Assembly: GCA_963665755.1 (NCBI GenBank)
Contig: OY762445.1
Coordinates: 3,686,590 to 3,750,589 of the forward strand
Origin: a bacterium
GTDB taxonomy: Bacteria; JAAXHH01
Direction: 5' to 3'
Length of the DNA: 64,000 nt
Translations under genes and position numbers: made by a program
The notes under the pieces: model-generated
Seen by the model: the letters and a program-made list of their open reading frames with translations, nothing else
Databases searched by the model: none
Told to the model about the DNA's origin: nothing
In this document: positions 1-64,000 of the stretch, piece by piece
How positions within the stretch are numbered: position 1 is the first letter of the stretch
Layout: each line of letters begins with the position of its first letter

Positions 1-911
1 TGCCAGACCGGGGGCGTGGGGTCGCCCTTTTTGGATTCCCAGGCCAGGTTGGTCTGCGTCCTGCCCGCCACGAGTCCCCAGTTGTACCAACCGATCCGGT
101 TTTCCGCGAATACGGGCAGCATTTCCGCGAACGTGTTGCCGTGGTGCCGCCGCAGCCATTCCGTGCAGATCACGGGCCGGTCATAGGCATTGCACCTGGC
201 AAGGCTGGGCCCGATTTTGTCCGCCGCTTCGTAGTAGTGAAACGAAATGATGTCGGACAACTCGAACAGCAGCGCGGAAAGGTCGTCTTCGAAGGCGTTC
301 CATGTCCACGGCCCCGTAGTAAGCGGCTGCATGGGACCAACGGAACGCGCCCAGGCGAAGGCGTCCTCGACGAGCGGCTGGCTTCTCAGGTCGTCGTCCG
401 GTTCGTTGTACAGGTCCCATATCAGGACGCGCGGATCCGATCCGAAGCTGCCGACGATGTCCTTTACGTAGCGTTCGAGTTGCGGCCAGGCGTCCCGGTC
501 GGCAAGGCGTTCGAACCCCGGACTCGGCACCCACTGGCTGTTGTGCACGCCGGGCACCGGATCGTCCTGCGGTCCCAGATAGGGGTCGCGGCCCCCGAAG
601 AAGCAGTCGCAGAAGAGAATGACCATGGCGCTGATGCCGTGCCGCGACGCAATGGCCAGGAACCGGTCGAGCCGGTGCTTCAAACCCTCCGGATCGTCTT
701 CCCAGACCAGATACTGCACGAAGATCCGCACGCTGTTGTAACCCGCTCCGGCGGCCCATCCCAGCTCCTGGTCGATGGTTGCCGGGTCGAATGTGGGCGC
801 CTGCCACATCTCGGTCATGTTCACGGCCGTGCGCGGGAGGTAGTTGCAGCCACGGATGATGCCGGTTTCCCGGTACCATGCGTGGGCTCTTTCGGGGGTC
901 CATGTGTTCAT
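1..911 (-). CDS. Glycoside hydrolase, TIM-barrel (GH clan A/cellulase-like). Partial: the 3' end runs off the window start.
   Basis: Manual minus-strand translation from the ATG at 909-911 gives MNTWTPERAHAWYRETGIIRGCNYLPRTAVNMTEMWQAPTFDPATIDQELGWAAGAGYNSVRIFVQYLVWEDDPEGLKHRLDRFLAIASRHGISAMVILFCDCFFGGRDP. This resembles GH5-type barrels (motifs of the GxxRGxN and GYNxVRI kind). The frame has no stop inside the window, so it is absent from the ORF track. The listed ORFs 141..1010(+) and 181..903(-) are its frame shadows. Confidence 0.55.
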   Translation of the reverse strand, partial: MNTWTPERAHAWYRETGIIRGCNYLPRTAVNMTEMWQAPTFDPATIDQELGWAAGAGYNSVRIFVQYLVWEDDPEGLKHRLDRFLAIASRHGISAMVILFCDCFFGGRDPYLGPQDDPVPGVHNSQWVPSPGFERLADRDAWPQLERYVKDIVGSFGSDPRVLIWDLYNEPDDDLRSQPLVEDAFAWARSVGPMQPLTTGPWTWNAFEDDLSALLFELSDIISFHYYEAADKIGPSLARCNAYDRPVICTEWLRRHHGNTFAEMLPVFAENRIGWYNWGLVAGRTQTNLAWESKKGDPTPPVW

Positions 912-943
912 GCCATTCCTCTTCGTTTCAGCCCGGAATCGTT

Positions 944-1540
944 TCAGCCCGGTATATCCTTTAACGCGCCCAGAGTTTCCGCGATCCGCCGTAGCGCCAT
1001 GGCCCGGTGACTGATCCGGTTTTTCGTACTGGCGTCCAGTTCGGCGAACGTGCTATCATAGCCCGCGGGAACGAACAGTGGATCGTAGCCGAATCCGGAC
1101 TCGCCCCGGGGTTCCCGAAGTATCCGGCCCTCGCATACGCCGTCCGAGGTCCAGGTCCGTCCGTCCGGCGCCACGACCGCCATGACGCACCGGAACCGGG
1201 CGGTGCGGTCGGCGTCTGAGACGTCGGCGAGGGCGTCGAGCAAACGGCGCATGTTGTCCCCGTCGCTGGCTGTCGCCCCGGCGTACCGGGCCGAGTGCAC
1301 ACCAGGCGCCCCGCCCAGGGCGTCCACCTCCAGGCCCGAGTCGTCCGCCAGCGCGGTTTTACCCGTGAATCCCGCGACGGCACGCGCTTTGATGAGGGCG
1401 TTCTCCTCGAAGGTACGGCCCGATTCCTCCGGTTCGGGACAGCCGGGGAAAGACGCGGCAGTCGCGACCCGCACACCGGTCAGCAGCGCTTCGATTTCGG
1501 AGATCTTGCCCGGGTTGCGCGTGGCCAGGACGATGGTCAT
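944..1540 (-). CDS. rdgB: dITP/XTP pyrophosphatase (Ham1/RdgB family)
   Basis: 198 aa. N-terminal ATRNPGK motif and an FGYDPLF motif typical of the Ham1 family. Directly downstream of rph, the usual operon arrangement. Confidence 0.9.
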   Translation of the reverse strand: MTIVLATRNPGKISEIEALLTGVRVATAASFPGCPEPEESGRTFEENALIKARAVAGFTGKTALADDSGLEVDALGGAPGVHSARYAGATASDGDNMRRLLDALADVSDADRTARFRCVMAVVAPDGRTWTSDGVCEGRILREPRGESGFGYDPLFVPAGYDSTFAELDASTKNRISHRAMALRRIAETLGALKDIPG

Positions 1541-1549
1541 GGTCGTGCC

Positions 1550-2281
1550 CTAGCCCTGACCCAGCGCCTGTTTCTGCAGATCGATCAACTGGTTTACACC
1601 CTGTTTGCCGAGGTCGAGCATGGCCGACAGTTGTTCCGTGGAAAAGGGGTGGTGCTCGGCGGTGCCCTGGATTTCCACCAGGTCGCCTCCGCCCGTCATG
1701 ACGAGATTCATGTCGACGTCCGCCGTGGAGTCCTCGTCGTAGCAGAGATCGAGCATGGGGACGCCTCCGACGATGCCCACGCTGATGGCAGCAACCGCGT
1801 CCCGGATGGGGTCGCGGTCGATCAATCCACGCTCGGACAGCCAGGACACCGCGTCGCAAAGCGCCACGAAACTGCCAGTGATCGATGCGGTACGGGTTCC
1901 CCCATCGGCTTCGATAACGTCGCAATCAATGAGGATGGACCGTTCCCCCAGGCTGTTCAGTTCGCAAACAGCACGAAGAGACCGCCCGATAAGCCGTTGG
2001 ATTTCCTGCGTGCGGCCGGAGACGCCGCCGCGGCGGCCGTCCCGGGATACGCGCGTGTTCGTGCTTCGCGGCAGCATGCCGTATTCCGCGGTGACCCAGC
2101 CTTTGCCGCTCCCTTTCAAAAAGGGCGGTACGCTCTCGTCCACGCTCGCTGAACAGAGCACGGACGTGCCGCCCATGACGATCAGGGCGGAGCCTTCCGC
2201 GTGCCGGAGGTAATTGCGACGGATTTCGACAGGACGCAACCGGTCGGTCTCCCGGCCATCGATCCTTGACACAGGTGCCAC
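1550..2281 (-). CDS. rph: Ribonuclease PH
   Basis: 243 aa with DGRxxDxLR and [11 protein letters not shown] motifs; full-length RNase PH. Confidence 0.92.
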
Positions 2282-2338
2282 TGCTACATCCTTTGCTTTC
2301 GTGTGGGCGTGCGGACGGTAGAGGGAACGGAGAACGCG

Positions 2339-2800
2339 CTACATGCTCTCTTCCTCTTCCGCGATGAGTGCAAGGGCGTCGCGGGGATTTTCCGTTGCGA
2401 TCAGCCGTTTACGAAGGTTATCGTGCCTGAGCAGGCGGGAAATGTGGGCGAGCGCCCGGATATGGGGGCCGGACACGTTCAGGGGCGATACGAGCAGGAA
2501 GAAGAGGTAGACAGGCTGCTCGTCGAGGGACTGGAAATCCACGCCCTCCTTCTTGATCCCGAGCACCCCGACCAGCTTGTCGACGGCCTTGCATTTGCCG
2601 TGGGGGATGGCGACCCCCTTGCCGATCCCGGTGCTCATGATCTTCTCCCGTTCCAGGACGGCCTGGAGCACCTCCCGGTTGTCGCTGATCCTGCCGGACG
2701 CGGTCAGCGCCGCGGCCAGTTCCTCGATCACTTCCTGCTTCTGCGTGGCCTTAAGGTCTACCAGGATAGCGTTTTCATCCAACAATTCCGTCAAGCTCAT
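2339..2800 (-). CDS. ptsN: PTS EIIA-type nitrogen regulatory protein (PtsN/EIIA-Ntr-like)
   Basis: Fructose/mannitol-type EIIA domain with an AIPHGK phosphohistidine motif. Start chosen at the internal Met (MSLTELLDEN...), giving about 153 aa. Confidence 0.75.
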   Translation of the reverse strand: MSLTELLDENAILVDLKATQKQEVIEELAAALTASGRISDNREVLQAVLEREKIMSTGIGKGVAIPHGKCKAVDKLVGVLGIKKEGVDFQSLDEQPVYLFFLLVSPLNVSGPHIRALAHISRLLRHDNLRKRLIATENPRDALALIAEEEESM

Positions 2801-2999
2801 GCCATGCTCCTGTTTCCCCATCCTGCCTGAAAACGTATTCGCTTCAAAAACCTGTGTGATTCTATGTACCCGTCCTGGAATTGTCAACAACGATTTGGAT
2901 GGCCTCCCGGTCCGCCGGCCGGAGGTAAATGAAAAAGCCGCCTGACCAAGTCGTCAGACGGCTTCATGAATCCTGGCAGCCTTCAGCGGTAGCGTCCGA

Positions 3000-3542
3000 T
3001 CAGCCGCCGGCGCGTTCTGCGAAACTGTCTGCCGTCATGTGGGCGGATTCGAGCTGCATTTTAAGATCGTACCACTTCTCGTTCGCCTTCAGGTCATTGA
3101 GTTGCATGGTAAGAGAGTCGGCGAATGCCGAAGCTTCCTGGGCAAGCGTACGGGCTGCCCTTCCACGGCCCTGCTCGATGCTGCCCGAAATCTCACTCCA
3201 GCGTTCGAGGAAAGCCGGCAGGGCTTCGTCGACCTCACGTTTCGTCAACTCCTTCTGAACTACGGATTCCTGGCTGGCGGACTCCACGAGCGCCATGGTA
3301 TTTTCGGCAGCGGTTTTCGCGTCGCCGTACTCTTCGGCAGCCATGTGTGCCCTGGCCTTTTCGAGCTCGGCGGCCGCCATTTCGTATTCAGCCGGCGCGT
3401 ACTTGTCGACTTCGGCTTCCATCGCGTCGGATATGGCCAGTTCCGCTGCGTCCATGGCCTCGGTGGGTGGTCCCGCGCACGCAGCGGCCACGAACAGGCA
3501 TGCGACGGCGCTCAGACAGGTCAGAAAGGCCTGCTTGGACAT
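3000..3542 (-). CDS. Lipoprotein with a DUF4398-like alanine/glutamate-rich periplasmic domain
   Basis: Signal peptide with a lipobox (LFVAAAC), followed by a coiled, low-complexity Ala/Glu-rich region. Confidence 0.55.
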   Translation of the reverse strand: MSKQAFLTCLSAVACLFVAAACAGPPTEAMDAAELAISDAMEAEVDKYAPAEYEMAAAELEKARAHMAAEEYGDAKTAAENTMALVESASQESVVQKELTKREVDEALPAFLERWSEISGSIEQGRGRAARTLAQEASAFADSLTMQLNDLKANEKWYDLKMQLESAHMTADSFAERAGG

Positions 3543-3781
3543 GATTGAACCTCCTGTTCAAACCAGAAACGACGAATGTAAGATCGCATTATTCGATGCC
3601 GAATCGACCGGGAAAGACATTATCTCGACAGCATAACACAAATATAATAGACCGGTTCAAAGGGGTGTCCAGTAAAAAACGTGTCAGGCGCAAAAAACAT
3701 GGCCCGCGGCGGCGGTGCGACCGGAGCGGAAACGGCGCATGACCGCCCCGCACGGCCAGGTGTTCGGAGTGGTGATTCCCC

Positions 3782-3810
3782 TTGACATGCTGGTCTGTAA
3801 ACCTTAATGT
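3782..3810 (+). promoter_or_regulatory. Sigma70-like promoter for purC: TTGACA, 17-nt spacer, TAATGT
   Basis: Consensus -35 TTGACA at 3782-3787, 17-nt spacer, -10 TAATGT at 3805-3810. It lies about 85 nt upstream of the purC start inside a 350-bp AT-richer intergenic region. Confidence 0.5.
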
Positions 3811-3893
3811 GATGGGCTGAGCCGGGAGCGGTTTCGACTTTGTGACCGACCGATGCGCAGCCGTCCATTCACCGAAAGGACCATCGCGAAGCA

Positions 3894-4853
3894 ATGGTGT
3901 CTGAAGACGTCCTCAGGAGGCAGTTGGAATACGTTCTGCACGGTACCAGCTTCGACCTGGGCAGCAAATTCGAGGGCAAGGTCAGGGACAACTACAGTCT
4001 GGAAGGGAAGCGGATCATCGTGACCACCGATCGAATTTCCGCCTTCGACAGGGTGTTGTGCGCCCTTCCCTTCAAGGGCCAGGTCATCAACCAGACTGCG
4101 GCCTTCTGGTTCGAGCGGACCCGCCAGATAATCGAGAACCACCTGATCGACGTGCCGGATCCGAATGTACTTGTGGCCAGGGAGTGCCGGCTGATTCCCG
4201 TCGAGATGGTCGTCCGCGGCTACCTGACCGGCGTGACTACCACATCGGCGTGGTACCACTATAAACATGGGAATCGCAGTTTCTGCGGACACGCCCTGCC
4301 GGAGGGCATGAAGAAGAACCAGGCCTTCGACCAACCCATCATAACCCCTTCCACCAAGCCGGTACAGGGCGGCCATGACGAGTCCATCTCGGGGGAGGAG
4401 GTGCTTCGAAGAGGTCTCGTGGAAGAACCGGTGTATCGTGAAATGGAGCGAGCGGCCCTGGAACTGTTCGCATTCGGTACGGAAAAGGCCGCCGCCAATA
4501 ATCTCATCCTGGTGGATACCAAGTATGAGTTCGGTCTTTTTGAGGACCGGGTCATGCTGATCGACGAGATCCACACGCCAGACTCTTCCCGGTTCTGGGT
4601 AAAGAACACCTATCAGGATCTTTTCGAACGGGGCGAGGAGCCGGAAAAACTGGACAAGGAATTCGTCCGTGGATGGCTCGCGGACCGCGGTTTTCGTGGT
4701 GACGGTTCCATACCCCCTATCCCGGACGAGGTCAAAATTGAAGCTGCCCGCCGTTACATTAAGGCCTACGAGATGATAACCGCCAGAACCTTCGAAGCCC
4801 GAAACGAGGACGTGTTGCAGCGGATCACCCACCGGCTGCGGAACCCGAACTAG
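3894..4853 (+). CDS. purC: Phosphoribosylaminoimidazole-succinocarboxamide synthase (SAICAR synthetase), long form
   Basis: 319 aa, full-length similarity to PurC (SAICAR synthetase fold). Confidence 0.9.
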   Translation: MVSEDVLRRQLEYVLHGTSFDLGSKFEGKVRDNYSLEGKRIIVTTDRISAFDRVLCALPFKGQVINQTAAFWFERTRQIIENHLIDVPDPNVLVARECRLIPVEMVVRGYLTGVTTTSAWYHYKHGNRSFCGHALPEGMKKNQAFDQPIITPSTKPVQGGHDESISGEEVLRRGLVEEPVYREMERAALELFAFGTEKAAANNLILVDTKYEFGLFEDRVMLIDEIHTPDSSRFWVKNTYQDLFERGEEPEKLDKEFVRGWLADRGFRGDGSIPPIPDEVKIEAARRYIKAYEMITARTFEARNEDVLQRITHRLRNPN

Positions 4854-5066
4854 CAGACCACAGGACACGCTCGGAACGGATGCCATCGTCCGGGATCGTC
4901 CACCGGCTTTGGAACCCGAACTAGCTGACCACAGGATACGCTCGGAACGGATGCCATCGTCCGGGATCGTCCACCGGCTTTGGAACCCGAACTAGCTGAC
5001 CACAGGATACGCTCGGAACGGATGCCATCGTCCGGGATCGTCCACCGGCTTTGGAACCCGAACTAG
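4854..5066. repeat. Tandem direct repeat, 3 x 71 bp, copying the purC 3' end and its downstream sequence
   Basis: Units at 4854-4924, 4925-4995 and 4996-5066. Units 2 and 3 are identical; unit 1 differs at 2 positions. Each unit ends in CCACCGGCTTTGGAACCCGAACTAG, nearly identical to the last 25 nt of purC (CCACCGGCTGCGGAACCCGAACTAG). Confidence 0.9.
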
Positions 5067-5080
5067 CTGATCCCTCTCGT

Positions 5081-8000
5081 ATGCGCCTGTCAACCCTTCT
5101 TGAAATCTCGGAAAAGTCCCCCGTCGTAAAGCGTTACCTCGCGTTGGCCGCCGATACCGCCTGCTCCGCGCGGGTATCGGGGCTGGCGGGCTCTTCGCGC
5201 TCCCTTCTGCTCGCGCACGCGCATAACAAACGAAACGGTGCGACGCTGGTCATCGTGGAGGACACGGCCTCCGCCGAGGAGATGTTCGAGGATGTCTCCA
5301 GTCTACTGGATCCGGGGGACGTGGCGCTGTTCCCCCCCTGGGAGGTGCTGCCCTACGACCAGGTCTCTCCGCCGGGCGACCTGTCGGGACGGCGTCTCGG
5401 CGCGCTGCACGAACTGATGAAGAACAGGCCGCTGTTCGTCGTCGCCACGGTCAGGGCCGTCATGCAGCGCACCATGCCGCCGGCCGTGCTTGCCGGCTCC
5501 ATCCTTCACGTCGCCGCGGGCGCTACAATCTCGTTGAGCGATCTTACTGCGCGGTGCAACCGGCTCGGCTACGAGCGGACGGACATGGTCCAGGCGCCTG
5601 GCCACTTCAGCGTGCGGGGCGGTATCGTGGATGTTTTCCCTCACGGGATGGAACAGCCGTGCAGAATCGAGTTCTTCGGTGACGAAGTGGAATCGATTCG
5701 GCTGTTTGACATCTACACGCAGCGGTCGTCTCGGAACATCCCGGAACTGACGGTGCTCCCGAACAGGGAATTGATCGACGAGCCTGAAACGCGTGCCGAT
5801 GTGGTCAGACGGGTCAGGCAGGCGGCCGAATCGTTTTCGACCGACGCGTCCGAACTGGTCTCTCACATCGAGGACGGAGGTCTGTTCGAAGGCAGCGAAC
5901 GCTACCTTCCCTATTTTCATCCCTCCTCCGCCACCATCATGAATTACCTGCCGGACCACACGCTGATCGTCCGGTGCGAACCCGATGAATTGGAGCGCGA
6001 AGCGGAATCATTCGCGGAGGAATACGAAAACACCCACCATCGTCGAACAGAGGCGGGTGACCTGGTTCCCGTGCCGGAAGAAGCGATCCTGGGCTGGCAT
6101 GACATAAAGGAGGACTCGGCCTACTACGGCACGATGGAAATGGTGCGCGGCGCGCGCGCGTCCAAGGGCTGGCTCGCCGTCGGTACCGAGGCATCGGGCG
6201 TGTACCACGGGGCGATGGACGTCCTGAAGTCCCGGCTGGAGGAATGGAGTACGGACAACGCCCGGGTCGTGGTGGTTTGCGACAACGAAGGACAGGCGGA
6301 AAGACTGCGGGAGATCCTGGGTCCGGACGCCCCGGAGATCGAAATGGCCGTCGGACCGATGCACGCCGGGTTTGTACTTCCCGACTTGCCTCTCGTGGTA
6401 CTGACCGACGCGGAGATCTTCAATCGGTACCGCAGACGCCGTCGCAAGGTCTTCAAGGAAGGCGTGGTGATCGAGGATTTCACCAGCCTCAAAGAAGGGG
6501 ACTTCGTCGTCCACATCGACCACGGCATCGGCCGGTACGTAGGGTTGAAGCGAATCTCCGTGGACGACCGGGAACGGGACTGCCTGACCCTGATCTACGC
6601 CGCAGACGACCGGGTTTTCATCCCCATCGAGCAGTTGCACCGGGTTCAGAAGTACATCGGTTCAGATGGCGAGGTGCCCGCGTTGTCGAAACTGGGTGGG
6701 CGAGCCTGGGAACAGGCCAAGTCGCGCACCCGAAAGGCGGTCAGGGATATCGCCGAAGACCTGGTCAAGCTCTACGCGGCCCGGCAGGCCAGCCCGGGAC
6801 ACGCCTTCTCGGCCGACACTCCCTGGCAGACGGAAATGGAAGACTCCTTCATCTACGAGGATACCCCCGACCAGGAGTTGGCGACATCGGACGTGAAGTC
6901 GGACATGGAGAAATCGGTGCCCATGGACCGATTGATCTGCGGGGACGTGGGGTACGGGAAGACGGAAGTGGCGATTCGCGCCGCATTCAAGGCGGTGCTG
7001 GACGGGAAACAGGTCGCCGTGCTGGCCCCGACCACCATCCTGGCCCAGCAGCACCTGACCACCTTCTCCGAGCGGCTCGCGGACTACCCGGTAAACATAC
7101 GCATGCTGAGCCGCTTCGTTCCGGCGCAGGAACAGAAAACCGTTCTGTCCGGGCTCAGGAACGGCGACGTGGATGTCGTCATCGGCACGCACCGCCTCAT
7201 TTCCGCCGACATGGAATTTCATGACATGGGCCTGCTCGTCGTCGACGAAGAACAGCGGTTCGGCGTAGCCCACAAGGAGCGGCTCAAGCAGTTGAAGACC
7301 ACCGTGGACGTCATGACCATGACCGCCACGCCCATACCGCGGACGCTGCACATGTCGCTGGTTTCCGCCCGCGACATGTCTCTCATCACCACCCCGCCGA
7401 GGGACCGGTTGCCGGTGCACACCGAGGTGGTGCGTTTCAACGAGGATGTGATCTGCGAGGCGATCATGCGGGAGGTGGACCGGGGCGGCCAGGTCTTTTT
7501 CGTTCACAACCGGGTACAATCCATTGAGGCGGTCGCGGAATTCCTGCGTCGCCTCCTGCCCCAGGTATCTTTCGTCGTGGGCCATGGGCAGATGCAGGAG
7601 CGGGAACTGGAACAGGTGATGATCGACTTTCTGGATCAAAAGTACGATTGCCTCGTGTCCACGATGATCATCGAATCCGGACTGGATATTCCCAATGTGA
7701 ACACCATCCTGGTCAATCGCGCGGACCGGTTCGGACTTGCCCAGTTGTACCAGCTCCGGGGCCGCGTGGGGAGGTCGAATCACCGGGCCTACGCGTACCT
7801 GATGATCCCCGCCGCCGGAACGGTCACGCCCGACGCCCGCAAGCGGCTGGCCGTGATCTCCGAGTACACCGCGCTCGGATCGGGATTTCATATCGCCATG
7901 AGGGACCTCGAGATCCGTGGCGCGGGCAACCTGCTGGGCACGGAGCAGCACGGGTTCATATCCTCGATCGGGTTCGATCTATACTGCCGTCTGTTGAAGG

Positions 8001-8482
8001 AGGCGATGCAGGACCTCAAGGGCGAGACGCGCGAAGAGACCCACGAGGCCGAAATCGAGCTGCAGGTGAGCGCCTTCATTCCCGATGACTATATCGCCGA
8101 TCGAAAGCTCAAGGTCGGCTTCTACCAACGGCTTTCCCGGGTAGAAGAGGAAGGGGACGTCGTCTCGCTGCGGGAGGAGATGCAGGACCGGTTCGGTCGG
8201 CTTCCCGATCCGGTTCGCGTCCTTTTCGACCTGGTATCCATCCGGCAGATTGCGGCCCGGATCGGCTTGAAGCAGCTCAGCGTACGCGGTAATGAAATGG
8301 CCCTGACCTACAGGAACGGTCTCTACCCTTCGAGGGACAGGATCGCGAACGTGACGGACGATCCCGCACTGGACATCGAATTTCCCCACGGTGACGGGTT
8401 CCGGATCAGGGCGGGACTGACCGGAAAATCGGAAGCTGAACGGGTCGAAACAGCTAAAAACCTGTTGCTTAAACTGCTGTGA
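5081..8482 (+). CDS. mfd: Transcription-repair coupling factor
   Basis: About 1133 aa. UvrB-homology N-terminus, helicase Walker A (GDVGYGKTEVA) and DEEQRFGV motifs, and the TRCF C-terminal domain. Start moved to the ATG at 5081; the ORF track used an upstream TTG inside the repeat. Confidence 0.93.
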   Translation: MRLSTLLEISEKSPVVKRYLALAADTACSARVSGLAGSSRSLLLAHAHNKRNGATLVIVEDTASAEEMFEDVSSLLDPGDVALFPPWEVLPYDQVSPPGDLSGRRLGALHELMKNRPLFVVATVRAVMQRTMPPAVLAGSILHVAAGATISLSDLTARCNRLGYERTDMVQAPGHFSVRGGIVDVFPHGMEQPCRIEFFGDEVESIRLFDIYTQRSSRNIPELTVLPNRELIDEPETRADVVRRVRQAAESFSTDASELVSHIEDGGLFEGSERYLPYFHPSSATIMNYLPDHTLIVRCEPDELEREAESFAEEYENTHHRRTEAGDLVPVPEEAILGWHDIKEDSAYYGTMEMVRGARASKGWLAVGTEASGVYHGAMDVLKSRLEEWSTDNARVVVVCDNEGQAERLREILGPDAPEIEMAVGPMHAGFVLPDLPLVVLTDAEIFNRYRRRRRKVFKEGVVIEDFTSLKEGDFVVHIDHGIGRYVGLKRISVDDRERDCLTLIYAADDRVFIPIEQLHRVQKYIGSDGEVPALSKLGGRAWEQAKSRTRKAVRDIAEDLVKLYAARQASPGHAFSADTPWQTEMEDSFIYEDTPDQELATSDVKSDMEKSVPMDRLICGDVGYGKTEVAIRAAFKAVLDGKQVAVLAPTTILAQQHLTTFSERLADYPVNIRMLSRFVPAQEQKTVLSGLRNGDVDVVIGTHRLISADMEFHDMGLLVVDEEQRFGVAHKERLKQLKTTVDVMTMTATPIPRTLHMSLVSARDMSLITTPPRDRLPVHTEVVRFNEDVICEAIMREVDRGGQVFFVHNRVQSIEAVAEFLRRLLPQVSFVVGHGQMQERELEQVMIDFLDQKYDCLVSTMIIESGLDIPNVNTILVNRADRFGLAQLYQLRGRVGRSNHRAYAYLMIPAAGTVTPDARKRLAVISEYTALGSGFHIAMRDLEIRGAGNLLGTEQHGFISSIGFDLYCRLLKEAMQDLKGETREETHEAEIELQVSAFIPDDYIADRKLKVGFYQRLSRVEEEGDVVSLREEMQDRFGRLPDPVRVLFDLVSIRQIAARIGLKQLSVRGNEMALTYRNGLYPSRDRIANVTDDPALDIEFPHGDGFRIRAGLTGKSEAERVETAKNLLLKLL

Positions 8483-8545
8483 TTTGTTAATGATACCTGC
8501 CCGGATACTGAAATCGGATCCGCCCGCTAGAGAAGGAAGATCAGC

Positions 8546-9412
8546 ATGAAACCCGCGTTTTTTTACGCCGTTCTTCTGAATGCGGCTCTTCTCTTCACGC
8601 AGTGCCAGTTCCTTACGATCGCCGAAGACCCCGACACGGTTGTCGTGCGGGTGAACCAGTCCACGCTGACGGTCGATGAACTGGAAGCCGAACTGGATGA
8701 CGCGGCGCTGCCTGCCGCCACCCTGCAAATGAGAAGGGACTGGGTATCGGACTGGATCCGGACCGAACTGCTCTACCAGGAAGCCCTGCGGCGGGATTTC
8801 GATGGCGACGGGAAGACGCTCCGGGAATTGGACCGGATGCGCAGAGATCACCTGGCCAATGTCGTGCTGGAACACGTCATCACAGATTCGTCGATGGTGG
8901 TTACCGATGAAGAGGTGGCGGATTATTTCGAGGCCAACCGGAAGGAGTTCGTTTACCACGAACCGGAACTCAGGCTCTCGGTTATCGTACTACCTGACGA
9001 GGCCACGGCCCGACAGGTCCGCGGCCAGTTGTCGCGCCGCAGCAGTACCTTCGAGGAACTGGCGCGAACGCGATCCATACACCACTCCTCGACCGATGGC
9101 GGAGATCTGGGATTCTTTAAAAGGGCGGATATCAGCGACATTTCCGTGCAGGAAATCGTGTTTTCCCTCAGCGTCGGCCAGGTTTCCCGGCCGGTCCTTT
9201 CAGAGTCCGGCTCGTTCATCTTCAGGGTCGCGGAACGTCGCGCGGCGGGCGCTCTGCCGCCGTTGGATGAAGTCCGGGACGAGATCGTCAACAGGATGCT
9301 GCGGGACCGGCGCCGCGAACTGGTCAGACGGTTCGTGGATTCGCTGAGGCAATCGTCCGACGTGGAAATCTTCAATGGGAACCTGATGCGGTCGGAACCC
9401 GACGCGCAATAG
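8546..9412 (+). CDS. Periplasmic peptidyl-prolyl cis-trans isomerase, single parvulin domain (SurA/PrsA-like)
   Basis: Signal peptide, a SurA-N-like chaperone region, and a parvulin motif GGDLGFF. Confidence 0.75.
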   Translation: MKPAFFYAVLLNAALLFTQCQFLTIAEDPDTVVVRVNQSTLTVDELEAELDDAALPAATLQMRRDWVSDWIRTELLYQEALRRDFDGDGKTLRELDRMRRDHLANVVLEHVITDSSMVVTDEEVADYFEANRKEFVYHEPELRLSVIVLPDEATARQVRGQLSRRSSTFEELARTRSIHHSSTDGGDLGFFKRADISDISVQEIVFSLSVGQVSRPVLSESGSFIFRVAERRAAGALPPLDEVRDEIVNRMLRDRRRELVRRFVDSLRQSSDVEIFNGNLMRSEPDAQ

Positions 9413-9429
9413 ACAGGTAACGGAGGAAC

Positions 9430-10746
9430 ATGAACGTGCGCTCGATTACCCGCCATTTCCCGCTGGTTCTGATCCTGGCCGTGGTCGTGGCAGGTCGTCC
9501 GGTTCTCGGACAGCAGTTGGTGGACTATGTCGTGGCCGTCGTGGACAATGAGATCATTCTCTATTCCGACGTGGTTGAAGCGGTAAAGATGTATAGAATG
9601 CAACAACCGGAGCAGGAACCCGAAGACCTCCCGGGTCATATGCTGGACGACATGATCGATACGCGCGTCGTGCTCGCCTATGCGCGCCGGGACAGTGTCA
9701 GGGTACCCGCCGAACAGATAAACGGCGCGGTCCGCCAGATCATCGACCAGTACACGGAACAACTCGGTTCCGATGAAGCGCTGGAACAACTGGTGACGAA
9801 TTCCGGAATGACCATGCGGGACTGGAACCGGCTGCTCAGGCGGCAGAAGGAGGAGGAACTTCTGCAGCGTAAGCTCGAGGAAGAACGTTTCGGCGAAGTC
9901 CGGGTAACCGGCCTGGAAGTCGCCCGGTACTATGAGACCCATTACGACAGCATTCCGTCGAATCCCGTCAAACTCGACTTGAGCCACATCATGATCTCCT
10001 CACGTCCGGACCCGGAAGTCGTGGCCGCGTTGAATGCACGGACCGAGGAGATCCGGCGCCGCATTACGGACGGGGAGGACTTCGGCGAAATGGCACGGCG
10101 GTATTCGGAAGATCTGAACAGCGCCACGAACGGCGGAGACCTGGGGTTCTTTACACGCGGCACGTTCATGGCCGAATTCGAAGAAGCGGCATTCGCCCTT
10201 GAAACGGGCGAAATCAGCCCCCCGGTGCGGACGGACGTGGGCCTGCATATCATCAAGCTGGAAGAAAGGAAGGAAGACCAGATCCGCGTGCGTCACATTC
10301 TGGTCCAGATTCCGAAGACTGATGAAGACGATCATCGTGCGCTGGAGACGATTTCCGTACTGCGTCAGCGGATCCTCGACGGCGACGAGTCCTTTTCCGA
10401 GGCCGCCACCAAGTACTCGGAAGACCTCGCCTCCGCTTCAGAAGGAGGCCATATCGGTGAGTTCATGCTCGATCAGTTGCTGCCCCAATACCAGGCCGCG
10501 CTGGACACCATATCCGTCAACGAGATGACCGAACCGATCGGGGTGGTGGACCAGGGTAACAGTTCATACCACATCATGATGCTGAACGACCGAACCGGCG
10601 GCGACAAGCTTACCCTGGACGAACATTTCCAGCAAATCACATATCTTGCCAAACAGGCCAAGTGGAATCGGGAAAGGGAACGCTGGCTCGGGGACCTCAG
10701 GCGCGAGTTGTATATCGATGAACGTGGTCTGGAAGCCCTGCCCTGA
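9430..10746 (+). CDS. surA: Chaperone SurA (two parvulin domains)
   Basis: Signal peptide and two parvulin domains (GGDLGFF and GGHIGEF). The architecture is typical of a Gram-negative outer-membrane-protein chaperone. Confidence 0.85.
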   Translation: MNVRSITRHFPLVLILAVVVAGRPVLGQQLVDYVVAVVDNEIILYSDVVEAVKMYRMQQPEQEPEDLPGHMLDDMIDTRVVLAYARRDSVRVPAEQINGAVRQIIDQYTEQLGSDEALEQLVTNSGMTMRDWNRLLRRQKEEELLQRKLEEERFGEVRVTGLEVARYYETHYDSIPSNPVKLDLSHIMISSRPDPEVVAALNARTEEIRRRITDGEDFGEMARRYSEDLNSATNGGDLGFFTRGTFMAEFEEAAFALETGEISPPVRTDVGLHIIKLEERKEDQIRVRHILVQIPKTDEDDHRALETISVLRQRILDGDESFSEAATKYSEDLASASEGGHIGEFMLDQLLPQYQAALDTISVNEMTEPIGVVDQGNSSYHIMMLNDRTGGDKLTLDEHFQQITYLAKQAKWNRERERWLGDLRRELYIDERGLEALP

Positions 10747-10779
10747 GCAGTGATCCCCGGCGCGCGCATACCTGATGAG

Positions 10780-11046
10780 ATGAGAATAGATCAGTTTCTG
10801 AAACGGTCCCGCATCGTCAAACAGCGGGATGCCGCCAAGAAGGCCTGCGACCGGGGCATGGTTACCATCTCCGGAAGATCCGCGAAACCCGGCCACCAGG
10901 TCGCGGCAAAGGACATCGTCGTCGTGGAGTGGCCCGACAGGCGGCTGGAGTTCAAAGTGTTGGACGTTCCGGAAGGGAACGTGTCGAAAGAAAAGGCACA
11001 GTCCCTTTATCACGTACTCAGCGATGAACGACTCAGCGTTGAATAA
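10780..11046 (+). CDS. S4-domain RNA-binding protein (Hsp15/YlmH-like)
   Basis: MRIDQFLKRSRIV... is a typical S4 domain. Start placed at the internal Met. Confidence 0.7.
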   Translation: MRIDQFLKRSRIVKQRDAAKKACDRGMVTISGRSAKPGHQVAAKDIVVVEWPDRRLEFKVLDVPEGNVSKEKAQSLYHVLSDERLSVE

Positions 11047-11130
11047 TCCAGCGATGCGCAATCCAGCGATGAACGACCTGGCGATGCCCAACCCAGCGAT
11101 GAACGACCTGGCGATCATTCTTCAGGGATC
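11040..11130. repeat. Imperfect tandem repeat (about 30 bp x 2.5) of CCAGCGATGAACGACCTGGCGATG
   Basis: Visible directly at 11040-11130, spanning the S4-gene stop and the downstream intergenic spacer. Confidence 0.7.
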
Positions 11131-11166
11131 GAAGCACGATATACGCGCGCCGGGGCGCAGAATCCG

Positions 11167-11949
11167 GTGAGCAAGCACCCGAGGAAAACCCTCCCGGCTG
11201 ATTTCGAGCTTCCCTACAGCGAGTTGGCACAGATATACGATCACGTGATGCGCCACGTGGACTATATCCGGTGGGCCGACTATATCCAATCGGTTTTCAC
11301 ACGGTTCGAGGCGACGCCGAAGGACGTACTCGAACTGGCCTGCGGGACCGGGGCCATGGCGTGTATTCTCGATGACCGCGGATACCGTATGACGGGCATA
11401 GACCGGTCGGAGAGCATGATCGCCGTCGCGAAGCGGAAATCTGTTGATGCGCGCCGGGCCATCCGCTTCCAGGTAGGCGACATGGTCCGCATGCCTGTAT
11501 CGGGATCCTTCGACGCGGCGCTATGCCTGTACGATAGCATCAACTACGTCGTGGACGAGGCGGACATCGCCGCGATGCTGAAGGGGTTGCGCCGTGTTTT
11601 GAGCGCCGGAGGTTTGTTCGTATTCGACGTATGTACGGAGATCAATTCGCGCAGGTACTTCCATAACCAGGTCGACCAGGAGAGCAAAGGGGATTTCTCC
11701 TACGTCCGGCGTTGCGAGTATGTCCCCGAGACGCGCATACAGGTCAACGAATTCCAGTTTACCTTCAACCGCGAAGGAAAACGGTATTCCACCCGGGAAC
11801 GCCACGAGCAACGGATATATCCAGTAGCCCGGCTCAAGGAAATCTGCCAGGAGTCAGATTACCGCGTACTCGGCGCTTTCGACGGATTCAGTTTCGAAGA
11901 AGCGTCGGAGAAATCCAACAGAGTCCATTACGTGGTCCGTCCCGTCTAA
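11167..11949 (+). CDS. Class I SAM-dependent methyltransferase
   Basis: LELACGTG is a glycine-rich SAM-binding motif I. GTG start. Confidence 0.8.
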   Translation: MSKHPRKTLPADFELPYSELAQIYDHVMRHVDYIRWADYIQSVFTRFEATPKDVLELACGTGAMACILDDRGYRMTGIDRSESMIAVAKRKSVDARRAIRFQVGDMVRMPVSGSFDAALCLYDSINYVVDEADIAAMLKGLRRVLSAGGLFVFDVCTEINSRRYFHNQVDQESKGDFSYVRRCEYVPETRIQVNEFQFTFNREGKRYSTRERHEQRIYPVARLKEICQESDYRVLGAFDGFSFEEASEKSNRVHYVVRPV

Positions 11950-11962
11950 CCGAACCTTCCAT

Positions 11963-13216
11963 ATGGCATTCGATCGCGTTGTAGGCCACGACAGACAGCG
12001 GCAGCGGCTCATGAATGCCGTAGCGCAGGACCGCCTGGCCCACGGGTACCTGTTCTGCGGACCGCCGGGCGTTGGCGCCGAAGCGCTGGCCATTGAACTC
12101 GCGTGCGCGGTCAACTGCGAAAGCGGACCCGGGGAACCTTGCGGGCAGTGCCGGCATTGCCGGCGGATTCGCGCGCTTCAGCATCCGGATTTACACCTGC
12201 TGGTGCCTTCCTCATCCGCACCGCCGCCGGACCGTCCATCCGGCCGCGGCGAAGGTACGTCCGGCCGTGGCGACGCCCGGCAGGATCGCAGGATGGGCCT
12301 GGCTTTCCAGTTGGCGGACGACCCCTACGCCGCCCTGCCGTTCGGGCCTAACGACATCCTTTCTGTGGAGGACGTCCGGTCGCTACGTAAAGACGCGTCC
12401 GCCAAGGCCTTCGAAGGACGGAGGAAGGTCGCGGTTATCGTGGCCGCGGACCGGATGAACACCGCGGCTTCGAACGCGCTGCTCAAGACGCTGGAAGAGC
12501 CACCGGGAAGCCTGATGCTCATACTGACCGCATCCCGCTCCCAGCGGCTGCCGCCGACCATCGTGTCACGCTGCCAACCCGTTTTTCTGGCGCGCCTGCG
12601 GGAAGCCGAAGTAAAGGCGGCGCTTGTCGAGCGGTATGACATTGATCCCGAGGAGGCCGGAGATCTCGCCCGCAGGTCTGAAGGCCGCCTTTCCGAGGCA
12701 CTTACGGCGAGATCCGAGCGGGGGGCGGGACTCAGGGAGGAAGCCTTCATTCTGCTTGAATGCATATACGACGCAACACCGCTGCGATTGTTCGAACAGG
12801 TGGAATCGCTTGCCGCCTCGCATCGGGACGAACCGGTCATGGACAGGATCCTGGACCATCTGCTGGCGTTGTACCGCGATCTGTTTATCCTTATCACCAC
12901 AGGCGGTTCCTCCACGCTCTCGTACACCGAACGCGTTGACGCCTTGCGTGCGCTGGTTGCCGGGATGGACCTCGAAGATATCGAGAACGGCATTGCCGTC
13001 ATCGAGGAGGCCAGGCGGGACATCGCGCGTAACGCCCACGTGCAGTTGGCCCTCCTCGTACTTGTCCTCAGACTCAGACTGAAACGGGGATCTGAAGCCT
13101 CGCGCCAGTCGCCTTCGCACCAGTCGCCTTCGCACCAGACGCCTTCGCACCAGACGCCGCCGCGCCGGACGCCTTCCGATGAAACACCACCCCATGGTTT
13201 GTCCGCCTCGGATTGA
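11963..13216 (+). CDS. holB: DNA polymerase III delta-prime subunit, with a C-terminal SPSHQ-type repeat tail
   Basis: AAA+ GPPGVG motif and zinc module CxxC...CxxC (CGQCRHCRR). The C-terminus is encoded by 15-bp tandem repeats (CAGTCGCCTTCGCAC x4 at about 13095-13160) that translate to SPSHQSPSHQTPSHQTP. Confidence 0.85.
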   Translation: MAFDRVVGHDRQRQRLMNAVAQDRLAHGYLFCGPPGVGAEALAIELACAVNCESGPGEPCGQCRHCRRIRALQHPDLHLLVPSSSAPPPDRPSGRGEGTSGRGDARQDRRMGLAFQLADDPYAALPFGPNDILSVEDVRSLRKDASAKAFEGRRKVAVIVAADRMNTAASNALLKTLEEPPGSLMLILTASRSQRLPPTIVSRCQPVFLARLREAEVKAALVERYDIDPEEAGDLARRSEGRLSEALTARSERGAGLREEAFILLECIYDATPLRLFEQVESLAASHRDEPVMDRILDHLLALYRDLFILITTGGSSTLSYTERVDALRALVAGMDLEDIENGIAVIEEARRDIARNAHVQLALLVLVLRLRLKRGSEASRQSPSHQSPSHQTPSHQTPPRRTPSDETPPHGLSASD

Positions 13217-13307
13217 TCCGTTGACAAACCGCCCTCAACACGCTATCCTGATGCTGGAAATCAACAGGGTTCGTCTGGCATAGATCGACTACGCCTGTGA
13301 GGGAGTC

Positions 13308-15371
13308 TTGGCAGAGAAAATACTCGTAACCGACGCGTTGCCCTACGCGAACGGCAAGCTGCACATCGGCCATATCGCCGGCGTTCATCTACCCGGAAAT
13401 ATCTACGTGCGCTACCAACGGCTGAAAGGCCGGGATGTCGTACACGTCAGCGGATCGGACGATCATGGCGTGGCCATCACCCTGGCGGCGGAGAAGGAAG
13501 GCATCACGCCCAAGGAACTCGTCGACAAGTATTATTCGGTCATCAAGGGGGCCCTCGAAGGCTTCGGCATCGTCTACGACAATTTCTCCCAGACTTCCCG
13601 GCCCATCCATCACGAAACGGCCCGGGCCTTCTTCAGCCAGCTGGAAGGAAAAGGCTGTTTCGAAGTGCGGGACGTCGACCAGATCTACTGCCCGGCGAGC
13701 GATCGTTATTTACCCGATCGTTACGTGGAGGGTACGTGCCCCCACTGCGGTTCGGACCGCGCCAGGGGAGATCAGTGCGAAGCCTGCGGCACCATTATCG
13801 ACGCTACGCAATTGATCGATCCCCACAGCGATTACTGCGACGGCCCCCTCGAGGTGCGGCCGGAGAACCACTGGTATTTCAAACTCGCCCGCATGTCTTC
13901 CCGCCTGGAGGAATGGATCGGCACCAAGCAGCACTGGAAAGCCAACGTGCGCAACTACTGCCAGGGCTGGTTCAACGAGGGATTGTCCGATCGGCCCATT
14001 TCCCGCGACCTGGACTGGGGCGTGGCGCTGCCGACGGAGGAAGCGGTGGGCAAGGTCATGTACGTCTGGTTCGAAAACACCCTGGGTTACATATCTTCAA
14101 CCCGGGAATGGGCGGCGGAGCGGGGCGAACCCGACAGGTGGAAGGACTACTGGCTGAATCCGGACTGCAAGCTCGTCAATTTTCTCGGCAAGGACAACAT
14201 CGTCTTTCACGCGATCCTGTGGCCGGCCATGATCATGGAACACGGTGATTTCGTCCTGCCATCGGAGATTCCGGCCAACGAGTTCCTCAACATCGAGGGG
14301 CAGAAACTGTCCACGAGCCGGAACTGGGCGGTCTGGCTCGACGAGTACCTGGCGGTCTTCCCGCCCGATCCCATGCGGTACTGCCTGGCGTCGATTTTGC
14401 CCGAGACGAAGGACGCCGATTTCACCTGGAAGGACTTCCAGGCGCGCAACAACAACGAACTGGCCGATATATTCGGGAATTTCGTGAACCGCACGCTGAC
14501 TTTCATCAACCGGTATTTCGACGGCGTGATCCCGGAGCCGGGAACCTTTTCGCCGGATGACCGGGAGATGCTGTCGACCGTTTCCGGTGCTTCCGACCGG
14601 ATAGGCGAGTGCTTCGAAAATTTCCAGGTAAGGCGGGCCGTCCGTGAACTGATCGCCCTCGGCAATCGTTCCAACCGGTACTTCAACGACCAGGCACCCT
14701 GGAATACCCGGAAGACCGACCGGGCCCGTTGCGCCGCCACGCTCCACGTGTGCGTGCAGGCGGTCAGGGTCCTCGCGCTGGTCATGTCGCCCATCCTGCC
14801 GTTCAGCGCCGAAAGACTGTGGAAGATGGCGGGCCTGGAAGGCCGCGCCGATGAGCAGAATTGGGATGAAATAGATATCGATGCGTCGCTGTCCGGCCGG
14901 ACTATTGGCAAGGTCGAAATCCTGTTCCCCAAGATCGAGGACGATGAGATCGACGCGCAGATCGCGAAACTGGGTAAGTCCGACGCCCGGGGTGACGGGG
15001 AAACGGAATCCGAGGGGCCGGAATCCGCCGGAACGGACATTAACGAGTTCATATCATTCGACGCGTTCCGCCAGATCGATTTACGCATCGCGGAAGTCGT
15101 GGCGGCCGAGCCGGTTCCCGGTACGGACCGCCTGCTCAGGCTGCAACTGCGCATCGGAGAGGACGAGAGGCAGATCGTGGCCGGCATCGCCCCGAAATAT
15201 ACGCCGGAGGCGCTGGTCGGGCGCCAGATCGTGGTGGTGGCGAACCTGGAGCCCGCGAACATCCGGGGCGTGGAATCCAGGGGCATGCTGCTCGCGGCCG
15301 AAGACGACGACGGCGCGCCCATACTCCTCGGTCCGGATGTCCGCGTTCAATCCGGCTCGCAGGTAAGCTGA
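13308..15371 (+). CDS. metG: Methionine--tRNA ligase with a C-terminal tRNA-binding (EMAP-like) domain
   Basis: HIGH motif (LHIGHIAG), KMSKS-type motif (GQKLSTSRN), a zinc knuckle (CPHCGS...CEACG), and a C-terminal OB-fold tRNA-binding domain. TTG start preceded by an SD-like GGGAG. Confidence 0.93.
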   Translation: MAEKILVTDALPYANGKLHIGHIAGVHLPGNIYVRYQRLKGRDVVHVSGSDDHGVAITLAAEKEGITPKELVDKYYSVIKGALEGFGIVYDNFSQTSRPIHHETARAFFSQLEGKGCFEVRDVDQIYCPASDRYLPDRYVEGTCPHCGSDRARGDQCEACGTIIDATQLIDPHSDYCDGPLEVRPENHWYFKLARMSSRLEEWIGTKQHWKANVRNYCQGWFNEGLSDRPISRDLDWGVALPTEEAVGKVMYVWFENTLGYISSTREWAAERGEPDRWKDYWLNPDCKLVNFLGKDNIVFHAILWPAMIMEHGDFVLPSEIPANEFLNIEGQKLSTSRNWAVWLDEYLAVFPPDPMRYCLASILPETKDADFTWKDFQARNNNELADIFGNFVNRTLTFINRYFDGVIPEPGTFSPDDREMLSTVSGASDRIGECFENFQVRRAVRELIALGNRSNRYFNDQAPWNTRKTDRARCAATLHVCVQAVRVLALVMSPILPFSAERLWKMAGLEGRADEQNWDEIDIDASLSGRTIGKVEILFPKIEDDEIDAQIAKLGKSDARGDGETESEGPESAGTDINEFISFDAFRQIDLRIAEVVAAEPVPGTDRLLRLQLRIGEDERQIVAGIAPKYTPEALVGRQIVVVANLEPANIRGVESRGMLLAAEDDDGAPILLGPDVRVQSGSQVS

Positions 15372-15443
15372 GGCCCGGCACGCCGGTCCCGGCCGACCGC
15401 CCGGAACGGATATCACACGGTAAACCCGCAACCAAACGCTGCC

Positions 15444-16208
15444 TTGCTGTTCGATACCCATACCCATCTCACGGCTGAAGCATTCGACCATGACCGCGAT
15501 GACGTGATCCAACGTGCGCTCGACGCGGGCGTGGATGGCATGATCGCCGTAGGGTACGATCTGGACAGCAGCAGGGCCGCCGTGGCCCTCGCCGAGCGAT
15601 GCGATTCCGTGTACGCCGCCGCGGGCATTCATCCCTGCCACGTCCACGAGGCGCACGAAGCGGACTACCGGGAAATCGAGAAACTGCTGGAACATCCTTC
15701 TGTCGTCGGCGTGGGCGAAACCGGCATCGACCTGTATCACGACCGGTCCACGGGGCCACGGCAGCGGGCGTCGTTCAGAAGGCACATGGAATGGGGCCGG
15801 AGCACCGGCCTGCCGGTCATCATACACGACCGGGACGCCCATGCCGAAGTCATGGGCGTGCTGGAAGAGTTCCCCGGCGACGAAACGACCGCGATCCTGC
15901 ACTGCTTCACCGGGGACGCCGCCATGGCCGAAAAGGCCGTTTCCATGGGGTGTTTCCTGGGATTCGGCGGGATCGCCACGTTCAAGAATTCGACGGTCGG
16001 CGAGGTGGCCTCCGGGTTGCCGAAGGATTGCATCCTGATCGAAACGGACGCGCCTTACCTTGCGCCCGTGCCCCACCGTGGACGCCGGAACGAACCGTCC
16101 TACCTCGTAAACACGGCCGAAGCGGTTGCCCGTCACCGCGCCGTGACCAAGGATGAACTGGCGCGGACTACAACCCATAACGCGAAAAAGGTGTTTCGAA
16201 TCCATTGA
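15444..16208 (+). CDS. tatD: TatD-family metal-dependent DNase/hydrolase
   Basis: DTHTHL start motif with conserved His/Asp ligands across the sequence. Sits in the conserved metG-tatD-rsmA arrangement. Confidence 0.88.
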   Translation: MLFDTHTHLTAEAFDHDRDDVIQRALDAGVDGMIAVGYDLDSSRAAVALAERCDSVYAAAGIHPCHVHEAHEADYREIEKLLEHPSVVGVGETGIDLYHDRSTGPRQRASFRRHMEWGRSTGLPVIIHDRDAHAEVMGVLEEFPGDETTAILHCFTGDAAMAEKAVSMGCFLGFGGIATFKNSTVGEVASGLPKDCILIETDAPYLAPVPHRGRRNEPSYLVNTAEAVARHRAVTKDELARTTTHNAKKVFRIH

Positions 16209-17077
16209 GCACGGTACTCGATCCTCCCGATGATCTGCTGGCCAGCCTGCGCAGATCGGGTTTCCGCCCATCACGGTCGAGGGGCCAGCACTTCCTGAAC
16301 GATTCGTCCATCGCCCGCCGGATCGTCGAGGCGGCGGGAGTCACGCGGCACACGCCCGTCCTTGAAATAGGACCGGGGGCCGGTGCGTTGACGCGGCACC
16401 TCGTCAACCGGGCCCGCGGAGTAACCGCCGTGGAAATCGATGCCGAACTGGCACGGGTCCTTCAGACGGCCTATGGAGGCTACGACCACCTGACCATCAT
16501 GAACCGGGACGTGCTCGATCTGGACCTGTCCGAACTGATGAATGCGTACGGCGAACCCGGGTTCGTGCTCGTGGCCAATCTGCCCTACGGAATCACGGGA
16601 CCCGTCCTTGAACGGCTGATCGACCATCGAGACAAGATCAGGCGCGCGGTGCTCATGGTTCAGCACGAAGTAGGTGGTCGACTGGCGGCGCATCCGGGTA
16701 CGAAAGCCTATGGCGCGGTAACCGCCATCATGGCATACCATTACGGGGTGGAATCGCTGTTCCGCGTGGGCGGCGATCGATTCGTTCCCCGCCCGTCCGT
16801 GGATTCGGTCGTCCTCCGGTTGACGCCTCACGAACGCCCTCCCGTCTCGGTCAGGGACGCCGGCTTGTTGATTGCCGTGATCAAGGCGGCCTTTCAACAT
16901 CGACGCAAGATGCTGCACCACGCAATGAATCGACTGGTTCCCGGTTCCGCCGGCTATCTAACGGATCATACCGGGATAAACCTGAAACGACGCGGGGAAA
17001 CCCTGGACCTGAACGAGTTCGCGGCGCTCGCCAATGCGCTCTGTGAATACAGGAATAACCGCGAAGACGAAACCTGA
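16205..17077 (+). CDS. rsmA: 16S rRNA (adenine1518/1519-N6)-dimethyltransferase
   Basis: GQHFL and NLPY motifs. The 4-nt overlap with the tatD stop indicates translational coupling. Confidence 0.9.
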   Translation: MSTVLDPPDDLLASLRRSGFRPSRSRGQHFLNDSSIARRIVEAAGVTRHTPVLEIGPGAGALTRHLVNRARGVTAVEIDAELARVLQTAYGGYDHLTIMNRDVLDLDLSELMNAYGEPGFVLVANLPYGITGPVLERLIDHRDKIRRAVLMVQHEVGGRLAAHPGTKAYGAVTAIMAYHYGVESLFRVGGDRFVPRPSVDSVVLRLTPHERPPVSVRDAGLLIAVIKAAFQHRRKMLHHAMNRLVPGSAGYLTDHTGINLKRRGETLDLNEFAALANALCEYRNNREDET

Positions 17078-17087
17078 CGGACTCACC

Positions 17088-18314
17088 ATGCGTTTCCGCT
17101 ATTCACGTACTGCCAGAACGCGGTTGATGGACAGGAAGAAGCAACGGCGGGCCTACCTCCTGTACGCCGTGCTGGGGTCGACCGCATTCGTCCTCCTGGC
17201 CTTCGCCACGTTGATCGCGCTGTATCAAGAGCGGGCGAGGTCGATCGTGGACTGGCTGCTGGACCGGCCCATCGCGGTTGCCTCGTCCGAATACGAACGC
17301 ACGGCCGCCTGGAAATCCGGCCAACAGGCTTACCAGACTTTGGATACGGCCCTCTACGGTGCGTTCCTGAACCTGCAGGTCGCGCCGGGCAGGACACGGG
17401 AAACGAAACCGCGCGCTCCGTTGGGCGGCGGCCGTTGGACGCCCGTAGAGCGCAGAATCACCGTTTCGGGCGCCTATTCGCTTACGGAGTGCAATCTCGA
17501 GATCGCCAGTGCGGTCACACGGGTGGGCGGTACGGTCATTCGCGCGGAGGAACGGTCAAGGTCCGGGGAATTGTCGCTCGAGATCGGCCACGGCGGCATG
17601 GTTACGCATCGCCTGCACGTCACCCGCGACCCGAACCTCCAGCAAAAAACGGGCCGTATGGCGGTCGTAATCGCCTATTCGGATGGCAATCACCGGGAAG
17701 TGGTCGAGAAACTGTCGGAGTTCACCCGTCCCATCACCTTCGCCCTGCTGCCCTGGGCGGACGGAGTGGACGATATCGCCTCCGAGATCACGGGCGGCGA
17801 TCACGAGGTGATTGCGCTACTGCCCATTCAACCGAAGTCTTTCACCCGGAATATCCCGCGGCGGAGATCTGTGCTGTCAGCTCATTCGGAACCGGCCAAC
17901 CGCCGCATCGTGAAAGACGCCCTCGCATCCCTTCCCAAGGCCCGGGGTGCGCTGCGGTACCCTGTCGGCCGCGTAGACCTGGATGCCGAGGTGCTGGCCC
18001 CCGTGCTGGACGAACTGGGCGAGCGGGACTGGTATTTTCTGGACAACCCGGGTACCGCGGACGCTTCGGGCGGGCCGGATGATCGGAACGGCCGCGGCCG
18101 GCTTCGGGTCTGGGGCGTAATCGATTCCGTCTACAACCCCGCAGTCATTTCAATGAACCTTGACCACGCGTCCCTTTCCGCGCTGGACAACACGCGCGCC
18201 ATCGTCATTGCCGATGCCAGGCCCCATGCCCTCCAGGTGCTGGAAAATCGGATGGCGCATCTTGAATTCAGAGGTATAGAGTTCGTAACGGTTTCCGACC
18301 TCGTGGACAACTGA
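17088..18314 (+). CDS. Divergent polysaccharide deacetylase family protein (YibQ-like) with an N-terminal transmembrane anchor
   Basis: N-terminal transmembrane helix followed by a YibQ-like domain. Start placed at the second Met to avoid overlapping rsmA. Confidence 0.55.
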   Translation: MRFRYSRTARTRLMDRKKQRRAYLLYAVLGSTAFVLLAFATLIALYQERARSIVDWLLDRPIAVASSEYERTAAWKSGQQAYQTLDTALYGAFLNLQVAPGRTRETKPRAPLGGGRWTPVERRITVSGAYSLTECNLEIASAVTRVGGTVIRAEERSRSGELSLEIGHGGMVTHRLHVTRDPNLQQKTGRMAVVIAYSDGNHREVVEKLSEFTRPITFALLPWADGVDDIASEITGGDHEVIALLPIQPKSFTRNIPRRRSVLSAHSEPANRRIVKDALASLPKARGALRYPVGRVDLDAEVLAPVLDELGERDWYFLDNPGTADASGGPDDRNGRGRLRVWGVIDSVYNPAVISMNLDHASLSALDNTRAIVIADARPHALQVLENRMAHLEFRGIEFVTVSDLVDN

Positions 18315-18329
18315 CACCGGAGTTTCCCC

Positions 18330-19088
18330 ATGGTAAAACTGAGTATATGCGTAGACCAGGTCGCCGCCTTGCGGAACATCGCGAACCGGGGAGAACCCGA
18401 TCCCATGACCGCGGTCATGATGTCCCAGGTGAGTGGGGCGGACGCCGTAACGATCTCGTGGCCGTCCGACGCATCGCTCTACCAGCGCGGGGAGTACGAC
18501 ATCGTCAGGCAACTCGTGCACACGCACCTGAACGTGATCGCGCCGCCGGACCTGGAACTCCTGCAGAGTATCTTGACGATTTCTCCCGATATGGTTACCC
18601 TTGTTCCCGAGGGTTACGGGCATGCCGGTCTGAACAACGACTGGTTCGACTCGTCCTGGCCCGAAGCCGATACCCTGGAACGGCCGATGGAACGCATGAC
18701 AAAGGCCCTGCAGGATAACCGGATCCTGACGAATATACTGATCAGGCCCACCGCGACGCACGTCCGGCAATGCGCCGAAATCAAGGCGGACTACGTACAT
18801 ATCGACGCAAGCGGTTACATTCAGGCCGCCGATCCCGAAGAGCGGGGCCGCATTTACCAGGAAATGGCTGGCGTGGCCAAAACCGCGGCGCGGTTGAACA
18901 TGGGCGTATCCGTCGGACGCGGTGTCGAATACCGGACGGCGGCGGAACTGGCGGGCATCGCGGAGGTGGAGGAAATGGTGGTGGGCTATGCCGTTGCCGT
19001 GCGGGCGATGACCGTGGGATACGAGCGGGCAGTCCGCGACCTGGTCGACATCATCCGCCATGCGCCAGGATCCCAGGGGGACTGGTAG
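18330..19088 (+). CDS. pdxJ: Pyridoxine 5'-phosphate synthase
   Basis: 252 aa, PdxJ TIM-barrel family; N-terminal xLxIxVDxVAxLRN motif. Confidence 0.82.
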   Translation: MVKLSICVDQVAALRNIANRGEPDPMTAVMMSQVSGADAVTISWPSDASLYQRGEYDIVRQLVHTHLNVIAPPDLELLQSILTISPDMVTLVPEGYGHAGLNNDWFDSSWPEADTLERPMERMTKALQDNRILTNILIRPTATHVRQCAEIKADYVHIDASGYIQAADPEERGRIYQEMAGVAKTAARLNMGVSVGRGVEYRTAAELAGIAEVEEMVVGYAVAVRAMTVGYERAVRDLVDIIRHAPGSQGDW

Positions 19089-20787
19089 ACATTCCGACAA
19101 GCGTTACACTCACCGCGGTACCGAAAGGAACAGCACTATCCACAAACGTATCTCATTCCTGGTCTTACTCGCCGTTACCCTGCTCGGCGCAGTCCTTGTC
19201 TCCCCTACCATCAGGCTGTGGTTTTCTTCTCCCGAATCCATCGAAAGGCTTACGCCCGACGAAAGGAAAGCGCTTTACGGCCAGTCCACGGTACCCGGCA
19301 TCGACCTGGCGGGCGGATATCGGCTGACCGCCGGTCTGGATGTATCCCGTTTCACGGAAAGAGGCAGGATGAGGGCGGTGGAGAGCCTGGTCGAAAACTG
19401 GCGCCGGCGCCTCAACGCCTTCGGGATTTCGGAACCGGTCATCACCGCGCGGGGAAACGACGCTTTCGATATCGTCGTACCCGTCAGTGTGGATACCGGA
19501 CTCGCAGCAAGAATGATTCAGGAATCCGGCGCGACCACGCTGCATCTGTTCAAGGACGGCGCGGAAGTGCAGGCCTTGAGGCAGCGTATAGACGATGCCG
19601 TTCGTGAAAGGGACCGGGACGCAACATCCGGGACCGACGCGCAGGAGCCGGCCGGAACGGGTGGATCGGCATCGGACGGAACCGGTGGACTCAGCGCGTT
19701 GCTTGCACGTATCACGGTGGAGGACGGGATCGGGGACATCGCGGTCAGGGAGGACAACCTGGATGCCGTAAAGGCCATGTTGGCCGATTCCACGGTACAG
19801 GCCAGCATACGGGCCTTCAACCTGGCAAATCCTCCCGCCGGCGCCTTCGTGTGGGCGTCAGAACCGGTGGAACGCGGCGGCAGCGTGTACCATCCGCTCT
19901 ATTTCATCAACCAGGACGTGGACCTGAACGCCCAGCCCCTCGCGTCGGCCGTGGTCAGCGACGCTTCCGTAACGGCGGACCGGGGCGCTTACGCGGTACG
20001 CCTTTTCCTGCAGGACGAGGGCAGGGAGAGTCTGGCCAACCTCTCCAGCGCCAACGCGGGAAACCGCCTGGCCATCAAGATGAATGGACAGGTGTACGTG
20101 ACGCTGAGCATTCAGGGCAGAATACCCGACGGACGGATAGAGGTTCCGGGCGGCGATACCCTTGAAGAGGCCCGCGCCCTGGCAGCCATCCTGGAATCCG
20201 AGGCGCCTCCCGTGGCCGTCGCGCTTCTGGATCAGGCGGGAGTGGATATGCCCTCACCGCATGGAGACGGGATCGTGGACAGCGCATTCGGCGCCGCCGT
20301 GATCAGCATTGGCTTACTCGGCGCCTTGTTCGTGATCCGGTACCGGGCAGCCGGCATGCTTTTCATCGTGGGGATTCCGCACTTTCTGATCATGACCGGA
20401 GCGATGCTGAGGCTGTGGAACATCGCCGGAATAGCGCCATACTTCACGCTCGCCGGCGTGGTAGGATTACTCGCCGCGTTGCTTGTTTTCACCACCGTGC
20501 ATCTCTGGATATTCGAATACCTGCGGGCGGAAATCGGGACGGAGACTAAGGTCCGCCAGGACGTCATGACTTCGCTCGAGAAGATCACGCCTGTCCTGGT
20601 CTGGACCCATGTCATGCTGCTGCTCGTCTCCGTGTGCCTGGTCGTAGTCGGCACCGACGGTGTCGTCAATTTCGGTCTCGTGTTGTTTTCCGGCGCGGCC
20701 GGCAGCCTGCTGACCTCGATCCTCTGGACGAAAATGCTTCTGTCCTCCCTGGTGGCGGACTGGCAGATCAGAAAGTTGAGTATATGA
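19060..20787 (+). CDS. secD: SecD-like protein-export membrane protein (SecDF/RND family)
   Basis: N-terminal transmembrane helix, a large periplasmic domain with IDLAGG (compare the SecD GIDLxGG motif), a C-terminal transmembrane bundle, and FEYLRAEIG (compare FERIREEL). The only available start is the ATG at 19060, which overlaps the pdxJ end by 29 nt. Confidence 0.65.
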   Translation: MRQDPRGTGRHSDKRYTHRGTERNSTIHKRISFLVLLAVTLLGAVLVSPTIRLWFSSPESIERLTPDERKALYGQSTVPGIDLAGGYRLTAGLDVSRFTERGRMRAVESLVENWRRRLNAFGISEPVITARGNDAFDIVVPVSVDTGLAARMIQESGATTLHLFKDGAEVQALRQRIDDAVRERDRDATSGTDAQEPAGTGGSASDGTGGLSALLARITVEDGIGDIAVREDNLDAVKAMLADSTVQASIRAFNLANPPAGAFVWASEPVERGGSVYHPLYFINQDVDLNAQPLASAVVSDASVTADRGAYAVRLFLQDEGRESLANLSSANAGNRLAIKMNGQVYVTLSIQGRIPDGRIEVPGGDTLEEARALAAILESEAPPVAVALLDQAGVDMPSPHGDGIVDSAFGAAVISIGLLGALFVIRYRAAGMLFIVGIPHFLIMTGAMLRLWNIAGIAPYFTLAGVVGLLAALLVFTTVHLWIFEYLRAEIGTETKVRQDVMTSLEKITPVLVWTHVMLLLVSVCLVVVGTDGVVNFGLVLFSGAAGSLLTSILWTKMLLSSLVADWQIRKLSI

Positions 20788-21635
20788 TGGAAAACGGCCT
20801 CACCGCACTATACGGAAAACTGATCGACCGCTCCGGGGTTGCCTACGCAATCGTCGTCATACTGGCCGTGATGGGAATCGCCGCAACAGCTTTGAAGAAG
20901 GAACACGCAGTCGACGAGGGTGTGGTGAGCTTGCTGCTGTCCGGCGACCTGCTCTACGGCCTGTTCGTGACCATGCTGATCGTGCTGGTCATCGTGGGCG
21001 CCCGGATAGACGACCGGCCGGGTAAGAGCATCGCGGTGGCCCTGGGCGTATTGGCGGCGGGAAGCATCGTGCGTTTACTGCTCCCGTTAGCCCGGTCGAT
21101 CGACTGGCTGGGAGAATGGAACGGGGTCATGCTCGGCATCATGATCATCACCCTCTACCTGGCGTTTCGCATAGGCGCCCGATTCGCCGTGACGGCGATG
21201 GGTTGCGCACTATACGTCATGTTCGTCACGGCGGGAATCACCTTTGGACTGGTAGATAGGATTACGGTTTCGGGCATACTGGCGCTGATGGCCGTCGGGA
21301 CGCTGGCGGTGGTGATGACCTTCCTGGGCTACAGCCAGGTCAGAAGCCAGATAGAAACCGCTCGGCGTGACCCGGCCGGCCTTTCCGTGCGTACCGGCAT
21401 GTCGCGGGCCCTGCTCTTTCTGGTCCTGGCCGGCCTGGCTGTCCTGGTGGTCGCCGCCCCGCTGGCCATCGCCGCCGACGGTCCCCCGCGTGATTTCGGC
21501 CTCCTGCTGATGATCGGCGGTCCGGTAGGCGCCTGTGCGGCCCTGATGTCGGCGGTGCCGCTCGTATCCATGATGCAGAACGTACGGTTCGAGGTCGGGA
21601 CGCCCGCTCGGCGCGGTGGACGCCGTCAGCGATAA
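20784..21635 (+). CDS. Polytopic membrane protein (about 8 transmembrane helices) at the position where SecF is expected, but without SecF motifs
   Basis: ATGATG start overlapping the secD stop. Hydrophobic throughout, with no GIDFTGG-like SecF motif. Confidence 0.5.
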   Translation: MMENGLTALYGKLIDRSGVAYAIVVILAVMGIAATALKKEHAVDEGVVSLLLSGDLLYGLFVTMLIVLVIVGARIDDRPGKSIAVALGVLAAGSIVRLLLPLARSIDWLGEWNGVMLGIMIITLYLAFRIGARFAVTAMGCALYVMFVTAGITFGLVDRITVSGILALMAVGTLAVVMTFLGYSQVRSQIETARRDPAGLSVRTGMSRALLFLVLAGLAVLVVAAPLAIAADGPPRDFGLLLMIGGPVGACAALMSAVPLVSMMQNVRFEVGTPARRGGRRQR

Positions 21636-21757
21636 GCGCCTGCCCAGCAGTGGTAAGTGCCCGCCGTCAGCGATAAGCGCCCGCCGTCAGCGGCAGTCTC
21701 CAGCCGGCAACGGTAAGTGCCCACCGCGGAACCATGGCGCAGGCAGCCTGGAGTACC

Positions 21758-23269
21758 ATGGCCGATCAACCCAACATACTCCTTATCCTGTCCGACCAGA
21801 TGGTGGCCGCGCTGACCGGAACCTATGGACATCCCGTCGTCCGGACCCCTAACCTGGACAGACTGGCGGCAAACGGCGTGCGCTACGATGCCGCCTACAC
21901 CGCTTTTCCGCTCTGCGCGCCCGGCAGGGCCTGCCTGATGACGGGAAGGCATGCTTCGGAAATCGGCGCCTGGGACAACGGCGCACTGCTGCCTGCGGAC
22001 GAACCTACCTTTGCCCACTACCTGGCCCGTGCGGGTTACGATACCGTGCTGTCGGGAAAGATGCATTTCATCGGCCCGGACCAACTGCATGGATTCAGAA
22101 AGCGGCTGACCACCGACATATATTCCTCCGATTTCGATTGGGTAAAGCCGGAATGGATCCACCTGAAAGAATCCAGGGGTACGGATTTCGAGCAGGTCAT
22201 GAGCAACCGTCCGGCCTATAACGCGGCGGGGTACACGGGCGACGGCGTGCGGACCGGCGCCTGGCACGACGCCTTGAGTTACGACGAGGAAACCCATTTC
22301 CGCGCTATTGAATACCTGCGGGCCAGAAACTCCGGCGGGGAGGATGGCCCCTTTCTGCTCTGCGCGTCCTATCACCATCCGCACGAACCGTTCTGGCCGC
22401 CCGATGCCTATTGGAAACAGTATGAAGACGCGGACATCGACCTGCCCGTCTTTCCCGCCGGCCTGGACGATCACCATTCCATGATGGATCTGAACCTCAA
22501 CGCCTATCATGGTACCGGGCGTTACGATTTGCGGAACGAAGAGGGCCTTTACCGGCTTCGCCGCGCCTATTACGCCCTGGTGAGCTACATGGACGACAAG
22601 GTCGGTGGCCTGCTGGACGCGCTTGACGAAACCGGACTGGCTGAAAATACGGTGGTGGTCTTCGCCAGCGACCACGGCGATATGCTGTGCGAGCGGGGCA
22701 TGGTTCAGAAACGCTGTTTCTACGAATGGTCCTGCCGGGTGCCCCTCATCGTTCGCTTTCCAGATGGATGGAGGGCGGGTACGACCTTTTCCGATCCCGT
22801 GTCGCTGATCGATCTTCTGCCTACGTTCTGTGATCTCGCGGGCGTTGAAGACCGGCTTCCCCACGACGGCCAAAGTCTCGTGTCGGCGGCCGCGGACGAC
22901 GCGGACCGCGTGGTGTTCGCCCAGGCGCACGAGGCCGTGGGCATGCCCTGCATCATGGCGAGGCAGGGCCGGTACAAGTACCATTACATTCACGGTTTCG
23001 CCCCTCGGCTTTTTGATCTGGACAACGATCCGGGCGAATGGCATAATCTCTCCGGCGAGCACGCCGAGGACGCACACCGCCAGGTGGAAGCGCGTCTGCT
23101 CGCCCGGATCCTCGACCGGTTCGACCCGGATGTCATAGCGGAGGAAAACCTGGACAGCCTTTACCGGCGGCGCCTGATCCGGGATACCATGTCGCGGCAC
23201 GGACACACGTGGAGTCATGAGCCCGGTTTCGACCACCGGAAGGGCGCCATGAAACAGTATTTGAGCTAG
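21758..23269 (+). CDS. Sulfatase (formylglycine-dependent; choline/aryl-sulfatase-like)
   Basis: CAPGRACLMTGR contains the CxPxR formylglycine motif. Full-length sulfatase fold with the motifs GKMHFIG and VVFASDHGDM. Confidence 0.88.
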   Translation: MADQPNILLILSDQMVAALTGTYGHPVVRTPNLDRLAANGVRYDAAYTAFPLCAPGRACLMTGRHASEIGAWDNGALLPADEPTFAHYLARAGYDTVLSGKMHFIGPDQLHGFRKRLTTDIYSSDFDWVKPEWIHLKESRGTDFEQVMSNRPAYNAAGYTGDGVRTGAWHDALSYDEETHFRAIEYLRARNSGGEDGPFLLCASYHHPHEPFWPPDAYWKQYEDADIDLPVFPAGLDDHHSMMDLNLNAYHGTGRYDLRNEEGLYRLRRAYYALVSYMDDKVGGLLDALDETGLAENTVVVFASDHGDMLCERGMVQKRCFYEWSCRVPLIVRFPDGWRAGTTFSDPVSLIDLLPTFCDLAGVEDRLPHDGQSLVSAAADDADRVVFAQAHEAVGMPCIMARQGRYKYHYIHGFAPRLFDLDNDPGEWHNLSGEHAEDAHRQVEARLLARILDRFDPDVIAEENLDSLYRRRLIRDTMSRHGHTWSHEPGFDHRKGAMKQYLS

Positions 23270-23358
23270 ACGGGCGGGTCGGAACGGTCAGACTTTTCGA
23301 TTCGCGCTTACGAATACCCGCCTGAGAAGGCGGGCAGGCATCCAACAGGGGGTTGTTC

Positions 23359-24312
23359 ATGTTGCGCGCAGGGTTCATCGGCGCCGGGGGCCGTTCCCAG
23401 AGCGCCCACTACCCGGCGGTCGAGCGGTTGCCGGACGTCGAAATGACCGCCGTGTGCGAACTGGACGAGACGCGCCTGGCGCAGGTAACCGGACGCTACG
23501 ACTTTCCGCACGTATACACGGACCATCGCGCCATGCTCTCGGAAGTGGAGCTGGACGTGATCTACTGCGTCATGCATGAAAAATGGCTGCTCCAGCCCGC
23601 CCTCGACTGCCTTCGCGCGGGCAAGCATGTTTTCATGGAAAAACCTCCCGGCGCGAACAGCGGGGAGACGAGGCAGTTGATGGACGCCGCCGTGGAACAC
23701 GACGTGTACGCCATGGTGGGATATCAGCGTCGTTTTACCACGGTCGTCCGTGAAGCCATGCGGCGCGTACGCGAAAGAGGTCCCATCTCCCATGCCGTGA
23801 CCACCTTCAACAAGAAACTGCTGTATGACAAGCAACCGTACTCGACGACCCTGTGGGACGACGTGACCCACGTGGTGGACCTGCTGCGGTACATGGTGGG
23901 CAGCGAACCCGTTGAAGTGACCCGTTACCGGGACAAGTTTGAATCGGTCGCCTGGAATCACTACACGGCGCTGGTCCGTTTCGCCAGCGGCGCCACGGGC
24001 GTGGTATTCGGAAACCGCGCCTCCGGCGGCCGGGTGCTGAGCGCCGAACTGCACGGCGTGGGCATCGGCTGCTACATGAAGCTGCCCGAGGAAATCGACA
24101 TCCGCGAGGACGATCGCCAAACAGTCCTGCAGGGCTGGGAGATTAGCGGCGATGACGCGGAAGATTCGCCCCGTTACGAGGGAGCGCTCGCCATGCACGA
24201 GCACTTCGTGGATTCCGTACGCAACCAGACCATCCCCGTCAGCGATCTTCGGGACGTCATACATACCATCCGCCTCGTAGACTGGATCGAATCGGGGCAT
24301 CGTCCCGATTAG
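23359..24312 (+). CDS. Gfo/Idh/MocA family oxidoreductase
   Basis: N-terminal Rossmann motif GFIGAGG; MocA-type dehydrogenase fold. Confidence 0.82.
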   Translation: MLRAGFIGAGGRSQSAHYPAVERLPDVEMTAVCELDETRLAQVTGRYDFPHVYTDHRAMLSEVELDVIYCVMHEKWLLQPALDCLRAGKHVFMEKPPGANSGETRQLMDAAVEHDVYAMVGYQRRFTTVVREAMRRVRERGPISHAVTTFNKKLLYDKQPYSTTLWDDVTHVVDLLRYMVGSEPVEVTRYRDKFESVAWNHYTALVRFASGATGVVFGNRASGGRVLSAELHGVGIGCYMKLPEEIDIREDDRQTVLQGWEISGDDAEDSPRYEGALAMHEHFVDSVRNQTIPVSDLRDVIHTIRLVDWIESGHRPD

Positions 24313-24415
24313 GGCGGCGTAAGGTAGCGCGGCCAGCCCGCATCGCGCCGCCGTAAATGGCCGCGGCAGCGCACCGTAAATGGCCGCGGCGCCCGGTCAC
24401 CAGACCCCTCGCATC

Positions 24416-24874
24416 ATGCAACGGCTCAATTTTCCGGAATACGCATTCGAAATCGAATCGGACGACGCGGGCCGCAGCGTCATTTTCGACGGGGTCCGGC
24501 GCAGGTTCGTTCGCCTGACACCCGAAGAATGGGTCAGGCAGCACCTGGTGCGCTACCTGGTCGAGGACCGGGGCTTCCCGGCAGGCTGGGCGGCCGTGGA
24601 AAAAGGCTTCCAGTACGCCGGCACAGCCGTTCGCGCCGATGTGATCATGCATGATCGGAACGGCCGGCCGGTCCTGATGGGTGAATGCAAAGCGCCGGAG
24701 GTTCGCATGACCGAAGCCGTATTCGAGCAACTGGCCCGGTACAATTCGGTCATCAACGCCCGGTACCTGGTGGCTACCAACGGCAAGACGCACTACTGTT
24801 GCGAACACAAGGCCGGCGGCGGTTACCGCTTTCTTTCGGAACTGCCCCGCTTCGAGGGTGCCCGAGGAGTCTGA
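24416..24874 (+). CDS. Type I restriction enzyme HsdR N-terminal (PD-(D/E)xK-like) domain protein, standalone
   Basis: About 150 aa, resembling HSDR_N-type small proteins (ADVIMHDRNGRPVLMGECKAPE core). Confidence 0.5.
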   Translation: MQRLNFPEYAFEIESDDAGRSVIFDGVRRRFVRLTPEEWVRQHLVRYLVEDRGFPAGWAAVEKGFQYAGTAVRADVIMHDRNGRPVLMGECKAPEVRMTEAVFEQLARYNSVINARYLVATNGKTHYCCEHKAGGGYRFLSELPRFEGARGV

Positions 24875-24876
24875 TC

Positions 24877-25680
24877 GTGGCGGAAGGACTGATACTCGCG
24901 GCCCGGGAATCATTGGAACAGCGGGTCGAAGCCCTGGAGCAGGAGGGTTATGTCTTCTTCCCCGGTGCACTCTCCGGAGAAGAGGTCGCCGTATTGCGAA
25001 AAGCCATGGACCGGCTTGAAGCCCGGCCCGAGGAATACGACCGGCATACGGACCCCGAGACCCACGGGTTCCTGAACAAGTCCATCAACAATGTATTCAA
25101 TCGCGACCCCGTATTCCTGTCCTTTCTGGACCGTCCGGACGTCATCGACGTGGTCGAAGCCGCCCATGGACCGGACTGTCACGTCATCGGCATGACGGCG
25201 TGGATGACGGGCCCCGGCCGGCCGGACCAGGGCATCCACGTGGACTGGCAGCCGCTGGAACTGCCCGAAGACGTCATGGACGATCCGCGGGTCGAGGTGC
25301 CCGTTTACATCTCCACGGTCCACTATTATCTGGACGATCTCTACGAGGCCCTGGGCCCCACGCAGTTCATTCCAGGCAGCCACCGGGCCGGCCGCGTACC
25401 CGCCGCCGGGGAATCCGCCTGGCGCGGAGTCGAACCCCGCAGCATCCTCTGCGCGGCTGGAGACGCCGTCCTGTTTCGCTACGAGGTCTGGCACCGCGGG
25501 ACGGCGAACACGAGCGACCGGGTGCGCTACCTGCTCCAGGTCCACTACGCCCGGCGCATGATCACGCAGAAGTTCCCGCCCTACCTGAACCGGTTCCGGT
25601 TCGACCCGGCCATCCTGTCCCGCGCCACGGACCGCCAGCGCCGGTTGTTGGGCGAGCATGTGCAGGGCAATTACGACTGA
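24877..25680 (+). CDS. Phytanoyl-CoA dioxygenase (PhyH) family protein
   Basis: GTG start. PhyH-like double-stranded beta-helix with His/Asp...His iron ligands. Confidence 0.75.
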   Translation: MAEGLILAARESLEQRVEALEQEGYVFFPGALSGEEVAVLRKAMDRLEARPEEYDRHTDPETHGFLNKSINNVFNRDPVFLSFLDRPDVIDVVEAAHGPDCHVIGMTAWMTGPGRPDQGIHVDWQPLELPEDVMDDPRVEVPVYISTVHYYLDDLYEALGPTQFIPGSHRAGRVPAAGESAWRGVEPRSILCAAGDAVLFRYEVWHRGTANTSDRVRYLLQVHYARRMITQKFPPYLNRFRFDPAILSRATDRQRRLLGEHVQGNYD

Positions 25681-25794
25681 TTTTCCAAGGATCTATCGCG
25701 CGTCGAGGCGAGTATTTACTCGAGAATGTGTTGACGAGTAGCGACTGAAGATTGATAACACATCTTTAGCTTTCGAGTATCTTGGGAGATAGTC

Positions 25795-26010
25795 ATGAAC
25801 GAAGACAGTCGCTACGCTCGTAATGACGATGAAGTTGACACGCCTGCATTGTCTGCTCAAGTAAACGAGGAGTTCGAGAAGCTGCAGAAGAGGTTGGCGG
25901 AGTTGCGCCGCCAGGGTATACTGATTGGCGGCTATGGCCCGAGCAAGCCCTTTCGCCCGGTTGCCCGCGTTCCCGGAGGGTTAGCCCGATTTCTCGCCGA
26001 ACGGGAGTAG
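25795..26010 (+). CDS. Small antitoxin-like protein, putative partner of the adjacent truncated vapC
   Basis: 71 aa, lying 6 nt upstream of a PIN-domain N-terminus. SD-like GGGAGA precedes the start. Confidence 0.45.
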   Translation: MNEDSRYARNDDEVDTPALSAQVNEEFEKLQKRLAELRRQGILIGGYGPSKPFRPVARVPGGLARFLAERE

Positions 26011-26016
26011 GATTGC

Positions 26017-26165
26017 ATGGTTAAAACGCCTGCGATTTCCTCGATGGCGTACGTGGACACTTCTGCTATATTATCCATAGTCTTCGAAGAGCCGGATTGG
26101 GAGTTAACTGCGCACAGGCTGGCCGAGTTTCCCGTGCTGTTGTCGTCGAACTTGCTGGAAGCGGA
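26017..26165 (+). pseudogene. vapC: vapC (PIN-domain toxin), 3'-truncated remnant
   Basis: MAYVDTSAILSIVFEEP...LLEAEMRSA is the N-terminal ~45 aa of a PIN domain. The frame then loses similarity and overlaps the mod reading frame. Confidence 0.55.
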
Positions 26166-26633
26166 AATGCGTTCCGCGACCCACCCTATAACACAGGCAA
26201 CGAGGATTGGATCTACAACGATAGAGTAAACAGTCCGCTGATGAAGGCGTGGTTCGCGGAGCAAAGCCCGGTGGACGGCGAGGATCTGGAGGGACATGAC
26301 AAGTGGCTATGCATGATGTGGCCAAGACTTCACCTGCTCAAGGAACTGCTAGCAGACGATGGTGTCATTTTCGTGTCCATCGATGACAACGAGCAGCACC
26401 ACCTCCGGATGTTGATGGATGAGGTTTTTGGTGAAGATCGTTTTCTAGGGGAGTTTGTTTGGAAGAGCCGACAAAACAGAGATAACCGTAATGTGACTGG
26501 CGCATCAATCGATCACGAATATGTCCTTTGCTACGGAGCATCTATAAGAGGCGACGAAAGAAAGACCGATCAGTATTCGAATCCAGACAACGACCCAAGA
26601 GGAGACTGGGCTAGCGGTAACATGGTTGGGCTA

Positions 26634-27812
26634 GTGTCACGTCCCAGAAATAGCCTTACATAATCGTTCGATTTTGTGCAGGATCGATGTCGTGGTGGCG
26701 GTCCATACGAAAGGTTTTGACGTCTGGTTGTAGTTGTCGGTGAAGGTATGGATGCTTTCGATGAGTTCTTTCACGGATCTGAAGGAGCCCCGCCTGATGG
26801 CCTTCTGTGTGATGATATTGAACCAGATTTCGACCTGGTTGAGCCAGGATGCGTAAGTGGGGGTAAAGTGGATGTGGTATCTGGGTCGTTTCGCCAGCCA
26901 TCGCTTTACCCTGGTGTGCTTGTGTGTAGAGTAATTGTCGACGATCAAGTGCACATCGAGTGCTTTCGGGACGTTATCATCGATGTGGTTGAGAAACTGC
27001 AGGAACTCCTGGTGGCGGTGCCTGCGCTTGCATTGCGCCATAATCTCGCCGGAGGCGATGTCCAGGGCGGCAAACAACGTCGTGGTGCCGTGCCGGAGGT
27101 AATTGTGGGTTACGCCTTCCACGTATCCCAGCCCCATGGGCAAAAGCGGTTGGGTACGTTCCAGAGCCTGCGTCTGGCTCTTCTCGTCGACACAAAGCAC
27201 TATCGCCGCATCCGGCGGGTTCAGATACAGTCCGACAATGTCGTGCACTTTCTCGGTGAAGAAGGGATCGTTGGACAGCTTGAAGTGCTTCTGCCGGTGG
27301 GGCGCAATGCCCAGGGTGGACCAGATGCGCTGCACTTCGGATTTGGATATCTTCGTTTCGGCAGCGATGGACCGGCACGTCCAATGGGTGCTGCCATCGG
27401 GTGGTTTCGTGGTGAGCGTCTTGCGTATCAAGGCGGTGATGTCTTCGGCGACAACGCTGCGCGGTCTGCCCGGCCGGCGTTCATCGTAGAGCCCCATCAA
27501 CCCTTGCCGGAGAAAACGGTTGCGCCAGGTGCCCACGCTCTGCGCACTCAGCCCCACCTGCTGTGCAATCGCCCGGTTGCTGAGGCCGTCGGCGCTCAGC
27601 AAAATGATATGGGCGCGTCGCACGAGTCCGTGCGACAACGTACGCGACCGGGACAGTGACATCAGTTCCTCCCGGACCTGCGGAGACAACACAATCGGTT
27701 TCCTCGGACGACCGCGTCCCATGATTCTCTCCTTTGTCAAAGGTGTATCAAGCGTATGGAGTGAATATAGGACATCTGCAATATAAATCAAGTTATTTTA
27801 GGGACATGACAC
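26634..27812 (-). mobile_element. IS630-family insertion sequence, 1179 bp, inserted at CTAG with a TA target duplication
   Basis: Imperfect terminal inverted repeats: GTGTCACGTCCCAGAAATAGCC on the left, against the reverse complement of GGGACATGACAC... on the right. Flanking TA at 26632-26633 and 27813-27814 within a reconstructed CTAG target. Confidence 0.85.
26637..27722 (-). CDS. IS630-family DDE transposase
   Basis: 362 aa starting at MGRGRPRKP (HTH), with a DDE-type domain (CVDEKS ... VDNYSTHK). Looks intact. Confidence 0.88.
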
Positions 27813-28781
27813 TAGCAACTGAAGAATCTCGTCCAAATTTACATTTTGATCTAATTGATCCAGAAACGGGTACCAATTATGGCTGCCCTCCTAGAGGTTG
27901 GCGATATGACCTTGAACGCATGTATGAACTGATTTCGGAAGGAAGAATACTTTGGCCTGAAAACCCTAAAGGAAGGCCAAGGGTCAAAGTCTTTCTGAAG
28001 GAACTGAGAAATACCTTTACAGGATTTTCGTCCCTAATTGGCGAAGGGGTTTTCACAAGAAATGGGACTCTAGAAATAGAAGACATTTTTTCCTCAAGAG
28101 TTATTGAGTTTCCCAAGCCGTCTGAACTTGTGCGTCAGTTGATTCTTCAGGGATGTCCTGATGTGGGTATAGTTCTAGACTCCTTCGCCGGCAGCGGAAC
28201 AACTGCCCATGCTGTACTCGCCCTCAACAAAGAAGACGGCGGCAATCGCAAGTTCATTCTCGTAGAGTGTGAGGACTATGCTGACACCATTACAGCCGAG
28301 CGCGTGCGCCTGGTGAGTAAGGGCATTCCCAACTCGCAAGATGAGTCCTTGCAAGTAGGGCTCGGGGGTTCCTTTACCTACTGCACGCTGGGTGACCCAA
28401 TAGACGTCGAAGGGATGTTGACCGGCGAAGCGCTTCCAGATTTTTCGACTTTGGCAGCCTATTTGTTGCACACATCAGCAGGACTCTCTACCGGAGTCGA
28501 TTTACTGCAACCAGAGAACGAAGACGGGCTTTTTTACAGCAGTGACACTACCAACTACTACCTCATGTATAAACCTGACGTGGGTTATCTGAGCAGTAAC
28601 GAGGCGATGCTGAATGGGGAGCGGGCGCGGCGCATCAGTACATCAAGCCAAGAAGCTGGGGTGAAAGCCATTGTTTTCGGGCCTGGCAAATACATTGGCC
28701 AGCGCAATCTGACATCCATGGGTATCACCTTCTGCCAACTACCCTACGAGATACATAGAGCCGGGCAATAGGGAGTTCGTT

Positions 28782-31322
28782 GTGGAACTGAAGGAATACC
28801 AGGCCAATACGATTGAGGTGTTTGCTACCTGGCTGGACGCCGTCACTACGGCTCGACTACAGTCCCAGACTGCCATAGACGCTTTGAAGCAAGCGGGGAC
28901 CGCCATCACGATTCCCGGTGATCTTAATGACTATCCAAAGACGGCATGGCGCCAGTTAAAGAACTCCGGCCTTGTTGCGAATACCGCCGGCGAATACGTC
29001 AGTCGAACCGATGATGCGGACCGACCCATTCCCCACGTCTGCTTCAAAGTACCTACGGGAGGAGGTAAGACGCTACTTGCCGCCGCCGCGTTGCAGCGAC
29101 TCCGCCGGCAAACGGGACTGACACTGTGGGTCATGCCAACGCGTGCTATTTACGAACAAACCAAAGCGGCGTTGAAGATCCGGGAGCACCCATACCGGCA
29201 AATGTTGGAAATCGCCAGCGCAGGGCGGGTCAAGCTTCTGGAAAAGGATGACCTGTTTACCAGGTCGGATATAGACAATTACCTTTGCATCATGCTCCTC
29301 ATGCTACCTGCCGCCAACCGGCAGCGAGGTCGCGACTTCTTGCGGATGTTCCGTGATTCCGGGCGGTATCCCACGCTTTTTCCGGATAGCGACGATTTGT
29401 TTGGCGATGCCAGACTACTAAACGACTACCCTGACCTGGAGCGGGTTTCAAAACATGGTCCTGTGAAACACAGTCTTTTCAATGTGTTTAAAATGTTACG
29501 TCCGGTTGTGATACTGGACGAAGCACACAAGGCTTATGGCGCACGCAATTTAGAAGCCAATGAGGAGTTCGCGCGGTCAGTCAGCCGTCTCGACCCCAGC
29601 CTGGTGATCGAACTCTCCGCAACGCCGAACCGTGGGATAAGCAACCTACTGGTAGACATTACCGGTGTCGAACTTAAAAACGAGGAGATGATTAAGCTTC
29701 CGGTGCAAGTGACTTCGTTCACCAATGCCGATTGGCACTATACCCTGGCTCAGGCACACGACGAACTGGAGCGCCTTGACTCGGAAGCGAGATCATTGCA
29801 GATGAGCGACGGCAGTTACATCCGGCCGATTGCGGTGGTTCGCGTAGAGCGCACGGGAAGAGACCAACGGGACGGCGAGCGCGTGCACGCGGAGGACGTG
29901 AGAGAATACCTGATACAGAATCTTGGGGTTCATGAAGATGCCATTGCCGTCAAGTCGTCCGAATTGGATGAACTGGCGGATGCAGACTTACTTTCGGGAT
30001 ACTCCCCAATACGCTGGGTGATAACCAGGGCAGCTTTGATGGAGGGTTGGGACTGCCCATTCGCCTATCTGCTTGTCATGCTCGACAACACGAGTGCCCA
30101 GCGCGCCATCACGCAACTGGTCGGCCGGGTGATGCGACAACCTTACGCGCGTCGAACCGGTCGTGAGTCGTTGGATCAGTGCTATGTCTATTGTTGGAAT
30201 ACAAGAGTGGGCGAAGCGGTCGCACAGGTAAAGCGGGGATTGGAAGCGGAAGGGTTGACTGGCCTGGCGGACGCGGTGACCAGCAACTCGACAGACTTTC
30301 GACGGATCACCATACAAAGACGAGAAGGCCTGGAAGATAAAACCATATTCCTTCCATTGGTTTTGCATCAGGACGGTGATGGGTGGTGCGAGTTGGATTA
30401 CCAAACCCATATCCTTCCCAAAATCAATTGGAATGCGATTGAGGCGCCAGATCCGCAGAGGAGTCTTCCCGATCGCGCCGTCCGGCAATCCGCAAGCGTC
30501 GATGTTGGCGAAGTCCCTCCCGTTTTCTATTCCGAAACCGAGTTGAATATTGACAAGGCAGTTCAGGTAAATTGGATCGCCCGGCGACTGACGGACGTAC
30601 TCCCGAATCCGTGGCAGGCGGCTCGGGTGGCGCAGCAGTTTGTACAAAAGCTCTTGGCTGCAGGCGACTCTGAAAATGAGATTTACGATCGGCGTTCATA
30701 CTTGGCATTCGCTTTGCGGGACCACGCTTTGATACAGTTGCAACAGCAAGCTGAGAAGGTTTTTCGGTGTAAGCTGCGTAATGGTCAGATTCGATTCGAC
30801 TTGGAAGCAGGCCAACCGAATTTCCGAATGGTAGAGCGTTACGAGATACCTATTTCAAGCGATATGTCGCTACTGACCGGAAACGATGGGCGACAGGTAC
30901 AACTCAGCCTGTTCGAACCCATATATTCGCAACAGTTCGATTCGGCGTTGGAAGTGAGTTTCGCACGATACCTCGATGAACAAAAGGCATTGAAATGGTG
31001 GCACCGGGTGGCGGTCCGGCAACGTGGCGATTACTATCTCCGGGGCTGGAAACAGGAGCGCATCTGGCCGGATTTCGTTGCCATGGGTGGCGAGACGAAC
31101 GGGAAGCCCCATGTCCTGGTTTTCGAGACCAAGGGAGAGCACCTTCGTGGTAGTCCGGATACCGATTACAAGCAGCAAGTGCTTGAATCGTTGCAAAATG
31201 CCTTCAATTGCGGAACGATGACCGTCCATGACGGTCCGGCTACGGGTACGTTTCGTCTTGTGTTCAATGAAGCCGAGTTTCCAACGACCTTGACCAAGCT
31301 TGAACAGGCTTACCAAGCATGA
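28782..31322 (+). CDS. res: Type III restriction enzyme Res subunit (SF2 helicase plus endonuclease)
   Basis: Walker A VPTGGGKT, DEAH box ILDEAHK, and a C-terminal PD-(D/E)xK-like region. Immediately downstream of mod. Confidence 0.88.
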   Translation: MELKEYQANTIEVFATWLDAVTTARLQSQTAIDALKQAGTAITIPGDLNDYPKTAWRQLKNSGLVANTAGEYVSRTDDADRPIPHVCFKVPTGGGKTLLAAAALQRLRRQTGLTLWVMPTRAIYEQTKAALKIREHPYRQMLEIASAGRVKLLEKDDLFTRSDIDNYLCIMLLMLPAANRQRGRDFLRMFRDSGRYPTLFPDSDDLFGDARLLNDYPDLERVSKHGPVKHSLFNVFKMLRPVVILDEAHKAYGARNLEANEEFARSVSRLDPSLVIELSATPNRGISNLLVDITGVELKNEEMIKLPVQVTSFTNADWHYTLAQAHDELERLDSEARSLQMSDGSYIRPIAVVRVERTGRDQRDGERVHAEDVREYLIQNLGVHEDAIAVKSSELDELADADLLSGYSPIRWVITRAALMEGWDCPFAYLLVMLDNTSAQRAITQLVGRVMRQPYARRTGRESLDQCYVYCWNTRVGEAVAQVKRGLEAEGLTGLADAVTSNSTDFRRITIQRREGLEDKTIFLPLVLHQDGDGWCELDYQTHILPKINWNAIEAPDPQRSLPDRAVRQSASVDVGEVPPVFYSETELNIDKAVQVNWIARRLTDVLPNPWQAARVAQQFVQKLLAAGDSENEIYDRRSYLAFALRDHALIQLQQQAEKVFRCKLRNGQIRFDLEAGQPNFRMVERYEIPISSDMSLLTGNDGRQVQLSLFEPIYSQQFDSALEVSFARYLDEQKALKWWHRVAVRQRGDYYLRGWKQERIWPDFVAMGGETNGKPHVLVFETKGEHLRGSPDTDYKQQVLESLQNAFNCGTMTVHDGPATGTFRLVFNEAEFPTTLTKLEQAYQA

Positions 31323-31556
31323 TTTGGAGAGTAGTAGCACATTACGATAAGCCCCCATTAAGGCTGAGATACTGAAGTTCAAGTACTATCCATCGTTTTC
31401 CCAACGTTCAGCGGTACCTAGACAATCATGAATCGCATTGAGCGTATCTTACGATATCGCCTCTTGTGGAATCGAGCCTCATACTGTGCGCCTTGGCGCG
31501 GCTGTTGTCGTCCTATAATATTGAAGCCCTTACGTCTCTATTGAGGAGGAAACAAA

Positions 31557-32543
31557 ATGAAGGTCGCTAGTTTCATATTCGTTCTCGCCTTCTGTATCTC
31601 GTTCGTTCTCCAGGCCGCCGCGCAGACGCGCGAGCAGGGACCTTGGTGGCCCCATCCCATCTGGGGCAAGGACGACCAGTCGGGCGGCTCCAACTGGATC
31701 ACGCCCGAAAAGGTGCTGAAGGCCCTGACCCTGGTCAAGACGGGGCAGATCTACGAAATCGGCCAGGTGTACAGCGCGGACATGCCTCTCTTCGGCGAGC
31801 GGACCTATTCCATGGTACTGCCGGGATCACCCACGGGCGAACCCATGGGCGACAACAACCTGGTCTATTACGACGAGTTCCTGGTGGCCGAGATAGGCCA
31901 GGTCGGCACGCAGTTCGATGGACCGGGCCACATCGGCGAGCGGATCACGATGGCGGACGGCACGGAAAAGGACGTATTCTACAACGGATTCACCAATGAG
32001 GAGATCAAGGGACCCTACGGACTCGTAAAGCTGGGCATCGAGCACATCGGACCCTTCATCACCCGGGGCATCCTGGTCGATGTGGCCGCGTTCAAGGGCG
32101 TGGAATCCCTCGACCACGGCTACGAGGTCACGGTGGTGGACGTCGAAGGCGCGCTACAGCGCCAGGGCATTGCGATGGAAAGTCTGGAGCCGGGAGACGC
32201 CTATTTCTTCCGTTACGGCTGGGCGCGGCACTGGAACGACCACGACAAGTACAACACCGATCCCCCGGGCATCGGAATGGAAGTCGCCCGGTGGGTGGTC
32301 GAGAAGCAGGCTTCGATGATCGGTTCGGATCAGTGGACGACCGAGGTGGTGCCCAATCCGGATGCCGGCCAGGCCTTTCCGGTCCACCAGGAACTCATCA
32401 CCCGGAACGGCGTATGGAATCTTGAGAACATGAACCTGGACGAACTTTCGGGCGACGGCGTCTACGAGTTCCTCTTCATTCACACGCCCATTCGATTCAA
32501 GGGTGCGACGGGTTCGCCCGCCCGCCCGATCGCCATCAGGTAA
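31557..32543 (+). CDS. Secreted cyclase-family protein (kynurenine formamidase-like, putative cyclase fold)
   Basis: Signal peptide. HxGTHxDxPxH-type motif region (GTQFDGPGHIGE). Confidence 0.7.
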   Translation: MKVASFIFVLAFCISFVLQAAAQTREQGPWWPHPIWGKDDQSGGSNWITPEKVLKALTLVKTGQIYEIGQVYSADMPLFGERTYSMVLPGSPTGEPMGDNNLVYYDEFLVAEIGQVGTQFDGPGHIGERITMADGTEKDVFYNGFTNEEIKGPYGLVKLGIEHIGPFITRGILVDVAAFKGVESLDHGYEVTVVDVEGALQRQGIAMESLEPGDAYFFRYGWARHWNDHDKYNTDPPGIGMEVARWVVEKQASMIGSDQWTTEVVPNPDAGQAFPVHQELITRNGVWNLENMNLDELSGDGVYEFLFIHTPIRFKGATGSPARPIAIR

Positions 32544-32777
32544 TTCGAGACGACTCCCAAATCCCGGCGTGCTTACTTGTAACGTAGGCTTGGAACGCCG
32601 AGTACACGGACGAGTTCGGGAAATGGTGAGCCGGTTTTGCCATCCGAAAACAGAATTATATTGGCAACGGCTGTCGAATTGCTGATGACGTACAGACCAT
32701 GACTCACGGACCGGGCAGAGGTGGAAGGTTGTCCAACCTTACAAATGGTTGACCTGTTTCGGCGGCCCACCTAGCCT

Positions 32778-33610
32778 TCATGGCGAGTACATTCGCGAAG
32801 TCGAGCCGACGTAACAGTATTTCATGGAAATCCCGTCCATACAGATGACGCTCTTGCCCCTCCCGAAGGCGGTGAGCCCGTCAGGGGAGAACCCGGTGTA
32901 GCTCAACAGTAGACCGCGAGACCAACTCGCCTTGTCCTGTACCTTGGCGTTAAAGGAACGAAGCGTCGTAGCATCGACCAAGTCGTTAGTCCATCCAGCT
33001 TCGAGCAGATAGATATCGCCCCCCGACACGAAACTGCCGTCAATCTGCTCGCCCACCAGGCGAAAGGAAGGTCGTGCAGACAGCCCGTAGGCATCAAACA
33101 TATCCTTCAGGAACTTTTCGAATGCATAGCCGCGAGGTTGCGGCTCCAGTTTGGACAATTGCAACAAGCGATGCGCAAGATCCGAAGCGACTGTTGCATC
33201 CATTTGTGGTATTTCTGACTGTGCCGAATCGCTATAGGACCTCTGACGTGTTTGGCGACGTGCCCCCCCAGTCGTTCAATGATTCTAAAGAAGGCAACTC
33301 GTACCTTATCATCCAGTTCCGGATAGTCGTGAGTCACGCTGCTGACTTCACGGTATTCCCAAAGTGCGTTCAGCGTATCAAGAACCGTTTTTCGGTTCGC
33401 GTGTCGTAAGAAATAGCGCAGGCGCTTCGCCTTGCTCTCGCCGTCAACTGCCCAACGGGGATGGTAGACATCGACTCGTAGTTCTTCTTGGAAGAACTCG
33501 GCGAAGGTCCGATTCGAGAAATCTAGTACGTAGCCGTCTTCCATACCGAAAACCTTGTCGAGGATCGGGATGTCCACCGTTCGGATCTTCGGATTCGATG
33601 TTCCGTTCAT
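32778..33610 (-). pseudogene. Restriction-endonuclease-like (Mrr-cat/PD-(D/E)xK) domain protein with an apparent frameshift
   Basis: Two overlapping minus-strand ORFs, 33107-33610 and 32778-33203, lie in different frames. The downstream ORF carries an Mrr_cat-like core (GYAFEKFLKDMF...IDGSFVSGGDIYLLEAGW). Confidence 0.5.
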
Positions 33611-33612
33611 AA

Positions 33613-34479
33613 CTACCTCAAGCTAAGTCTTTTTAGCCAAGCGTCAACCTGCCCGAAGGCGTCCTGCTGCCACTGATCCGCTGTGCGATCGTCAAGTAGG
33701 TGGGAACCTTCCACGAACCTCCTGACGCTCGTCGGTCCGAAGTCTTCGATGTCCCGGAACTTCCCGGAGATCAATTGGTAGCCTTTTCGGGCTGATGCTA
33801 CGTCGAGGAGTGGCCGGGTTGCTTCGACGAGCGCGTCGATCCCATTGGGGTAATTTCGGATTGAATAGTAGATGTCGTAGGCGTCTTTGGGTTTATGACG
33901 CTGGTCTATGGCATAGCCTTTCATGGCCAGGAGGGCCGGAATCGACGCAACGGCAATACGAACGAGATTCCTTCCCCCACCGGGCATGTCTCCGTCGATG
34001 GCGACCGTCTGATTGTACATGAGCGCGAGCTCAGCCCCGTCGGCACGCTGGACGGCAAATTCGCTGAGAAGCGGTGGCCTGTTCTTTGCGGTCTGCGCGT
34101 CGCGTGGCATCAGGAAGTCTACTACGACATCTATGTCGGGTCCGCCATCCCTGGCAGGTACAGTACGCACGAGTTGAAAGCGCGACATATTCTCCTGTTG
34201 ATGGTAACCATGTACTTGGAGGGCTTCGACAAGTCGGACATATTCGCCATCGCCCAAAGCGGACGGATCGAGATCAAGATCCACGTCTCCTGTGCCGATA
34301 TGGGGCATGTCGGATTCGCTCAGCAACAGCCAGGGAACGGCGCCGCCGATTATCGCAAACTTGCCTTCGAAGCTGGCGAGGACCTGGCCGATCTCGATTA
34401 TCACCGATCTGACTGCTTGTGTCGTCCGGTCATCGTAGTCGACGGCGGATTGAGGTTCTCTCATAACCATGGAAAGCAC
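33613..34479 (-). CDS. Nucleotidyltransferase, AbiEii/AbiGii toxin-family-like
   Basis: IIGGAVPWLL ... GTGDVDLDLD matches the GGxA...DxDxD signature of a nucleotidyltransferase fold. Its 19-nt overlap with the upstream gene indicates operon coupling. Confidence 0.55.
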   Translation of the reverse strand: MLSMVMREPQSAVDYDDRTTQAVRSVIIEIGQVLASFEGKFAIIGGAVPWLLLSESDMPHIGTGDVDLDLDPSALGDGEYVRLVEALQVHGYHQQENMSRFQLVRTVPARDGGPDIDVVVDFLMPRDAQTAKNRPPLLSEFAVQRADGAELALMYNQTVAIDGDMPGGGRNLVRIAVASIPALLAMKGYAIDQRHKPKDAYDIYYSIRNYPNGIDALVEATRPLLDVASARKGYQLISGKFRDIEDFGPTSVRRFVEGSHLLDDRTADQWQQDAFGQVDAWLKRLSLR

Positions 34480-35612
34480 TTCGAGGCCAGATGGTTGGCG
34501 GCCTCACGGTCCCGATCGTTGCCTTTCCAAAGATCGAGGTATGTGATAATCGGGCTGGTGCAGAAAACGCCCGGCACCGGCTGAACGGCATCTTCGAATA
34601 GACTCTCATCTTTTGGGATGTACAGGATGACATTTGCTCCCTTTGCAGCATGAGTCAGTTCCAATGTCTCCTCCAGCATATGAGCGCCAGGTTCGTCGGT
34701 GTACAAGCTGTGTGTGCCACCCCGGGAGAAGGGAGCAAACCATTGAGCGGCCGAATTTGACGCGAGAATTGCACGCGGATGCTGTGGTTCCGGATTCAGC
34801 TTACCCGACAACTGTTTGATGAGTTGTTCACCGTGAAAAAGCGTGTATCTGCTGATGCGGTGATCGGTCAGCTGCCGGTAGTTCTCTCGCCATGTCCTTA
34901 ATAGCGCATCCGGCTGGACAAGGTTGATGCCGTTGTCCCGTTTTTTAATCCATTCCCGTTCGAGCAGGGCTTTGCGAACGTTGCTCGCATGGCCGAGGCT
35001 CACATTGGCCGCTACCGCCAGGTCGGTCACGCGCCACACCCGATTGGGATCGCGAAGGAGAGCACGCAGGATTGCTGCAGCCTTCGGAGTGAAGATCGAC
35101 CGCAGTGCGCGGGTTTCGGATTTGGGCCTGTCTGCGACCTCTCGATCGATATAGACATTGCTGAAGGCAAGGTGAGCGTTCCCGAACAGATCCAGGTAAG
35201 CGATATCATGATCTGAACAGATCGACCGAGACTCGGGAGACAGATAGGAACTCACAAGCATGGGGATCATACGTCGATCGGGATCCCCTTGACTGTACTG
35301 ATGAGCATGCGCCAAGTAGCCCTTGAGTTGATAGACTGCAGACCGAACAAAAAGGGGAGCACCGTTCGACTTTACTTCGATGATAAGTGCATAGGTGTCA
35401 TCGCCGTGCTCGAACTCGATCCATCCGTCGATGATGTGGTCGCTTCCGAGTCGCCGATCATTGCGAACCGAACTGACCACCAAGCTTGGCACTTGGTCTA
35501 GCAGGGTGCGGACCGCGTTCACGGCCTCGGTTTCCAGATTGTTTACTGATAAAGGACTTTTCATCATATGTTGAAAATAACTATTATAGCGAAATAAGTC
35601 AAGCAATTTCAC
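34461..35612 (-). CDS. AbiEi-like partner protein: N-terminal PD-(D/E)xK-like nuclease domain plus central winged HTH
   Basis: IIDGWIEFEHGDDTYALIIEVKSNG looks like a nuclease core. VWRVTDLAVAANVSLGHASNVRKALLEREWI is a winged HTH. It lies upstream of the nucleotidyltransferase gene and overlaps it. Confidence 0.45.
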   Translation of the reverse strand: MKLLDLFRYNSYFQHMMKSPLSVNNLETEAVNAVRTLLDQVPSLVVSSVRNDRRLGSDHIIDGWIEFEHGDDTYALIIEVKSNGAPLFVRSAVYQLKGYLAHAHQYSQGDPDRRMIPMLVSSYLSPESRSICSDHDIAYLDLFGNAHLAFSNVYIDREVADRPKSETRALRSIFTPKAAAILRALLRDPNRVWRVTDLAVAANVSLGHASNVRKALLEREWIKKRDNGINLVQPDALLRTWRENYRQLTDHRISRYTLFHGEQLIKQLSGKLNPEPQHPRAILASNSAAQWFAPFSRGGTHSLYTDEPGAHMLEETLELTHAAKGANVILYIPKDESLFEDAVQPVPGVFCTSPIITYLDLWKGNDRDREAANHLASKCFPWL

Positions 35613-36186
35613 TTATACGATGTTTTCATCGGAAACTGATGACGCCTTTAATAGTGAAAAATGCCGATAGGCTATCCCAAACCGCCGTCTTTCATGACAT
35701 GATGACCCCGGTCTTGTATAGGATGATTACGATTTGGCCAGTACTTGATCGTTCAAGTCTCTACGGCTACCATACAAAAACTCGATTCAGCTTCAGCCAG
35801 CGGGTCGCCGCCCGAACGCGCTTGCTTTCGATTTACCAGTGTCCGCTTTCGGGCCTTGTCCAACGAGACCAAGGCAACGTTACCGAGTTCGATCTAACGC
35901 TTGGTGCCTCCAAAGGCACGCTGTTAAATCCAGCTTGGGATTCCGGTAGGTTGGACAACAGGTACGAGCCGTTGCTGGCGGCATACCCTCTGGGCGGGAC
36001 CGAGCGGGCCTAGTCGAGATGGTGGCCTTTGGGCTTGGTTTTCCGGGAGATGAGAGGTAGATTCTTGCCACAAACCTTTACAAGTTTTATAGGGTATGGT
36101 AGTGAATTACAGGGTATGTTGTAATCTGCTTAAGGTATTTGGAAATACCAATTCAGTTATGATTCTTGTACTTACAGGAGGTTGTG

Positions 36187-36975
36187 ATGAGTGAAAATCC
36201 AGTAGGATTTAAAGGAAAAGTGGTCATCGTAACCGGGGGCGCGAAAGGCATCGGCGGGGGGATCGTCCGCGCCTTCGCCGGTGAGGGCGCCCGCGTGCTC
36301 TGCGCCGACATCGACGACGATGCGGGTGCGGAGATCGCCTCGTCCAGCGACCGGATCCGCTACGTCCACGCCGACGTGACCACGAGCGAGGTGTGCCGTT
36401 CTCTCGTGGAGACCGCGACGGAATCCTGGGGCGGGGTGGACGTCCTCTGTAACAACGTGGGAATACAGCCGACTACGAGTTATGTGCCCGCCCACGAGAT
36501 GTCCGAGGAGCAATGGGACCGGATCATCGACGTGAACCTCAAGAGCCGTTTCCTTATGGTCAAGTACTGCGTTCCCGTGATGAAGCGTCGCGGAGGAGGG
36601 GTGATCATCAACACGGCCAGCGTGCAAGGACTCCAGTCGGCTAAAGGGATCTCTGCCTACGCGGCGAGCAAGGGTGGCGACCTGTCGCTGGTGCGTCAAC
36701 TGGCGCTGGATTACGCCGAAGACAATATCCGTGTGGTGGCGGTCAACCCCGGCACCATCGAAACGCCGCTTCTGCAGGAGGCCATCGATTCGATCGGTGG
36801 CGACGAGGATGAAATACGGACGGACATGGCCTCCCGGCACGCCCTGAACCGCCTCGGTAGTCCGGAGGATATCGCCAACGCGGTGCTCTTTCTCGCGAGC
36901 GACCGGGCTTCCTTCATCACGGGTGAATTCGTGAACGTGGACGGGGGATTGATGGCTCGGGGGGCGTGGGCCTAG
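36187..36975 (+). CDS. SDR-family oxidoreductase
   Basis: TGGAKGIG Rossmann motif and a YxxxK catalytic dyad. RBS AGGAGG precedes the start. Confidence 0.85.
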   Translation: MSENPVGFKGKVVIVTGGAKGIGGGIVRAFAGEGARVLCADIDDDAGAEIASSSDRIRYVHADVTTSEVCRSLVETATESWGGVDVLCNNVGIQPTTSYVPAHEMSEEQWDRIIDVNLKSRFLMVKYCVPVMKRRGGGVIINTASVQGLQSAKGISAYAASKGGDLSLVRQLALDYAEDNIRVVAVNPGTIETPLLQEAIDSIGGDEDEIRTDMASRHALNRLGSPEDIANAVLFLASDRASFITGEFVNVDGGLMARGAWA

Positions 36976-37733
36976 GCTGGCTCGTCGCTGTCCTTCGACT
37001 TGAAGATGCGCAGGAGCCGGTTGAGGGGGTCGTAGAACTCGCCAACGACCCTTTCCTTCAGGGGAATGATGGCGTTGTCCGTGATCGTGATCTCTTCGGG
37101 ACAGACGTTGGTGCAGCACTTGGTGATGTTGCAGTAGCCGATGCCCTGGTCGTCCTTGAGGTCGCCGAGTCGGTTCCCGGTGTCGAGGGGATGCATCTCC
37201 AGAGCGGCGTTGTGAACCATTAAGCGCGGACCGATGAACTCCTCGTGCAGGTCATGCTCCCGCAGGACGTGGCAGACGTCCTGGCAGAGAAAGCACTCGA
37301 TGCACTTGCGGAACTCCTGCACGCGCTCGATATCTTCCTGAGCCATGCGCCAGGTGCCGTCCTCTGCATCGGGCTTGCGGGGCTTGAAGGGCTTGATCTT
37401 TTCCTTCGCGCGGTAATTCCAGGACACGTCGGTGACCAGGTCCCGTATCGTCTTGAAGGCCTTCATCGGCTCGATCGTGATGGCCTCGTCCTCGGGCAGG
37501 TCGCTCATCCGCGTCATGCACATCAGCTTCGGGTTGCCGTTGACCTCGGCGGAACAGGAGCCGCACTTGCCGGCCTTGCAATTCCAGCGGACCGCGAGGT
37601 CCGGGGCCGATTCCGCCTGGATCTGGTGCACCGCGTCCAGCACTACCATGCCTTCGTCGATCTCGGTGGAGTAGTTTTCGAAATCGCCGGTCTCGCCATC
37701 GCCCCGCCAGATTCGGAAGTTGGCCGTCGCCAT
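36972..37733 (-). CDS. sdhB: Succinate dehydrogenase/fumarate reductase iron-sulfur subunit
   Basis: Cysteine motifs for a 2Fe-2S cluster (CKAGKCGSC), a 4Fe-4S cluster (CIECFLCQDVC) and a 3Fe-4S cluster (CCTNVCP). Confidence 0.92.
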   Translation of the reverse strand: MATANFRIWRGDGETGDFENYSTEIDEGMVVLDAVHQIQAESAPDLAVRWNCKAGKCGSCSAEVNGNPKLMCMTRMSDLPEDEAITIEPMKAFKTIRDLVTDVSWNYRAKEKIKPFKPRKPDAEDGTWRMAQEDIERVQEFRKCIECFLCQDVCHVLREHDLHEEFIGPRLMVHNAALEMHPLDTGNRLGDLKDDQGIGYCNITKCCTNVCPEEITITDNAIIPLKERVVGEFYDPLNRLLRIFKSKDSDEPA

Positions 37734-39547
37734 TATCTGTTCTCCTCGATGATCGCTGCCAGGTCCTCCCTGATGGACTGGACCGGAACGCGGTTGATCA
37801 CCATTTCGCCTTCTTCATTCCTGTGCTGGGTAATGTTGATGCTTCCGAATTCCTCGTCCTTGTCCTCGTAGTCCTCGCGGAAGTGGGCGCCCCGGCTCTC
37901 CTTCCTTTCCAGCGCGGCGCGTGCCACCGCCTCCGACACGATCATCAGGAACTTGAGATCCAGCGCGGTATGCCAGCCGGGATTGTATTCCCGGTTTCCG
38001 ATGACAGAGACTTTCTGCGCCCGCTGCCTGAGTTCGTCGATCACTTCCAGCGCCTTCTGCATGTCCCCTTCGTTTCGAACGATGCCGACGAGCTCCTGCA
38101 TCCGGTCCTGCAGCTCGTACTGGATGTCGAAGGGATTCTCGCCGCTGTTCTCCCGGTCGAAGGGCGCCAGGGTCTCACCGACGGCCGCTTCGACCTGGCC
38201 GTCGTCGATGGTCCCGTTCCCGTTCTCACGGGCGAACTCCGCCGCGTACCGGCCGGCGCGCTGTCCGAACACCAGCAGGTCGGAAAGGGAATTGCCACCC
38301 AGCCGATTGGCGCCGTGCAGGCCCGCGGCGCATTCCCCGGCGGCGAATAGACCGGGCACGGTAGACATCTGCGTGTCGGCGTCCACGAGCACGCCGCCCA
38401 TCACGTAATGGGTGGTGGGGCCTACTTCCATGGCCTCCTTCGTGATGTCGATGTCGGCCAGTTGCTTGAACTGGTGATACATGCTGGGCAGCTTGCGCTT
38501 GATGTGTTCTTCGGCGTTCGGGAGTTTTTCCTTGATCCAGGCGATGTCGAGGTATACGCCGTCGTGGGGCGACCCGCGGCCTTCCCGGATCTCCCGGACG
38601 ATGCACCGCGCCACGTGGTCACGCGTCAGCAGTTCCGGCGGACGACGGGCCTCCTTGTCTCCCTGGGTGTATATCCAGCCCTCTTCGGGACTGTCCGCAG
38701 TCTGGTTCTTGTACAGGTCCGGGATATCGTCGAACATGAACCGATTGCCTTCGCTGTTCGTCAGGATGCCGCCCTCGCCGCGGACGCCTTCCGTGACCAG
38801 GATGCCCCGCACGCTCGGCGGCCAGACCATGCCCGTCGGGTGGAACTGGACGAATTCCATGTCCAGCAGCTCGGCCCCGGCTTCGTAGGCCAGTCCGTGG
38901 CCGTCTCCCGTGTATTCCCAGCTGTTGCTCGTGATCTTGAAGGCCCGGCCGATGCCGCCCGTTGCCAGGACGACCGCCTTGGCGCGAAAGACCCGAAAAC
39001 GTCCCCGTTCCCGGTCGTACCCGAAAGCGCCGACGACCCGGTCTCCGTCCTTCAGCAGGGCCACGATGGCGTGTTCCATGTACACTTCCATACCCTGGTG
39101 GATCCCATAATCCTGCAGGGTCCGTATCATCTCCAGCCCGGTCCGGTCGCCCACGTGGGCCAGCCGGGGATACTTGTGCCCCCCGAAGTTGCGCTGCAGT
39201 ATGCGGCCGTCGTCCGTTCGGTCGAACAGGGCGCCCCAGGCTTCCAGCTCCCGCACGCGGTCCGGCGCTTCCCTGGCGTGCAGCTCGGCCATGCGCCAGT
39301 TGCTCAGGTACTGGCCACCCCGCATCGTGTCGGCGAAATGCACGCTCCAGCCGTCCCGGTCGTCCACGTTGGCCAGCGCCGCCGCGACCCCGCCTTCGGC
39401 CATGACCGTATGGGCTTTGCCCAGCAGGGATTTGCACACCAGACCTACCGAAACTCCGGCCGACGAGGCCTCGATCGCCGCCCGGAGCCCTGCCCCGCCG
39501 GCGCCGATCACCAGTACGTCGTGTTCATGATGCTGGTATTCCGCCAT
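37733..39547 (-). CDS. sdhA: Succinate dehydrogenase flavoprotein subunit
   Basis: FAD-binding GAGGAG, HTVMAEGG and HYVMGG motifs. Start at MAEYQHH. The listed 851-aa ORF is an in-frame upstream extension that overlaps sdhC in a different frame. Confidence 0.92.
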   Translation of the reverse strand: MAEYQHHEHDVLVIGAGGAGLRAAIEASSAGVSVGLVCKSLLGKAHTVMAEGGVAAALANVDDRDGWSVHFADTMRGGQYLSNWRMAELHAREAPDRVRELEAWGALFDRTDDGRILQRNFGGHKYPRLAHVGDRTGLEMIRTLQDYGIHQGMEVYMEHAIVALLKDGDRVVGAFGYDRERGRFRVFRAKAVVLATGGIGRAFKITSNSWEYTGDGHGLAYEAGAELLDMEFVQFHPTGMVWPPSVRGILVTEGVRGEGGILTNSEGNRFMFDDIPDLYKNQTADSPEEGWIYTQGDKEARRPPELLTRDHVARCIVREIREGRGSPHDGVYLDIAWIKEKLPNAEEHIKRKLPSMYHQFKQLADIDITKEAMEVGPTTHYVMGGVLVDADTQMSTVPGLFAAGECAAGLHGANRLGGNSLSDLLVFGQRAGRYAAEFARENGNGTIDDGQVEAAVGETLAPFDRENSGENPFDIQYELQDRMQELVGIVRNEGDMQKALEVIDELRQRAQKVSVIGNREYNPGWHTALDLKFLMIVSEAVARAALERKESRGAHFREDYEDKDEEFGSINITQHRNEEGEMVINRVPVQSIREDLAAIIEENR

Positions 39548-40350
39548 TAAAGAATTCTCCAATCCGTCCACACGCCCATGGCCACGAGGCGTACGTATAT
39601 ATCCGAGAAACCGACCCATACCAGGCTGAGCCAGGCCCAGGTCATGTGTCCCCGGTTCAAGCACGAGACGCAGTTGTAACCCGCATGCCGGACGGGCGCT
39701 TTGGACAGATGATCCAGGTACCCGCCGATCAGGTGCCGCAGTGAGTGGCAGCCGAATTGGTAGCCGCCCAGCAGGACGACGTTCAAGGTCAACACAATGG
39801 TTCCGACGCCTATGCCGAATGTAGCCTCGCCCGTCGCCGCATCCGTGAACCACAAGGCCTTCCATGCGTCCTGGACCAGGAAGATCCAGATGATGAACAC
39901 CAGGTAAAGGAAGTATCGGTGAATGTTCTGCATGATCAACGGGAAGGATTGCTCCCCGCGGTACTTCTTCCTCGGTTCGGAAACGCTGCAGGACGGAGGA
40001 TCGGCCCAGAAAGCCTTGTAGTAGGCGCCCCGGTAGTAATAGCAGGTAATCCGGAATCCAGCCGGCGCCCACAGGATCAGGAAGGCAGGTGAAAACGGTA
40101 GCAAGGCTGGCCACCATGCGGGTTTGGGACCGAACAGGGCATGGGACGAACTGCCGAAAATCTCGGGAGAATAAAAGGGCGACAGGTAAGGGCCCCAGGC
40201 GTAGAACTCGCCCTGGAAGGCCGCCCAGGTTGAGTAGACGACAAAGGCGGAGAATACGCCGAAGGTCAGTAATTGCTGCGCCCACCATGCGTCTCTGCGT
40301 TGCGTCTGACCAAAACCGCTCGTCTTCAGCGAAACACCGGTTGTCGACAT
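39547..40350 (-). CDS. sdhC: Succinate dehydrogenase cytochrome b subunit (five transmembrane helices, b558-like)
   Basis: 267 aa membrane protein with conserved His residues, directly upstream of sdhA with a TAATG stop/start overlap. Confidence 0.75.
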   Translation of the reverse strand: MSTTGVSLKTSGFGQTQRRDAWWAQQLLTFGVFSAFVVYSTWAAFQGEFYAWGPYLSPFYSPEIFGSSSHALFGPKPAWWPALLPFSPAFLILWAPAGFRITCYYYRGAYYKAFWADPPSCSVSEPRKKYRGEQSFPLIMQNIHRYFLYLVFIIWIFLVQDAWKALWFTDAATGEATFGIGVGTIVLTLNVVLLGGYQFGCHSLRHLIGGYLDHLSKAPVRHAGYNCVSCLNRGHMTWAWLSLVWVGFSDIYVRLVAMGVWTDWRIL

Positions 40351-40584
40351 AGGCTATCCTCTTGAATCCAGCGCACCGAACAACTGAATTTCACGGACAA
40401 AACACATTAGCGCAAAATAGACCGGCGAAGGCCGCAATGCAATAGAAAAATGATCTCGCTTCCGCCATGGTTTCGGCATGCTGCCCATCCGCAACAACGG
40501 GATAAAACAATGGCCGGATCGGCCCGTCGGGCGATATATTGAAACCCTGTTTCGTTACCCGACGCCGGAACGCCCGGTTCTGTC

Positions 40585-42576
40585 ATGCCGGGCAGACAAG
40601 GAAGCCGATCTCACCCGATGCCAGCCGACTCGTCACAGGACGCACGCTCCCCGCGCAACCCGACCGGCATCACGCCCCGTGTACTGATCCTGGGGGGCGT
40701 TCTGGCCGTATTCATCGCTATCTGGACGCCCCACACCAATTACGTGATGCATGGCCCGAGGCTCACCCTGAGCCATATCTCTATCGCGGCCCTGGTTTCC
40801 TTTCTCATGGTGATCTTCTGTATGCAGATCCCCCTTCGCAGGTGGCGGCCCGCCCAGGCGTTCTCCGCTAGCGAACTGGCCGTGCTGTTCGTCTTCTGTC
40901 TCGTCTCGTCGACGATTCCGGGCAAAGCCTTCGTGGACTACTTTATCGGAATCCTCGCCTCTCCTTACTATTACGTTACGCCGGAGAACCGGTGGGCGGA
41001 TACCTTCTTTCCCCATCTGCCCGGATGGCTGGTCGTCCGGGACGACCTGGGAGCCGCGACGGGGTTCTACGAAGGCGCCGGCCAGAGCATCATCCTGTGG
41101 GTCGAATGGATCGTTCCCCTGTTCTGGTGGATGTGCATGCTGGCGGCGCTGTTCGTGGTCATGGCCTGCATTTCGGTGATCTTTCGCAAGCAGTGGGTCG
41201 AGCACGAGCGGTTGTCCTTTCCCGCGGTCCAGATACCCTCGATGCTCATCAGGGAGACGACCCGGGGCGGACTGGTACCGGGATTAGTGACGAACCGGTA
41301 CTTCCAGGTGGGATTCGGGGTCACCTTCGCCCTGCTGGCGTGGAACTGCCTCGCCTATTTCGGCATATTCCCCGCCATTCCCGTTGGCGCCGCTTTTCGG
41401 ACGGAGATTCAACTGGCGCCTTCCGTTCCCCCGACCCAGGTGCAGTTCAACCTCTTCATGATGTGCTTCGCCTATTTCGCCGACTTGAAGGTGTTGTTCA
41501 GCATCTGGTTTTTCCACCTGCTCGCCCTGCTGGAGATCGGTCTGCTCAATCAATTGGGCGTATCGGCGTCCGGCGTGGCGGGCGGCTCGCAGTTCATCGT
41601 AAAGACGGAGCACTTCGGCGGGTTCTGGGTATTCGTCCTGTGGGGCATATGGATCGGCAGAAACCACCTGAAGGCGGTCTGGCGCAAGGCCCTGGGAGGC
41701 GCGCCGGAGGTCGACGACTCCATGGAACTGCTGTCCTATCGCACGGCCGCGGGGGGACTGGCCGCCGGCCTGTGCTATTTGCTTTTCTGGCTTAACAGCA
41801 TGGGCATGTCGGTCGACGTGGCCGTCCTCTTCCTCCTGATCACGCTTGCGCTCTACGTCGGCGTCACCCGCATCGTCGCCGAGACGGGGCTCGTTTTCCT
41901 CGATCTGCCGGTCAACTCGAACGAAATGACGGTGGCCGTCATCGGTTCGAGCAACCTGTCGCCTTCGAATCTCACGTCCCTCGGACTGACCCACGCCATC
42001 TCCCACAACCACCGGGGCATCGGCCTGTCTTCGCTGATTCACGGCGTGAAGGCCTCCGAAGGCTTCGCCCGGTCGAGGAAAGGACTGTTCGCCGCGGTGT
42101 GCGTTCTGCTTGCGCTCACGTTCATCGTCACGAACGGCTACACCATATACGCCGGGGCGACCGGCACCGGGGCCCATGATTTCGCGCCGCTTCGAGCCGA
42201 TAACTTCTACGACCAGCTGGCCACCTGGTTCAACAATCCCTACACCCTGTCCTACGAGGAAATCTATTTCCTGCTCCTGGGCGCGGTCATTACCTGCGGT
42301 CTCCTGTTCATGCAGTACCATTTCGCCGGCTGGCCCTTCCATCCCATCGGCTACATCGTGGCCTACGCCGACATCATCAACTTCGAAATCACGTCGATCT
42401 TCATGATCTGGCTGATCAAGGGGCTGCTGCTGAGGCTGGGCGGGTTCGACATGTACCGGAGGATGCAGCCTGCCGTGATCGGCGTGCTGCTGGGCTACGC
42501 GGCGGGCGTGACCCTGTCTCTTGCCGTCGATGTCATCTGGTTTCCCGGCCAGGGGCACAACGTGCACAACTGGTAG
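40585..42576 (+). CDS. Uncharacterized polytopic membrane protein, about 650 aa (paralog A)
   Basis: At least 12 hydrophobic helices. Shared motifs with the paralog at 42752-44683: SPENxW, LFWWM, FRKQWVEHERLSFP and LEIGLLN. The start may be at the MPADSS Met (40618). Confidence 0.6.
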   Translation: MPGRQGSRSHPMPADSSQDARSPRNPTGITPRVLILGGVLAVFIAIWTPHTNYVMHGPRLTLSHISIAALVSFLMVIFCMQIPLRRWRPAQAFSASELAVLFVFCLVSSTIPGKAFVDYFIGILASPYYYVTPENRWADTFFPHLPGWLVVRDDLGAATGFYEGAGQSIILWVEWIVPLFWWMCMLAALFVVMACISVIFRKQWVEHERLSFPAVQIPSMLIRETTRGGLVPGLVTNRYFQVGFGVTFALLAWNCLAYFGIFPAIPVGAAFRTEIQLAPSVPPTQVQFNLFMMCFAYFADLKVLFSIWFFHLLALLEIGLLNQLGVSASGVAGGSQFIVKTEHFGGFWVFVLWGIWIGRNHLKAVWRKALGGAPEVDDSMELLSYRTAAGGLAAGLCYLLFWLNSMGMSVDVAVLFLLITLALYVGVTRIVAETGLVFLDLPVNSNEMTVAVIGSSNLSPSNLTSLGLTHAISHNHRGIGLSSLIHGVKASEGFARSRKGLFAAVCVLLALTFIVTNGYTIYAGATGTGAHDFAPLRADNFYDQLATWFNNPYTLSYEEIYFLLLGAVITCGLLFMQYHFAGWPFHPIGYIVAYADIINFEITSIFMIWLIKGLLLRLGGFDMYRRMQPAVIGVLLGYAAGVTLSLAVDVIWFPGQGHNVHNW

Positions 42577-42672
42577 CTTGCCCGGGTGTCGGCGCCCGCC
42601 GGAATATCCCGGTGAAGCGCGGGGTTGTCTGTCGAAGCTACGGCGATCACCCGGGATCAAAGAGGGAACCGC

Positions 42673-42726
42673 GGCCAGGGCGATCGGGGCGGCCAGGGCG
42701 ATCGGGGCGGCCAGGGCGATCGGGGC
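42673..42726. repeat. Perfect tandem repeat, 3 x 18 bp (GGCCAGGGCGATCGGGGC)
   Basis: Lies in the 175-bp spacer between the convergent paralogous membrane-protein genes. Confidence 0.9.
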
Positions 42727-42751
42727 GGACTGGTGTACAGGGCGGTCCCGG

Positions 42752-44683
42752 CTAGAAAATCTCGGCGATATGGGGGGTGTCGGGGAAATACACTGTATCG
42801 ACGACGTAGGCGGCCAGGACCCCGACGGCATAACCCACGAGAATCCCCAGGAACAGGGGCTGGGCCTTCCGGTACAACCCGACGCCGCCGACACGGAGGA
42901 GGATGACCTGCACGATCCATGCGACGAAGAGGGTGAAGACGACCCCCCTGATGGGTCCCGATGCGCCGATGGCGAATCCGATGGGATTGAGCGGCCACCA
43001 GTAAAAGAGGTACCTGCCCAGGGCCAGCAGCGTGCTGATGGCCATACCCGCCGCGAGGAACAGGATTTCGAGGGTGGAGATCTGCGTGGCGTTCTTCATC
43101 CACTTCACCACCAGGTCGAAGAACAGGTTCCCCGTGTTGCGCAGGTTGATGTGGAGGTTGTCCGCCCCTTCCGCGTAACCGGAGTAGACGACGTATCCCG
43201 TCGAGATCGCCGTCCCGGCAATAAAAGCGAGACATACCAGCAGGAAGAACCGTCCCCGGTTTTCCCCGAGATAGTCGCGCCACCAGGCGACGTGGGAAAG
43301 ACCGACCATGGTGAAGGTGCGCCAGTTCCGCGCGAAGGCGTTGGTCAGTCCGAGACCGGTCAGCGTCGACCCCGAAAGGCTGGCCGACCCCACCATCCCC
43401 ACCGTGAAGGCGTGGGCGTTGATGGGCAGGTCGAGGTTGATCAGGCCCGCTTCGGCGAGGACGCGGGCAATACCGAAATAGAATACCAGGAGGAAGAAAA
43501 GAAAGAGCAGCGCGACGGGGATGGAGAAACCGATGGCGCTGAGCCAGGCGGTCATGAAGAGCACGCCCAGGACCAGGCCGACGACCGCCGTGCGGTAGGA
43601 GAACAGTTCATCTTCGTCCCGCAGGTCGCTCTCCCTCCCGAGGGACTTCCGCAGGACGTTGCGGATGTGTTTCCGGGCCATCCAGCCGCCGATCAGGGCA
43701 AACATGATCAGTCCGCCGCAGAATTGGATGGATACCAGCCCGCCGGGAACGATCGTCTCGGCGGGTGATACCACGCCGATGCGGTTCAGCAGGCCGATTT
43801 CAAGGATGCCCAGGACCTGGAACAACCAGACGCTGAAGAGGATCTCGACGTTGACGAAAAAGGCGAAGCACAGGACGTAGGGCACGAGGCGTATGGCGAT
43901 GGGCGGGAAGGCCGGGTCGATGACCACGTTGAATACCGGGCCGGGCAGGGGGATGTGGGGCAGCACGCCCCAGAATCCGATGATGTTCCAGGTCATGATG
44001 GCCAGGCTGGCCGCGAAACCGACCTGGAAAAGCCGGTTTCCGAAGAGGGACGGCCATCTCCCGGGCGTGTTCCCGTCGGTTTCGACCAGGCGCAGGATGA
44101 CCTCGCCCATGGGGAAACGGAGCCGCTCGTGTTCCACCCACTGTTTCCGGAAGATCACGACCAGGCAGGCGCCGATGAAGAGCAGCGTGCCCAGGGCCGA
44201 CATCCACCAGAAGAGCGGTATGACCCAGTCCTGCCACGGAATTGGCAGTCCGGAAGGCCGCCCCTCGAAGAAATCCGAGACTTGCCCCTTGTCGTTGGGG
44301 ATGACCGCCCATTCCGGCAAGTACGCGAAAAAGTGGGCCTCCCACTGGTTCTCCGGACTCGCGAAGTAATGGGGCGCGGTGATTACGCTGATGAGATATC
44401 GGACCATGCCCCAGTCCGGCACCATGGCCGCGATCAGTCCCATGGCGAAAATGACCAGGAGTTCCGGCCTCGTCAGTGCGGCGTCCCGGTATATTAAACG
44501 GATCAGTGTGTTCGGCAGCAGGACCAGGAAAAGGAAGGGAATGACCAGACTAAGCGGCATCTGGGGGAAGGTCAGATAGTTGTAGTTCAGCTGTGCTGAG
44601 GCGTATTGTCCCCAGAAAGCGACGCAGCACGCGAAGGCCAGGCCCAGGACGGCCGTTTTGAGGGATATGGGTTTCACGGTCAT
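42752..44683 (-). CDS. Uncharacterized polytopic membrane protein, about 640 aa (paralog B)
   Basis: Same motif set as paralog A (FRKQWVEHERLRFP, LFWWM, SPENQW, LEIGLLNR). Start placed at the MTVKP Met to avoid overlapping the upstream SDR gene. Confidence 0.6.
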   Translation of the reverse strand: MTVKPISLKTAVLGLAFACCVAFWGQYASAQLNYNYLTFPQMPLSLVIPFLFLVLLPNTLIRLIYRDAALTRPELLVIFAMGLIAAMVPDWGMVRYLISVITAPHYFASPENQWEAHFFAYLPEWAVIPNDKGQVSDFFEGRPSGLPIPWQDWVIPLFWWMSALGTLLFIGACLVVIFRKQWVEHERLRFPMGEVILRLVETDGNTPGRWPSLFGNRLFQVGFAASLAIMTWNIIGFWGVLPHIPLPGPVFNVVIDPAFPPIAIRLVPYVLCFAFFVNVEILFSVWLFQVLGILEIGLLNRIGVVSPAETIVPGGLVSIQFCGGLIMFALIGGWMARKHIRNVLRKSLGRESDLRDEDELFSYRTAVVGLVLGVLFMTAWLSAIGFSIPVALLFLFFLLVFYFGIARVLAEAGLINLDLPINAHAFTVGMVGSASLSGSTLTGLGLTNAFARNWRTFTMVGLSHVAWWRDYLGENRGRFFLLVCLAFIAGTAISTGYVVYSGYAEGADNLHINLRNTGNLFFDLVVKWMKNATQISTLEILFLAAGMAISTLLALGRYLFYWWPLNPIGFAIGASGPIRGVVFTLFVAWIVQVILLRVGGVGLYRKAQPLFLGILVGYAVGVLAAYVVDTVYFPDTPHIAEIF

Positions 44684-44711
44684 GCCTGGTCTAGCCCGGT
44701 CAAACCGGAAG

Positions 44712-45491
44712 TCATTCCTGGATGGAGGCTGTGCCGCGCTTGAGCCAGAAGCCCCCGTCGACACGCAGGACTTCCCCGGTGATGTAGTCCGCCGCGTCGG
44801 AACACAGGAAGGTGGCCGCCTTGCCCAGGTCCTCGATCGTGCCCATCCGGCCCCAGGGCAGCCGCCTGCCGCCTTCCTCCAGTTCCTGCTCCGTCGAGTA
44901 CTGGCGTTCGCCCGGCGTGTCGGTCCATCCCGGTTCGATCACGTTCACGCGGATGCGGTGCTCCAGCAGTTCCAGGGCGATGATTGCGGCCATGTGGTTC
45001 ATGCCGGCCTTGGCGGACGAATAGGACAGGGAGGTGGGGAAGGGGAGAAAGGACATGACCGAGCTGATGAAGAGGATACTGCCGCCCTTCTTCGCGTCCA
45101 CCATCTTCCGGGCGCCCGACTGCGCGACATGGAAAGCGCCGAAGAGGCTGACTTCGTAAGTTTTCTTCATTTCGTCCACGTCCATTACGAGAAAAGGCTC
45201 CCTCGTGGAATAGTAGGCGTTGGCCACCACGATATCGGGTCCGCCGAGTTCCTTCGCCGTCTGATCCACCATGGCGTCCACGGCGGACCGGTCGGAGGCG
45301 TCCGTGCCGACCAGGATCGCCCGCCGGCCCATCGCCCTGATTTCCTCGGCGACGGCCTCGCCGTCGTCCCGGTGGCGGAAGTAGTTGACGGTGACGTCCG
45401 CCCCGGCCCGGGCCATTTGCAGGGCGATGCCTTTGCCGATGCCCCGGGACGAACCGCTGATCAGCGCTGTCTTGCCCTTCAAGTCGATCAT
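44712..45491 (-). CDS. SDR-family oxidoreductase (3-oxoacyl-ACP reductase-like)
   Basis: SGSSRGIG Rossmann motif and a YSSAK catalytic motif. Confidence 0.85.
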   Translation of the reverse strand: MIDLKGKTALISGSSRGIGKGIALQMARAGADVTVNYFRHRDDGEAVAEEIRAMGRRAILVGTDASDRSAVDAMVDQTAKELGGPDIVVANAYYSTREPFLVMDVDEMKKTYEVSLFGAFHVAQSGARKMVDAKKGGSILFISSVMSFLPFPTSLSYSSAKAGMNHMAAIIALELLEHRIRVNVIEPGWTDTPGERQYSTEQELEEGGRRLPWGRMGTIEDLGKAATFLCSDAADYITGEVLRVDGGFWLKRGTASIQE

Positions 45492-45666
45492 GGTTCCCTC
45501 GAATCATAATACGTGGTGACCGGTGCGAATGACCCGAGCGCCCGCGCGATCGGGGGTGCCTGCGAGATCGAGATCGGCCGCACGATCGGGAGCGGTTGAA
45601 CCTTCAAGCGTGCCCGCGCGATCAAGCGTGACAGCGCGATCGGGATCGACTACTCTGGGATCGGTT

Positions 45667-46428
45667 TCAAAGCCCCATGGCATTCATGTTGCGGTAGCTG
45701 ACGGCGATACTGTCGAAGGGGTCGCCGGCGCAGGTGTCCTGTTCGACGACGTACCACTGGGACCCCGCGGCCTCGCAGGCAGCGACGATGCCGGACCAGT
45801 TCATGTTGCCCTCGCCGATCTCGGCCATCACCTGTTCCCGTCCCGATACGCCCAGGTCCTTGAAATGGATGACCGGGCACCGGTCCCGTACCCGGCCGAT
45901 CCAGTGTATGGGGTCGCCGCCGCCGTACTGGATCCAGTAGGTGTCGATTTCAAAGCACAGGGCGGGGTCGCTCTCTTCCACGAGGATGGCCAGCCCGGTT
46001 CGATCGCCCACCCGCACGAGTTCGGTGTGGTGGTTGTGGTAGCTGAAGGACATGCCCGCTTCCTTCAACCCGAGGGCCACGGCAGACGCGTCCACCGCGA
46101 ACCGCGAGAAACCGTCCGGATCGTCCCAGTAGGATCTCGGCATGGACCCGACGGCGATATGCTCACATCCCCAGAGGCGGTGTTCGGCGGCGACTTCATC
46201 CGGTTTTTCCTGCAGCCGTTCGAAGGGTACGTGCGTGGCGCAGACTTGCAGGCCGGCGTCCCGGATCATGGCGCCGAGTTCCGCGGGATCGACGGGACCC
46301 AGGGCCGATAACTGTATGTGGTCGTAGCCGATGGACTTGACTCTCTTCAGAGTGTCCGCGATATCGGCCGGCGTCTGCACGAAGTCGCGTAAAGTATAGA
46401 GTGTGACGGCGATCTTGCTGTCTGGCAT
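45667..46428 (-). CDS. Sugar phosphate isomerase/epimerase (xylose isomerase-like TIM barrel)
   Basis: AP-endonuclease-2/xylose-isomerase-like fold. Start placed at the internal Met with an upstream GGAGAG. Confidence 0.75.
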   Translation of the reverse strand: MPDSKIAVTLYTLRDFVQTPADIADTLKRVKSIGYDHIQLSALGPVDPAELGAMIRDAGLQVCATHVPFERLQEKPDEVAAEHRLWGCEHIAVGSMPRSYWDDPDGFSRFAVDASAVALGLKEAGMSFSYHNHHTELVRVGDRTGLAILVEESDPALCFEIDTYWIQYGGGDPIHWIGRVRDRCPVIHFKDLGVSGREQVMAEIGEGNMNWSGIVAACEAAGSQWYVVEQDTCAGDPFDSIAVSYRNMNAMGL

Positions 46429-46439
46429 CCATCTCTCCT

Positions 46440-47837
46440 TCATTTTTCCAGAGGTTCAAAAGCAGGCGAATCATCCTCCCATGCGCCGCCGACCGGACGA
46501 AGTTGTCCGAGTCCTGTAACGGGCCGCAGCCGCCCGTCACGTTCCGGATCGACGTATCGTTCGAACCAGCCTTCCAATTCGCCACGGAGCGATCTGCATC
46601 GGCCGGCATATCCGGCATCGTCCGCGAGGTTGGCCCGTTCGTCCGGGTCATTCTCCAGGTCGTACAGTTCGTTCGGGCCCTCGGGATACCGGTGCACGTA
46701 CTTCCACGATTCGGTGCGGATCATGCGCGTGCCGCCGTATTCGTCGAAAATCACCACATGGTCCCGGCCGGCATCGTCCCGGCCCGTCCAGGCGTCCAGG
46801 GTGTTCCGCCCCGGCAGGTTGCGGTCCCAGGGTACGGGCAGGTCCAGGTACGACAGCAACGTGGGCATGAAGTCGTAAGCGCTGATCATGGCCCCTTGCA
46901 CGAATCCTTCGGGCAGGCGTCCTGGCTGGCTGACCAGGGCGGGTACCCGGATGGAGTTCTCGTACATGTTCAACGGGTTCGTCCCGTTTCCCTTCCCCCA
47001 GAATCCGTGGTGTCCCAGGCTGAAACCGTTGTCGCTCAGGAAGATAACCAGGGTGTTTTCGCGGATGCCGTGCCGGTCGAGCCGGTCAAGCAGGCGGCCT
47101 ACGTCGAGGTCCATGGCCGTGACGGCCGCGAAGTAGCCCTTCAGGCTTTCGCGGTCGCCCATGCATTCGCGGGTCAGGCCGCCGGCCCAGGGGTGGATGG
47201 GTTCCTGCGGACAGGATGCGAAGGGGCAGTCGTCGTAGGAGTCGACGATGTCCTGCGGATGGCCCGTCCACGGGCTGTGCGGTGCGGTGTAATGGACACC
47301 GAGGTAGAACGGTTCTTCCTGGTTGGCGTGGCGGTCGATAAAGGCGAGGGCGTCGTCGGTAATGACGTTCGTGACGTATCCCGGTTCGTTGACCGGGACG
47401 CCGTCGCGCACCATGGGGGCGTTGTTGTAGGGCCCGCCGCCGAACTGGTGGGCGAACCAGTGGGAAAACCCATGCTGGGACAGGGTGCTGTTGCCCAGGT
47501 GCCACTTGCCGCTGAGGCCGCATCGCCACCCGTGGGCCGCGAGCACATCGGTGTACGCCGTTTCTCCTTCGAGGTATGAAGCCGCGTCCTCCCCGACGTT
47601 GCCACCCCGGATCCAGTCGTGCACGCCGTGCTGGGAGGCGATTCGGCCGGTCAGCAGCGTCGCGCGGCTGGGCGAGCAGACGGGCGTGGCCACGAAGAAC
47701 CGGTCGAAGCGCACCCCGGTCTGCGCGATCCGGTCGATGTTCGGCGTGCGTATTTCGGAATTGCCGTAGCAGCCCGCCGCCCAGACGCCCTGGTCGTCGG
47801 TAAGGATGCAAAGCACGTTCGGTCGGTATGAAGCCAT
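46440..47837 (-). CDS. Sulfatase (formylglycine-dependent arylsulfatase-like)
   Basis: CSPSRATLLTGR contains CxPxR; GKWHLG; IFLSDNG. Confidence 0.88.
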   Translation of the reverse strand: MASYRPNVLCILTDDQGVWAAGCYGNSEIRTPNIDRIAQTGVRFDRFFVATPVCSPSRATLLTGRIASQHGVHDWIRGGNVGEDAASYLEGETAYTDVLAAHGWRCGLSGKWHLGNSTLSQHGFSHWFAHQFGGGPYNNAPMVRDGVPVNEPGYVTNVITDDALAFIDRHANQEEPFYLGVHYTAPHSPWTGHPQDIVDSYDDCPFASCPQEPIHPWAGGLTRECMGDRESLKGYFAAVTAMDLDVGRLLDRLDRHGIRENTLVIFLSDNGFSLGHHGFWGKGNGTNPLNMYENSIRVPALVSQPGRLPEGFVQGAMISAYDFMPTLLSYLDLPVPWDRNLPGRNTLDAWTGRDDAGRDHVVIFDEYGGTRMIRTESWKYVHRYPEGPNELYDLENDPDERANLADDAGYAGRCRSLRGELEGWFERYVDPERDGRLRPVTGLGQLRPVGGAWEDDSPAFEPLEK

Positions 47838-48129
47838 GGCCTGTCCTCGGGTCGAGAGGTTGTCCTGCGGGCGTTTCATCAAGTATGGGAAAGCGTCGAA
47901 CGAATTGTCAAATTAGCGTCCCACAAGCGGATTGTCACGCAGATTCTACCCGCCCTCCCGGTCCAATTGGCGTTGCCATGCGTCCGGCCCATCCCGTATA
48001 TTGTCAACCGCGACACCGGTGGTACGGCTGGTGTGACGCGGCCCTGTGCATCGGGACGAGTGAGTCTGACCCGTTAAGAACAGAATGGTATACGGACCCG
48101 TGTCGGCGGGCACGGAGGGGATTGGCGTT

Positions 48130-49161
48130 ATGATACGAACAGGTATCGTGGGCTACGGACTGGCGGGTCGTTCATTCCATGCCTACCTGGTATCGCGGAC
48201 CGATGGGTTGAAACTGACGGCCGTCGCCAGCCGGGACCCGGAACGGAGGGCACAGGCGGAACGGGACTGGTCCGTGGATACCTATGAGACCTTGACCGGT
48301 CTCCTGTCGGATGACGATATCCAGCTCGTCATCCTGGCAACGCCCCACCACACCCACGCATCCCTGGCCATCGAAGCCATGGAGGCGGGAAGACACGTGG
48401 TCGTCGACAAGGTCATGTGCATGTCGGCCGCCGAAGCCGAGGGAATGATCGCGGTCAGCCAGCGTCGCGGGGTTGTGCTGAGCGTCTTCCACAACCGTCG
48501 CTGGGACTGGGGTTATCTGACCGTGCGCAAGGCGGTGGAAGACGGCCTGCTGGGCGATCCCTTCCTGATCGAACGGTCCGTGCATCGGTTCCGGGCTTCC
48601 CGGGGCTGGCGGACAAACCGGGCGGAGAGCGGCGGCCTGCTCTACGATTGGGGCGCCCACCTCATCGACCAGGGGTTGCAGCTGCTGGCCGCCCTTCCCG
48701 TCGCGGTCCATTGCAAGGGGCACAAGTACCGGTGGGAAGGAGACATCGAGGATCACGTCACCTGTACCCTGTATTTCGAGAACGGCGCCGAGTATCGCAT
48801 TGAAATCAGCAATTTGTCCCGTATAGCCAAACCGCACTGGTACGTACTGGGCACACGGGGCTCCCTCGTCAAGACAGGCCTCGACCCCCAGGAAGACCGG
48901 ATGAAGAAGGGCGAGATCGAGGCAGCGGAGGAGGCCCCCGAAGACCGCGTCAGGGTTGCCACGGAACGGGACGGCGAGGCCCTGGAAATGACCCTCGACC
49001 CGGTAAGGGGCAGTTGGGTGGATTACTACCGGAATATCGCGGCTGTATTGGACCGTAGCGCGGAACTCGCCGTAAAGCCCGGTGAGATGCTGGATCTGAT
49101 GAGGGTGCTGGACGCCGCCACGGAATCCCTGGAAACCGGGCGGGTGGTATCGACGAAATGA
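48130..49161 (+). CDS. Gfo/Idh/MocA family oxidoreductase
   Basis: GIVGYGLAG Rossmann motif; MocA C-terminal domain. Confidence 0.82.
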   Translation: MIRTGIVGYGLAGRSFHAYLVSRTDGLKLTAVASRDPERRAQAERDWSVDTYETLTGLLSDDDIQLVILATPHHTHASLAIEAMEAGRHVVVDKVMCMSAAEAEGMIAVSQRRGVVLSVFHNRRWDWGYLTVRKAVEDGLLGDPFLIERSVHRFRASRGWRTNRAESGGLLYDWGAHLIDQGLQLLAALPVAVHCKGHKYRWEGDIEDHVTCTLYFENGAEYRIEISNLSRIAKPHWYVLGTRGSLVKTGLDPQEDRMKKGEIEAAEEAPEDRVRVATERDGEALEMTLDPVRGSWVDYYRNIAAVLDRSAELAVKPGEMLDLMRVLDAATESLETGRVVSTK

Positions 49162-50228
49162 GGATCGAACGGAACATGGAACCCAGGCGAATGGTCATTC
49201 TCACGGAGGGGATGCTGGGCACGTTCTCATCCAAGACCGCCGCGTCGCTGATTCGCTACAAGCCCGATGAAACCGTGGCGGTGCTCGACAGCGTGCACGC
49301 AGGCAGGAAAGTGGAAGACCTGCTCGAGGTCGGACAGGGCATCCCGGTCGTGTCGACATTGAAGGAAGCGCTGGCGTTCGGACCGACCTCGCTGGTCATC
49401 GGCATCGCCACGCCGGGCGGCGTACTTCCCGCAGCGTGGCGGGCGGTCATCCGCGAAGCGATCGAGCATGGGCTAGAGGTGGTGAACGGGCTTCATACCT
49501 TTCTCGGCGAGGACGAGGAATTCGCCCGCCGCGCCGAACAGAAGGGCGTTCGGCTGTGGGACGTGCGAAAGCCGCCGGACGATCTGGATGTGGGGCGTCA
49601 CGCGGTCCACGGCCTCCCGAATCTTCGCGTGCTGACCGTAGGCGCCGATTCGAGCATCGGCAAGAAGATCGCCGCGATCGAGATCGGCCGTGCGGCCTGC
49701 GAGGCAGGATGGGATGCCGAGTTCGTAGCTACAGGGCAGACCGGTATCATGATCGCGGGATCGGGCATCGCGGTGGACACCGTGGCGGCGGACTACATAT
49801 CGGGTGCCGTGGAACGGCTCGTCCTGGAACGAAAGGGCCGGGAACTGCTGGTCATCGAAGGCCAGGGCACGATCCTGCATCCATCCTATTCCGGCGTATC
49901 GCTCGGCCTGTTGCACGGCGCGGCGCCGCAGGCCCTGGTGCTTTGCCACCAGCCCGGCCGGGACGTGATGCGCAATCTGCCCGTGGCCGTGCCGTCCTAC
50001 AAAGAGATGATTCACGTCCACGAGACGATCGCCCGGCCGCTGTTTCCCTGCCGGATCGCTGCGGTTTCGCTCAACTGCTTCGGTATGTCCATGGACGAGG
50101 CCAGGCGGGAAGTGGACCGGGTCGCGCGGGAGACCGGACTTCCGACGACGGACTGTGTGAAATTCGGATGCGCTCCGATTCTGGAAGCCCTTGAGCCCCT
50201 GAAGGTTCCGTCGACGAAACCTGACTGA
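49158..50228 (+). CDS. DUF1611-domain protein
   Basis: DUF1611-like N-terminal Rossmann-type region. ATGA overlap with the upstream gene. Confidence 0.55.
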   Translation: MRIERNMEPRRMVILTEGMLGTFSSKTAASLIRYKPDETVAVLDSVHAGRKVEDLLEVGQGIPVVSTLKEALAFGPTSLVIGIATPGGVLPAAWRAVIREAIEHGLEVVNGLHTFLGEDEEFARRAEQKGVRLWDVRKPPDDLDVGRHAVHGLPNLRVLTVGADSSIGKKIAAIEIGRAACEAGWDAEFVATGQTGIMIAGSGIAVDTVAADYISGAVERLVLERKGRELLVIEGQGTILHPSYSGVSLGLLHGAAPQALVLCHQPGRDVMRNLPVAVPSYKEMIHVHETIARPLFPCRIAAVSLNCFGMSMDEARREVDRVARETGLPTTDCVKFGCAPILEALEPLKVPSTKPD

Positions 50229-50247
50229 TGAAGCCGGAGTGCGTAAG

Positions 50248-51591
50248 ATGAACATCCGAATATTGACCGCCGAAGAGGCCGTGACGGGCATCCTGAAGCG
50301 GCGGCCGCTGAACGACGGGACGTCGGCTGCGGGAATCGAAGAACGGAACAGGGAACTGTTCGGCAAGGCCCTGACGGCGGAACAGGCCGTAGCGCAAATA
50401 ATCGACGATGTTCGAAAGAGCGGGGACGATTCGGTAAGGCACTATGCCCGGTTGCTGGATGGGCAAGCCCCGTGTGCCTTCGAAGTTCCTCGGAGCGAGA
50501 TCGACGAGGCGGCGGCATCGCTGCCTTCCGGTTTGCGTGATGCACTGGAAACGGCGGCCGAGCGCATCCGGTCGTTCCACGAAAAGCAACCGTTCGAGTC
50601 CTGGACGCACTGGGACGAAGAGGGCGGTACCGGGCAGATCGTGCGGCCGCTGGACCGGGTCGGCGTCTACGTACCCGGTGGCGGGGCCGCCTATCCATCC
50701 TCACTGCTGATGGCCGTGATTCCCGCCCGCGCGGCCGGAGTCCGGGAGGTCGTCGTGGCCACGCCGCCCGGAAGGGACGGAGCGGTGCCGCCCGCGGTTC
50801 TGGCCGCTGCTTCCGTGGCGGGTGCCGACGCGGTTTACCGTATCGGCGGCCCACAGGCGATTGCGGCAATGGCCTATGGTACCGGGACCATTTCGCCCGT
50901 CGACAAGATCGTGGGTCCGGGTAATGTCTTCGTGACCCTGGCCAAGCGCCAGGTATACGGGATCGTGGACATCGACCAGTTGGCCGGTCCCACCGAAACC
51001 CTGCTGATCGCCGACGAAACGGCCAGTGCGGAACTTGCGGCGGCCGATCTGCTGGCGCAGGCCGAACACGATATCATGGCGAGCGCCATACTGATCACGC
51101 CGTCGTCCGGGCTGGCCCTGGCGGTGCAAAACGCCTTGGGTGAACAGCTGGCCGAACTGGACCGGGCGGACACAATCCGATCCTCCCTGCAACATAACGG
51201 GGGGATCGTGCTGGTCTCGAGCCTCGAAGAAGCGGTAGAACTGGCAAACGCCTACGCACCGGAGCACCTGTGCCTGCTCGTCGCGGATCCATGGACGCTT
51301 GTGGACAGCATCCGGCACGCCGGAGGGATCTTCGTGGGAGAACACGCATCGGAGGCCCTGGGCGACTACGTCACCGGCCCCAGCCATATCATGCCCACCG
51401 GGGGCAGCGCCCGGTTCCATTCTCCCTTGAGCGTGCGCGATTTCCTGAAGATCACCAGCCTTTTCGCGGTCAACGAATTGGCGGAGAAACGGTTGGGACC
51501 TACCGCAATCAGGCTGGCGGAAGCAGAAGGCCTTTCGGCCCACGCCATGGCCATTCGAAGAAGGCTCTCAAGCGACCGGGACGGGGACTGA
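50248..51591 (+). CDS. hisD: Histidinol dehydrogenase
   Basis: Full-length HisD-like sequence, with motifs GPGNVFV and AEHD. Confidence 0.9.
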   Translation: MNIRILTAEEAVTGILKRRPLNDGTSAAGIEERNRELFGKALTAEQAVAQIIDDVRKSGDDSVRHYARLLDGQAPCAFEVPRSEIDEAAASLPSGLRDALETAAERIRSFHEKQPFESWTHWDEEGGTGQIVRPLDRVGVYVPGGGAAYPSSLLMAVIPARAAGVREVVVATPPGRDGAVPPAVLAAASVAGADAVYRIGGPQAIAAMAYGTGTISPVDKIVGPGNVFVTLAKRQVYGIVDIDQLAGPTETLLIADETASAELAAADLLAQAEHDIMASAILITPSSGLALAVQNALGEQLAELDRADTIRSSLQHNGGIVLVSSLEEAVELANAYAPEHLCLLVADPWTLVDSIRHAGGIFVGEHASEALGDYVTGPSHIMPTGGSARFHSPLSVRDFLKITSLFAVNELAEKRLGPTAIRLAEAEGLSAHAMAIRRRLSSDRDGD

Positions 51592-51715
51592 CGCTTTCCC
51601 GTACCGGCCAGGTCCGGCAGGCCGATCGATACGGACCGACGTGTTCGGATATGACCTGATCTCGTCGGCACCGGCCGGGGACGGCCCCACACCGCCCGGT
51701 TCGCCCTCCTGCCCG

Positions 51716-52471
51716 CTACCTTCCGACTTCGGCGAGGGCCGCCTGTGCCGCCTGGGCCAGGAAACCCATGTCGCCACCAAGCGTGATCCACTGGAATCCC
51801 TCCGCGATGCGCTTCCTGTTGATGTCCATCGTGGTGGAAGCGTAACCACCGGGCACGCCGAGTTCCTTTGCCCGGTCCATGATCCTCTTGACCACCTTTT
51901 CCATGTCGGGGTGCGTCGGCTCACCCACGTAGCCGTGTGACGCCGCGAGATCGTTCGGTCCGACCAGGAACGCGTCGACGCCAGGGGTGGTAAGTATCTC
52001 ATCCAGGTTCTCGACGGCCTCGACGGTTTCGATCTGGACCATGATAAACGTTTCCTCGTTGGCGGTACGTAGGTATTCTGCCAGGTCCTGACCCGAGATG
52101 TTGAGGAAACGGGCGCCCATGCCGCGAATGCCCATGGGCGGATACTTGGCCGCGCGGACCGCATATTCCGCCTGCTCCCGGTTGTTGACCCAGGGGATGA
52201 TCAGGCCCTCCGCACCGATGTCCAGCGCCTTCTTGATGTGCACCATGTCGTTCCAGGGCACGCGGACGAGAGGTGTGACGTCCCGGCCCCGGGTCGTCTG
52301 GATCATGGGATGGAGCATTTCCGTGTTCGTGGGACCGTGTTCGGCGTCGAACCAGATCCAGTCGAAGGGAAGGTTCGCAACCAGTTCCACGATGTCGGTA
52401 CAGGGTGTTCCGACGGATACGCCATAGGTCACTTCGCCATTGCGCAGCTTTTCCTTAAGCCGGTTCTTCAT
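51716..52471 (-). CDS. HpcH/HpaI-family 2-keto-3-deoxy-acid aldolase
   Basis: HpcH/HpaI TIM-barrel with a DAEHGP motif. Confidence 0.82.
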   Translation of the reverse strand: MKNRLKEKLRNGEVTYGVSVGTPCTDIVELVANLPFDWIWFDAEHGPTNTEMLHPMIQTTRGRDVTPLVRVPWNDMVHIKKALDIGAEGLIIPWVNNREQAEYAVRAAKYPPMGIRGMGARFLNISGQDLAEYLRTANEETFIMVQIETVEAVENLDEILTTPGVDAFLVGPNDLAASHGYVGEPTHPDMEKVVKRIMDRAKELGVPGGYASTTMDINRKRIAEGFQWITLGGDMGFLAQAAQAALAEVGR

Positions 52472-52659
52472 GCGGTCTCCTGGATAGGGGGTCGGTCGCG
52501 GCAGACAGCGGATACTGCAGCGGATTTCGCGATTGATTCACACACAGGCCGTAAGTATATTGCAAGCCGTTTTGGATGGAAACCTCAAAATGGAAAGGAA
52601 CGTCTATCATCGGCGGTTTCAGCACGGCCTGTTACCGTCAGTGAGAGGAGTGCCGGCTC

Positions 52660-53514
52660 ATGGCAAAAAACACGCTCATTCCTTCGCTGAAGGCCATCAT
52701 CCTGGCGGTGTCGGCGATCATCTTCGCCGCCACCGCGCTGTCAGTCCATGCGCAGCAGATACCCTACGCACCGACGTCCGAAGGCCAGATTCCGGAAGCC
52801 ATACTCGGCAAGGCCGGCGCGCCGCGCGGCAGCGGCCTGGCTTATTTCGATGAAGATCCGGCTACAATGGGTTACCTCGCCGGACCGGATGGACCGGGTC
52901 CACGGGGCGCCGTCATTTTAATCCATGAGTGGAACGGATTGGTGGACCGCGTGAGACAGGTGGCCGACGCCCTGGCGGCGGAGGGCTACGTCGCCCTGGC
53001 GGCGGATCTGTATTCCGGGCGCACGGGGAGCAACCGCGACGAGAACATGGCGCTCGTTCGGGAAACGCTGGGAGATCTGGACAAGATCATCCGTAACCTG
53101 GACGCGGCGGCGGCCTATCTGAGAGGAAGACCGGATGTAAACGGCAAAATCGGAGCCATGGGCTGGTGCTACGGCGGAGGGGTTGCCCTGAGCTATGCCC
53201 TGGGCGGCGAGAACCACGATGCCACCGCCATTTTCTACGGACGACTGCTCGACGATCCTGAAAGACTCAGTGCCATACACCATGAAATCTATGGCACCTT
53301 CGCCGGACTCGACCGTGGTCCTTCGCCCGAACAGGTGGAACGGTTCGTCGCCGCGCTTCGCGAAGCCGGCGTGGAGAACGACGTGCACATCTACGACGAC
53401 GTCAACCACGGGTTCTGGCTGTACGTCGACCGCGACCCGAAGAACGAGGAACCTGCGCTGGACGCCTGGGAGCGGCTGAAGGACTATCTCAAAAGGACCA
53501 TAGGTAGCGATTGA
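52660..53514 (+). CDS. Secreted dienelactone hydrolase-family protein
   Basis: Signal peptide and an alpha/beta hydrolase fold with a GWCYGG nucleophile elbow. Confidence 0.78.
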   Translation: MAKNTLIPSLKAIILAVSAIIFAATALSVHAQQIPYAPTSEGQIPEAILGKAGAPRGSGLAYFDEDPATMGYLAGPDGPGPRGAVILIHEWNGLVDRVRQVADALAAEGYVALAADLYSGRTGSNRDENMALVRETLGDLDKIIRNLDAAAAYLRGRPDVNGKIGAMGWCYGGGVALSYALGGENHDATAIFYGRLLDDPERLSAIHHEIYGTFAGLDRGPSPEQVERFVAALREAGVENDVHIYDDVNHGFWLYVDRDPKNEEPALDAWERLKDYLKRTIGSD

Positions 53515-54260
53515 TGGATGCTTTCGACCAGGCCATTGCCGAAATCGAGACCTTCGGGTTTACGCTGTTGCCCGACGTATTGACGGCGAATCAGGCAGGA
53601 GCATTGCGCGGAGCGTTGATCCGCGTCGCGGAGGAAAACGGCGAGGCCGGTTACGAGAACCGGGGGGGTACGTCGCTGCTGGTTCGGAACCTGCCCACCC
53701 TGGATCCCGTGTTCCTTCAGATCGTCGACCACCCGGTCGTCCTGCCCATCCTGGAGCGGGTGCTCGACAAGTCCCTGGTGCTGGGCAGCCTGAGTTCCCG
53801 GATCGTCCGGCCCGGAGACGGTTACCAGGACCTCCACAGCGACATTCCGCGTCACATGCTGAACACCGTCTCCCCGGTCATGATGAACACCGTCTGGATG
53901 CTGGATGATTTCAACGCGGAGATCGGCGGCACGCGCATCGTTCCGGGTTCGCACAAGAGCGGATGGGCGGGACCGCCTGATGGCATGGAGGTGCCGCACG
54001 TGTACCAGCCCGAGGCCTCCGCGGGCAGCGTGCTGATTTTCAACGGCCAGTGCTGGCACGGCGGCGGCGCAAATACTTCCGACCGCAGTCGCCACGCTCT
54101 TTTCGGGCACTACCGCAAGTCCATGCTCCTCTTCCAGCTCGACCCGCACGACGGTTTTCGGGACGAGTGGTTCGAAGGACTGTCTTCCCGCCAGAAGCAG
54201 CTCATGCGCATGCAGAAGGGGGTCGGCGCGCGTCATGCGGCGGATGATCACCTGCTGTAG
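53511..54260 (+). CDS. Phytanoyl-CoA dioxygenase family protein
   Basis: PhyH-like fold with HSD ... H iron ligands. Confidence 0.72.
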   Translation: MMDAFDQAIAEIETFGFTLLPDVLTANQAGALRGALIRVAEENGEAGYENRGGTSLLVRNLPTLDPVFLQIVDHPVVLPILERVLDKSLVLGSLSSRIVRPGDGYQDLHSDIPRHMLNTVSPVMMNTVWMLDDFNAEIGGTRIVPGSHKSGWAGPPDGMEVPHVYQPEASAGSVLIFNGQCWHGGGANTSDRSRHALFGHYRKSMLLFQLDPHDGFRDEWFEGLSSRQKQLMRMQKGVGARHAADDHLL

Positions 54261-54349
54261 CCGATCAATGATCCACCTGGTTTGGCCCCAGGCTTCCCCG
54301 TCGCTAAAAACCAATAAGGATGTAGATACCTCGTATATACGGAGTAGTC

Positions 54350-54772
54350 ATGGCGAATTCATCACTATCAGATCAACTGGAAGAGGGAACGCAAGAGGTC
54401 CTGGATTTCTCAAAACTCCGGCAGATTGCCGGCATCGAAGAAGAGGTCCTGCCGGTCGTCGTCCAGGATTCGGCAACGAGGGAAGTACTGATTGTGGCCT
54501 ATGCCAACCGCCTGGCCCTGGAAGAATCCCTGAAGACCCGTATCGCTACCTTCTGGAGCACTTCGCGGAACGAACTGTGGATCAAGGGCGCCACATCGGG
54601 AAACGCCCTGCGGATCGATGAAATCCGCGTCAACTGCGAACAGAACTCCGTGCTATTCCTCGTAACGCCCCAGGGTTCCGGGGCATGTCACACGAAGGAC
54701 AGTGACGGCCGTTACCGCACCGGCTGCTATTACCGCCGTATGAGGTCATCCGGGGAACTGGAATTCGTCTGA
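54350..54772 (+). CDS. hisI: Phosphoribosyl-AMP cyclohydrolase
   Basis: HisI-like, with a WSTSRNELWIKGATSGN core. Confidence 0.8.
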   Translation: MANSSLSDQLEEGTQEVLDFSKLRQIAGIEEEVLPVVVQDSATREVLIVAYANRLALEESLKTRIATFWSTSRNELWIKGATSGNALRIDEIRVNCEQNSVLFLVTPQGSGACHTKDSDGRYRTGCYYRRMRSSGELEFV

Positions 54773-54928
54773 ACGCTTATTCCGAACTCAACGACGCAGA
54801 CCCATTCTGAGATAGGTTTGCGTTACTATTTCGAACACGCCTCCAAAATACCCTGCTTTTTCGGAATATCGTCCAAAATAGTACGAAGGCGACGCCGATT
54901 TTCGAGTACCAGCAGGGACAGTCCCCGC

Positions 54929-55669
54929 CTACCCCCCGAAAGCCTCCATGTAAAGCCTGGTGCGCTCGTTCAGGACGCCGTAGAAGCCGCGGGTCTCCGG
55001 GTCTTCGCTGTCCCGCCAGAAGGTGGCGGGAATCCCGGAATCGTTGGCCAGGGGACCCCGGTCCCGGTGACCGTAGTAGATCTGCGCGGTCTTTCGGACG
55101 GCCCGCGTGGGACGGGTGGTCGCCGTGTGGAGGACCGATACGTTGAAGAGGGCGCAGGTGCCCGCCGGTCCGTGGAGGTCGTAGACGCCCCGCTCCAGTT
55201 GCGCGCTGTTCTCCTTCAGTACGGGCTGCTCGATCCCTTCGGGCGATAGGGAAAAACAGTGGGTGCGCTCATCCACGTCGGTGAAATAGACGATGAGCTG
55301 GATGTAGTCCATGCGCAGGGGATGGTCGAACCAGTGGGCTTTGTCGCGGTGCCACCGCTGGTGGAGCGCGCCCTTGTATGGCCCCATGGACCGCAGCCCG
55401 ATTTCCCCGAAACAGAGCGGACCGCCCATCAATTCCTCTATGGTCCCGTAGATGGCGGGATGGCGGACCAGTCCGTCGAAGGCCGGCGTGGTAACGAGCG
55501 CGTCGTAGTTGGCCTCCTGGTGATGGCCGTAAGGATGCCAGAAATAGGGGAACCGGCGGCGGTCTTCATCGAAGAGATCGCGAAAATGATCCACTTCCTC
55601 GTCCGAGAGGACCTTGCCCAGGTTGATGAATCCGTTCTGACGAAAGAACGCCAGGTCAGTCTGCTTCAT
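54929..55669 (-). CDS. Phytanoyl-CoA dioxygenase family protein
   Basis: PhyH-like 2OG-Fe(II) oxygenase fold. Confidence 0.7.
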   Translation of the reverse strand: MKQTDLAFFRQNGFINLGKVLSDEEVDHFRDLFDEDRRRFPYFWHPYGHHQEANYDALVTTPAFDGLVRHPAIYGTIEELMGGPLCFGEIGLRSMGPYKGALHQRWHRDKAHWFDHPLRMDYIQLIVYFTDVDERTHCFSLSPEGIEQPVLKENSAQLERGVYDLHGPAGTCALFNVSVLHTATTRPTRAVRKTAQIYYGHRDRGPLANDSGIPATFWRDSEDPETRGFYGVLNERTRLYMEAFGG

Positions 55670-55845
55670 GAGAACCTTTCAGGTGAGTATTTGTGCTCCG
55701 AATCCCTTTTCTTCCGAATCCCAATTCTACCACCTGTCCCTGGTTCCTATGAATCCGGTTCTTCCAACTGCCTCTGGTTCTTACGATTGCCCCGGGCATT
55801 TCCAACTTCTTCCGGTGTTTCCATTGGTATCGGATGTCCCATCGC

Positions 55846-56550
55846 TCACACCGACCGCGTTATGCCCCCGTCGACCCGCAGGTTCTGGCCCGTGATATAA
55901 CCCGAACCGGGTGACAGCAGGAATGCGGCCGTTTCCGCGATCTCCTCCACCGTGCCGTAGCGTCCCATTGGAATGCGCGACCTGAATGCTTCCGATTCGG
56001 GGAGACTGTCGATGAATCCCGGCAGGAGATTGTTCATCCGGATGTTGTCGCCGGCGTGGTTGTCGGCGTAGATCTTCGAAAAACTCGCCAGGGCCGCCCT
56101 GAAAGGCGTCGAAACCGGGAAGTAATGCTCCGGTTCGAAGGCGGCGAAGGTGGATATGTTGACGATCGAACCGCCGCCCTGTTCCACCATGATCGGGGTG
56201 ACCAGGCGCGCCATGCGCACCACATTGAGAAACACGATATCCAGTCCCTCGTGCCAGTCTTCGTCCGGTATATCCAGCAGGCTGCCCTTGGGCGGATGGC
56301 CGGTGCTGTTGACGACGCCATCTATCCGGCCGTGGGCTTCCATGGCCAGGTCCACCAGCTTCCGCAGGTCGGCTTCGTCCGTGACGGAGCCCGTCACGCC
56401 GATGCCTCCCAGTTCACCTGCGAGTGATTCCGCCGCTCCGGAGGGAGACAGCAACGCGACGGCCCACCCCTGTCCGGCCAGGTTGCGCGCGATGGCCGCT
56501 CCCATGCCCCTTCCCGCTCCCGTGATGACCGCTACTTGTTGCGAACTCAT
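55846..56550 (-). CDS. SDR-family oxidoreductase
   Basis: TGAGRGMG Rossmann motif. Confidence 0.82.
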   Translation of the reverse strand: MSSQQVAVITGAGRGMGAAIARNLAGQGWAVALLSPSGAAESLAGELGGIGVTGSVTDEADLRKLVDLAMEAHGRIDGVVNSTGHPPKGSLLDIPDEDWHEGLDIVFLNVVRMARLVTPIMVEQGGGSIVNISTFAAFEPEHYFPVSTPFRAALASFSKIYADNHAGDNIRMNNLLPGFIDSLPESEAFRSRIPMGRYGTVEEIAETAAFLLSPGSGYITGQNLRVDGGITRSV

Positions 56551-56780
56551 ACCTCTCCCTTCGGCGTATTGACTGTTTTAAGCCATGCAAGATGTCGCTG
56601 GAACGATTTCGGCTCATCTCCATGCAGATTCGGGATTTGTTGATGAAGACTCACGCTTCGAACATGGTGGTATATAAACAAATGCATTCGGGAATAGTAG
56701 TTTTGTACTTTAATTGTTGACGGTTCACCCCTGCCGTGTTATCTTGGCGTCTCCATTCACTATACCCCAGGAGACGCACC

Positions 56781-58061
56781 ATGACAACCAATTTTGCAAA
56801 CCGCACCTTGTACCACGGCGACAATCTTGCTTTCATGCGGGCCATGAACAGCGAATCCGTGGACCTGATCGCCACGGATCCGCCGTTCAACAAGGGGCGC
56901 GATTTTCACGCCACGCCCGACAGCCTGGCCGCCGGCGCGAAGTTTCAAGATCGATGGTCATGGGAGCGCGATGTACATGAAGAATGGGTGGATCAGATCG
57001 CCGACGATTACCCCCACGTCCTGAACGTCATCCAGGGTTCGCGGTCCAGTTACGGCGATGACATGGGCGCGTTCCTGTGCTTCATGGCCGTGCGACTGAT
57101 TGCCATGCGGCGGCTTTTGAAGCCCACAGGCTCCATTTACCTCCACTGTGACCCTACGGCCTCACACTACTTGAAGGAACTCATGGACGCGGTGTTCGGA
57201 CGCAGGATGTTCAGGAATGAAATTGTGTGGTGCTATGGTTCCGGCGGAGCAAGCAAACAGCACTTTTCGAGAAAACACGACCTTATCCTGTGGTATTCGC
57301 GGGGGGGGGGGGGGGGCTGGACCTTCAACGTCGATGAAATCCGCGAACCCTATTCGTCTCCACACAAATCAATGACGCCCAAGATAATAGGGAACAAGTC
57401 ATATCAAAAGATGCACCCGCTGGGACGGATTCCTTTCGACTGGTGGCAGGTCCCCATAATGACCAACAGTGATAAGAATCGCACGGGCTGGCCGACACAA
57501 AAGCCCCTGCCGTTGTACGCCCGGATCATTAAGGCGTCCAGCAACCCTGGCGACGTGGTCCTGGATCCTTTCGCCGGATGCGCGACGACGCTTGTTGCCG
57601 CCGAGAAACTGGGGCGGCAATGGGTCGGGATCGACATATGGGAAAAGGCGGCCGACGTGGTCCGCGCCAGGCTGGAAAACGAGGTGGGGCTGTTCGGAGA
57701 CGTGACGTTTACCGACCGGCCCCCGGAGCGGACCGACGACGGAGACACGGCCGCCCCGTTCCTGCGGGTCAAAGAACGGGTGGCCGAACCCGACGGCCCC
57801 AGGTGGAGCAGGGCGAAGATGTACGAGTATTTGTTGACGCAGCACGGCCCCCGGTGCCAGGGATGCGACCGGACGTTTGACGATCCCCGTTACCTGGAAT
57901 TGGACCACAACACGCCGCGGGCCGATGGCGGCATAAACCACGTTAGCAACCGCATCCTGCTTTGCGGTCCGTGCAACCGCCTGAAATCCAACACGTACAC
58001 GTTATCGGGGCTTAGACGGGAGAACAAGCGGCGGGGGTTCATGAAGGGAGGGACAGCATGA
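56781..58061 (+). CDS. DNA methyltransferase (beta-class N6/N4, DPPF motif) fused to a C-terminal HNH endonuclease domain
   Basis: TDPPFN (motif IV), LDPFAGCATT (motif I), and a C-terminal HNH motif (LELDHNTPRADGG...NRILLCGPCNRLKSN). RBS AGGAGA lies before the ATG at 56781. Confidence 0.8.
   Translation: MTTNFANRTLYHGDNLAFMRAMNSESVDLIATDPPFNKGRDFHATPDSLAAGAKFQDRWSWERDVHEEWVDQIADDYPHVLNVIQGSRSSYGDDMGAFLCFMAVRLIAMRRLLKPTGSIYLHCDPTASHYLKELMDAVFGRRMFRNEIVWCYGSGGASKQHFSRKHDLILWYSRGGGGGWTFNVDEIREPYSSPHKSMTPKIIGNKSYQKMHPLGRIPFDWWQVPIMTNSDKNRTGWPTQKPLPLYARIIKASSNPGDVVLDPFAGCATTLVAAEKLGRQWVGIDIWEKAADVVRARLENEVGLFGDVTFTDRPPERTDDGDTAAPFLRVKERVAEPDGPRWSRAKMYEYLLTQHGPRCQGCDRTFDDPRYLELDHNTPRADGGINHVSNRILLCGPCNRLKSNTYTLSGLRRENKRRGFMKGGTA
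57301..57316 (+). repeat. Homopolymeric G16 tract inside the methyltransferase-HNH coding sequence (encodes GGGGG)
   Basis: Sixteen consecutive G at 57301-57316. The current length keeps the frame (YSRGGGGGWTF); adding or removing one G would truncate the protein. Confidence 0.9.
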
Positions 58062-58123
58062 ACGATCGCATCGAACGAAAACGCGACGGTGACGATTTCC
58101 AGATATTCCCGGATGATGACGAA

Positions 58124-58522
58124 TCAGAAGACGTTGAAGAAAGCGAAGACGACCAGACAGATCAGACCGAGGAAGAAAGCCAGTAACGCGAGGCGGTTAA
58201 CCCACGTCGTGAAACCTGTTGCCCATCCATCCTTCTTGACGTTGTTCCGGACGTTGGCCGTGGTCTTCTTGTAGCCCATTTCGCTGAACACGTACGATGA
58301 GACTGTCGCGGCCAGGGTAATGACCCAGCAGAATGCAAACCACGTAAACAGGTTTTCGTACTGTGGTTCAGGGTTCATGGGGATATGGATTTTGACATAG
58401 AGCGTAATCGGTACTCCCAGGGCACAGATTTTCAGCAGGGCCTGATCCAGACTGGATCGTTGCTTTTCAGTTTTCTCACGGAGGATCGTTAAGACTTCAT
58501 TTTTTTCAACAGCGTTCATCAT
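58124..58522 (-). CDS. Small membrane protein with two transmembrane helices (hypothetical)
   Basis: Two strongly hydrophobic C-terminal helices. No recognizable family. Confidence 0.4.
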   Translation of the reverse strand: MMNAVEKNEVLTILREKTEKQRSSLDQALLKICALGVPITLYVKIHIPMNPEPQYENLFTWFAFCWVITLAATVSSYVFSEMGYKKTTANVRNNVKKDGWATGFTTWVNRLALLAFFLGLICLVVFAFFNVF

Positions 58523-58530
58523 GGTACCTC

Positions 58531-59193
58531 CTACGCGAACAGTGCATCCATGAAGGAATCCCACGGCCTGGCAACGGAGTCGTCGGTATTGACCGCACTC
58601 CTAATAAAACCCAGGATACCCTTGCCTGTCAAGTCTTCCGCGACCTGGGCGACCACGTTGCCGTCACGCTCCACCGCCCCGATGATCGGGGTCTTGTCGG
58701 TACCACGGCCACGCTTAGAGGTGTTGCCGCCTTCCGGCTCATCGTCCCGCTTGTTGCGTTTGCGGGGCTTGCCGCCGACATACGTTTCATCGGCTTCGAT
58801 AATCCCGGCCAGCATGGGGGCCTGGTCGGATGCCATACCAGCACGGATACGCTGGAGCATGAACCACGCCGTTTTCTGATTCAGGTCCAGGTCGCGGGCC
58901 AGTTGCGGACTGGATATGGACTTCTTGGCATTCACCACCAGGGCAATCGCCGCAAACCACTTCGGCAGGGGGATGTGGGTACCCTGCATGATCGTGCCGG
59001 ACAGGACGTTGAATGAGGACTTGCAATCGTGGCAGTTCCAACGCCCGACACGGCTCTTGAGGTTCGACCGGCGGGCCTTTTCCGTACTGCCGCACAGGGG
59101 ACAGTAGGCGCCGTTTGCAAAGCGGATCGCTTCCAAGTGGTCGATACAGGCTTCTTGTGTCGGGAAGCGGCGGATGGTTTCAAAGAGGTTCAT
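58531..59193 (-). pseudogene. IS1595-family transposase, N-terminal zinc-ribbon/HTH part only (DDE domain missing)
   Basis: MNLFETIRRFPTQEACIDHLEAIRFANGAYCPLCGS...CHDCKSSF is the characteristic IS1595 N-terminus. The ORF stops at about 220 aa, against about 320 aa for an intact transposase. Confidence 0.7.
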
Positions 59194-59472
59194 CGTGTAA
59201 CTCCGTAGAGGGTAAGGGGTTGTTGTCCTTATCTACCCTCAATATACCTCATACGGGACACAATGTCAAGTACAAAACTACTTATTCCGAATGCATTGCA
59301 GTAATCAATGGGAGAATATAGCGTTAATCCGGATAGCACCGATCAGGTTCAGTAGGAGCGAATCCCGGCGATTCATCGGTTCGCGGGTCGGTTTCGAGTC
59401 GCAGACCGCATTGGGCCCCGCGTCGTTATGAACGTTTTCGACCGCAGAAAAACACATACCGCAGGTAAGCAC

Positions 59473-60567
59473 ATGAAGATAACCGGACTGAAAACCTGCT
59501 CCGTCCACGTGAATCACCGGGGAGACTGGACGTTCCTGGCAGTGCATACGGATGAAGGAATAACCGGTTTCGGCGAGGTGAATCCCGGAGGCGCCCGGTC
59601 CGGGAGCGTGGACTTCCTGCAACAAGTCGAACCGGTTCTCGCCGGTCGCGACCCCGGCAGCATCGAACGCATCCTGGCCGAACTCCTGCCTTCACCCGCC
59701 GACCGGTCGAAAGTGATGGCCCTGAGCGCCCTCGACCAGGCCCTGTGGGACATCAAGGGCAAGGCCCTGGGCGTGCCCGTGGCGGACATCATCGGGGGAC
59801 GATGCCATGATGAGATACCCCTCTATGCCAACATCAACCGGGCCACGACCGACCGGACGCCCGCGGGGTTCGCACGGAACGCGGCCGCCGCGGTTTCGGA
59901 TGGATTCGACGCCGTAAAACTGGCCCCTTTCGACGGGATGCCGGGCGGCATCGACCGGGCCTCCGACGCTCGCGAAGGCATTGCCTGCATGGAAGCGGTG
60001 CGTGAATCGATCGGTCCGGACGTCTCCCTGTTGATCGACTGCCACAGCCACTTCACCGCCCGGGGCGGATGCGAGGTATACGATGCCCTCAGGGACCTGG
60101 ACCTTTACTGGTACGAGGAACCCGTGCCCGACGAAGACCACGAGGGCTACCGGGCCATCCGGGATCATATCGACGTGCCGCTGGCCGGAGGCGAAAGCCT
60201 GATGTACCGGGAGGGGTTCTGGCCCGTGGTGGACCGGGGTCTGATGGACGTCATCATGCCGGACGTGACGATCGTGGGCGGACTGTGGGAACTGAAGAAG
60301 GTCGCCGCCATGGCCGAAGGCAGGGGGATTCCCACCGCGCCGCACGGACCCTTCGGTCCCTTGACCATCGCGGCAGGCGTTCAGGCCATGGCCGCCCATC
60401 CCCGCTTTCAGATCCTGGAATACGCCTGGGGGGAGGTGCCGTGGCGGCACGAATTGATCGTACCGCCGGAGCGGATCGAGGACGGCAGGATCCGGGTATC
60501 CGACCGGCCCGGTCTCGGTGTCGAACTGAACATGAAAGCCATCGATGCGTACCGGGTAGTCCGGTAG
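59473..60567 (+). CDS. Enolase-superfamily enzyme (mandelate racemase/muconate-lactonizing enzyme family; dehydratase or dipeptide epimerase)
   Basis: Conserved metal ligands: KLAPFD ... DCHSH ... EEP. Confidence 0.75.
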   Translation: MKITGLKTCSVHVNHRGDWTFLAVHTDEGITGFGEVNPGGARSGSVDFLQQVEPVLAGRDPGSIERILAELLPSPADRSKVMALSALDQALWDIKGKALGVPVADIIGGRCHDEIPLYANINRATTDRTPAGFARNAAAAVSDGFDAVKLAPFDGMPGGIDRASDAREGIACMEAVRESIGPDVSLLIDCHSHFTARGGCEVYDALRDLDLYWYEEPVPDEDHEGYRAIRDHIDVPLAGGESLMYREGFWPVVDRGLMDVIMPDVTIVGGLWELKKVAAMAEGRGIPTAPHGPFGPLTIAAGVQAMAAHPRFQILEYAWGEVPWRHELIVPPERIEDGRIRVSDRPGLGVELNMKAIDAYRVVR

Positions 60568-60589
60568 CCGGCGCGGAAAGGCGTGCCGC

Positions 60590-61315
60590 CTACTTCCCGG
60601 CGATGGCCGCCTTGATCGCTTCCTCGAATTCGGCTTTCGTCTGGTTGTTCACGAATCGTTTCGTGACCTTGCCGTCCCGACCGACCACGAACGTATGGGG
60701 TATGGTCAGCACGTTGCCATAGGCCTGGTAGGTCTTGCGGTCCGATTCCACGATGGGATAGGTAATGTTGAGCTTCTCGACGAAGGGTTCCGTGATGGAA
60801 AGCCCTTCTTCGTCGAGTGAGAGTCCCAGCACCTCGACCCCCTGGTCCCGGTAAGTCCTGAAGAGTTCGTCCAGCACCGGCATTTCCACCAGGCAGGGCG
60901 GGCACCAGGTTGCCCAGAAGTTCACCACGACCACTTTCCCTTTCAATGCGGACAGACTGGCCTCGCCGCCGCCGAGCACCGGCAGGTTGAAATCCGGCGC
61001 GGCGCTTCCCTCTTTCAGCATGAGCCGGGCTTCGATCGCCTTCAACTCGGCCACGACGGCCGCTCGGATGCGGGGAACCATGTCGGGCGTCACCTGGATC
61101 CCCAGTTCCTGGTATACGGCCATGGCCGTTTCCCGACCGAAATTCGGCTTGCCGGCCTTGGATTCGGAGACCTGCTCCATGATGTAGGCGACGATCTTCT
61201 CTTCGTCCCCGGTCAGGGCCTGTTCATCCTGATCCGTGGCCTGCGCCTGCAAGGGAGACAGGATGGCAGCCGCGGCGAAGATGGTGCACAACAGTGTCGT
61301 TGAAATCCTGCTCAC
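60590..61315 (-). CDS. TlpA-family periplasmic thiol:disulfide oxidoreductase
   Basis: Signal peptide; thioredoxin-fold WATWCPPC active site. Confidence 0.85.
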   Translation of the reverse strand: MSRISTTLLCTIFAAAAILSPLQAQATDQDEQALTGDEEKIVAYIMEQVSESKAGKPNFGRETAMAVYQELGIQVTPDMVPRIRAAVVAELKAIEARLMLKEGSAAPDFNLPVLGGGEASLSALKGKVVVVNFWATWCPPCLVEMPVLDELFRTYRDQGVEVLGLSLDEEGLSITEPFVEKLNITYPIVESDRKTYQAYGNVLTIPHTFVVGRDGKVTKRFVNNQTKAEFEEAIKAAIAGK

Positions 61316-61409
61316 GCTATCCTCCAGTACGATGGGTTGTTCTATGTGTTTTCAAGCAAACCGCGTTTGCGCCTTGGATTGCCGTAACGCAGTACCGCGG
61401 ACTCGAAAC

Positions 61410-61763
61410 TCAGGTCTTGCTGCTTGCCTGCTCGGTCTTTTCCGCCTTTTTCAGCAGTTCGTTGAAGTTCATCTCGAAGTTCGCCAGGTCGCTTCGGTCC
61501 ACGATCGTGGCGGCCGCCACGCCCACGGCGATGGCCACTGCTTCCCGGATTTCCGCGCCGTCGGCGCCGTACTTCATGGCTTTCTTCAGATGGCCTTCCA
61601 GGCAGTTGTGACATCCCGCGCTCAGTGATGCGGCTATGGCGATCAGCTCCTTGGTCTTGTTGTCGAGCGCGGTACCCTGGCGGTACGTTTCCCGGTAGAA
61701 ATCGAAGTAGATATCCTTCATGCGTTCTTCCAGCAACTCGTATGACCTCAGAACCTTACCCAC
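61410..61763 (-). CDS. Carboxymuconolactone decarboxylase/AhpD-like family protein
   Basis: AhpD-core CxxC-type motif (SAGCHNCLEGH). Confidence 0.75.
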   Translation of the reverse strand: MGKVLRSYELLEERMKDIYFDFYRETYRQGTALDNKTKELIAIAASLSAGCHNCLEGHLKKAMKYGADGAEIREAVAIAVGVAAATIVDRSDLANFEMNFNELLKKAEKTEQASSKT

Positions 61764-62041
61764 GTATCTTTCCTCCGTAATCCCGTCCGAAGCGGGATGT
61801 CGCCTTCGGTTTCGTTTCCCCTGACCGCAAATACCATGCCGTGTATGACCGGACGCGAACCTGCGAAATCGTATCTAGTTGAGTATTCAATATCCAGCCG
61901 CGAATATTCAAACTTATGCCCGCGGAACTACATGCATACTAAGGCGCGTACCGGTCCTGCGCAATGTGATTCTATGTATCCACCGGCCGGCGACGTGGTT
62001 CTGCCGGGCGGTACCCGGTCACCCAGGCAGGTGATTCGAGC

Positions 62042-63871
62042 CTATTCCGGATGGAAATACCGGTAGACTTTCCGTGCCGCGTCTTTGCCGACGCCCTTGA
62101 CCGCGGTGAGTTCCTCTTCGGTGCACTTTCTGATCTCTTCCACGGACCCGATCGCCATGATCAAATGTTGTTTCCGCTTGGGCCCCACGCCGGGTATGTT
62201 GTCCAATTCGGAGCGGATCATCCGGTTTCCCCGTCGTTGCCGGTGAAATGTGACGGCGAACCGGTGGGCCTCGTCCCTGGCCTGCATGAGCATTTTCAGG
62301 GCGGGGGACGACCTTGGAATGACGATTGGTTCGGATTGGCCAGGACGGAATACTTCCTCCAGCCGCTTCGCAAGGCCGATGACGGGCAGATCGACCAGGC
62401 CGAGTTCGTTCAGGACCTGCCGGACGCTGGAGAGCTGTCCCTTTCCGCCGTCGATGAGCACGAGGTCGGGTAGAGGCTTGCTTTCGTCGATCAACCGCCG
62501 GTAACGCCGGCCGACGACTTCCTGCATCATGGCGAAGTCATTGGGACCGATCACGTCCCTGACCTTGAATTTCCGGTAGTCGGACTTGCGGGGGCGGCCG
62601 TCCACGAAACAGACCATGGAGGCCACCGGGTCCGATCCCTGGATGTTGGAGATGTCGAAAGTCTCGATGCGCCTCGGCGGGACGTCGGTTCCCAGGATCT
62701 CCTGCAGCGCCCCTACCGCGACCGGGATACTGCGGCGGACCCGGGCTTCGGCCCGTTTCAGCGCGTGGGTATTCAACTGCAGTTCGGCGTTCTGTACGGC
62801 CAGCCGGACCATGGCGGCCTTATCGCCGCGTCGGGGTACGGCGATTTCGACTTTGGATCCCCGCTGCCGGGCCGTCCATTCCCGGAACGCCTCGATACCT
62901 TCCGGTTCGCCGGCCAGCAGAATCTCGTCGGGCCAAAGTTGGGCTGCGAGGTAGTACTGGGTCAGAAAGGCGCCCAACGTTTCCGGCTCCGCGGACTCCT
63001 CGGGCGCTGTCAGGAAGAAGTGCTCCTTGCCAATCAGCCTGCCCTCCCTTACCTGCAACACCGCCCCGCAGACGTCGGTTCCGTTCCGCGCGAGCCCGAT
63101 AATGTCCCGGTCCACTTCCCGGTTCGAGAAAGCCCGTTGCCGAATAGTCGTTTTCTCGATGGCGACGATCTGGTCGCGGATGCGACCCGCCAGTTCGAAC
63201 TGCAGTTGCTCCGACGCCCGCGCCATGCGTTCCTTCAGTTGTTTCAGCAGATCCTTCGTCCTGCCGGAGAGAAACCGGCAGACCTGGTCGATGATCTCGC
63301 CGTATCCTTCCTCGCCGATGTGGCCCTTGCACGGTCCGGGACAGCGGTCGATGTAGTAGTCGAGGCAGGGCCGGTCCATGGACGGCCACGCGTTCGCGCT
63401 CGGGCAGGTGCGCAGAGGAAAGACTTTCCGGACCAGGTCGATGGTCCTGCGCATGGCCTTCACGTTGGTGTAGGGTCCGAAGTACCTGGCCCCGTCCTGC
63501 CGGACGTTGCGCGTGACCACGACCCTGGGGTAGGTCTCGTTGGTCAGCATGATGAAGGGAAAGGACTTGTCGTCGCGCAGCATCACATTGTATCGCGGCC
63601 TGTGCTCCTTGATGAGGTGGTCTTCGAGCAGCAGTGCGTCGGCTTCCGATTCGGTCACAACGTAGTCGAAATCATGAATCCGGCTGGCCAGGGCGACCGA
63701 TTTCGGCGCTGTGTGGCGGTTTTTCTGGAAGTACGAGCGGATCCGCTGGCGCAGCGCGCGCGTTTTGCCCACGTAGATGATGCGCGAACGGGTGTCTTTC
63801 ATCAAGTACACGCCCGGCTCGCCGGGCAGCGACTTGAGTTTTTCTTCAATTTCCGTCGGTTTCGCAGCCAT
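62042..63871 (-). CDS. uvrC: Excinuclease ABC subunit C
   Basis: GIY-YIG N-terminus (GVYLMKD...IIYVGK), a UvrBC-interaction region, and RNase H-like and HhH C-terminal domains. Start placed at MAAKPTEIEE. Confidence 0.92.
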   Translation of the reverse strand: MAAKPTEIEEKLKSLPGEPGVYLMKDTRSRIIYVGKTRALRQRIRSYFQKNRHTAPKSVALASRIHDFDYVVTESEADALLLEDHLIKEHRPRYNVMLRDDKSFPFIMLTNETYPRVVVTRNVRQDGARYFGPYTNVKAMRRTIDLVRKVFPLRTCPSANAWPSMDRPCLDYYIDRCPGPCKGHIGEEGYGEIIDQVCRFLSGRTKDLLKQLKERMARASEQLQFELAGRIRDQIVAIEKTTIRQRAFSNREVDRDIIGLARNGTDVCGAVLQVREGRLIGKEHFFLTAPEESAEPETLGAFLTQYYLAAQLWPDEILLAGEPEGIEAFREWTARQRGSKVEIAVPRRGDKAAMVRLAVQNAELQLNTHALKRAEARVRRSIPVAVGALQEILGTDVPPRRIETFDISNIQGSDPVASMVCFVDGRPRKSDYRKFKVRDVIGPNDFAMMQEVVGRRYRRLIDESKPLPDLVLIDGGKGQLSSVRQVLNELGLVDLPVIGLAKRLEEVFRPGQSEPIVIPRSSPALKMLMQARDEAHRFAVTFHRQRRGNRMIRSELDNIPGVGPKRKQHLIMAIGSVEEIRKCTEEELTAVKGVGKDAARKVYRYFHPE

Positions 63872-64000
63872 AGGATGGTTTTCCGTACGCCGATAGCCGG
63901 TTTTTCGAATCGCCCGATCATGCCGGATGGTCAATTTAACCTTGACTTCCGGCATTCTCACGGGTAATTTGACGTTTGTTTCGAGCGAACCGTACAACAG

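Follow-up and report, generated by a model that had tools for sequence, protein, structure and literature searches.

A probable non-autonomous copy of an IS1595-family transporter insertion sequence carrying a methyltransferase-HNH gene

Results

We conclude, with a probability of roughly 0.8, that positions 56689–59289 of the window (the whole stretch of 64,000 nucleotides that was analyzed) are best explained overall as a 2601-bp non-autonomous copy of a transporter insertion sequence (IS) of the IS1595 family. The unit comprises 22-bp terminal repeats, a transposase gene, a small membrane-protein gene, a 42-aa acidic open reading frame (ORF) and a gene for a beta-class DNA methyltransferase fused to an HNH nuclease (MTase-HNH), and it was inserted as a whole at AATGCATT (Table 1).

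Table 1. Coordinates of the element and its features in the window.
Feature	Position	Strand	Basis or remark
Target-site duplication, left copy, AATGCATT	56681..56688	.	Single AATGCATT in the empty site of L211 at 4863-4870
Cargo-proximal terminal inverted repeat, 22 nt, CGGGAATAGTAGTTTTGTACTT	56689..56710	+	Repeat search and start of homology
Promoter-like site of the MTase-HNH gene, TTGACG-17-TATCTT, TG extended	56717..56745	+	Consensus scan 9/12, consensus match only
Beta-class DNA methyltransferase fused to C-terminal HNH nuclease, 426 aa	56781..58061	+	PF01555, PF01844
G16 homopolymer in the MTase gene, in frame, encodes GGGGG	57301..57316	+	Sole homopolymer of at least 9 in the window
Small acidic ORF, 42 aa, start overlapping the MTase-HNH stop (ATGA)	58058..58186	+	ORF list
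Small membrane-protein gene, 131-132 aa, GGAGG before start	58124..58522	-	8 nt downstream of the transposase stop
IS1595-family transposase gene with internal deletion, 220 aa (intact form 296 aa)	58531..59193	-	PF12760, PF12762, NF033547, alignment to P0001/P0249
Junction of 228-bp in-frame deletion	58573..58574	-	DNA alignment with L121 (901-1128 missing) and L214
Promoter-like site of the transposase gene, TTGACA-17-TATATT, -35 abutting the terminal repeat	59241..59269	-	Consensus scan 11/12
Transposase-proximal terminal inverted repeat, 22 nt, CGGAATAAGTAGTTTTGTACTT read on the - strand	59268..59289	-	Repeat search and relatives
Target-site duplication, right copy, AATGCATT	59290..59297	.	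Empty-site comparison

Ends of the element and the empty site

A sequence-only reading of the window had described a 30-bp inverted repeat around these genes. Such a repeat exists, with ungapped arms of 30 nt at 56681–56710 and 59268–59297 that are complementary at 27 of 30 positions, although the right arm had been placed one base off, at 59269–59298. Only 22 of the 30 bp are terminal inverted repeat, whereas the outer 8 bp, AATGCATT, are a direct duplication of the target site. Since AATGCATT is palindromic, the duplication also mimics an extension of the inverted repeat. The 22-nt repeats are imperfect (19 of 22 positions alike, 3 different), abut the duplication on either side and form the very ends of the insertion. 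The homology of a second copy of the element (copy 2; L214 and the left part of L207) and of the relative L122/L123 begins at the first C of CGGGAATAGTAGTTTTGTACTT.

The empty site was found in L211, from a closely related 3.85-Mb genome in which AATGCATT occurs once, flanked by the two genes that flank the element in the window. Positions 160–4870 of L211 align to 64000–59290 of the window with 99.1% identity and positions 4863–10703 to 56688–50851 with 97.8%; these two BLAST segments overlap by exactly the 8 bp of AATGCATT. L211 lacks exactly 2601 bp and one 8-mer, and all four genes are absent together. Thus, all 2601 bp arrived as one unit, at a point between an SDR gene and an MR/MLE-enolase gene, and the 8-bp duplication predicted from the sequence is present. 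The occupied site was also found in L226 and L212. No tRNA genes were found as integration targets, and a search of Rfam gave no match in the window.

It is exceedingly improbable that the repeats are chance or REP/terminator palindromes around ordinary chromosomal genes with no mobile unit. Palindromes of the ATGCAT type, like the outer 8 bp, are common, and a 14-mer derived from the repeat gave at least 120 chance matches in unrelated taxa in a scan of genome contigs. However, the repeat pair is unique within the 64-kb window (2 matches as compared to 0.00 expected for the 22-mer in 100 shuffles), the empty site is short of precisely the element and one 8-mer, and ends of the same type bracket copy 2 elsewhere with a different 8-bp duplication. 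The empty site in L211 and copy 2 refute this reading, including the ordinary palindrome that the sequence-only reading had itself raised as an objection. It had also considered that the genes might occur outside inverted repeats in related genomes; in the close relatives, copy 2 and L210, they are likewise bracketed by repeats.

The element had been described as richer in AT than its neighbors, and it is, though modestly: its GC content is 0.567 as compared to 0.61–0.62 in the flanks (17th percentile among windows of 2601 nt). The reduction falls mainly on the ends (0.44–0.49) and the two small genes (0.48–0.50).

A second copy with an intact transposase

Further copies of the element and full-length transposases, which the sequence-only reading had suggested looking for, both exist. 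Copy 2, pieced together from L214/L121 and the left part of L207, lies at another locus, has perfect CGGAAATAGTAGTTTTGTACTT repeats and the duplication AATGGGAA, carries a gene set matching that of the window and encodes the intact 296-aa transposase P0249. A further close relative, L210, has the four-gene layout of the window at 70–78% nucleotide identity, with a frameshifted transposase gene and intact cargo. The empty site, copy 2 and L210 show that genes without a role in transposition lie within the repeats and move along with them, as in transporter ISs, and the empty site and copy 2 support the earlier view of an IS1595-family element with passenger genes inside its terminal repeats. 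The 8-bp duplication typical of the family was seen as AATGCATT in the window, AATGGGAA in copy 2, CAAGGAAA in L125 and CATGCAAA in L126.

The intact and window transposases differ by 3 aa over the shared 220, and both the 220-aa and the 296-aa form are recorded for one 3,917,282-bp contig of a sister assembly with 99.96% identity. The identical 220-aa allele is recorded in 3 contigs. The repeats of copy 2 match the window's ends at 21 of 22 positions on the CGGGAATAGTAGTTTTGTACTT side and at 20 of 22 on the other. Since the window's ends are only 1 and 2 bases off those of the intact copy, the transposase of the latter could act on them in trans. We infer that the window copy is no longer self-mobile and could still be moved in this way. 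An immobile relic and an element with machinery supplied in trans had been proposed as alternatives; the copy is indeed non-autonomous and an intact transposase is present in the sister genome, but the two proposals are not mutually exclusive.

L207/L213 was considered as an instance of an intact transposase at the window's own locus and was rejected. In this scaffold the MTase gene is interrupted by an N gap. The flank and repeat agree with locus 1, all 15 SNPs in the transposase agree with copy 2, and the left part of L207 corresponds to the end of copy 2, including that copy's duplication.

The deleted transposase

The transposase of the window had been described as only an N-terminal zinc-ribbon/HTH portion. 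This is not the case: half of the DDE profile and the C-terminus are kept, and the lesion is an internal deletion of 228 bp (76 aa) between CTCCG(T/A) microhomologies. The 220-aa product retains the zinc ribbon (PF12760, 8.9e-10, residues 11–58; NF050000 also matched), the first D and the natural C-terminal 13 residues. Compared with P0001/P0249, it lacks the stretch LITDEY...NHRSD, and the second D and the E of the DDE triad are gone with the 76 internal residues, among them ITDEY and NTIEGFW. The DDE_Tnp_IS1595 profile (PF12762) is covered only at positions 1–78 of 153, and NF033547 at positions 2–136 of 215 as compared to 2–215 in P0001; the complete DDE domain is thus absent from the window copy and present in the sister copy, P0001/P0249. 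The earlier judgment that the window's transposase is catalytically dead agrees with this loss. As judged from these alignments, the element belongs to the IS1595 family by descent and its copy in the window is defective. The ends (CGGnnTT) and the DDE+K signature (K at +7 after E in P0001) presumably resemble those of the ISNha5 subgroup.

Nucleotide differences between the transposase copies comprise 12 synonymous and 4 non-synonymous changes, implying that selection acted on the window allele until recently. We consider it improbable that the deleted protein has been retained for a function, namely to inhibit or regulate transposition by binding DNA. The deletion preserves the reading frame and spares the zinc ribbon, the HTH and the C-terminus, the promoter-like site abutting the repeat is intact (TTGACA follows the repeat immediately in L121, L122 and L216 as well), and the occurrence of the allele in 3 contigs also fits such a role. 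On the other hand, an in-frame outcome is expected by chance in 1 of 3 deletions, the transposase of L210 is plainly a pseudogene beside intact cargo, and the clade's other shortened transposases carry various frameshifts and truncations rather than this deletion. For the same reason, we rejected the idea that the 76-aa in-frame deletion recurs among the short homologs as a selected form.

The small genes

The membrane protein has three hydrophobic segments (aa 29–47, 58–79 and 107–132), the last of them very hydrophobic. The earlier description as a two-helix membrane protein thus holds for its nature but not for the exact number of helices, which is 2–3. Only 4 homologs were found among 5.8 billion clusters, 3 of which are tied to the element family, one by reading L210 and two by a match in contig size with transposase or MTase-HNH homologs. 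The acidic ORF is conserved in L210 as 50 aa (IERK.DDFQIFPD...ESEDVEESED), including a stretch outside the overlap with the membrane-protein gene. Neither protein matched a family in Pfam, PADLOC, PHROGs or NCBIfam, and no kinship was found between them and the small accessory ORFs of L123, L124 and L126.

The MTase-HNH protein

The fusion of a beta-class methyltransferase to an HNH nuclease, noted from the sequence, was confirmed by Pfam (PF01555, 9.7e-48; PF01844, 7.3e-09). More than 8000 homologs with 65–80% identity were found, nearly all of them metagenomic. They share invariant DPPF, TQKP...DPFxGxxT and CxxC...DH...N...CxxC motifs around a variable central target recognition domain (TRD), and the HNH residues CxxC, D375-H376, N390/N399 and CxxC are invariant in 72 homologs with 66–80% identity. 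The AlphaFold model has a pLDDT of 79.8, with lower confidence for the HNH part, and its first ~300 residues match the N6-adenine methyltransferases CcrM, M.BceJIV, RsrI and MboIIA. A search for solved structures found none of any MTase-HNH fusion; the "HNH" matches in the PDB are HNH domains of Cas9d and are similar at the domain level only. The plasmid and phage collections contained MTase-only relatives and no full-length fusion, PADLOC matched only generic MTase_II/III models and no catalogued defence system for the gene set, and the literature searched held nothing specific on MTase-HNH fusions or on IS1595 elements with MTase cargo.

Relatives of the transposase provided a context for this gene. 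The close relatives all carry an MTase or MTase-nuclease gene convergent to the transposase gene: HSDR_N_2, N6_Mtase and Eco57I domains (649 aa) in the P0002 element, an N6_Mtase of 672/788 aa with no nuclease domain detected in the P0004 element, and N6_N4_Mtase with an Mrr-like domain (401 aa) in the P0054 element. No target-site duplication was seen in L122/L123, a relative with Type IIG cargo. L125 and L126 are elements with an IS1595 transposase, MTase-HNH and clean 8-bp duplications; we take their GGnnATTAT ends to resemble those of ISNwi1. The MTase-HNH protein is 72% identical across two IS1595 lineages with transposases that are only 34–36% identical. Among about 38 metagenomic MTase-HNH loci, 14 adjoin an IS1595 transposase and about 24 are solitary amid housekeeping genes, without transposase or flanking repeats. 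Solitary relatives without an IS show that the MTase-HNH enzyme does not need the IS and is independent of it. These genes were also considered as mini-elements that had lost their transposase, and this was rejected as no convincing flanking inverted repeats were found in 8 loci.

By analogy with the MTase or MTase-nuclease cargo of the close sister elements, the MTase-HNH protein is most likely a single-polypeptide restriction-modification (RM) enzyme, in which an m6A methyltransferase would share its TRD with, and thereby direct, the HNH nuclease. Two hallmarks of a single-chain RM enzyme are found, namely catalytic and SAM-binding motifs of the methyltransferase and, on the same chain, a nuclease with intact catalytic residues. 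It is unlikely, though less so than the other roles considered for this protein, that it is an epigenetic orphan methyltransferase, a regulator of the phasevarion type with an HNH domain of other or no nuclease role. The element contains no separate restriction gene, the fold is nearest to N6-adenine methyltransferases of the CcrM type, many copies are solitary on chromosomes, and the ORF holds a long G tract with frame-changing lengths between near-identical genomes, all of which would suit an orphan enzyme. However, the invariance of the HNH zinc and catalytic motifs in the 72 homologs argues for a selected nuclease, in 2 of the 3 sister elements examined the corresponding slot is filled by an MTase fused to a nuclease-type domain of another kind, and the swapping of TRDs between otherwise invariant halves is typical of RM enzymes that shift specificity.

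A role in mobility, for instance with HNH cutting the second strand (as TnsA does beside TnsB in Tn7) or in homing, is very unlikely. The occurrence of such similar MTase-HNH proteins with two divergent transposases would fit it, as would the position of the gene 0–80 bp after the transposase on the same strand in L125, L126 and about 9 metagenome loci, and the solitary copies could be read as free-standing homing genes. Against this, neither MTase nor HNH appears in the Pfam domain lists of the top 120 transposase matches, and sister elements swap MTase-HNH for unrelated MTase or MTase-nuclease proteins. Moreover, clean 8-bp duplications are the expectation for a DDE transposase alone, and the single transposase gene described for IS1595-family ISs (PMC8101967) suggests that no such partner is needed.

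The G tract in the MTase gene

In L226, which otherwise matches the window at 99.96% identity over 10.5 kb, the tract has 14 G, and the resulting frameshift splits the gene into 184 + 229 aa. The ORF thus contains a frame-shifting simple repeat of the kind seen in phase-variable methyltransferases, with G16 in frame and G14 yielding a 184-aa product. The short-read contigs L208 and L209 end inside the tract, at C17 and C15, so that the lengths across assemblies are 14, at least 15, 16 and at least 17, with homopolymer miscalls possible. Homologs are 2 aa shorter at the tract. A separate G10/11 tract is located elsewhere in the MTase gene of copy 2, and the gene is split in L214.

Slippage in the G16 tract probably toggles the enzyme. 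It is possible, though the less probable reading, that the length differences are sequencing or assembly artefacts and that the tract is fixed, with the gene constitutively on (or off): the G14 and G16 contigs have names suggesting long-read metagenome assemblies, in which homopolymer length is error-prone, and the short-read contigs simply end in the tract. The tract itself is real, since at least 14 G were present in every assembly examined (two long-contig genomes, L208 and L209). The separate tract and split gene of copy 2 also speak against an artefact, as does the fact that G tracts of such length are hypermutable in other bacteria.

Discussion

In the mechanism that we propose, the DDE transposase would bind the terminal repeats via its zinc-ribbon/HTH N-terminus and cut the target with an 8-bp stagger, and the RM-type cargo would give the host protection or make it addicted to the element. 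Such protection or addiction would explain why the cargo is intact while the transposases of the clade repeatedly decay. We put forward only tentatively the broader idea that beta-class MTase-HNH proteins are a large, uncharacterised class of single-chain RM enzymes that spreads by repeated pairing with transposases of at least two deep IS1595 lineages, shifts its specificity through TRD swapping between copies and is toggled by poly-G slippage; in that case the element would amount to a self-stabilising "RM transposon" with cargo that survives its transposase.

The record of transposition is unusually complete, with an occupied site, an empty site, a second copy whose transposase is intact, the exact lesion and cargo-exchanging sister elements. 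It shows one IS1595 clade acting as a vehicle for genes of MTases or MTase-nucleases in uncultured bacteria that are probably Gemmatimonadota-like. The abundant MTase-HNH family could be mined for new specificities and could explain strain-level differences in methylomes as well as limits to gene flow within these populations.

Transporter ISs (tIS) of the IS1595 family go back to Siguier, Gagnevin & Chandler 2009, as cited in PMC11891212 and PMC4611040, with traits given in PMC8101967. They share with the window's element a single transposase (N-terminal zinc ribbon and DDE_Tnp_IS1595), short repeats, an 8-bp duplication and passengers inside the repeats. The example cited for the family, ISNha5, carries transcription regulators, whereas the passenger set of the window (beta-class MTase-HNH, membrane protein and acidic peptide) was not found described in the literature searched.

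Transposon-like RM units with terminal inverted repeats and 8-bp duplications were described by Furuta, Abe & Kobayashi 2010 (PMC2853133). The closest match among them is the unit of N. gonorrhoeae NCCP11945, with 26-bp repeats, a Type IIG RM homolog, an S homolog and a degenerate COG3677 transposase (PMC2853133). Features in common with the window's element are compactness, inverted repeats, an 8-bp duplication with an empty site in a sister genome, and RM-type cargo beside a decayed transposase of the IS1/IS1595 type. The window differs in that the nuclease of its cargo is an HNH domain fused to a beta-class MTase, and in that an intact sister copy and the exact transposase lesion have been identified.

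Type IIG/IIC RM enzymes (Eco57I/MmeI type) similarly have MTase, TRD and nuclease on one chain and undergo TRD swapping, and an Eco57I-type enzyme occupies the equivalent slot of the sister element L122/L123. In known Type IIG enzymes, an N-terminal PD-(D/E)XK nuclease is joined to a gamma-class MTase, whereas the window's protein has a beta-class MTase with the HNH domain at its C-terminal end. Phasevarion MTases resemble the window's gene in having a long G tract within the ORF and frame-changing lengths between near-identical genomes, but they belong to host-adapted pathogens and the window's host is an uncultured Gemmatimonadota-like bacterium; its MTase also carries a nuclease and rides on an IS, and its switching is only proposed. 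Finally, non-autonomous, trans-mobilised (MITE-like) transposons likewise combine kept ends and a defective transposase with an intact cognate transposase elsewhere in the genome. Unlike these, the window's element is not miniature and keeps its full cargo and most of its transposase gene.

The sequence-only reading had suggested, as one option, a new cargo-carrying element, but elements of this kind have already been published (PMC11891212, PMC2853133). The element is a well-documented case of a known kind, an IS1595 transporter IS and transposon-like RM unit, rather than a new category.

Insertion boundaries and target site

The genome L211, a 3.85-Mb circular metagenome-assembled contig, carries the neighbourhood of the cassette without the insert, with a gap of 313 bp between the MR/MLE-enolase gene and the SDR gene. 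The alignments of the two flanks to L211 overlap on exactly 8 bp, AATGCATT (Table). Thus, the inserted DNA is 2601 bp long and is flanked by two copies of AATGCATT that form an 8-bp target-site duplication, which leaves true terminal repeats of 22 nt each, CGGGAATAGTAGTTTTGTACTT and CGGAATAAGTAGTTTTGTACTT. The sequence-only reading had placed 30-bp inverted repeats around this cassette. An inverted repeat does exist, but its right arm had been placed one base off, and the 30 bp consist of the 22-bp repeat and the duplication, which mimicked eight additional repeat bases because AATGCATT is palindromic. When a compensating pair of indels is allowed, the arms align as that reading had stated.

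The inner 23-mer of the repeat matched the window twice, as compared to 0.00 matches expected from 100 dinucleotide shuffles. In agreement with the 22-nt boundary, the ends of a related element in contigs L122 and L123 begin with CGGAATTAGTAG, and the homology between contig L121 and the window begins at the same C. The occupied site was also observed in the near-identical genome L226 (3,917,282-bp contig; 99.96% identity over 10.5 kb) and in the short-read contig L212. Judging by the taxa named for near-identical SDR proteins and for the best transposase and methyltransferase hits that bear a name, the host is probably Gemmatimonadota-like and comes from environmental, in part marine, metagenomes. 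As previously noted, the cassette is AT-richer than its neighbours, albeit modestly: its GC content is 0.567, compared with 0.61–0.62 around it (17th percentile among equal-sized windows), mainly owing to the ends and the two small genes.

Coordinates of the features in the window and in database contigs.
Feature	Sequence	Position	Details
Inserted element	window	56689-59289	2601 bp
Target-site duplication	window	56681-56688 and 59290-59297	AATGCATT
Inverted-repeat arms including duplication	window	56681-56710 / 59268-59297	30 nt; 27/30 complementary, ungapped
Flank aligned to empty site	window	64000-59290	L211 160-4870; 99.1% identity
Flank aligned to empty site	window	56688-50851	L211 4863-10703; 97.8% identity
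Overlap of the two alignments	L211	4863-4870	AATGCATT
G16 tract	window	57301-57316	inside the methyltransferase-HNH gene
Block shared with copy 2	window	57563-58557	100% identity to L214/L207 over ~1 kb, membrane-protein gene to HNH
Stretch missing from the window	L121	901-1128	228 bp
Relative with Eco57I-type gene	L122 (also L123)	5905-9485	3.6 kb; transposase, 157-aa ORF, 649-aa gene
Homologue between IS3-family genes	L124	439-4493	methyltransferase-HNH (80% identical) and 197-aa ORF between two IS3-family (rve) transposase genes
Second, unrelated IS1595-family transposase	L126	9042-10001	27% identical; 2.5 kb from the methyltransferase-HNH element
Tandem repeat, 71 bp	window	4822-5070	3.5 copies, 96% identity; junction of a 360-aa ORF (- strand) and the start of a 1143-aa ORF (+ strand)
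Perfect tandem repeat, 18 bp	window	42671-42728	3.2 copies; GCGGCCAGGGCGATCGGG

An internal deletion in the transposase

In the transposase of the window, analysis with Pfam identified Zn_ribbon_IS1595 as well as DDE_Tnp_IS1595, the latter over its first half (positions 1-78 of 153). The closest database protein, P0001, is an intact form of 296 aa, and its first 207 residues are identical bar one substitution. Relative to the DNA of L121, the gene in the window is 228 bp shorter, and the missing stretch lies between the microhomologies CTCCGT and CTCCGA. The protein thereby lacks 76 aa (LITDEY...NHRSD) and is in frame again at the natural C-terminus ARPWDSFMDALFA. As read from the sequence, the missing stretch includes two of the three residues of the DDE triad, the second D (in ITDEY) and the E (in NTIEGFW). 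The match to profile NF033547, which covers 2-136 of 215 positions in the window as compared to 2-215 in P0001, agrees with an internal deletion. The transposase had been described as an N-terminal portion only; family and loss of catalysis hold, but the gene has a 228-bp in-frame deletion and keeps its C-terminus. On this reading of the sequence it is an internally deleted and presumably catalytically dead protein rather than a stub.

The remaining 663 nt differ from the transposase gene of the second copy by 12 synonymous and 4 non-synonymous nucleotides, suggesting that purifying selection acted on the allele until not long before the deletion arose. A consensus scan identified a strong promoter-like site (11/12 match) whose -35 TTGACA abuts the transposase-proximal repeat, and this TTGACA is conserved in relatives. 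Insertion sequences are commonly arranged so that binding of the transposase would also repress its own promoter, and the layout fits this arrangement.

A second copy and possible mobilization in trans

The transposase-proximal end was also found in a different flank in L121 and L214, reading ...GATTA AATGGGAA CGGAAATAGTAG..., together with an intact 296-aa transposase (P0249), the membrane-protein gene and 42-aa ORF known from the window, and the HNH part. On its left side, scaffold L207 terminates in ...CTACTATTTCCG AATGGGAA TGGTAC... Taken together, these ends give copy 2 perfect 22-bp repeats and an 8-bp duplication of its own, AATGGGAA. L207 was rejected as evidence for dating the deletion, since this scaffold is chimeric and combines locus 1 with copy 2. 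The further copies, full-length transposase and 8-bp duplications that the sequence-only reading had proposed to look for are present. Its observation was partly confirmed, as the repeat is real but its length and the account of the transposase needed correction, and its interpretation was partly supported. The unit has demonstrably transposed whole, at least twice, each time with an 8-bp duplication.

Judging from its sequence, the window copy is non-autonomous. In an exact-sequence look-up, the longest contig was 3,917,282 bp for the 220-aa as well as the 296-aa transposase, and a cognate enzyme is therefore apparently available in trans. The ends of the window copy differ from those of copy 2 at 1/22 and 2/22 positions, and the transposase of copy 2 could move it. 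By analogy with the family (PMC8101967), the DDE transposase would bind the terminal repeats via its N-terminal zinc ribbon/HTH, and insertion would occur by 8-bp staggered cuts.

The methyltransferase-HNH cargo

The cargo gene encodes, as first described, a beta-class methyltransferase (PF01555, 9.7e-48) fused to an HNH domain (PF01844, 7.3e-09). In the AlphaFold model (pLDDT 79.8), approximately 300 residues match the beta-class N6-adenine methyltransferases CcrM, M.BceJIV, RsrI and MboIIA; a structure search found no solved structure containing both parts. The protein has at least 8000 homologues, the best 120 of which are 60–79% identical to the query. Across 72 aligned members (66–80% identical to the query), almost no variation is seen in the catalytic N-terminal half or in the C-terminal HNH (C359-x2-C362, D375-H376, N390 and C395-x2-C398-N399), and the central TRD occurs in several unrelated versions. 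Copies 1 and 2 become unalignable in the TRD beyond the shared block (Table), with a transposase segment on the other side that is 2.6% divergent. The mosaic points to recombination, or to an exchange of TRDs, between the copies. The one SNP that distinguishes L226 from the window (position 57563) falls at the boundary of the block.

We infer that the fusion would act as a single-chain restriction-modification enzyme, because functionally analogous methyltransferase-nuclease fusions are found in the equivalent slot of sister elements, the HNH domain shows strong conservation of its catalytic and zinc residues, and copies that are otherwise identical have exchanged TRDs. Such a cargo could stabilize the element via post-segregational killing, or be of benefit to the host as a defence. 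Either role would explain the frequent decay of the transposase in this clade with the cargo intact, as seen in the deletion in the window, frameshifts in the relative L210 and many truncated homologues.

The two small ORFs gave no Pfam match. Only 4 homologues of the membrane protein were found among 5.8 billion clusters: the L210 locus is linked to the element family, and two others are apparently on contigs with the transposase clade or methyltransferase-HNH genes. L210 has the same four-gene layout (70–78% nucleotide identity, transposase frameshifted), and the 42-aa acidic ORF is conserved there, including the stretch outside the overlap with the membrane-protein gene. As a guess, the two products might have an immunity-like or regulatory role.

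A possibly variable G tract

The G16 tract is the sole homopolymer of at least 9 nt in the 64 kb and adds two glycines relative to homologues. Over 10,557 bp, two differences separate L226 from the window, a substitution and G14 in place of G16, the latter splitting the gene into 184 and 229 aa. Two short-read contigs end within the tract, at C15 and C17. A different tract, of G10/11, lies at SSERGGG in copy 2, whose methyltransferase gene is split there in L214. These differences fit slipped-strand phase variation and hence a possible switch, although homopolymer miscalling is another possible source of the G14/G16 difference.

Sister elements

A convergent methyltransferase or methyltransferase-nuclease gene was present in all close transposase relatives examined. 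P0002 (91% identity to the window transposase) accompanies a 649-aa protein with HSDR_N_2, N6_Mtase and Eco57I, bracketed by 32-nt repeats; P0004 (82%) accompanies N6_Mtase proteins of 672/788 aa; and P0054 (71%) a 401-aa N6_N4_Mtase fused to an Mrr-like domain. The P0054 element was observed in eight contigs from the same samples (including L216-L221), encoding a beta-class methyltransferase with an Mrr-like PD-(D/E)XK domain, and its longest contig is also 3,917,282 bp. The population appears to hold several methyltransferase-nuclease transposons. The relative in L122/L123 has 32-nt repeats and no target-site duplication, and in L122 sits between two paralogous 623/625-aa genes with ECF-sigma domains; recombination between copies or insertion into a duplicated region may lie behind this arrangement.

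In L125 and L126, methyltransferase-HNH genes (~72% identical to that of the window) lie directly behind IS1595 transposases only 34–36% identical to P0001, in units with their own repeats and clean 8-bp duplications. Overall, an IS1595 transposase adjoins the gene in 14 of ~38 family-level metagenome loci. The remaining genes are solitary among housekeeping genes, or near a resolvase, plasmid Rep, Mrr or another methyltransferase, and a search of 8 solitary loci found no convincing flanking repeats. Solitary genes in L136, L140, L146, L160, L166 and others sit tightly between housekeeping genes, from which short intergenic gaps separate them, with neither a transposase nor flanking repeats. 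The L124 arrangement (Table) resembles a composite transposon, which would give the same cargo another vehicle.

Comparison with known systems

In the literature searched, we found no description of the methyltransferase-HNH enzyme family, of its repeated pairing with two IS1595 lineages or of the G-tract polymorphism. The element itself fits two earlier descriptions. One is that of the IS1595-family transporter ISs, for which Siguier et al. 2009 gave the definition (cited in PMC11891212 and PMC4611040). The other is that of the transposon-like restriction-modification units of Furuta et al. 2010 (PMC2853133), which carry inverted repeats and 8-bp duplications and whose empty site is seen in a sister genome; one of these units combines a Type IIG gene with a degenerate COG3677 transposase.

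What the first reader, a model, noticed from the sequence alone, without database searches (positions are those of the whole stretch)
57301..57316. G16 homopolymer inside the methyltransferase-HNH ORF: candidate phase-variable switch
Sixteen consecutive G encode GGGGG in an otherwise conserved stretch (LILWYSR-GGGGG-WTFNVDE). Runs of this length are highly prone to slipped-strand mispairing, and a change of one G would truncate the enzyme before its motif I and HNH domain. Homopolymer-driven ON/OFF switching of DNA methyltransferases, known as phasevarions, is established in host-adapted pathogens but unusual in a high-GC environmental-type genome. Here it would toggle both a methylase and a fused nuclease.
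Basis: partly seen in the sequence, partly recalled or inferred. Interest (0 to 1): 0.65.

Follow-up and report, generated by a model that had tools for sequence, protein, structure and literature searches.

The report
Slippery G-run switch in symbiont methylase-nuclease
A run of 16 G's inside a mobile DNA-methylase/nuclease gene of a sponge-associated bacterium differs in length between almost identical genomes, leaving the gene intact in one and broken in another, as expected of a mutational on/off switch so far known mainly from pathogens.

Summary
The G16 run at 57301-57316 is real. The next longest homopolymer in the 64 kb window is 7 nt. It lies in frame (R-GGGGG-W) in a 426-aa beta-class DNA methyltransferase fused to a C-terminal HNH nuclease.

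The phase-variation reading is supported by comparison, not by reads:
- A 3.9-Mb contig that is 99.96% identical over 10.7 kb carries G14 at the same site. Its gene is split into 184-aa and 229-aa pieces (OFF). The window copy is ON.
- A homolog with 74% protein identity has G9 at the same codons.
- A second allele at the same chromosomal site has a different target-recognition region and its own G-run just before motif I. Three Illumina assemblies show G10, G11 and G11, all out of frame.
- In 80 homologs from genomes of many phyla, several carrying sponge-symbiont names, G/C runs of 9 nt or more are about 57-fold enriched just after the start codon, in both ON and OFF frames.

The gene rides a 2.6-kb IS1595-type element with an 8-bp target duplication. 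Five related strains have an empty site.

A phasevarion (regulon control) is untested. The host is a probable sponge-associated Gemmatimonadota bacterium, not a free-living environmental one. This is a new member of a known kind.

The parts
57301..57316 (+). G16 homopolymer, the proposed slipped-strand switch. In-frame (ON) lengths are 10, 13, 16 and 19.
   Evidence: Searches show the sequence and codons. The near-identical contig L092 has G14 (OFF). The homolog L096 has G9 at the same codons.
56781..58061 (+). Fusion gene for a DNA methyltransferase and an HNH nuclease (426 aa from the ATG). AGGAG lies 7 nt upstream of the ATG. The first possible start is GTG at 56736.
   Evidence: Pfam PF01555 1.1e-47 and PF01844 7.6e-09. 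PADLOC MTase_II 9e-61. Homologs start at the equivalent Met.
56877..56888 (+). Methyltransferase motif IV, DPPF (catalytic), upstream of the tract.
   Evidence: D48, P49, P50 and F51 are invariant in 35 sequences.
57564..57590 (+). Methyltransferase motif I, DPFAGCATT (AdoMet binding), downstream of the tract and lost in OFF variants.
   Evidence: D277, P278, F279, G281, C282, A283 and T284 are invariant. The OFF product of L092 ends before this motif.
57855..57992 (+). HNH nuclease domain with two Cys pairs (CQGC and CGPC) and the D-H...N-H...N motif.
   Evidence: Pfam HNH covers residues 374-419. C374, C377, D390, H391, N401, H402, C410, C413 and N414 are invariant.
57236..57479 (+). Variable target-recognition region. 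It is replaced by unrelated sequence in the second allele, and the tract lies inside it near its 5' edge.
   Evidence: Similarity between the window and L084/L093-L095 stops at 57235 and resumes at 57480.
56689..56710 (+). Left terminal inverted repeat of the IS1595-type element (CGGGAATAGTAGTTTTGTACTT).
   Evidence: The insertion boundary was defined against the empty site in L081.
59268..59289 (-). Right terminal inverted repeat of the element.
56681..56688 (.). Left copy of the 8-bp target-site duplication AATGCATT. The right copy is at 59290-59297.
   Evidence: The empty-site contig L081 has one copy, which matches both junctions (8-nt overlap of the two BLAST segments).
58531..59193 (-). 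IS1595-family transposase remnant (220 aa). The Zn-ribbon and the first half of the DDE domain are present. The rest was lost through a 222-nt internal deletion.
   Evidence: Pfam PF12760 and PF12762 positions 1-78 of 153. NCBIfam transpos_IS1595 5.8e-34. An intact 296-aa version is in L093.
58124..58564 (-). Small ORF with no family match (146 aa as listed here, called as 131-132 aa in related contigs). It travels with the element.
   Evidence: No match in Pfam, NCBIfam or PADLOC. Present in L092-L095.
56717..56745 (+). Promoter-like site (TTGACG, 17 nt, TATCTT, with TG) just inside the left repeat, upstream of the methylase gene.
   Evidence: Consensus scan only.

Best explanation
The G16 run is a hypermutable tract inside a single-chain methyltransferase-HNH gene, which is probably a one-polypeptide restriction-modification enzyme. 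The gene is carried by an IS1595-type transposable element in a probable sponge-associated Gemmatimonadota bacterium.

Proposed mechanism. Slipped-strand mispairing during replication adds or removes G's.
- Lengths of 10, 13, 16 or 19 keep the frame and only change the number of glycines in a surface loop after motif VIII. The enzyme is ON.
- Any other length shifts the frame and terminates within about 7-24 codons, before the target-recognition region, the AdoMet-binding motif I and the HNH domain. Methylase and nuclease are then lost together, so the enzyme is OFF.
- Because both activities sit on one polypeptide, switching OFF is not expected to leave a nuclease without its protecting methylase. 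The switch can therefore be tolerated.

The population would then hold a mixture of cells with and without this specificity. I interpret this as bet-hedging over a costly or risky defence and DNA-uptake barrier, possibly with epigenetic side effects.

Shown here: the tract, its frame, the length difference between near-identical genomes, the natural ON and OFF forms, a second allele with its own variable tract, recurrence of tracts in the family, and mobility of the element.

Inferred: that the switching happens within a lineage and is reversible, that the HNH domain restricts unmethylated DNA, and what the switching is for.
For: 1. Length polymorphism with a frame consequence. L092 (ENA ERZ25084387 ctg36563c, 3.92 Mb) is 99.96% identical to window 52371-63061. 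The only differences are a C3/C2 intergenic indel, one synonymous SNP, and G14 versus G16. Its gene is called as 184-aa and 229-aa pieces.

2. The same site in a homolog with 74% protein identity (L096, encoding P0001) reads CGG GGG GGG GCA, a G9 run in frame. Three lengths are therefore seen at one site.

3. A second allele sits at the same chromosomal junction (L084) and is also found in L093-L095. Its target-recognition region is unrelated, and it has its own G-run directly before motif I: G10, G11 and G11 in MEGAHIT, SPAdes and Logan assemblies, and at least 11 at the end of contig L084. The in-frame lengths would be 9 or 12.

4. The genes are not decaying. Between the two alleles the N-terminal module has 28 nucleotide differences. 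These fall in 24 synonymous codons and 1 nonsynonymous codon. The catalytic residues of both domains are invariant in 35 homologs.

5. Recurrence in the family. In 80 homologous loci, the 90 nt around the start codon (7.2 kb in total) hold 5 G/C runs of 9 nt or more, plus 2 runs of 8 nt. The 910 kb of flanks hold 11 runs of 9 nt or more. This is a 57-fold enrichment, Fisher p = 1.2e-07. Two of the seven are in frame and five are out of frame.

6. Other long tracts in those loci also lie in DNA methylase genes: G15 in a DUF1156 methylase and C15 at the 5' end of another N6_N4_Mtase.

7. The tract encodes a low-confidence loop after a beta-strand, so in-frame length changes should be tolerated. 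A solved relative, 9c3u, is 2 residues shorter at this point.

8. There is a precedent. The poly-G-controlled single-gene Type IIG enzyme Cj0031 of Campylobacter jejuni changes methylation and phage restriction when it switches (PMC4889913).
Against: - No reads were available, so heterogeneity within one population and reversibility are not shown.
- L092 is a Mb-scale contig of a style that looks like a long-read assembly, and the window probably is too. That style is my reading of the contig names, not a tool result. If so, calls of 14-16-nt homopolymers can be wrong, and part of the G14/G16 difference could be technical.
- Most observed copies are OFF: L092, all three fully sequenced copies of the second allele, and 5 of 7 homologs with 5' tracts. 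That pattern is also what gradual inactivation of a selfish gene would give.
- The transposase in the window is deleted, so this copy may be a relic.
- Restriction by the HNH domain and the methylated motif are unknown.
- No described family or solved structure with this exact architecture turned up in the searches run here.
Confidence: 0.78

Rival explanations
1. Technical artefact. The run, or only its exact length, would be produced by sequencing or assembly (poly-G from two-colour chemistry, or homopolymer miscalls in long-read consensus). In that case there is no biological length variation.
For: Homopolymers of 14-16 nt are the hardest sequence for long-read consensus. This rests on general knowledge, not on a test here. 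L092 and probably the window come from Mb-scale contigs of that style. One of the two other differences between them is also a homopolymer indel, C3/C2.
Against: - The tract lies in the middle of Mb-scale contigs in two independent assemblies. Its flanks are colinear with homologs on both sides.
- A G9 run sits at the same codons in an unrelated scaffold.
- The second allele differs between G10 and G11 in three short-read assemblies made by three different assemblers.
- The difference is 2 nt, not 1. All runs of 7 nt or shorter in the 10.7 kb agree except one.
- Tracts recur at gene starts in many genomes.
Confidence: 0.1
2. Mutational decay without function. The methylase-HNH gene would be a selfish cargo of a dying IS element. 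The homopolymer would be a fragile site where inactivating frameshifts pile up irreversibly, not a selected switch.
For: The transposase in the window has a 222-nt deletion. L092 and every fully sequenced copy of the second allele are out of frame. Five of seven homologs with a 5' tract are out of frame. Many related strains lack the element altogether.
Against: - A pure G16 run does not arise by neutral drift in a 60% G+C genome. The expectation is about 1e-4 per window.
- Tracts arose at three or more different positions in this family.
- Apart from the tract, the OFF copies have no other lesion. The only other difference inside the gene between the window and L092 is one synonymous SNP.
- Differences between the two alleles in the N-terminal module are 24 synonymous codons to 1 nonsynonymous.
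- The window copy itself is in frame.
Confidence: 0.1
3. Structural glycine linker. The run would be kept because a flexible poly-Gly loop is useful to the enzyme, and its length at the DNA level would be incidental.
For: The tract is in frame and encodes a loop. Homologs have G-rich loops there, RGGAH and RDGGY.
Against: - All five Gly codons use GGG or GGC, forming one uninterrupted G-run. Selection for glycine alone would allow GGN codons, as in P0002, which uses GAC GGT GGG.
- Homologous loops are 2 residues shorter.
- A natural out-of-frame variant exists.
- Other family members encode poly-Pro from C-runs at a different place, so what is shared is the DNA tract and not the peptide.
Confidence: 0.02

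Closest known systems
Cj0031/Cj0032 of Campylobacter jejuni NCTC11168: a phase-variable Type IIG restriction-modification enzyme controlled by an intragenic poly-G tract (PMC4889913)
   Same: A single gene encodes both nuclease and methyltransferase. A G/C homopolymer inside the reading frame switches the whole enzyme ON or OFF, and ON and OFF variants occur naturally.
   Different: - By general knowledge of the MmeI-like Type IIG class, Cj0031 has a different nuclease fold at the N-terminus and a gamma-class methylase. Here the order is a beta-class methylase (motif IV before motif I) followed by a C-terminal HNH domain.
- The tract here is much longer. The modal poly-G/C length in C. jejuni is 9 (PMC3401435 abstract).
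- The host genome is 60% G+C and probably belongs to a sponge symbiont.
- The gene is cargo of an IS1595-type element.
- Methylation, restriction and switching are demonstrated for Cj0031 and only inferred here.
Phasevarions: phase-variable Type III mod and Type I hsd methyltransferases of Haemophilus, Neisseria, Helicobacter, Streptococcus suis and Actinobacillus (PMC5909438, PMC7383803)
   Same: Changes in the length of a simple sequence repeat in a methyltransferase ORF cause random ON/OFF switching. The organisms are host-adapted.
   Different: A phasevarion is defined by a regulon that changes with methylation state, and that is not tested here. In many mod genes the repeats are tetra- or pentanucleotides. 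Those enzymes are multi-subunit Type I or Type III systems, not a methylase-HNH fusion.
Homopolymer-bearing restriction-modification genes of Helicobacter pylori (PMC3936762)
   Same: That paper's full text holds the terms homopolymeric, phasevarion and REBASE. That many H. pylori R-M genes carry G/C runs, are found both in frame and out of frame in different strains, and exchange specificity regions between alleles is my own recollection, not checked here. Those are the features shared with this locus.
   Different: The phylum and niche differ. Here the gene is borne on a transposon, and close relatives (50-69% identity) occur in many bacterial phyla and in Nitrososphaerales/Thaumarchaeota genomes.
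IS1595-family elements with passenger genes (Siguier, Gagnevin and Chandler 2009, Res Microbiol 160:232; seen only as a reference entry, otherwise from my own knowledge)
   Same: A transposase with an N-terminal Zn-ribbon and a DDE domain, an 8-bp target duplication, short terminal inverted repeats, and cargo between the ends.
   Different: I found no record of this cargo, a methylase-HNH gene with a homopolymer switch, in the papers searched. The transposase of the window copy is truncated.

Membership tests
Simple-sequence-repeat contingency locus (phase-variable gene) | An uninterrupted repeat tract in the ORF or promoter, long enough for slippage (about 7-9 nt or more for G/C runs) | tested here: met
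   G16 at 57301-57316, inside the ORF.
Simple-sequence-repeat contingency locus (phase-variable gene) | Tract length differs between otherwise near-identical genomes | tested here: met
   G16 in the window versus G14 in L092, at 99.96% identity over 10.7 kb. The second allele shows G10 versus G11.
Simple-sequence-repeat contingency locus (phase-variable gene) | Length changes move the gene between an intact and a truncated reading frame | tested here: met
   The window encodes 426 aa. L092 encodes 184 aa ending ...RGGGGLDLQRR*, plus a separate 229-aa call.
Simple-sequence-repeat contingency locus (phase-variable gene) | The gene is otherwise maintained by selection and is not a pseudogene | tested here: met
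   Between the alleles the N-terminal module differs at 24 synonymous codons and 1 nonsynonymous codon. Catalytic residues are invariant.
Simple-sequence-repeat contingency locus (phase-variable gene) | High-frequency, reversible switching within a clonal population | not testable with these tools
   This needs read-level tract counts or culture experiments. No reads were accessible.
Phasevarion | Genome-wide methylation of a specific motif is present in ON cells and absent in OFF cells | not testable with these tools
   No methylome data.
Phasevarion | A set of genes changes expression with the methylase state | not testable with these tools
   No expression data.
Beta-class N6-adenine/N4-cytosine DNA methyltransferase (Pfam PF01555) | A profile match above the curated cut-off, with motif IV (D/S)PP(Y/F) placed N-terminal to motif I FxGxG | tested here: met
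   163 bits against a cut-off of 26.7. DPPF is at residues 48-51 and DPFAGCATT at 277-285. Solved relatives include MboIIA, RsrI and CcrM.
HNH nuclease (Pfam PF01844) | A profile match above the cut-off, with the catalytic His/Asn residues and the zinc-binding Cys pairs | tested here: met
   36 bits against a cut-off of 21.4. D390, H391, N401, H402, N414, C374, C377, C410 and C413 are invariant. Catalysis was not tested.
Type IIG single-chain restriction-modification enzymes (MmeI/Cj0031 type) | Nuclease and methylase in one polypeptide | tested here: met
   Both domains lie in one ORF.
Type IIG single-chain restriction-modification enzymes (MmeI/Cj0031 type) | An N-terminal PD-(D/E)XK-type nuclease followed by a gamma-class methylase and a C-terminal target-recognition domain (definition from general knowledge) | tested here: not met
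   The order here is a beta-class methylase with an internal recognition region, then a C-terminal HNH domain. It works like this class but is not a member.
IS1595-family transposable element | A transposase with an N-terminal Zn-ribbon and the IS1595 DDE domain | tested here: met
   PF12760 and PF12762. NF033547 at 117.8 bits against a cut-off of 75. The copy in the window is truncated, and an intact 296-aa copy is in L093.
IS1595-family transposable element | Terminal inverted repeats and an 8-bp target-site duplication, with an empty site in relatives | tested here: met
   Imperfect repeats of 22 nt, the duplication AATGCATT, and an empty site in L081. L087-L090 lack the methylase and transposase genes at this position. 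A second insertion site is seen in L093.

The most novel reading that the evidence does not exclude
The G16 tract may be one visible instance of a system spread across a microbiome. In this reading, IS1595-borne single-chain methylase-HNH enzymes move between bacterial phyla and archaea living in sponges. They exchange target-recognition regions by recombination between their highly conserved flanks. They have repeatedly evolved G/C homopolymer switches, either just after the start codon or inside the gene.

The OFF phase would let the element enter and persist in a new, unmethylated genome without killing it. Later ON switching would give a stochastic and diversifying barrier to phage and foreign DNA, or an epigenetic state. 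That would extend contingency-locus biology from pathogens to high-G+C mutualists, and would link it to transposon-mediated horizontal spread of restriction-modification genes.
Probability: 0.3. Interest if true: 0.75.

Novelty: new member of a known kind. Interest (0 to 1): 0.6.

Why it matters
Phase-variable DNA methyltransferases are studied almost only in host-adapted pathogens. My literature searches found no paper that links them to sponge symbionts or to methylase-HNH fusions.

Here the signature appears in a probable sponge-associated Gemmatimonadota bacterium. It recurs in homologs from Dehalococcoidia, Paracoccaceae, Acidimicrobiales and other genomes.

Sponge microbiomes are reported to be enriched in restriction-modification systems and in lateral gene transfer (PMC8163846). 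Stochastic switching of mobile, specificity-swapping enzymes would add a layer to how these dense, phage-exposed communities balance defence against gene flow.

The idea is cheaply testable. Many near-identical complete genomes of this species are public. Their contig names suggest long-read data. If so, reads spanning the tract could report tract length and, where kinetic data were kept, adenine methylation as well.

Tried and rejected
- Exact-product look-ups of the 441-aa and 426-aa proteins found nothing. The reason became clear later: the copy on record (L092) is split by the G14 frameshift.
- The look-up of the neighbouring 379-aa enolase-like ORF failed because I had chosen the wrong start. 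The homolog is 364 aa.
- Two scans of JGI metagenome contigs, one with both tract flanks and one with the right flank only, found no match. This allele was not found in that collection.
- A protein search with a 99-aa fragment around the tract returned only 2 distant hits and was wasted. Repeating it with the 261-aa C-terminal part found the decisive P0211.
- The source genome is not among the GTDB representative genomes. The best match there was 69% identical.
- Viral contigs hold only distant relatives, 41% identity or less over the full length, so I dropped a phage origin for the close family.
- PADLOC names only generic Type II and Type III methylases, and NCBIfam matches fall below their cut-offs. 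No curated family describes the fusion.
- I considered a poly-G sequencing artefact, a structural Gly linker and simple pseudogene decay. All three were rejected as the main explanation (see the rival explanations).
- I did not run a fold search. The model was only moderately confident (mean pLDDT 69), and the question did not depend on it.
Full report
**1. The observation**

Window positions 57301-57316 are sixteen uninterrupted G's, with a C on each side. The window is 60.2% G+C. No other homopolymer exceeds 7 nt, and G runs of length 5, 6 and 7 occur 30, 8 and 1 times. Under independent bases the expected number of G16 runs is about 1.3e-4 per window. Tandem Repeats Finder reports it as the only mononucleotide array.

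The run lies in the ORF 56736-58061 (+). The real start is most likely the ATG at 56781, because AGGAG sits 7 nt upstream and homologs begin there. The protein matches Pfam N6_N4_Mtase (residues 42-307, E = 1.1e-47) and HNH (residues 374-419, E = 7.6e-09).

The codons read CGG GGG GGG GGG GGG GGC TGG, which is R-GGGGG-W, so the gene is intact in the window.

**2. Where the tract sits in the protein**

I aligned the protein with 34 homologs. The N-terminal 165 residues, which include motif IV (DPPF), are very conserved. So are the C-terminal 190 residues, which include motif I (DPFAGCATT), a conserved linker and the HNH domain with two Cys pairs. The segment between them varies freely, as expected of a target-recognition region.

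The tract lies at the start of this variable segment, right after the strand ...HDLILWYS.
- The closest homologs have RGGAH or RDGGY there, so the window loop is 2 residues longer.
- A solved relative, 9c3u, is also 2 residues shorter at this point.
- The AlphaFold model (mean pLDDT 69) places residues 190-194 in a coil with pLDDT below 50, after strand 183-188.

In-frame changes of tract length should therefore be harmless. Out-of-frame changes remove the recognition region, motif I and the HNH domain.

**3. Organism and genomic setting**

Exact copies of neighbouring window proteins occur on several 3.5-4.2-Mb contigs. Members of the same 90%-identity clusters are named Gemmatimonadota MAG proteins by NCBI.

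Relatives of the methylase-HNH protein in species-representative genomes are 47-69% identical. They come from Dehalococcoidia, Gammaproteobacteria, Alphaproteobacteria, Acidobacteriota, Nitrospira, Acidimicrobiales and Nitrososphaerales/Thaumarchaeota MAGs. Several carry sponge-symbiont names such as Candidatus Poriferisodalaceae and Porisulfidus. The host is thus very probably a sponge-associated, host-adapted bacterium, not a free-living one.

A strain that is 98-99% identical (L081) lacks window positions 56689-59289. The two BLAST segments overlap by 8 nt, which defines the target duplication AATGCATT. The inserted 2,601 bp contains:
- imperfect 22-nt terminal inverted repeats;
- the methylase-HNH gene;
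- a small ORF with no family match;
- an IS1595-family transposase remnant on the other strand.

Four further strains (L087-L090) also have no element between the two flanking genes.

Another copy of the element, L093, sits in a different flank and has an intact 296-aa transposase. The window copy has lost 222 nt between short repeats.

In 23 of the 80 homologous loci an IS1595 transposase lies next to the methylase-HNH gene, and most of these are full length at about 300 aa. The gene is therefore transposon cargo. That accounts for its spread across phyla.

**4.

A protein search with the C-terminal 261 residues found P0211. This is a 229-aa product, 100% identical to the window protein, that starts at the first Met after the tract. 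Its contig, L092 (ENA ERZ25084387 ctg36563c, 3,917,282 nt), matches window 52371-63061 at 99.96% identity. There are three differences in 10.7 kb:
- a C3/C2 intergenic indel;
- a synonymous T/G change in the methylase gene;
- the tract, G14 in L092 against G16 in the window.

In L092 the gene is called as 184 aa (...LILWYSRGGGGLDLQRR*) plus 229 aa. This is a natural OFF variant of the ON copy in the window.

The homolog P0001 is 74% identical at the protein level. At the same codons, on contig L096, it reads CGG GGG GGG GCA, a G9 run in frame. P0002 uses mixed codons (GAC GGT GGG) and has no run.

**5. A second allele with its own tract**

Contig L084 has the same chromosomal junction and the same inverted repeat. 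Its N-terminal module aligns with the window up to position 57235. Beyond that point its recognition region is unrelated, and the contig ends in a G-run.

Three short-read contigs carry this allele in full. The run lies in ...ASSER-Gn-VVLDPFAGCATT, directly before motif I.

| Contig | Assembly | Tract | Product ends |
|---|---|---|---|
| L093 | MEGAHIT-style | G10 | SERGGGSP* |
| L094 | SPAdes-style | G11 | SERGGG* |
| L095 | Logan | G11 | SERGGG* |

In-frame lengths would be 9 or 12, so all three copies are OFF.

Between the two alleles the N-terminal module has 28 nucleotide differences. These fall in 24 synonymous codons and 1 nonsynonymous codon. The 163 codons from motif I to the stop are identical at the DNA level. 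These are functional genes that exchange their middle part. They are not decaying pseudogenes.

**6. Recurrence in the family**

In the 80 homologous loci there are 16 G/C runs of 9 nt or more.
- Five lie in the 90 nt around the start of the methylase-HNH gene (7.2 kb in total).
- Eleven lie in the 910 kb of flanks. This is a 57-fold enrichment, Fisher p = 1.2e-07, Poisson p = 4e-08.
- Two further runs of 8 nt lie in the same 5' zone.

All seven runs sit a few codons after the start codon. In four loci the run begins exactly 16 nt after the A of the ATG.
- In frame: L011 (C13) and L023 (G9).
- Out of frame, with no alternative canonical start before the conserved NRTLFHGDN: L070 (C15), L072 (C9), L075 (C10), L054 (C8) and L064 (C8).

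Among the flank runs, G15 in L064 lies in frame inside a DUF1156 DNA methylase. C15 in L079 lies at the 5' end of another N6_N4_Mtase gene. C22 in L070 lies next to a JAB/ThiF gene.

**7. Interpretation**

The simplest account is a slipped-strand switch of a single-chain methylase-nuclease. For the window allele, lengths 10, 13, 16 and 19 are ON and all other lengths are OFF. Because methylase and nuclease are lost together, switching OFF should be tolerated.

The closest functional precedent is the poly-G-controlled Type IIG enzyme Cj0031 of C. jejuni. Its switching alters methylation, transcripts and phage restriction (PMC4889913). The enzyme here has a different architecture, a beta-class methylase followed by a C-terminal HNH domain. 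It therefore works like that class without belonging to it.

Whether a regulon is controlled, which would make it a phasevarion (PMC5909438, PMC7383803), cannot be judged here. My preferred biological role is bet-hedging over a costly or risky barrier in a phage-rich, transfer-prone community. Sponge symbionts are reported to be enriched in restriction-modification systems and in laterally transferred genes (PMC8163846). A possible extra role is that OFF copies can establish after transposition or transfer into unmethylated genomes. That last idea is speculation.

**8. Caveats**

- No reads were accessible, so heterogeneity within a sample and reversibility are inferred.
- L092, and probably the window, look like long-read contigs, judging by contig names. 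The exact lengths 14 and 16 could therefore carry error.
- The G10/G11 difference in short-read assemblies and the G9 at the same site elsewhere make a purely technical explanation unlikely.
- Most observed copies are OFF, which also fits ongoing inactivation. The synonymous-only divergence and the intact window copy argue against that as the main explanation.

**9. Verdict**

The kind is known: a homopolymer-switched restriction-modification or methylase gene. The instance is new in lineage, enzyme architecture and mobile context. The family-wide recurrence in genomes of many phyla, several with sponge-symbiont names, is the most interesting lead.

Noticed in passing
window 56681-59297: The methylase-HNH gene is cargo of a 2,601-bp IS1595-type element with 22-nt inverted repeats and an 8-bp palindromic target duplication, AATGCATT. 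The element is absent from five closely related strains (L081, L087-L090) and present at a second site in L093.
   Followed up: yes
window 58574-58579, compared with L093 1707-1928: The transposase of the window copy has lost 222 nt between short imperfect repeats, leaving a 220-aa remnant. The L093 copy is intact at 296 aa.
   Followed up: yes
L084 1-320; L093 673-682; L094 809-819; L095 521-531 (equivalent to about window 57546-57556): A second allele has an unrelated target-recognition region between identical or near-identical flanks, and a separate poly-G tract (G10 or G11, all out of frame) just before motif I. This suggests swapping of the recognition region by recombination.
   Followed up: yes
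L011 5987-5999; L023 5985-5993; L070 5983-5997; L072 5991-5999; L075 5979-5988; L054 794-801; L064 5991-5998: Homologs in other phyla carry poly-C or poly-G runs of 8-15 nt a few codons after the start codon. In L070, L072, L075 and L064 the run begins exactly 16 nt after the A of the ATG. Two are in frame and five are out of frame.
   Followed up: partly
L064 12608-12622; L079 13002-13016; L070 1477-1498: Other long tracts lie near the homologs: G15 in frame in a DUF1156 DNA methylase, C15 at the 5' end of a second N6_N4_Mtase gene, and C22 beside a JAB/ThiF (E1-like) gene. Long G/C runs in these genomes seem to concentrate in methylase and defence genes.
   Followed up: partly
L089 5132-6993; L090 9457-11396 (between the genes corresponding to window 52660-53514 and 53511-54260): Some related strains carry a different system, an Eco29kI-type endonuclease with an N6_N4 methylase, inserted a few kb from the element's site. 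L090 and L091 also have a nucleotidyltransferase/HepT-like gene inserted next to the PhyH gene. This stretch of chromosome looks like a hotspot for defence-gene insertion.
   Followed up: no
P0095 and P0100 (alignment): Some database homologs are annotated as starting at the conserved internal Met (MNSESVDL...). They therefore lack the conserved first 36 or so residues. These may be gene calls on copies whose 5' tract is out of frame.
   Followed up: no
window 4822-5070: A tandem repeat of a 71-bp unit, 3.5 copies, 96% matches.
   Followed up: no
window 42671-42728: A perfect tandem repeat of an 18-bp unit, 3.2 copies.
   Followed up: no
window 59241-59269 (-) and 56717-56745 (+): Promoter-like hexamer pairs lie just inside each inverted repeat and face inward towards the transposase and the methylase genes. 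The transposase-side pair matches 11 of 12 consensus positions.
   Followed up: no
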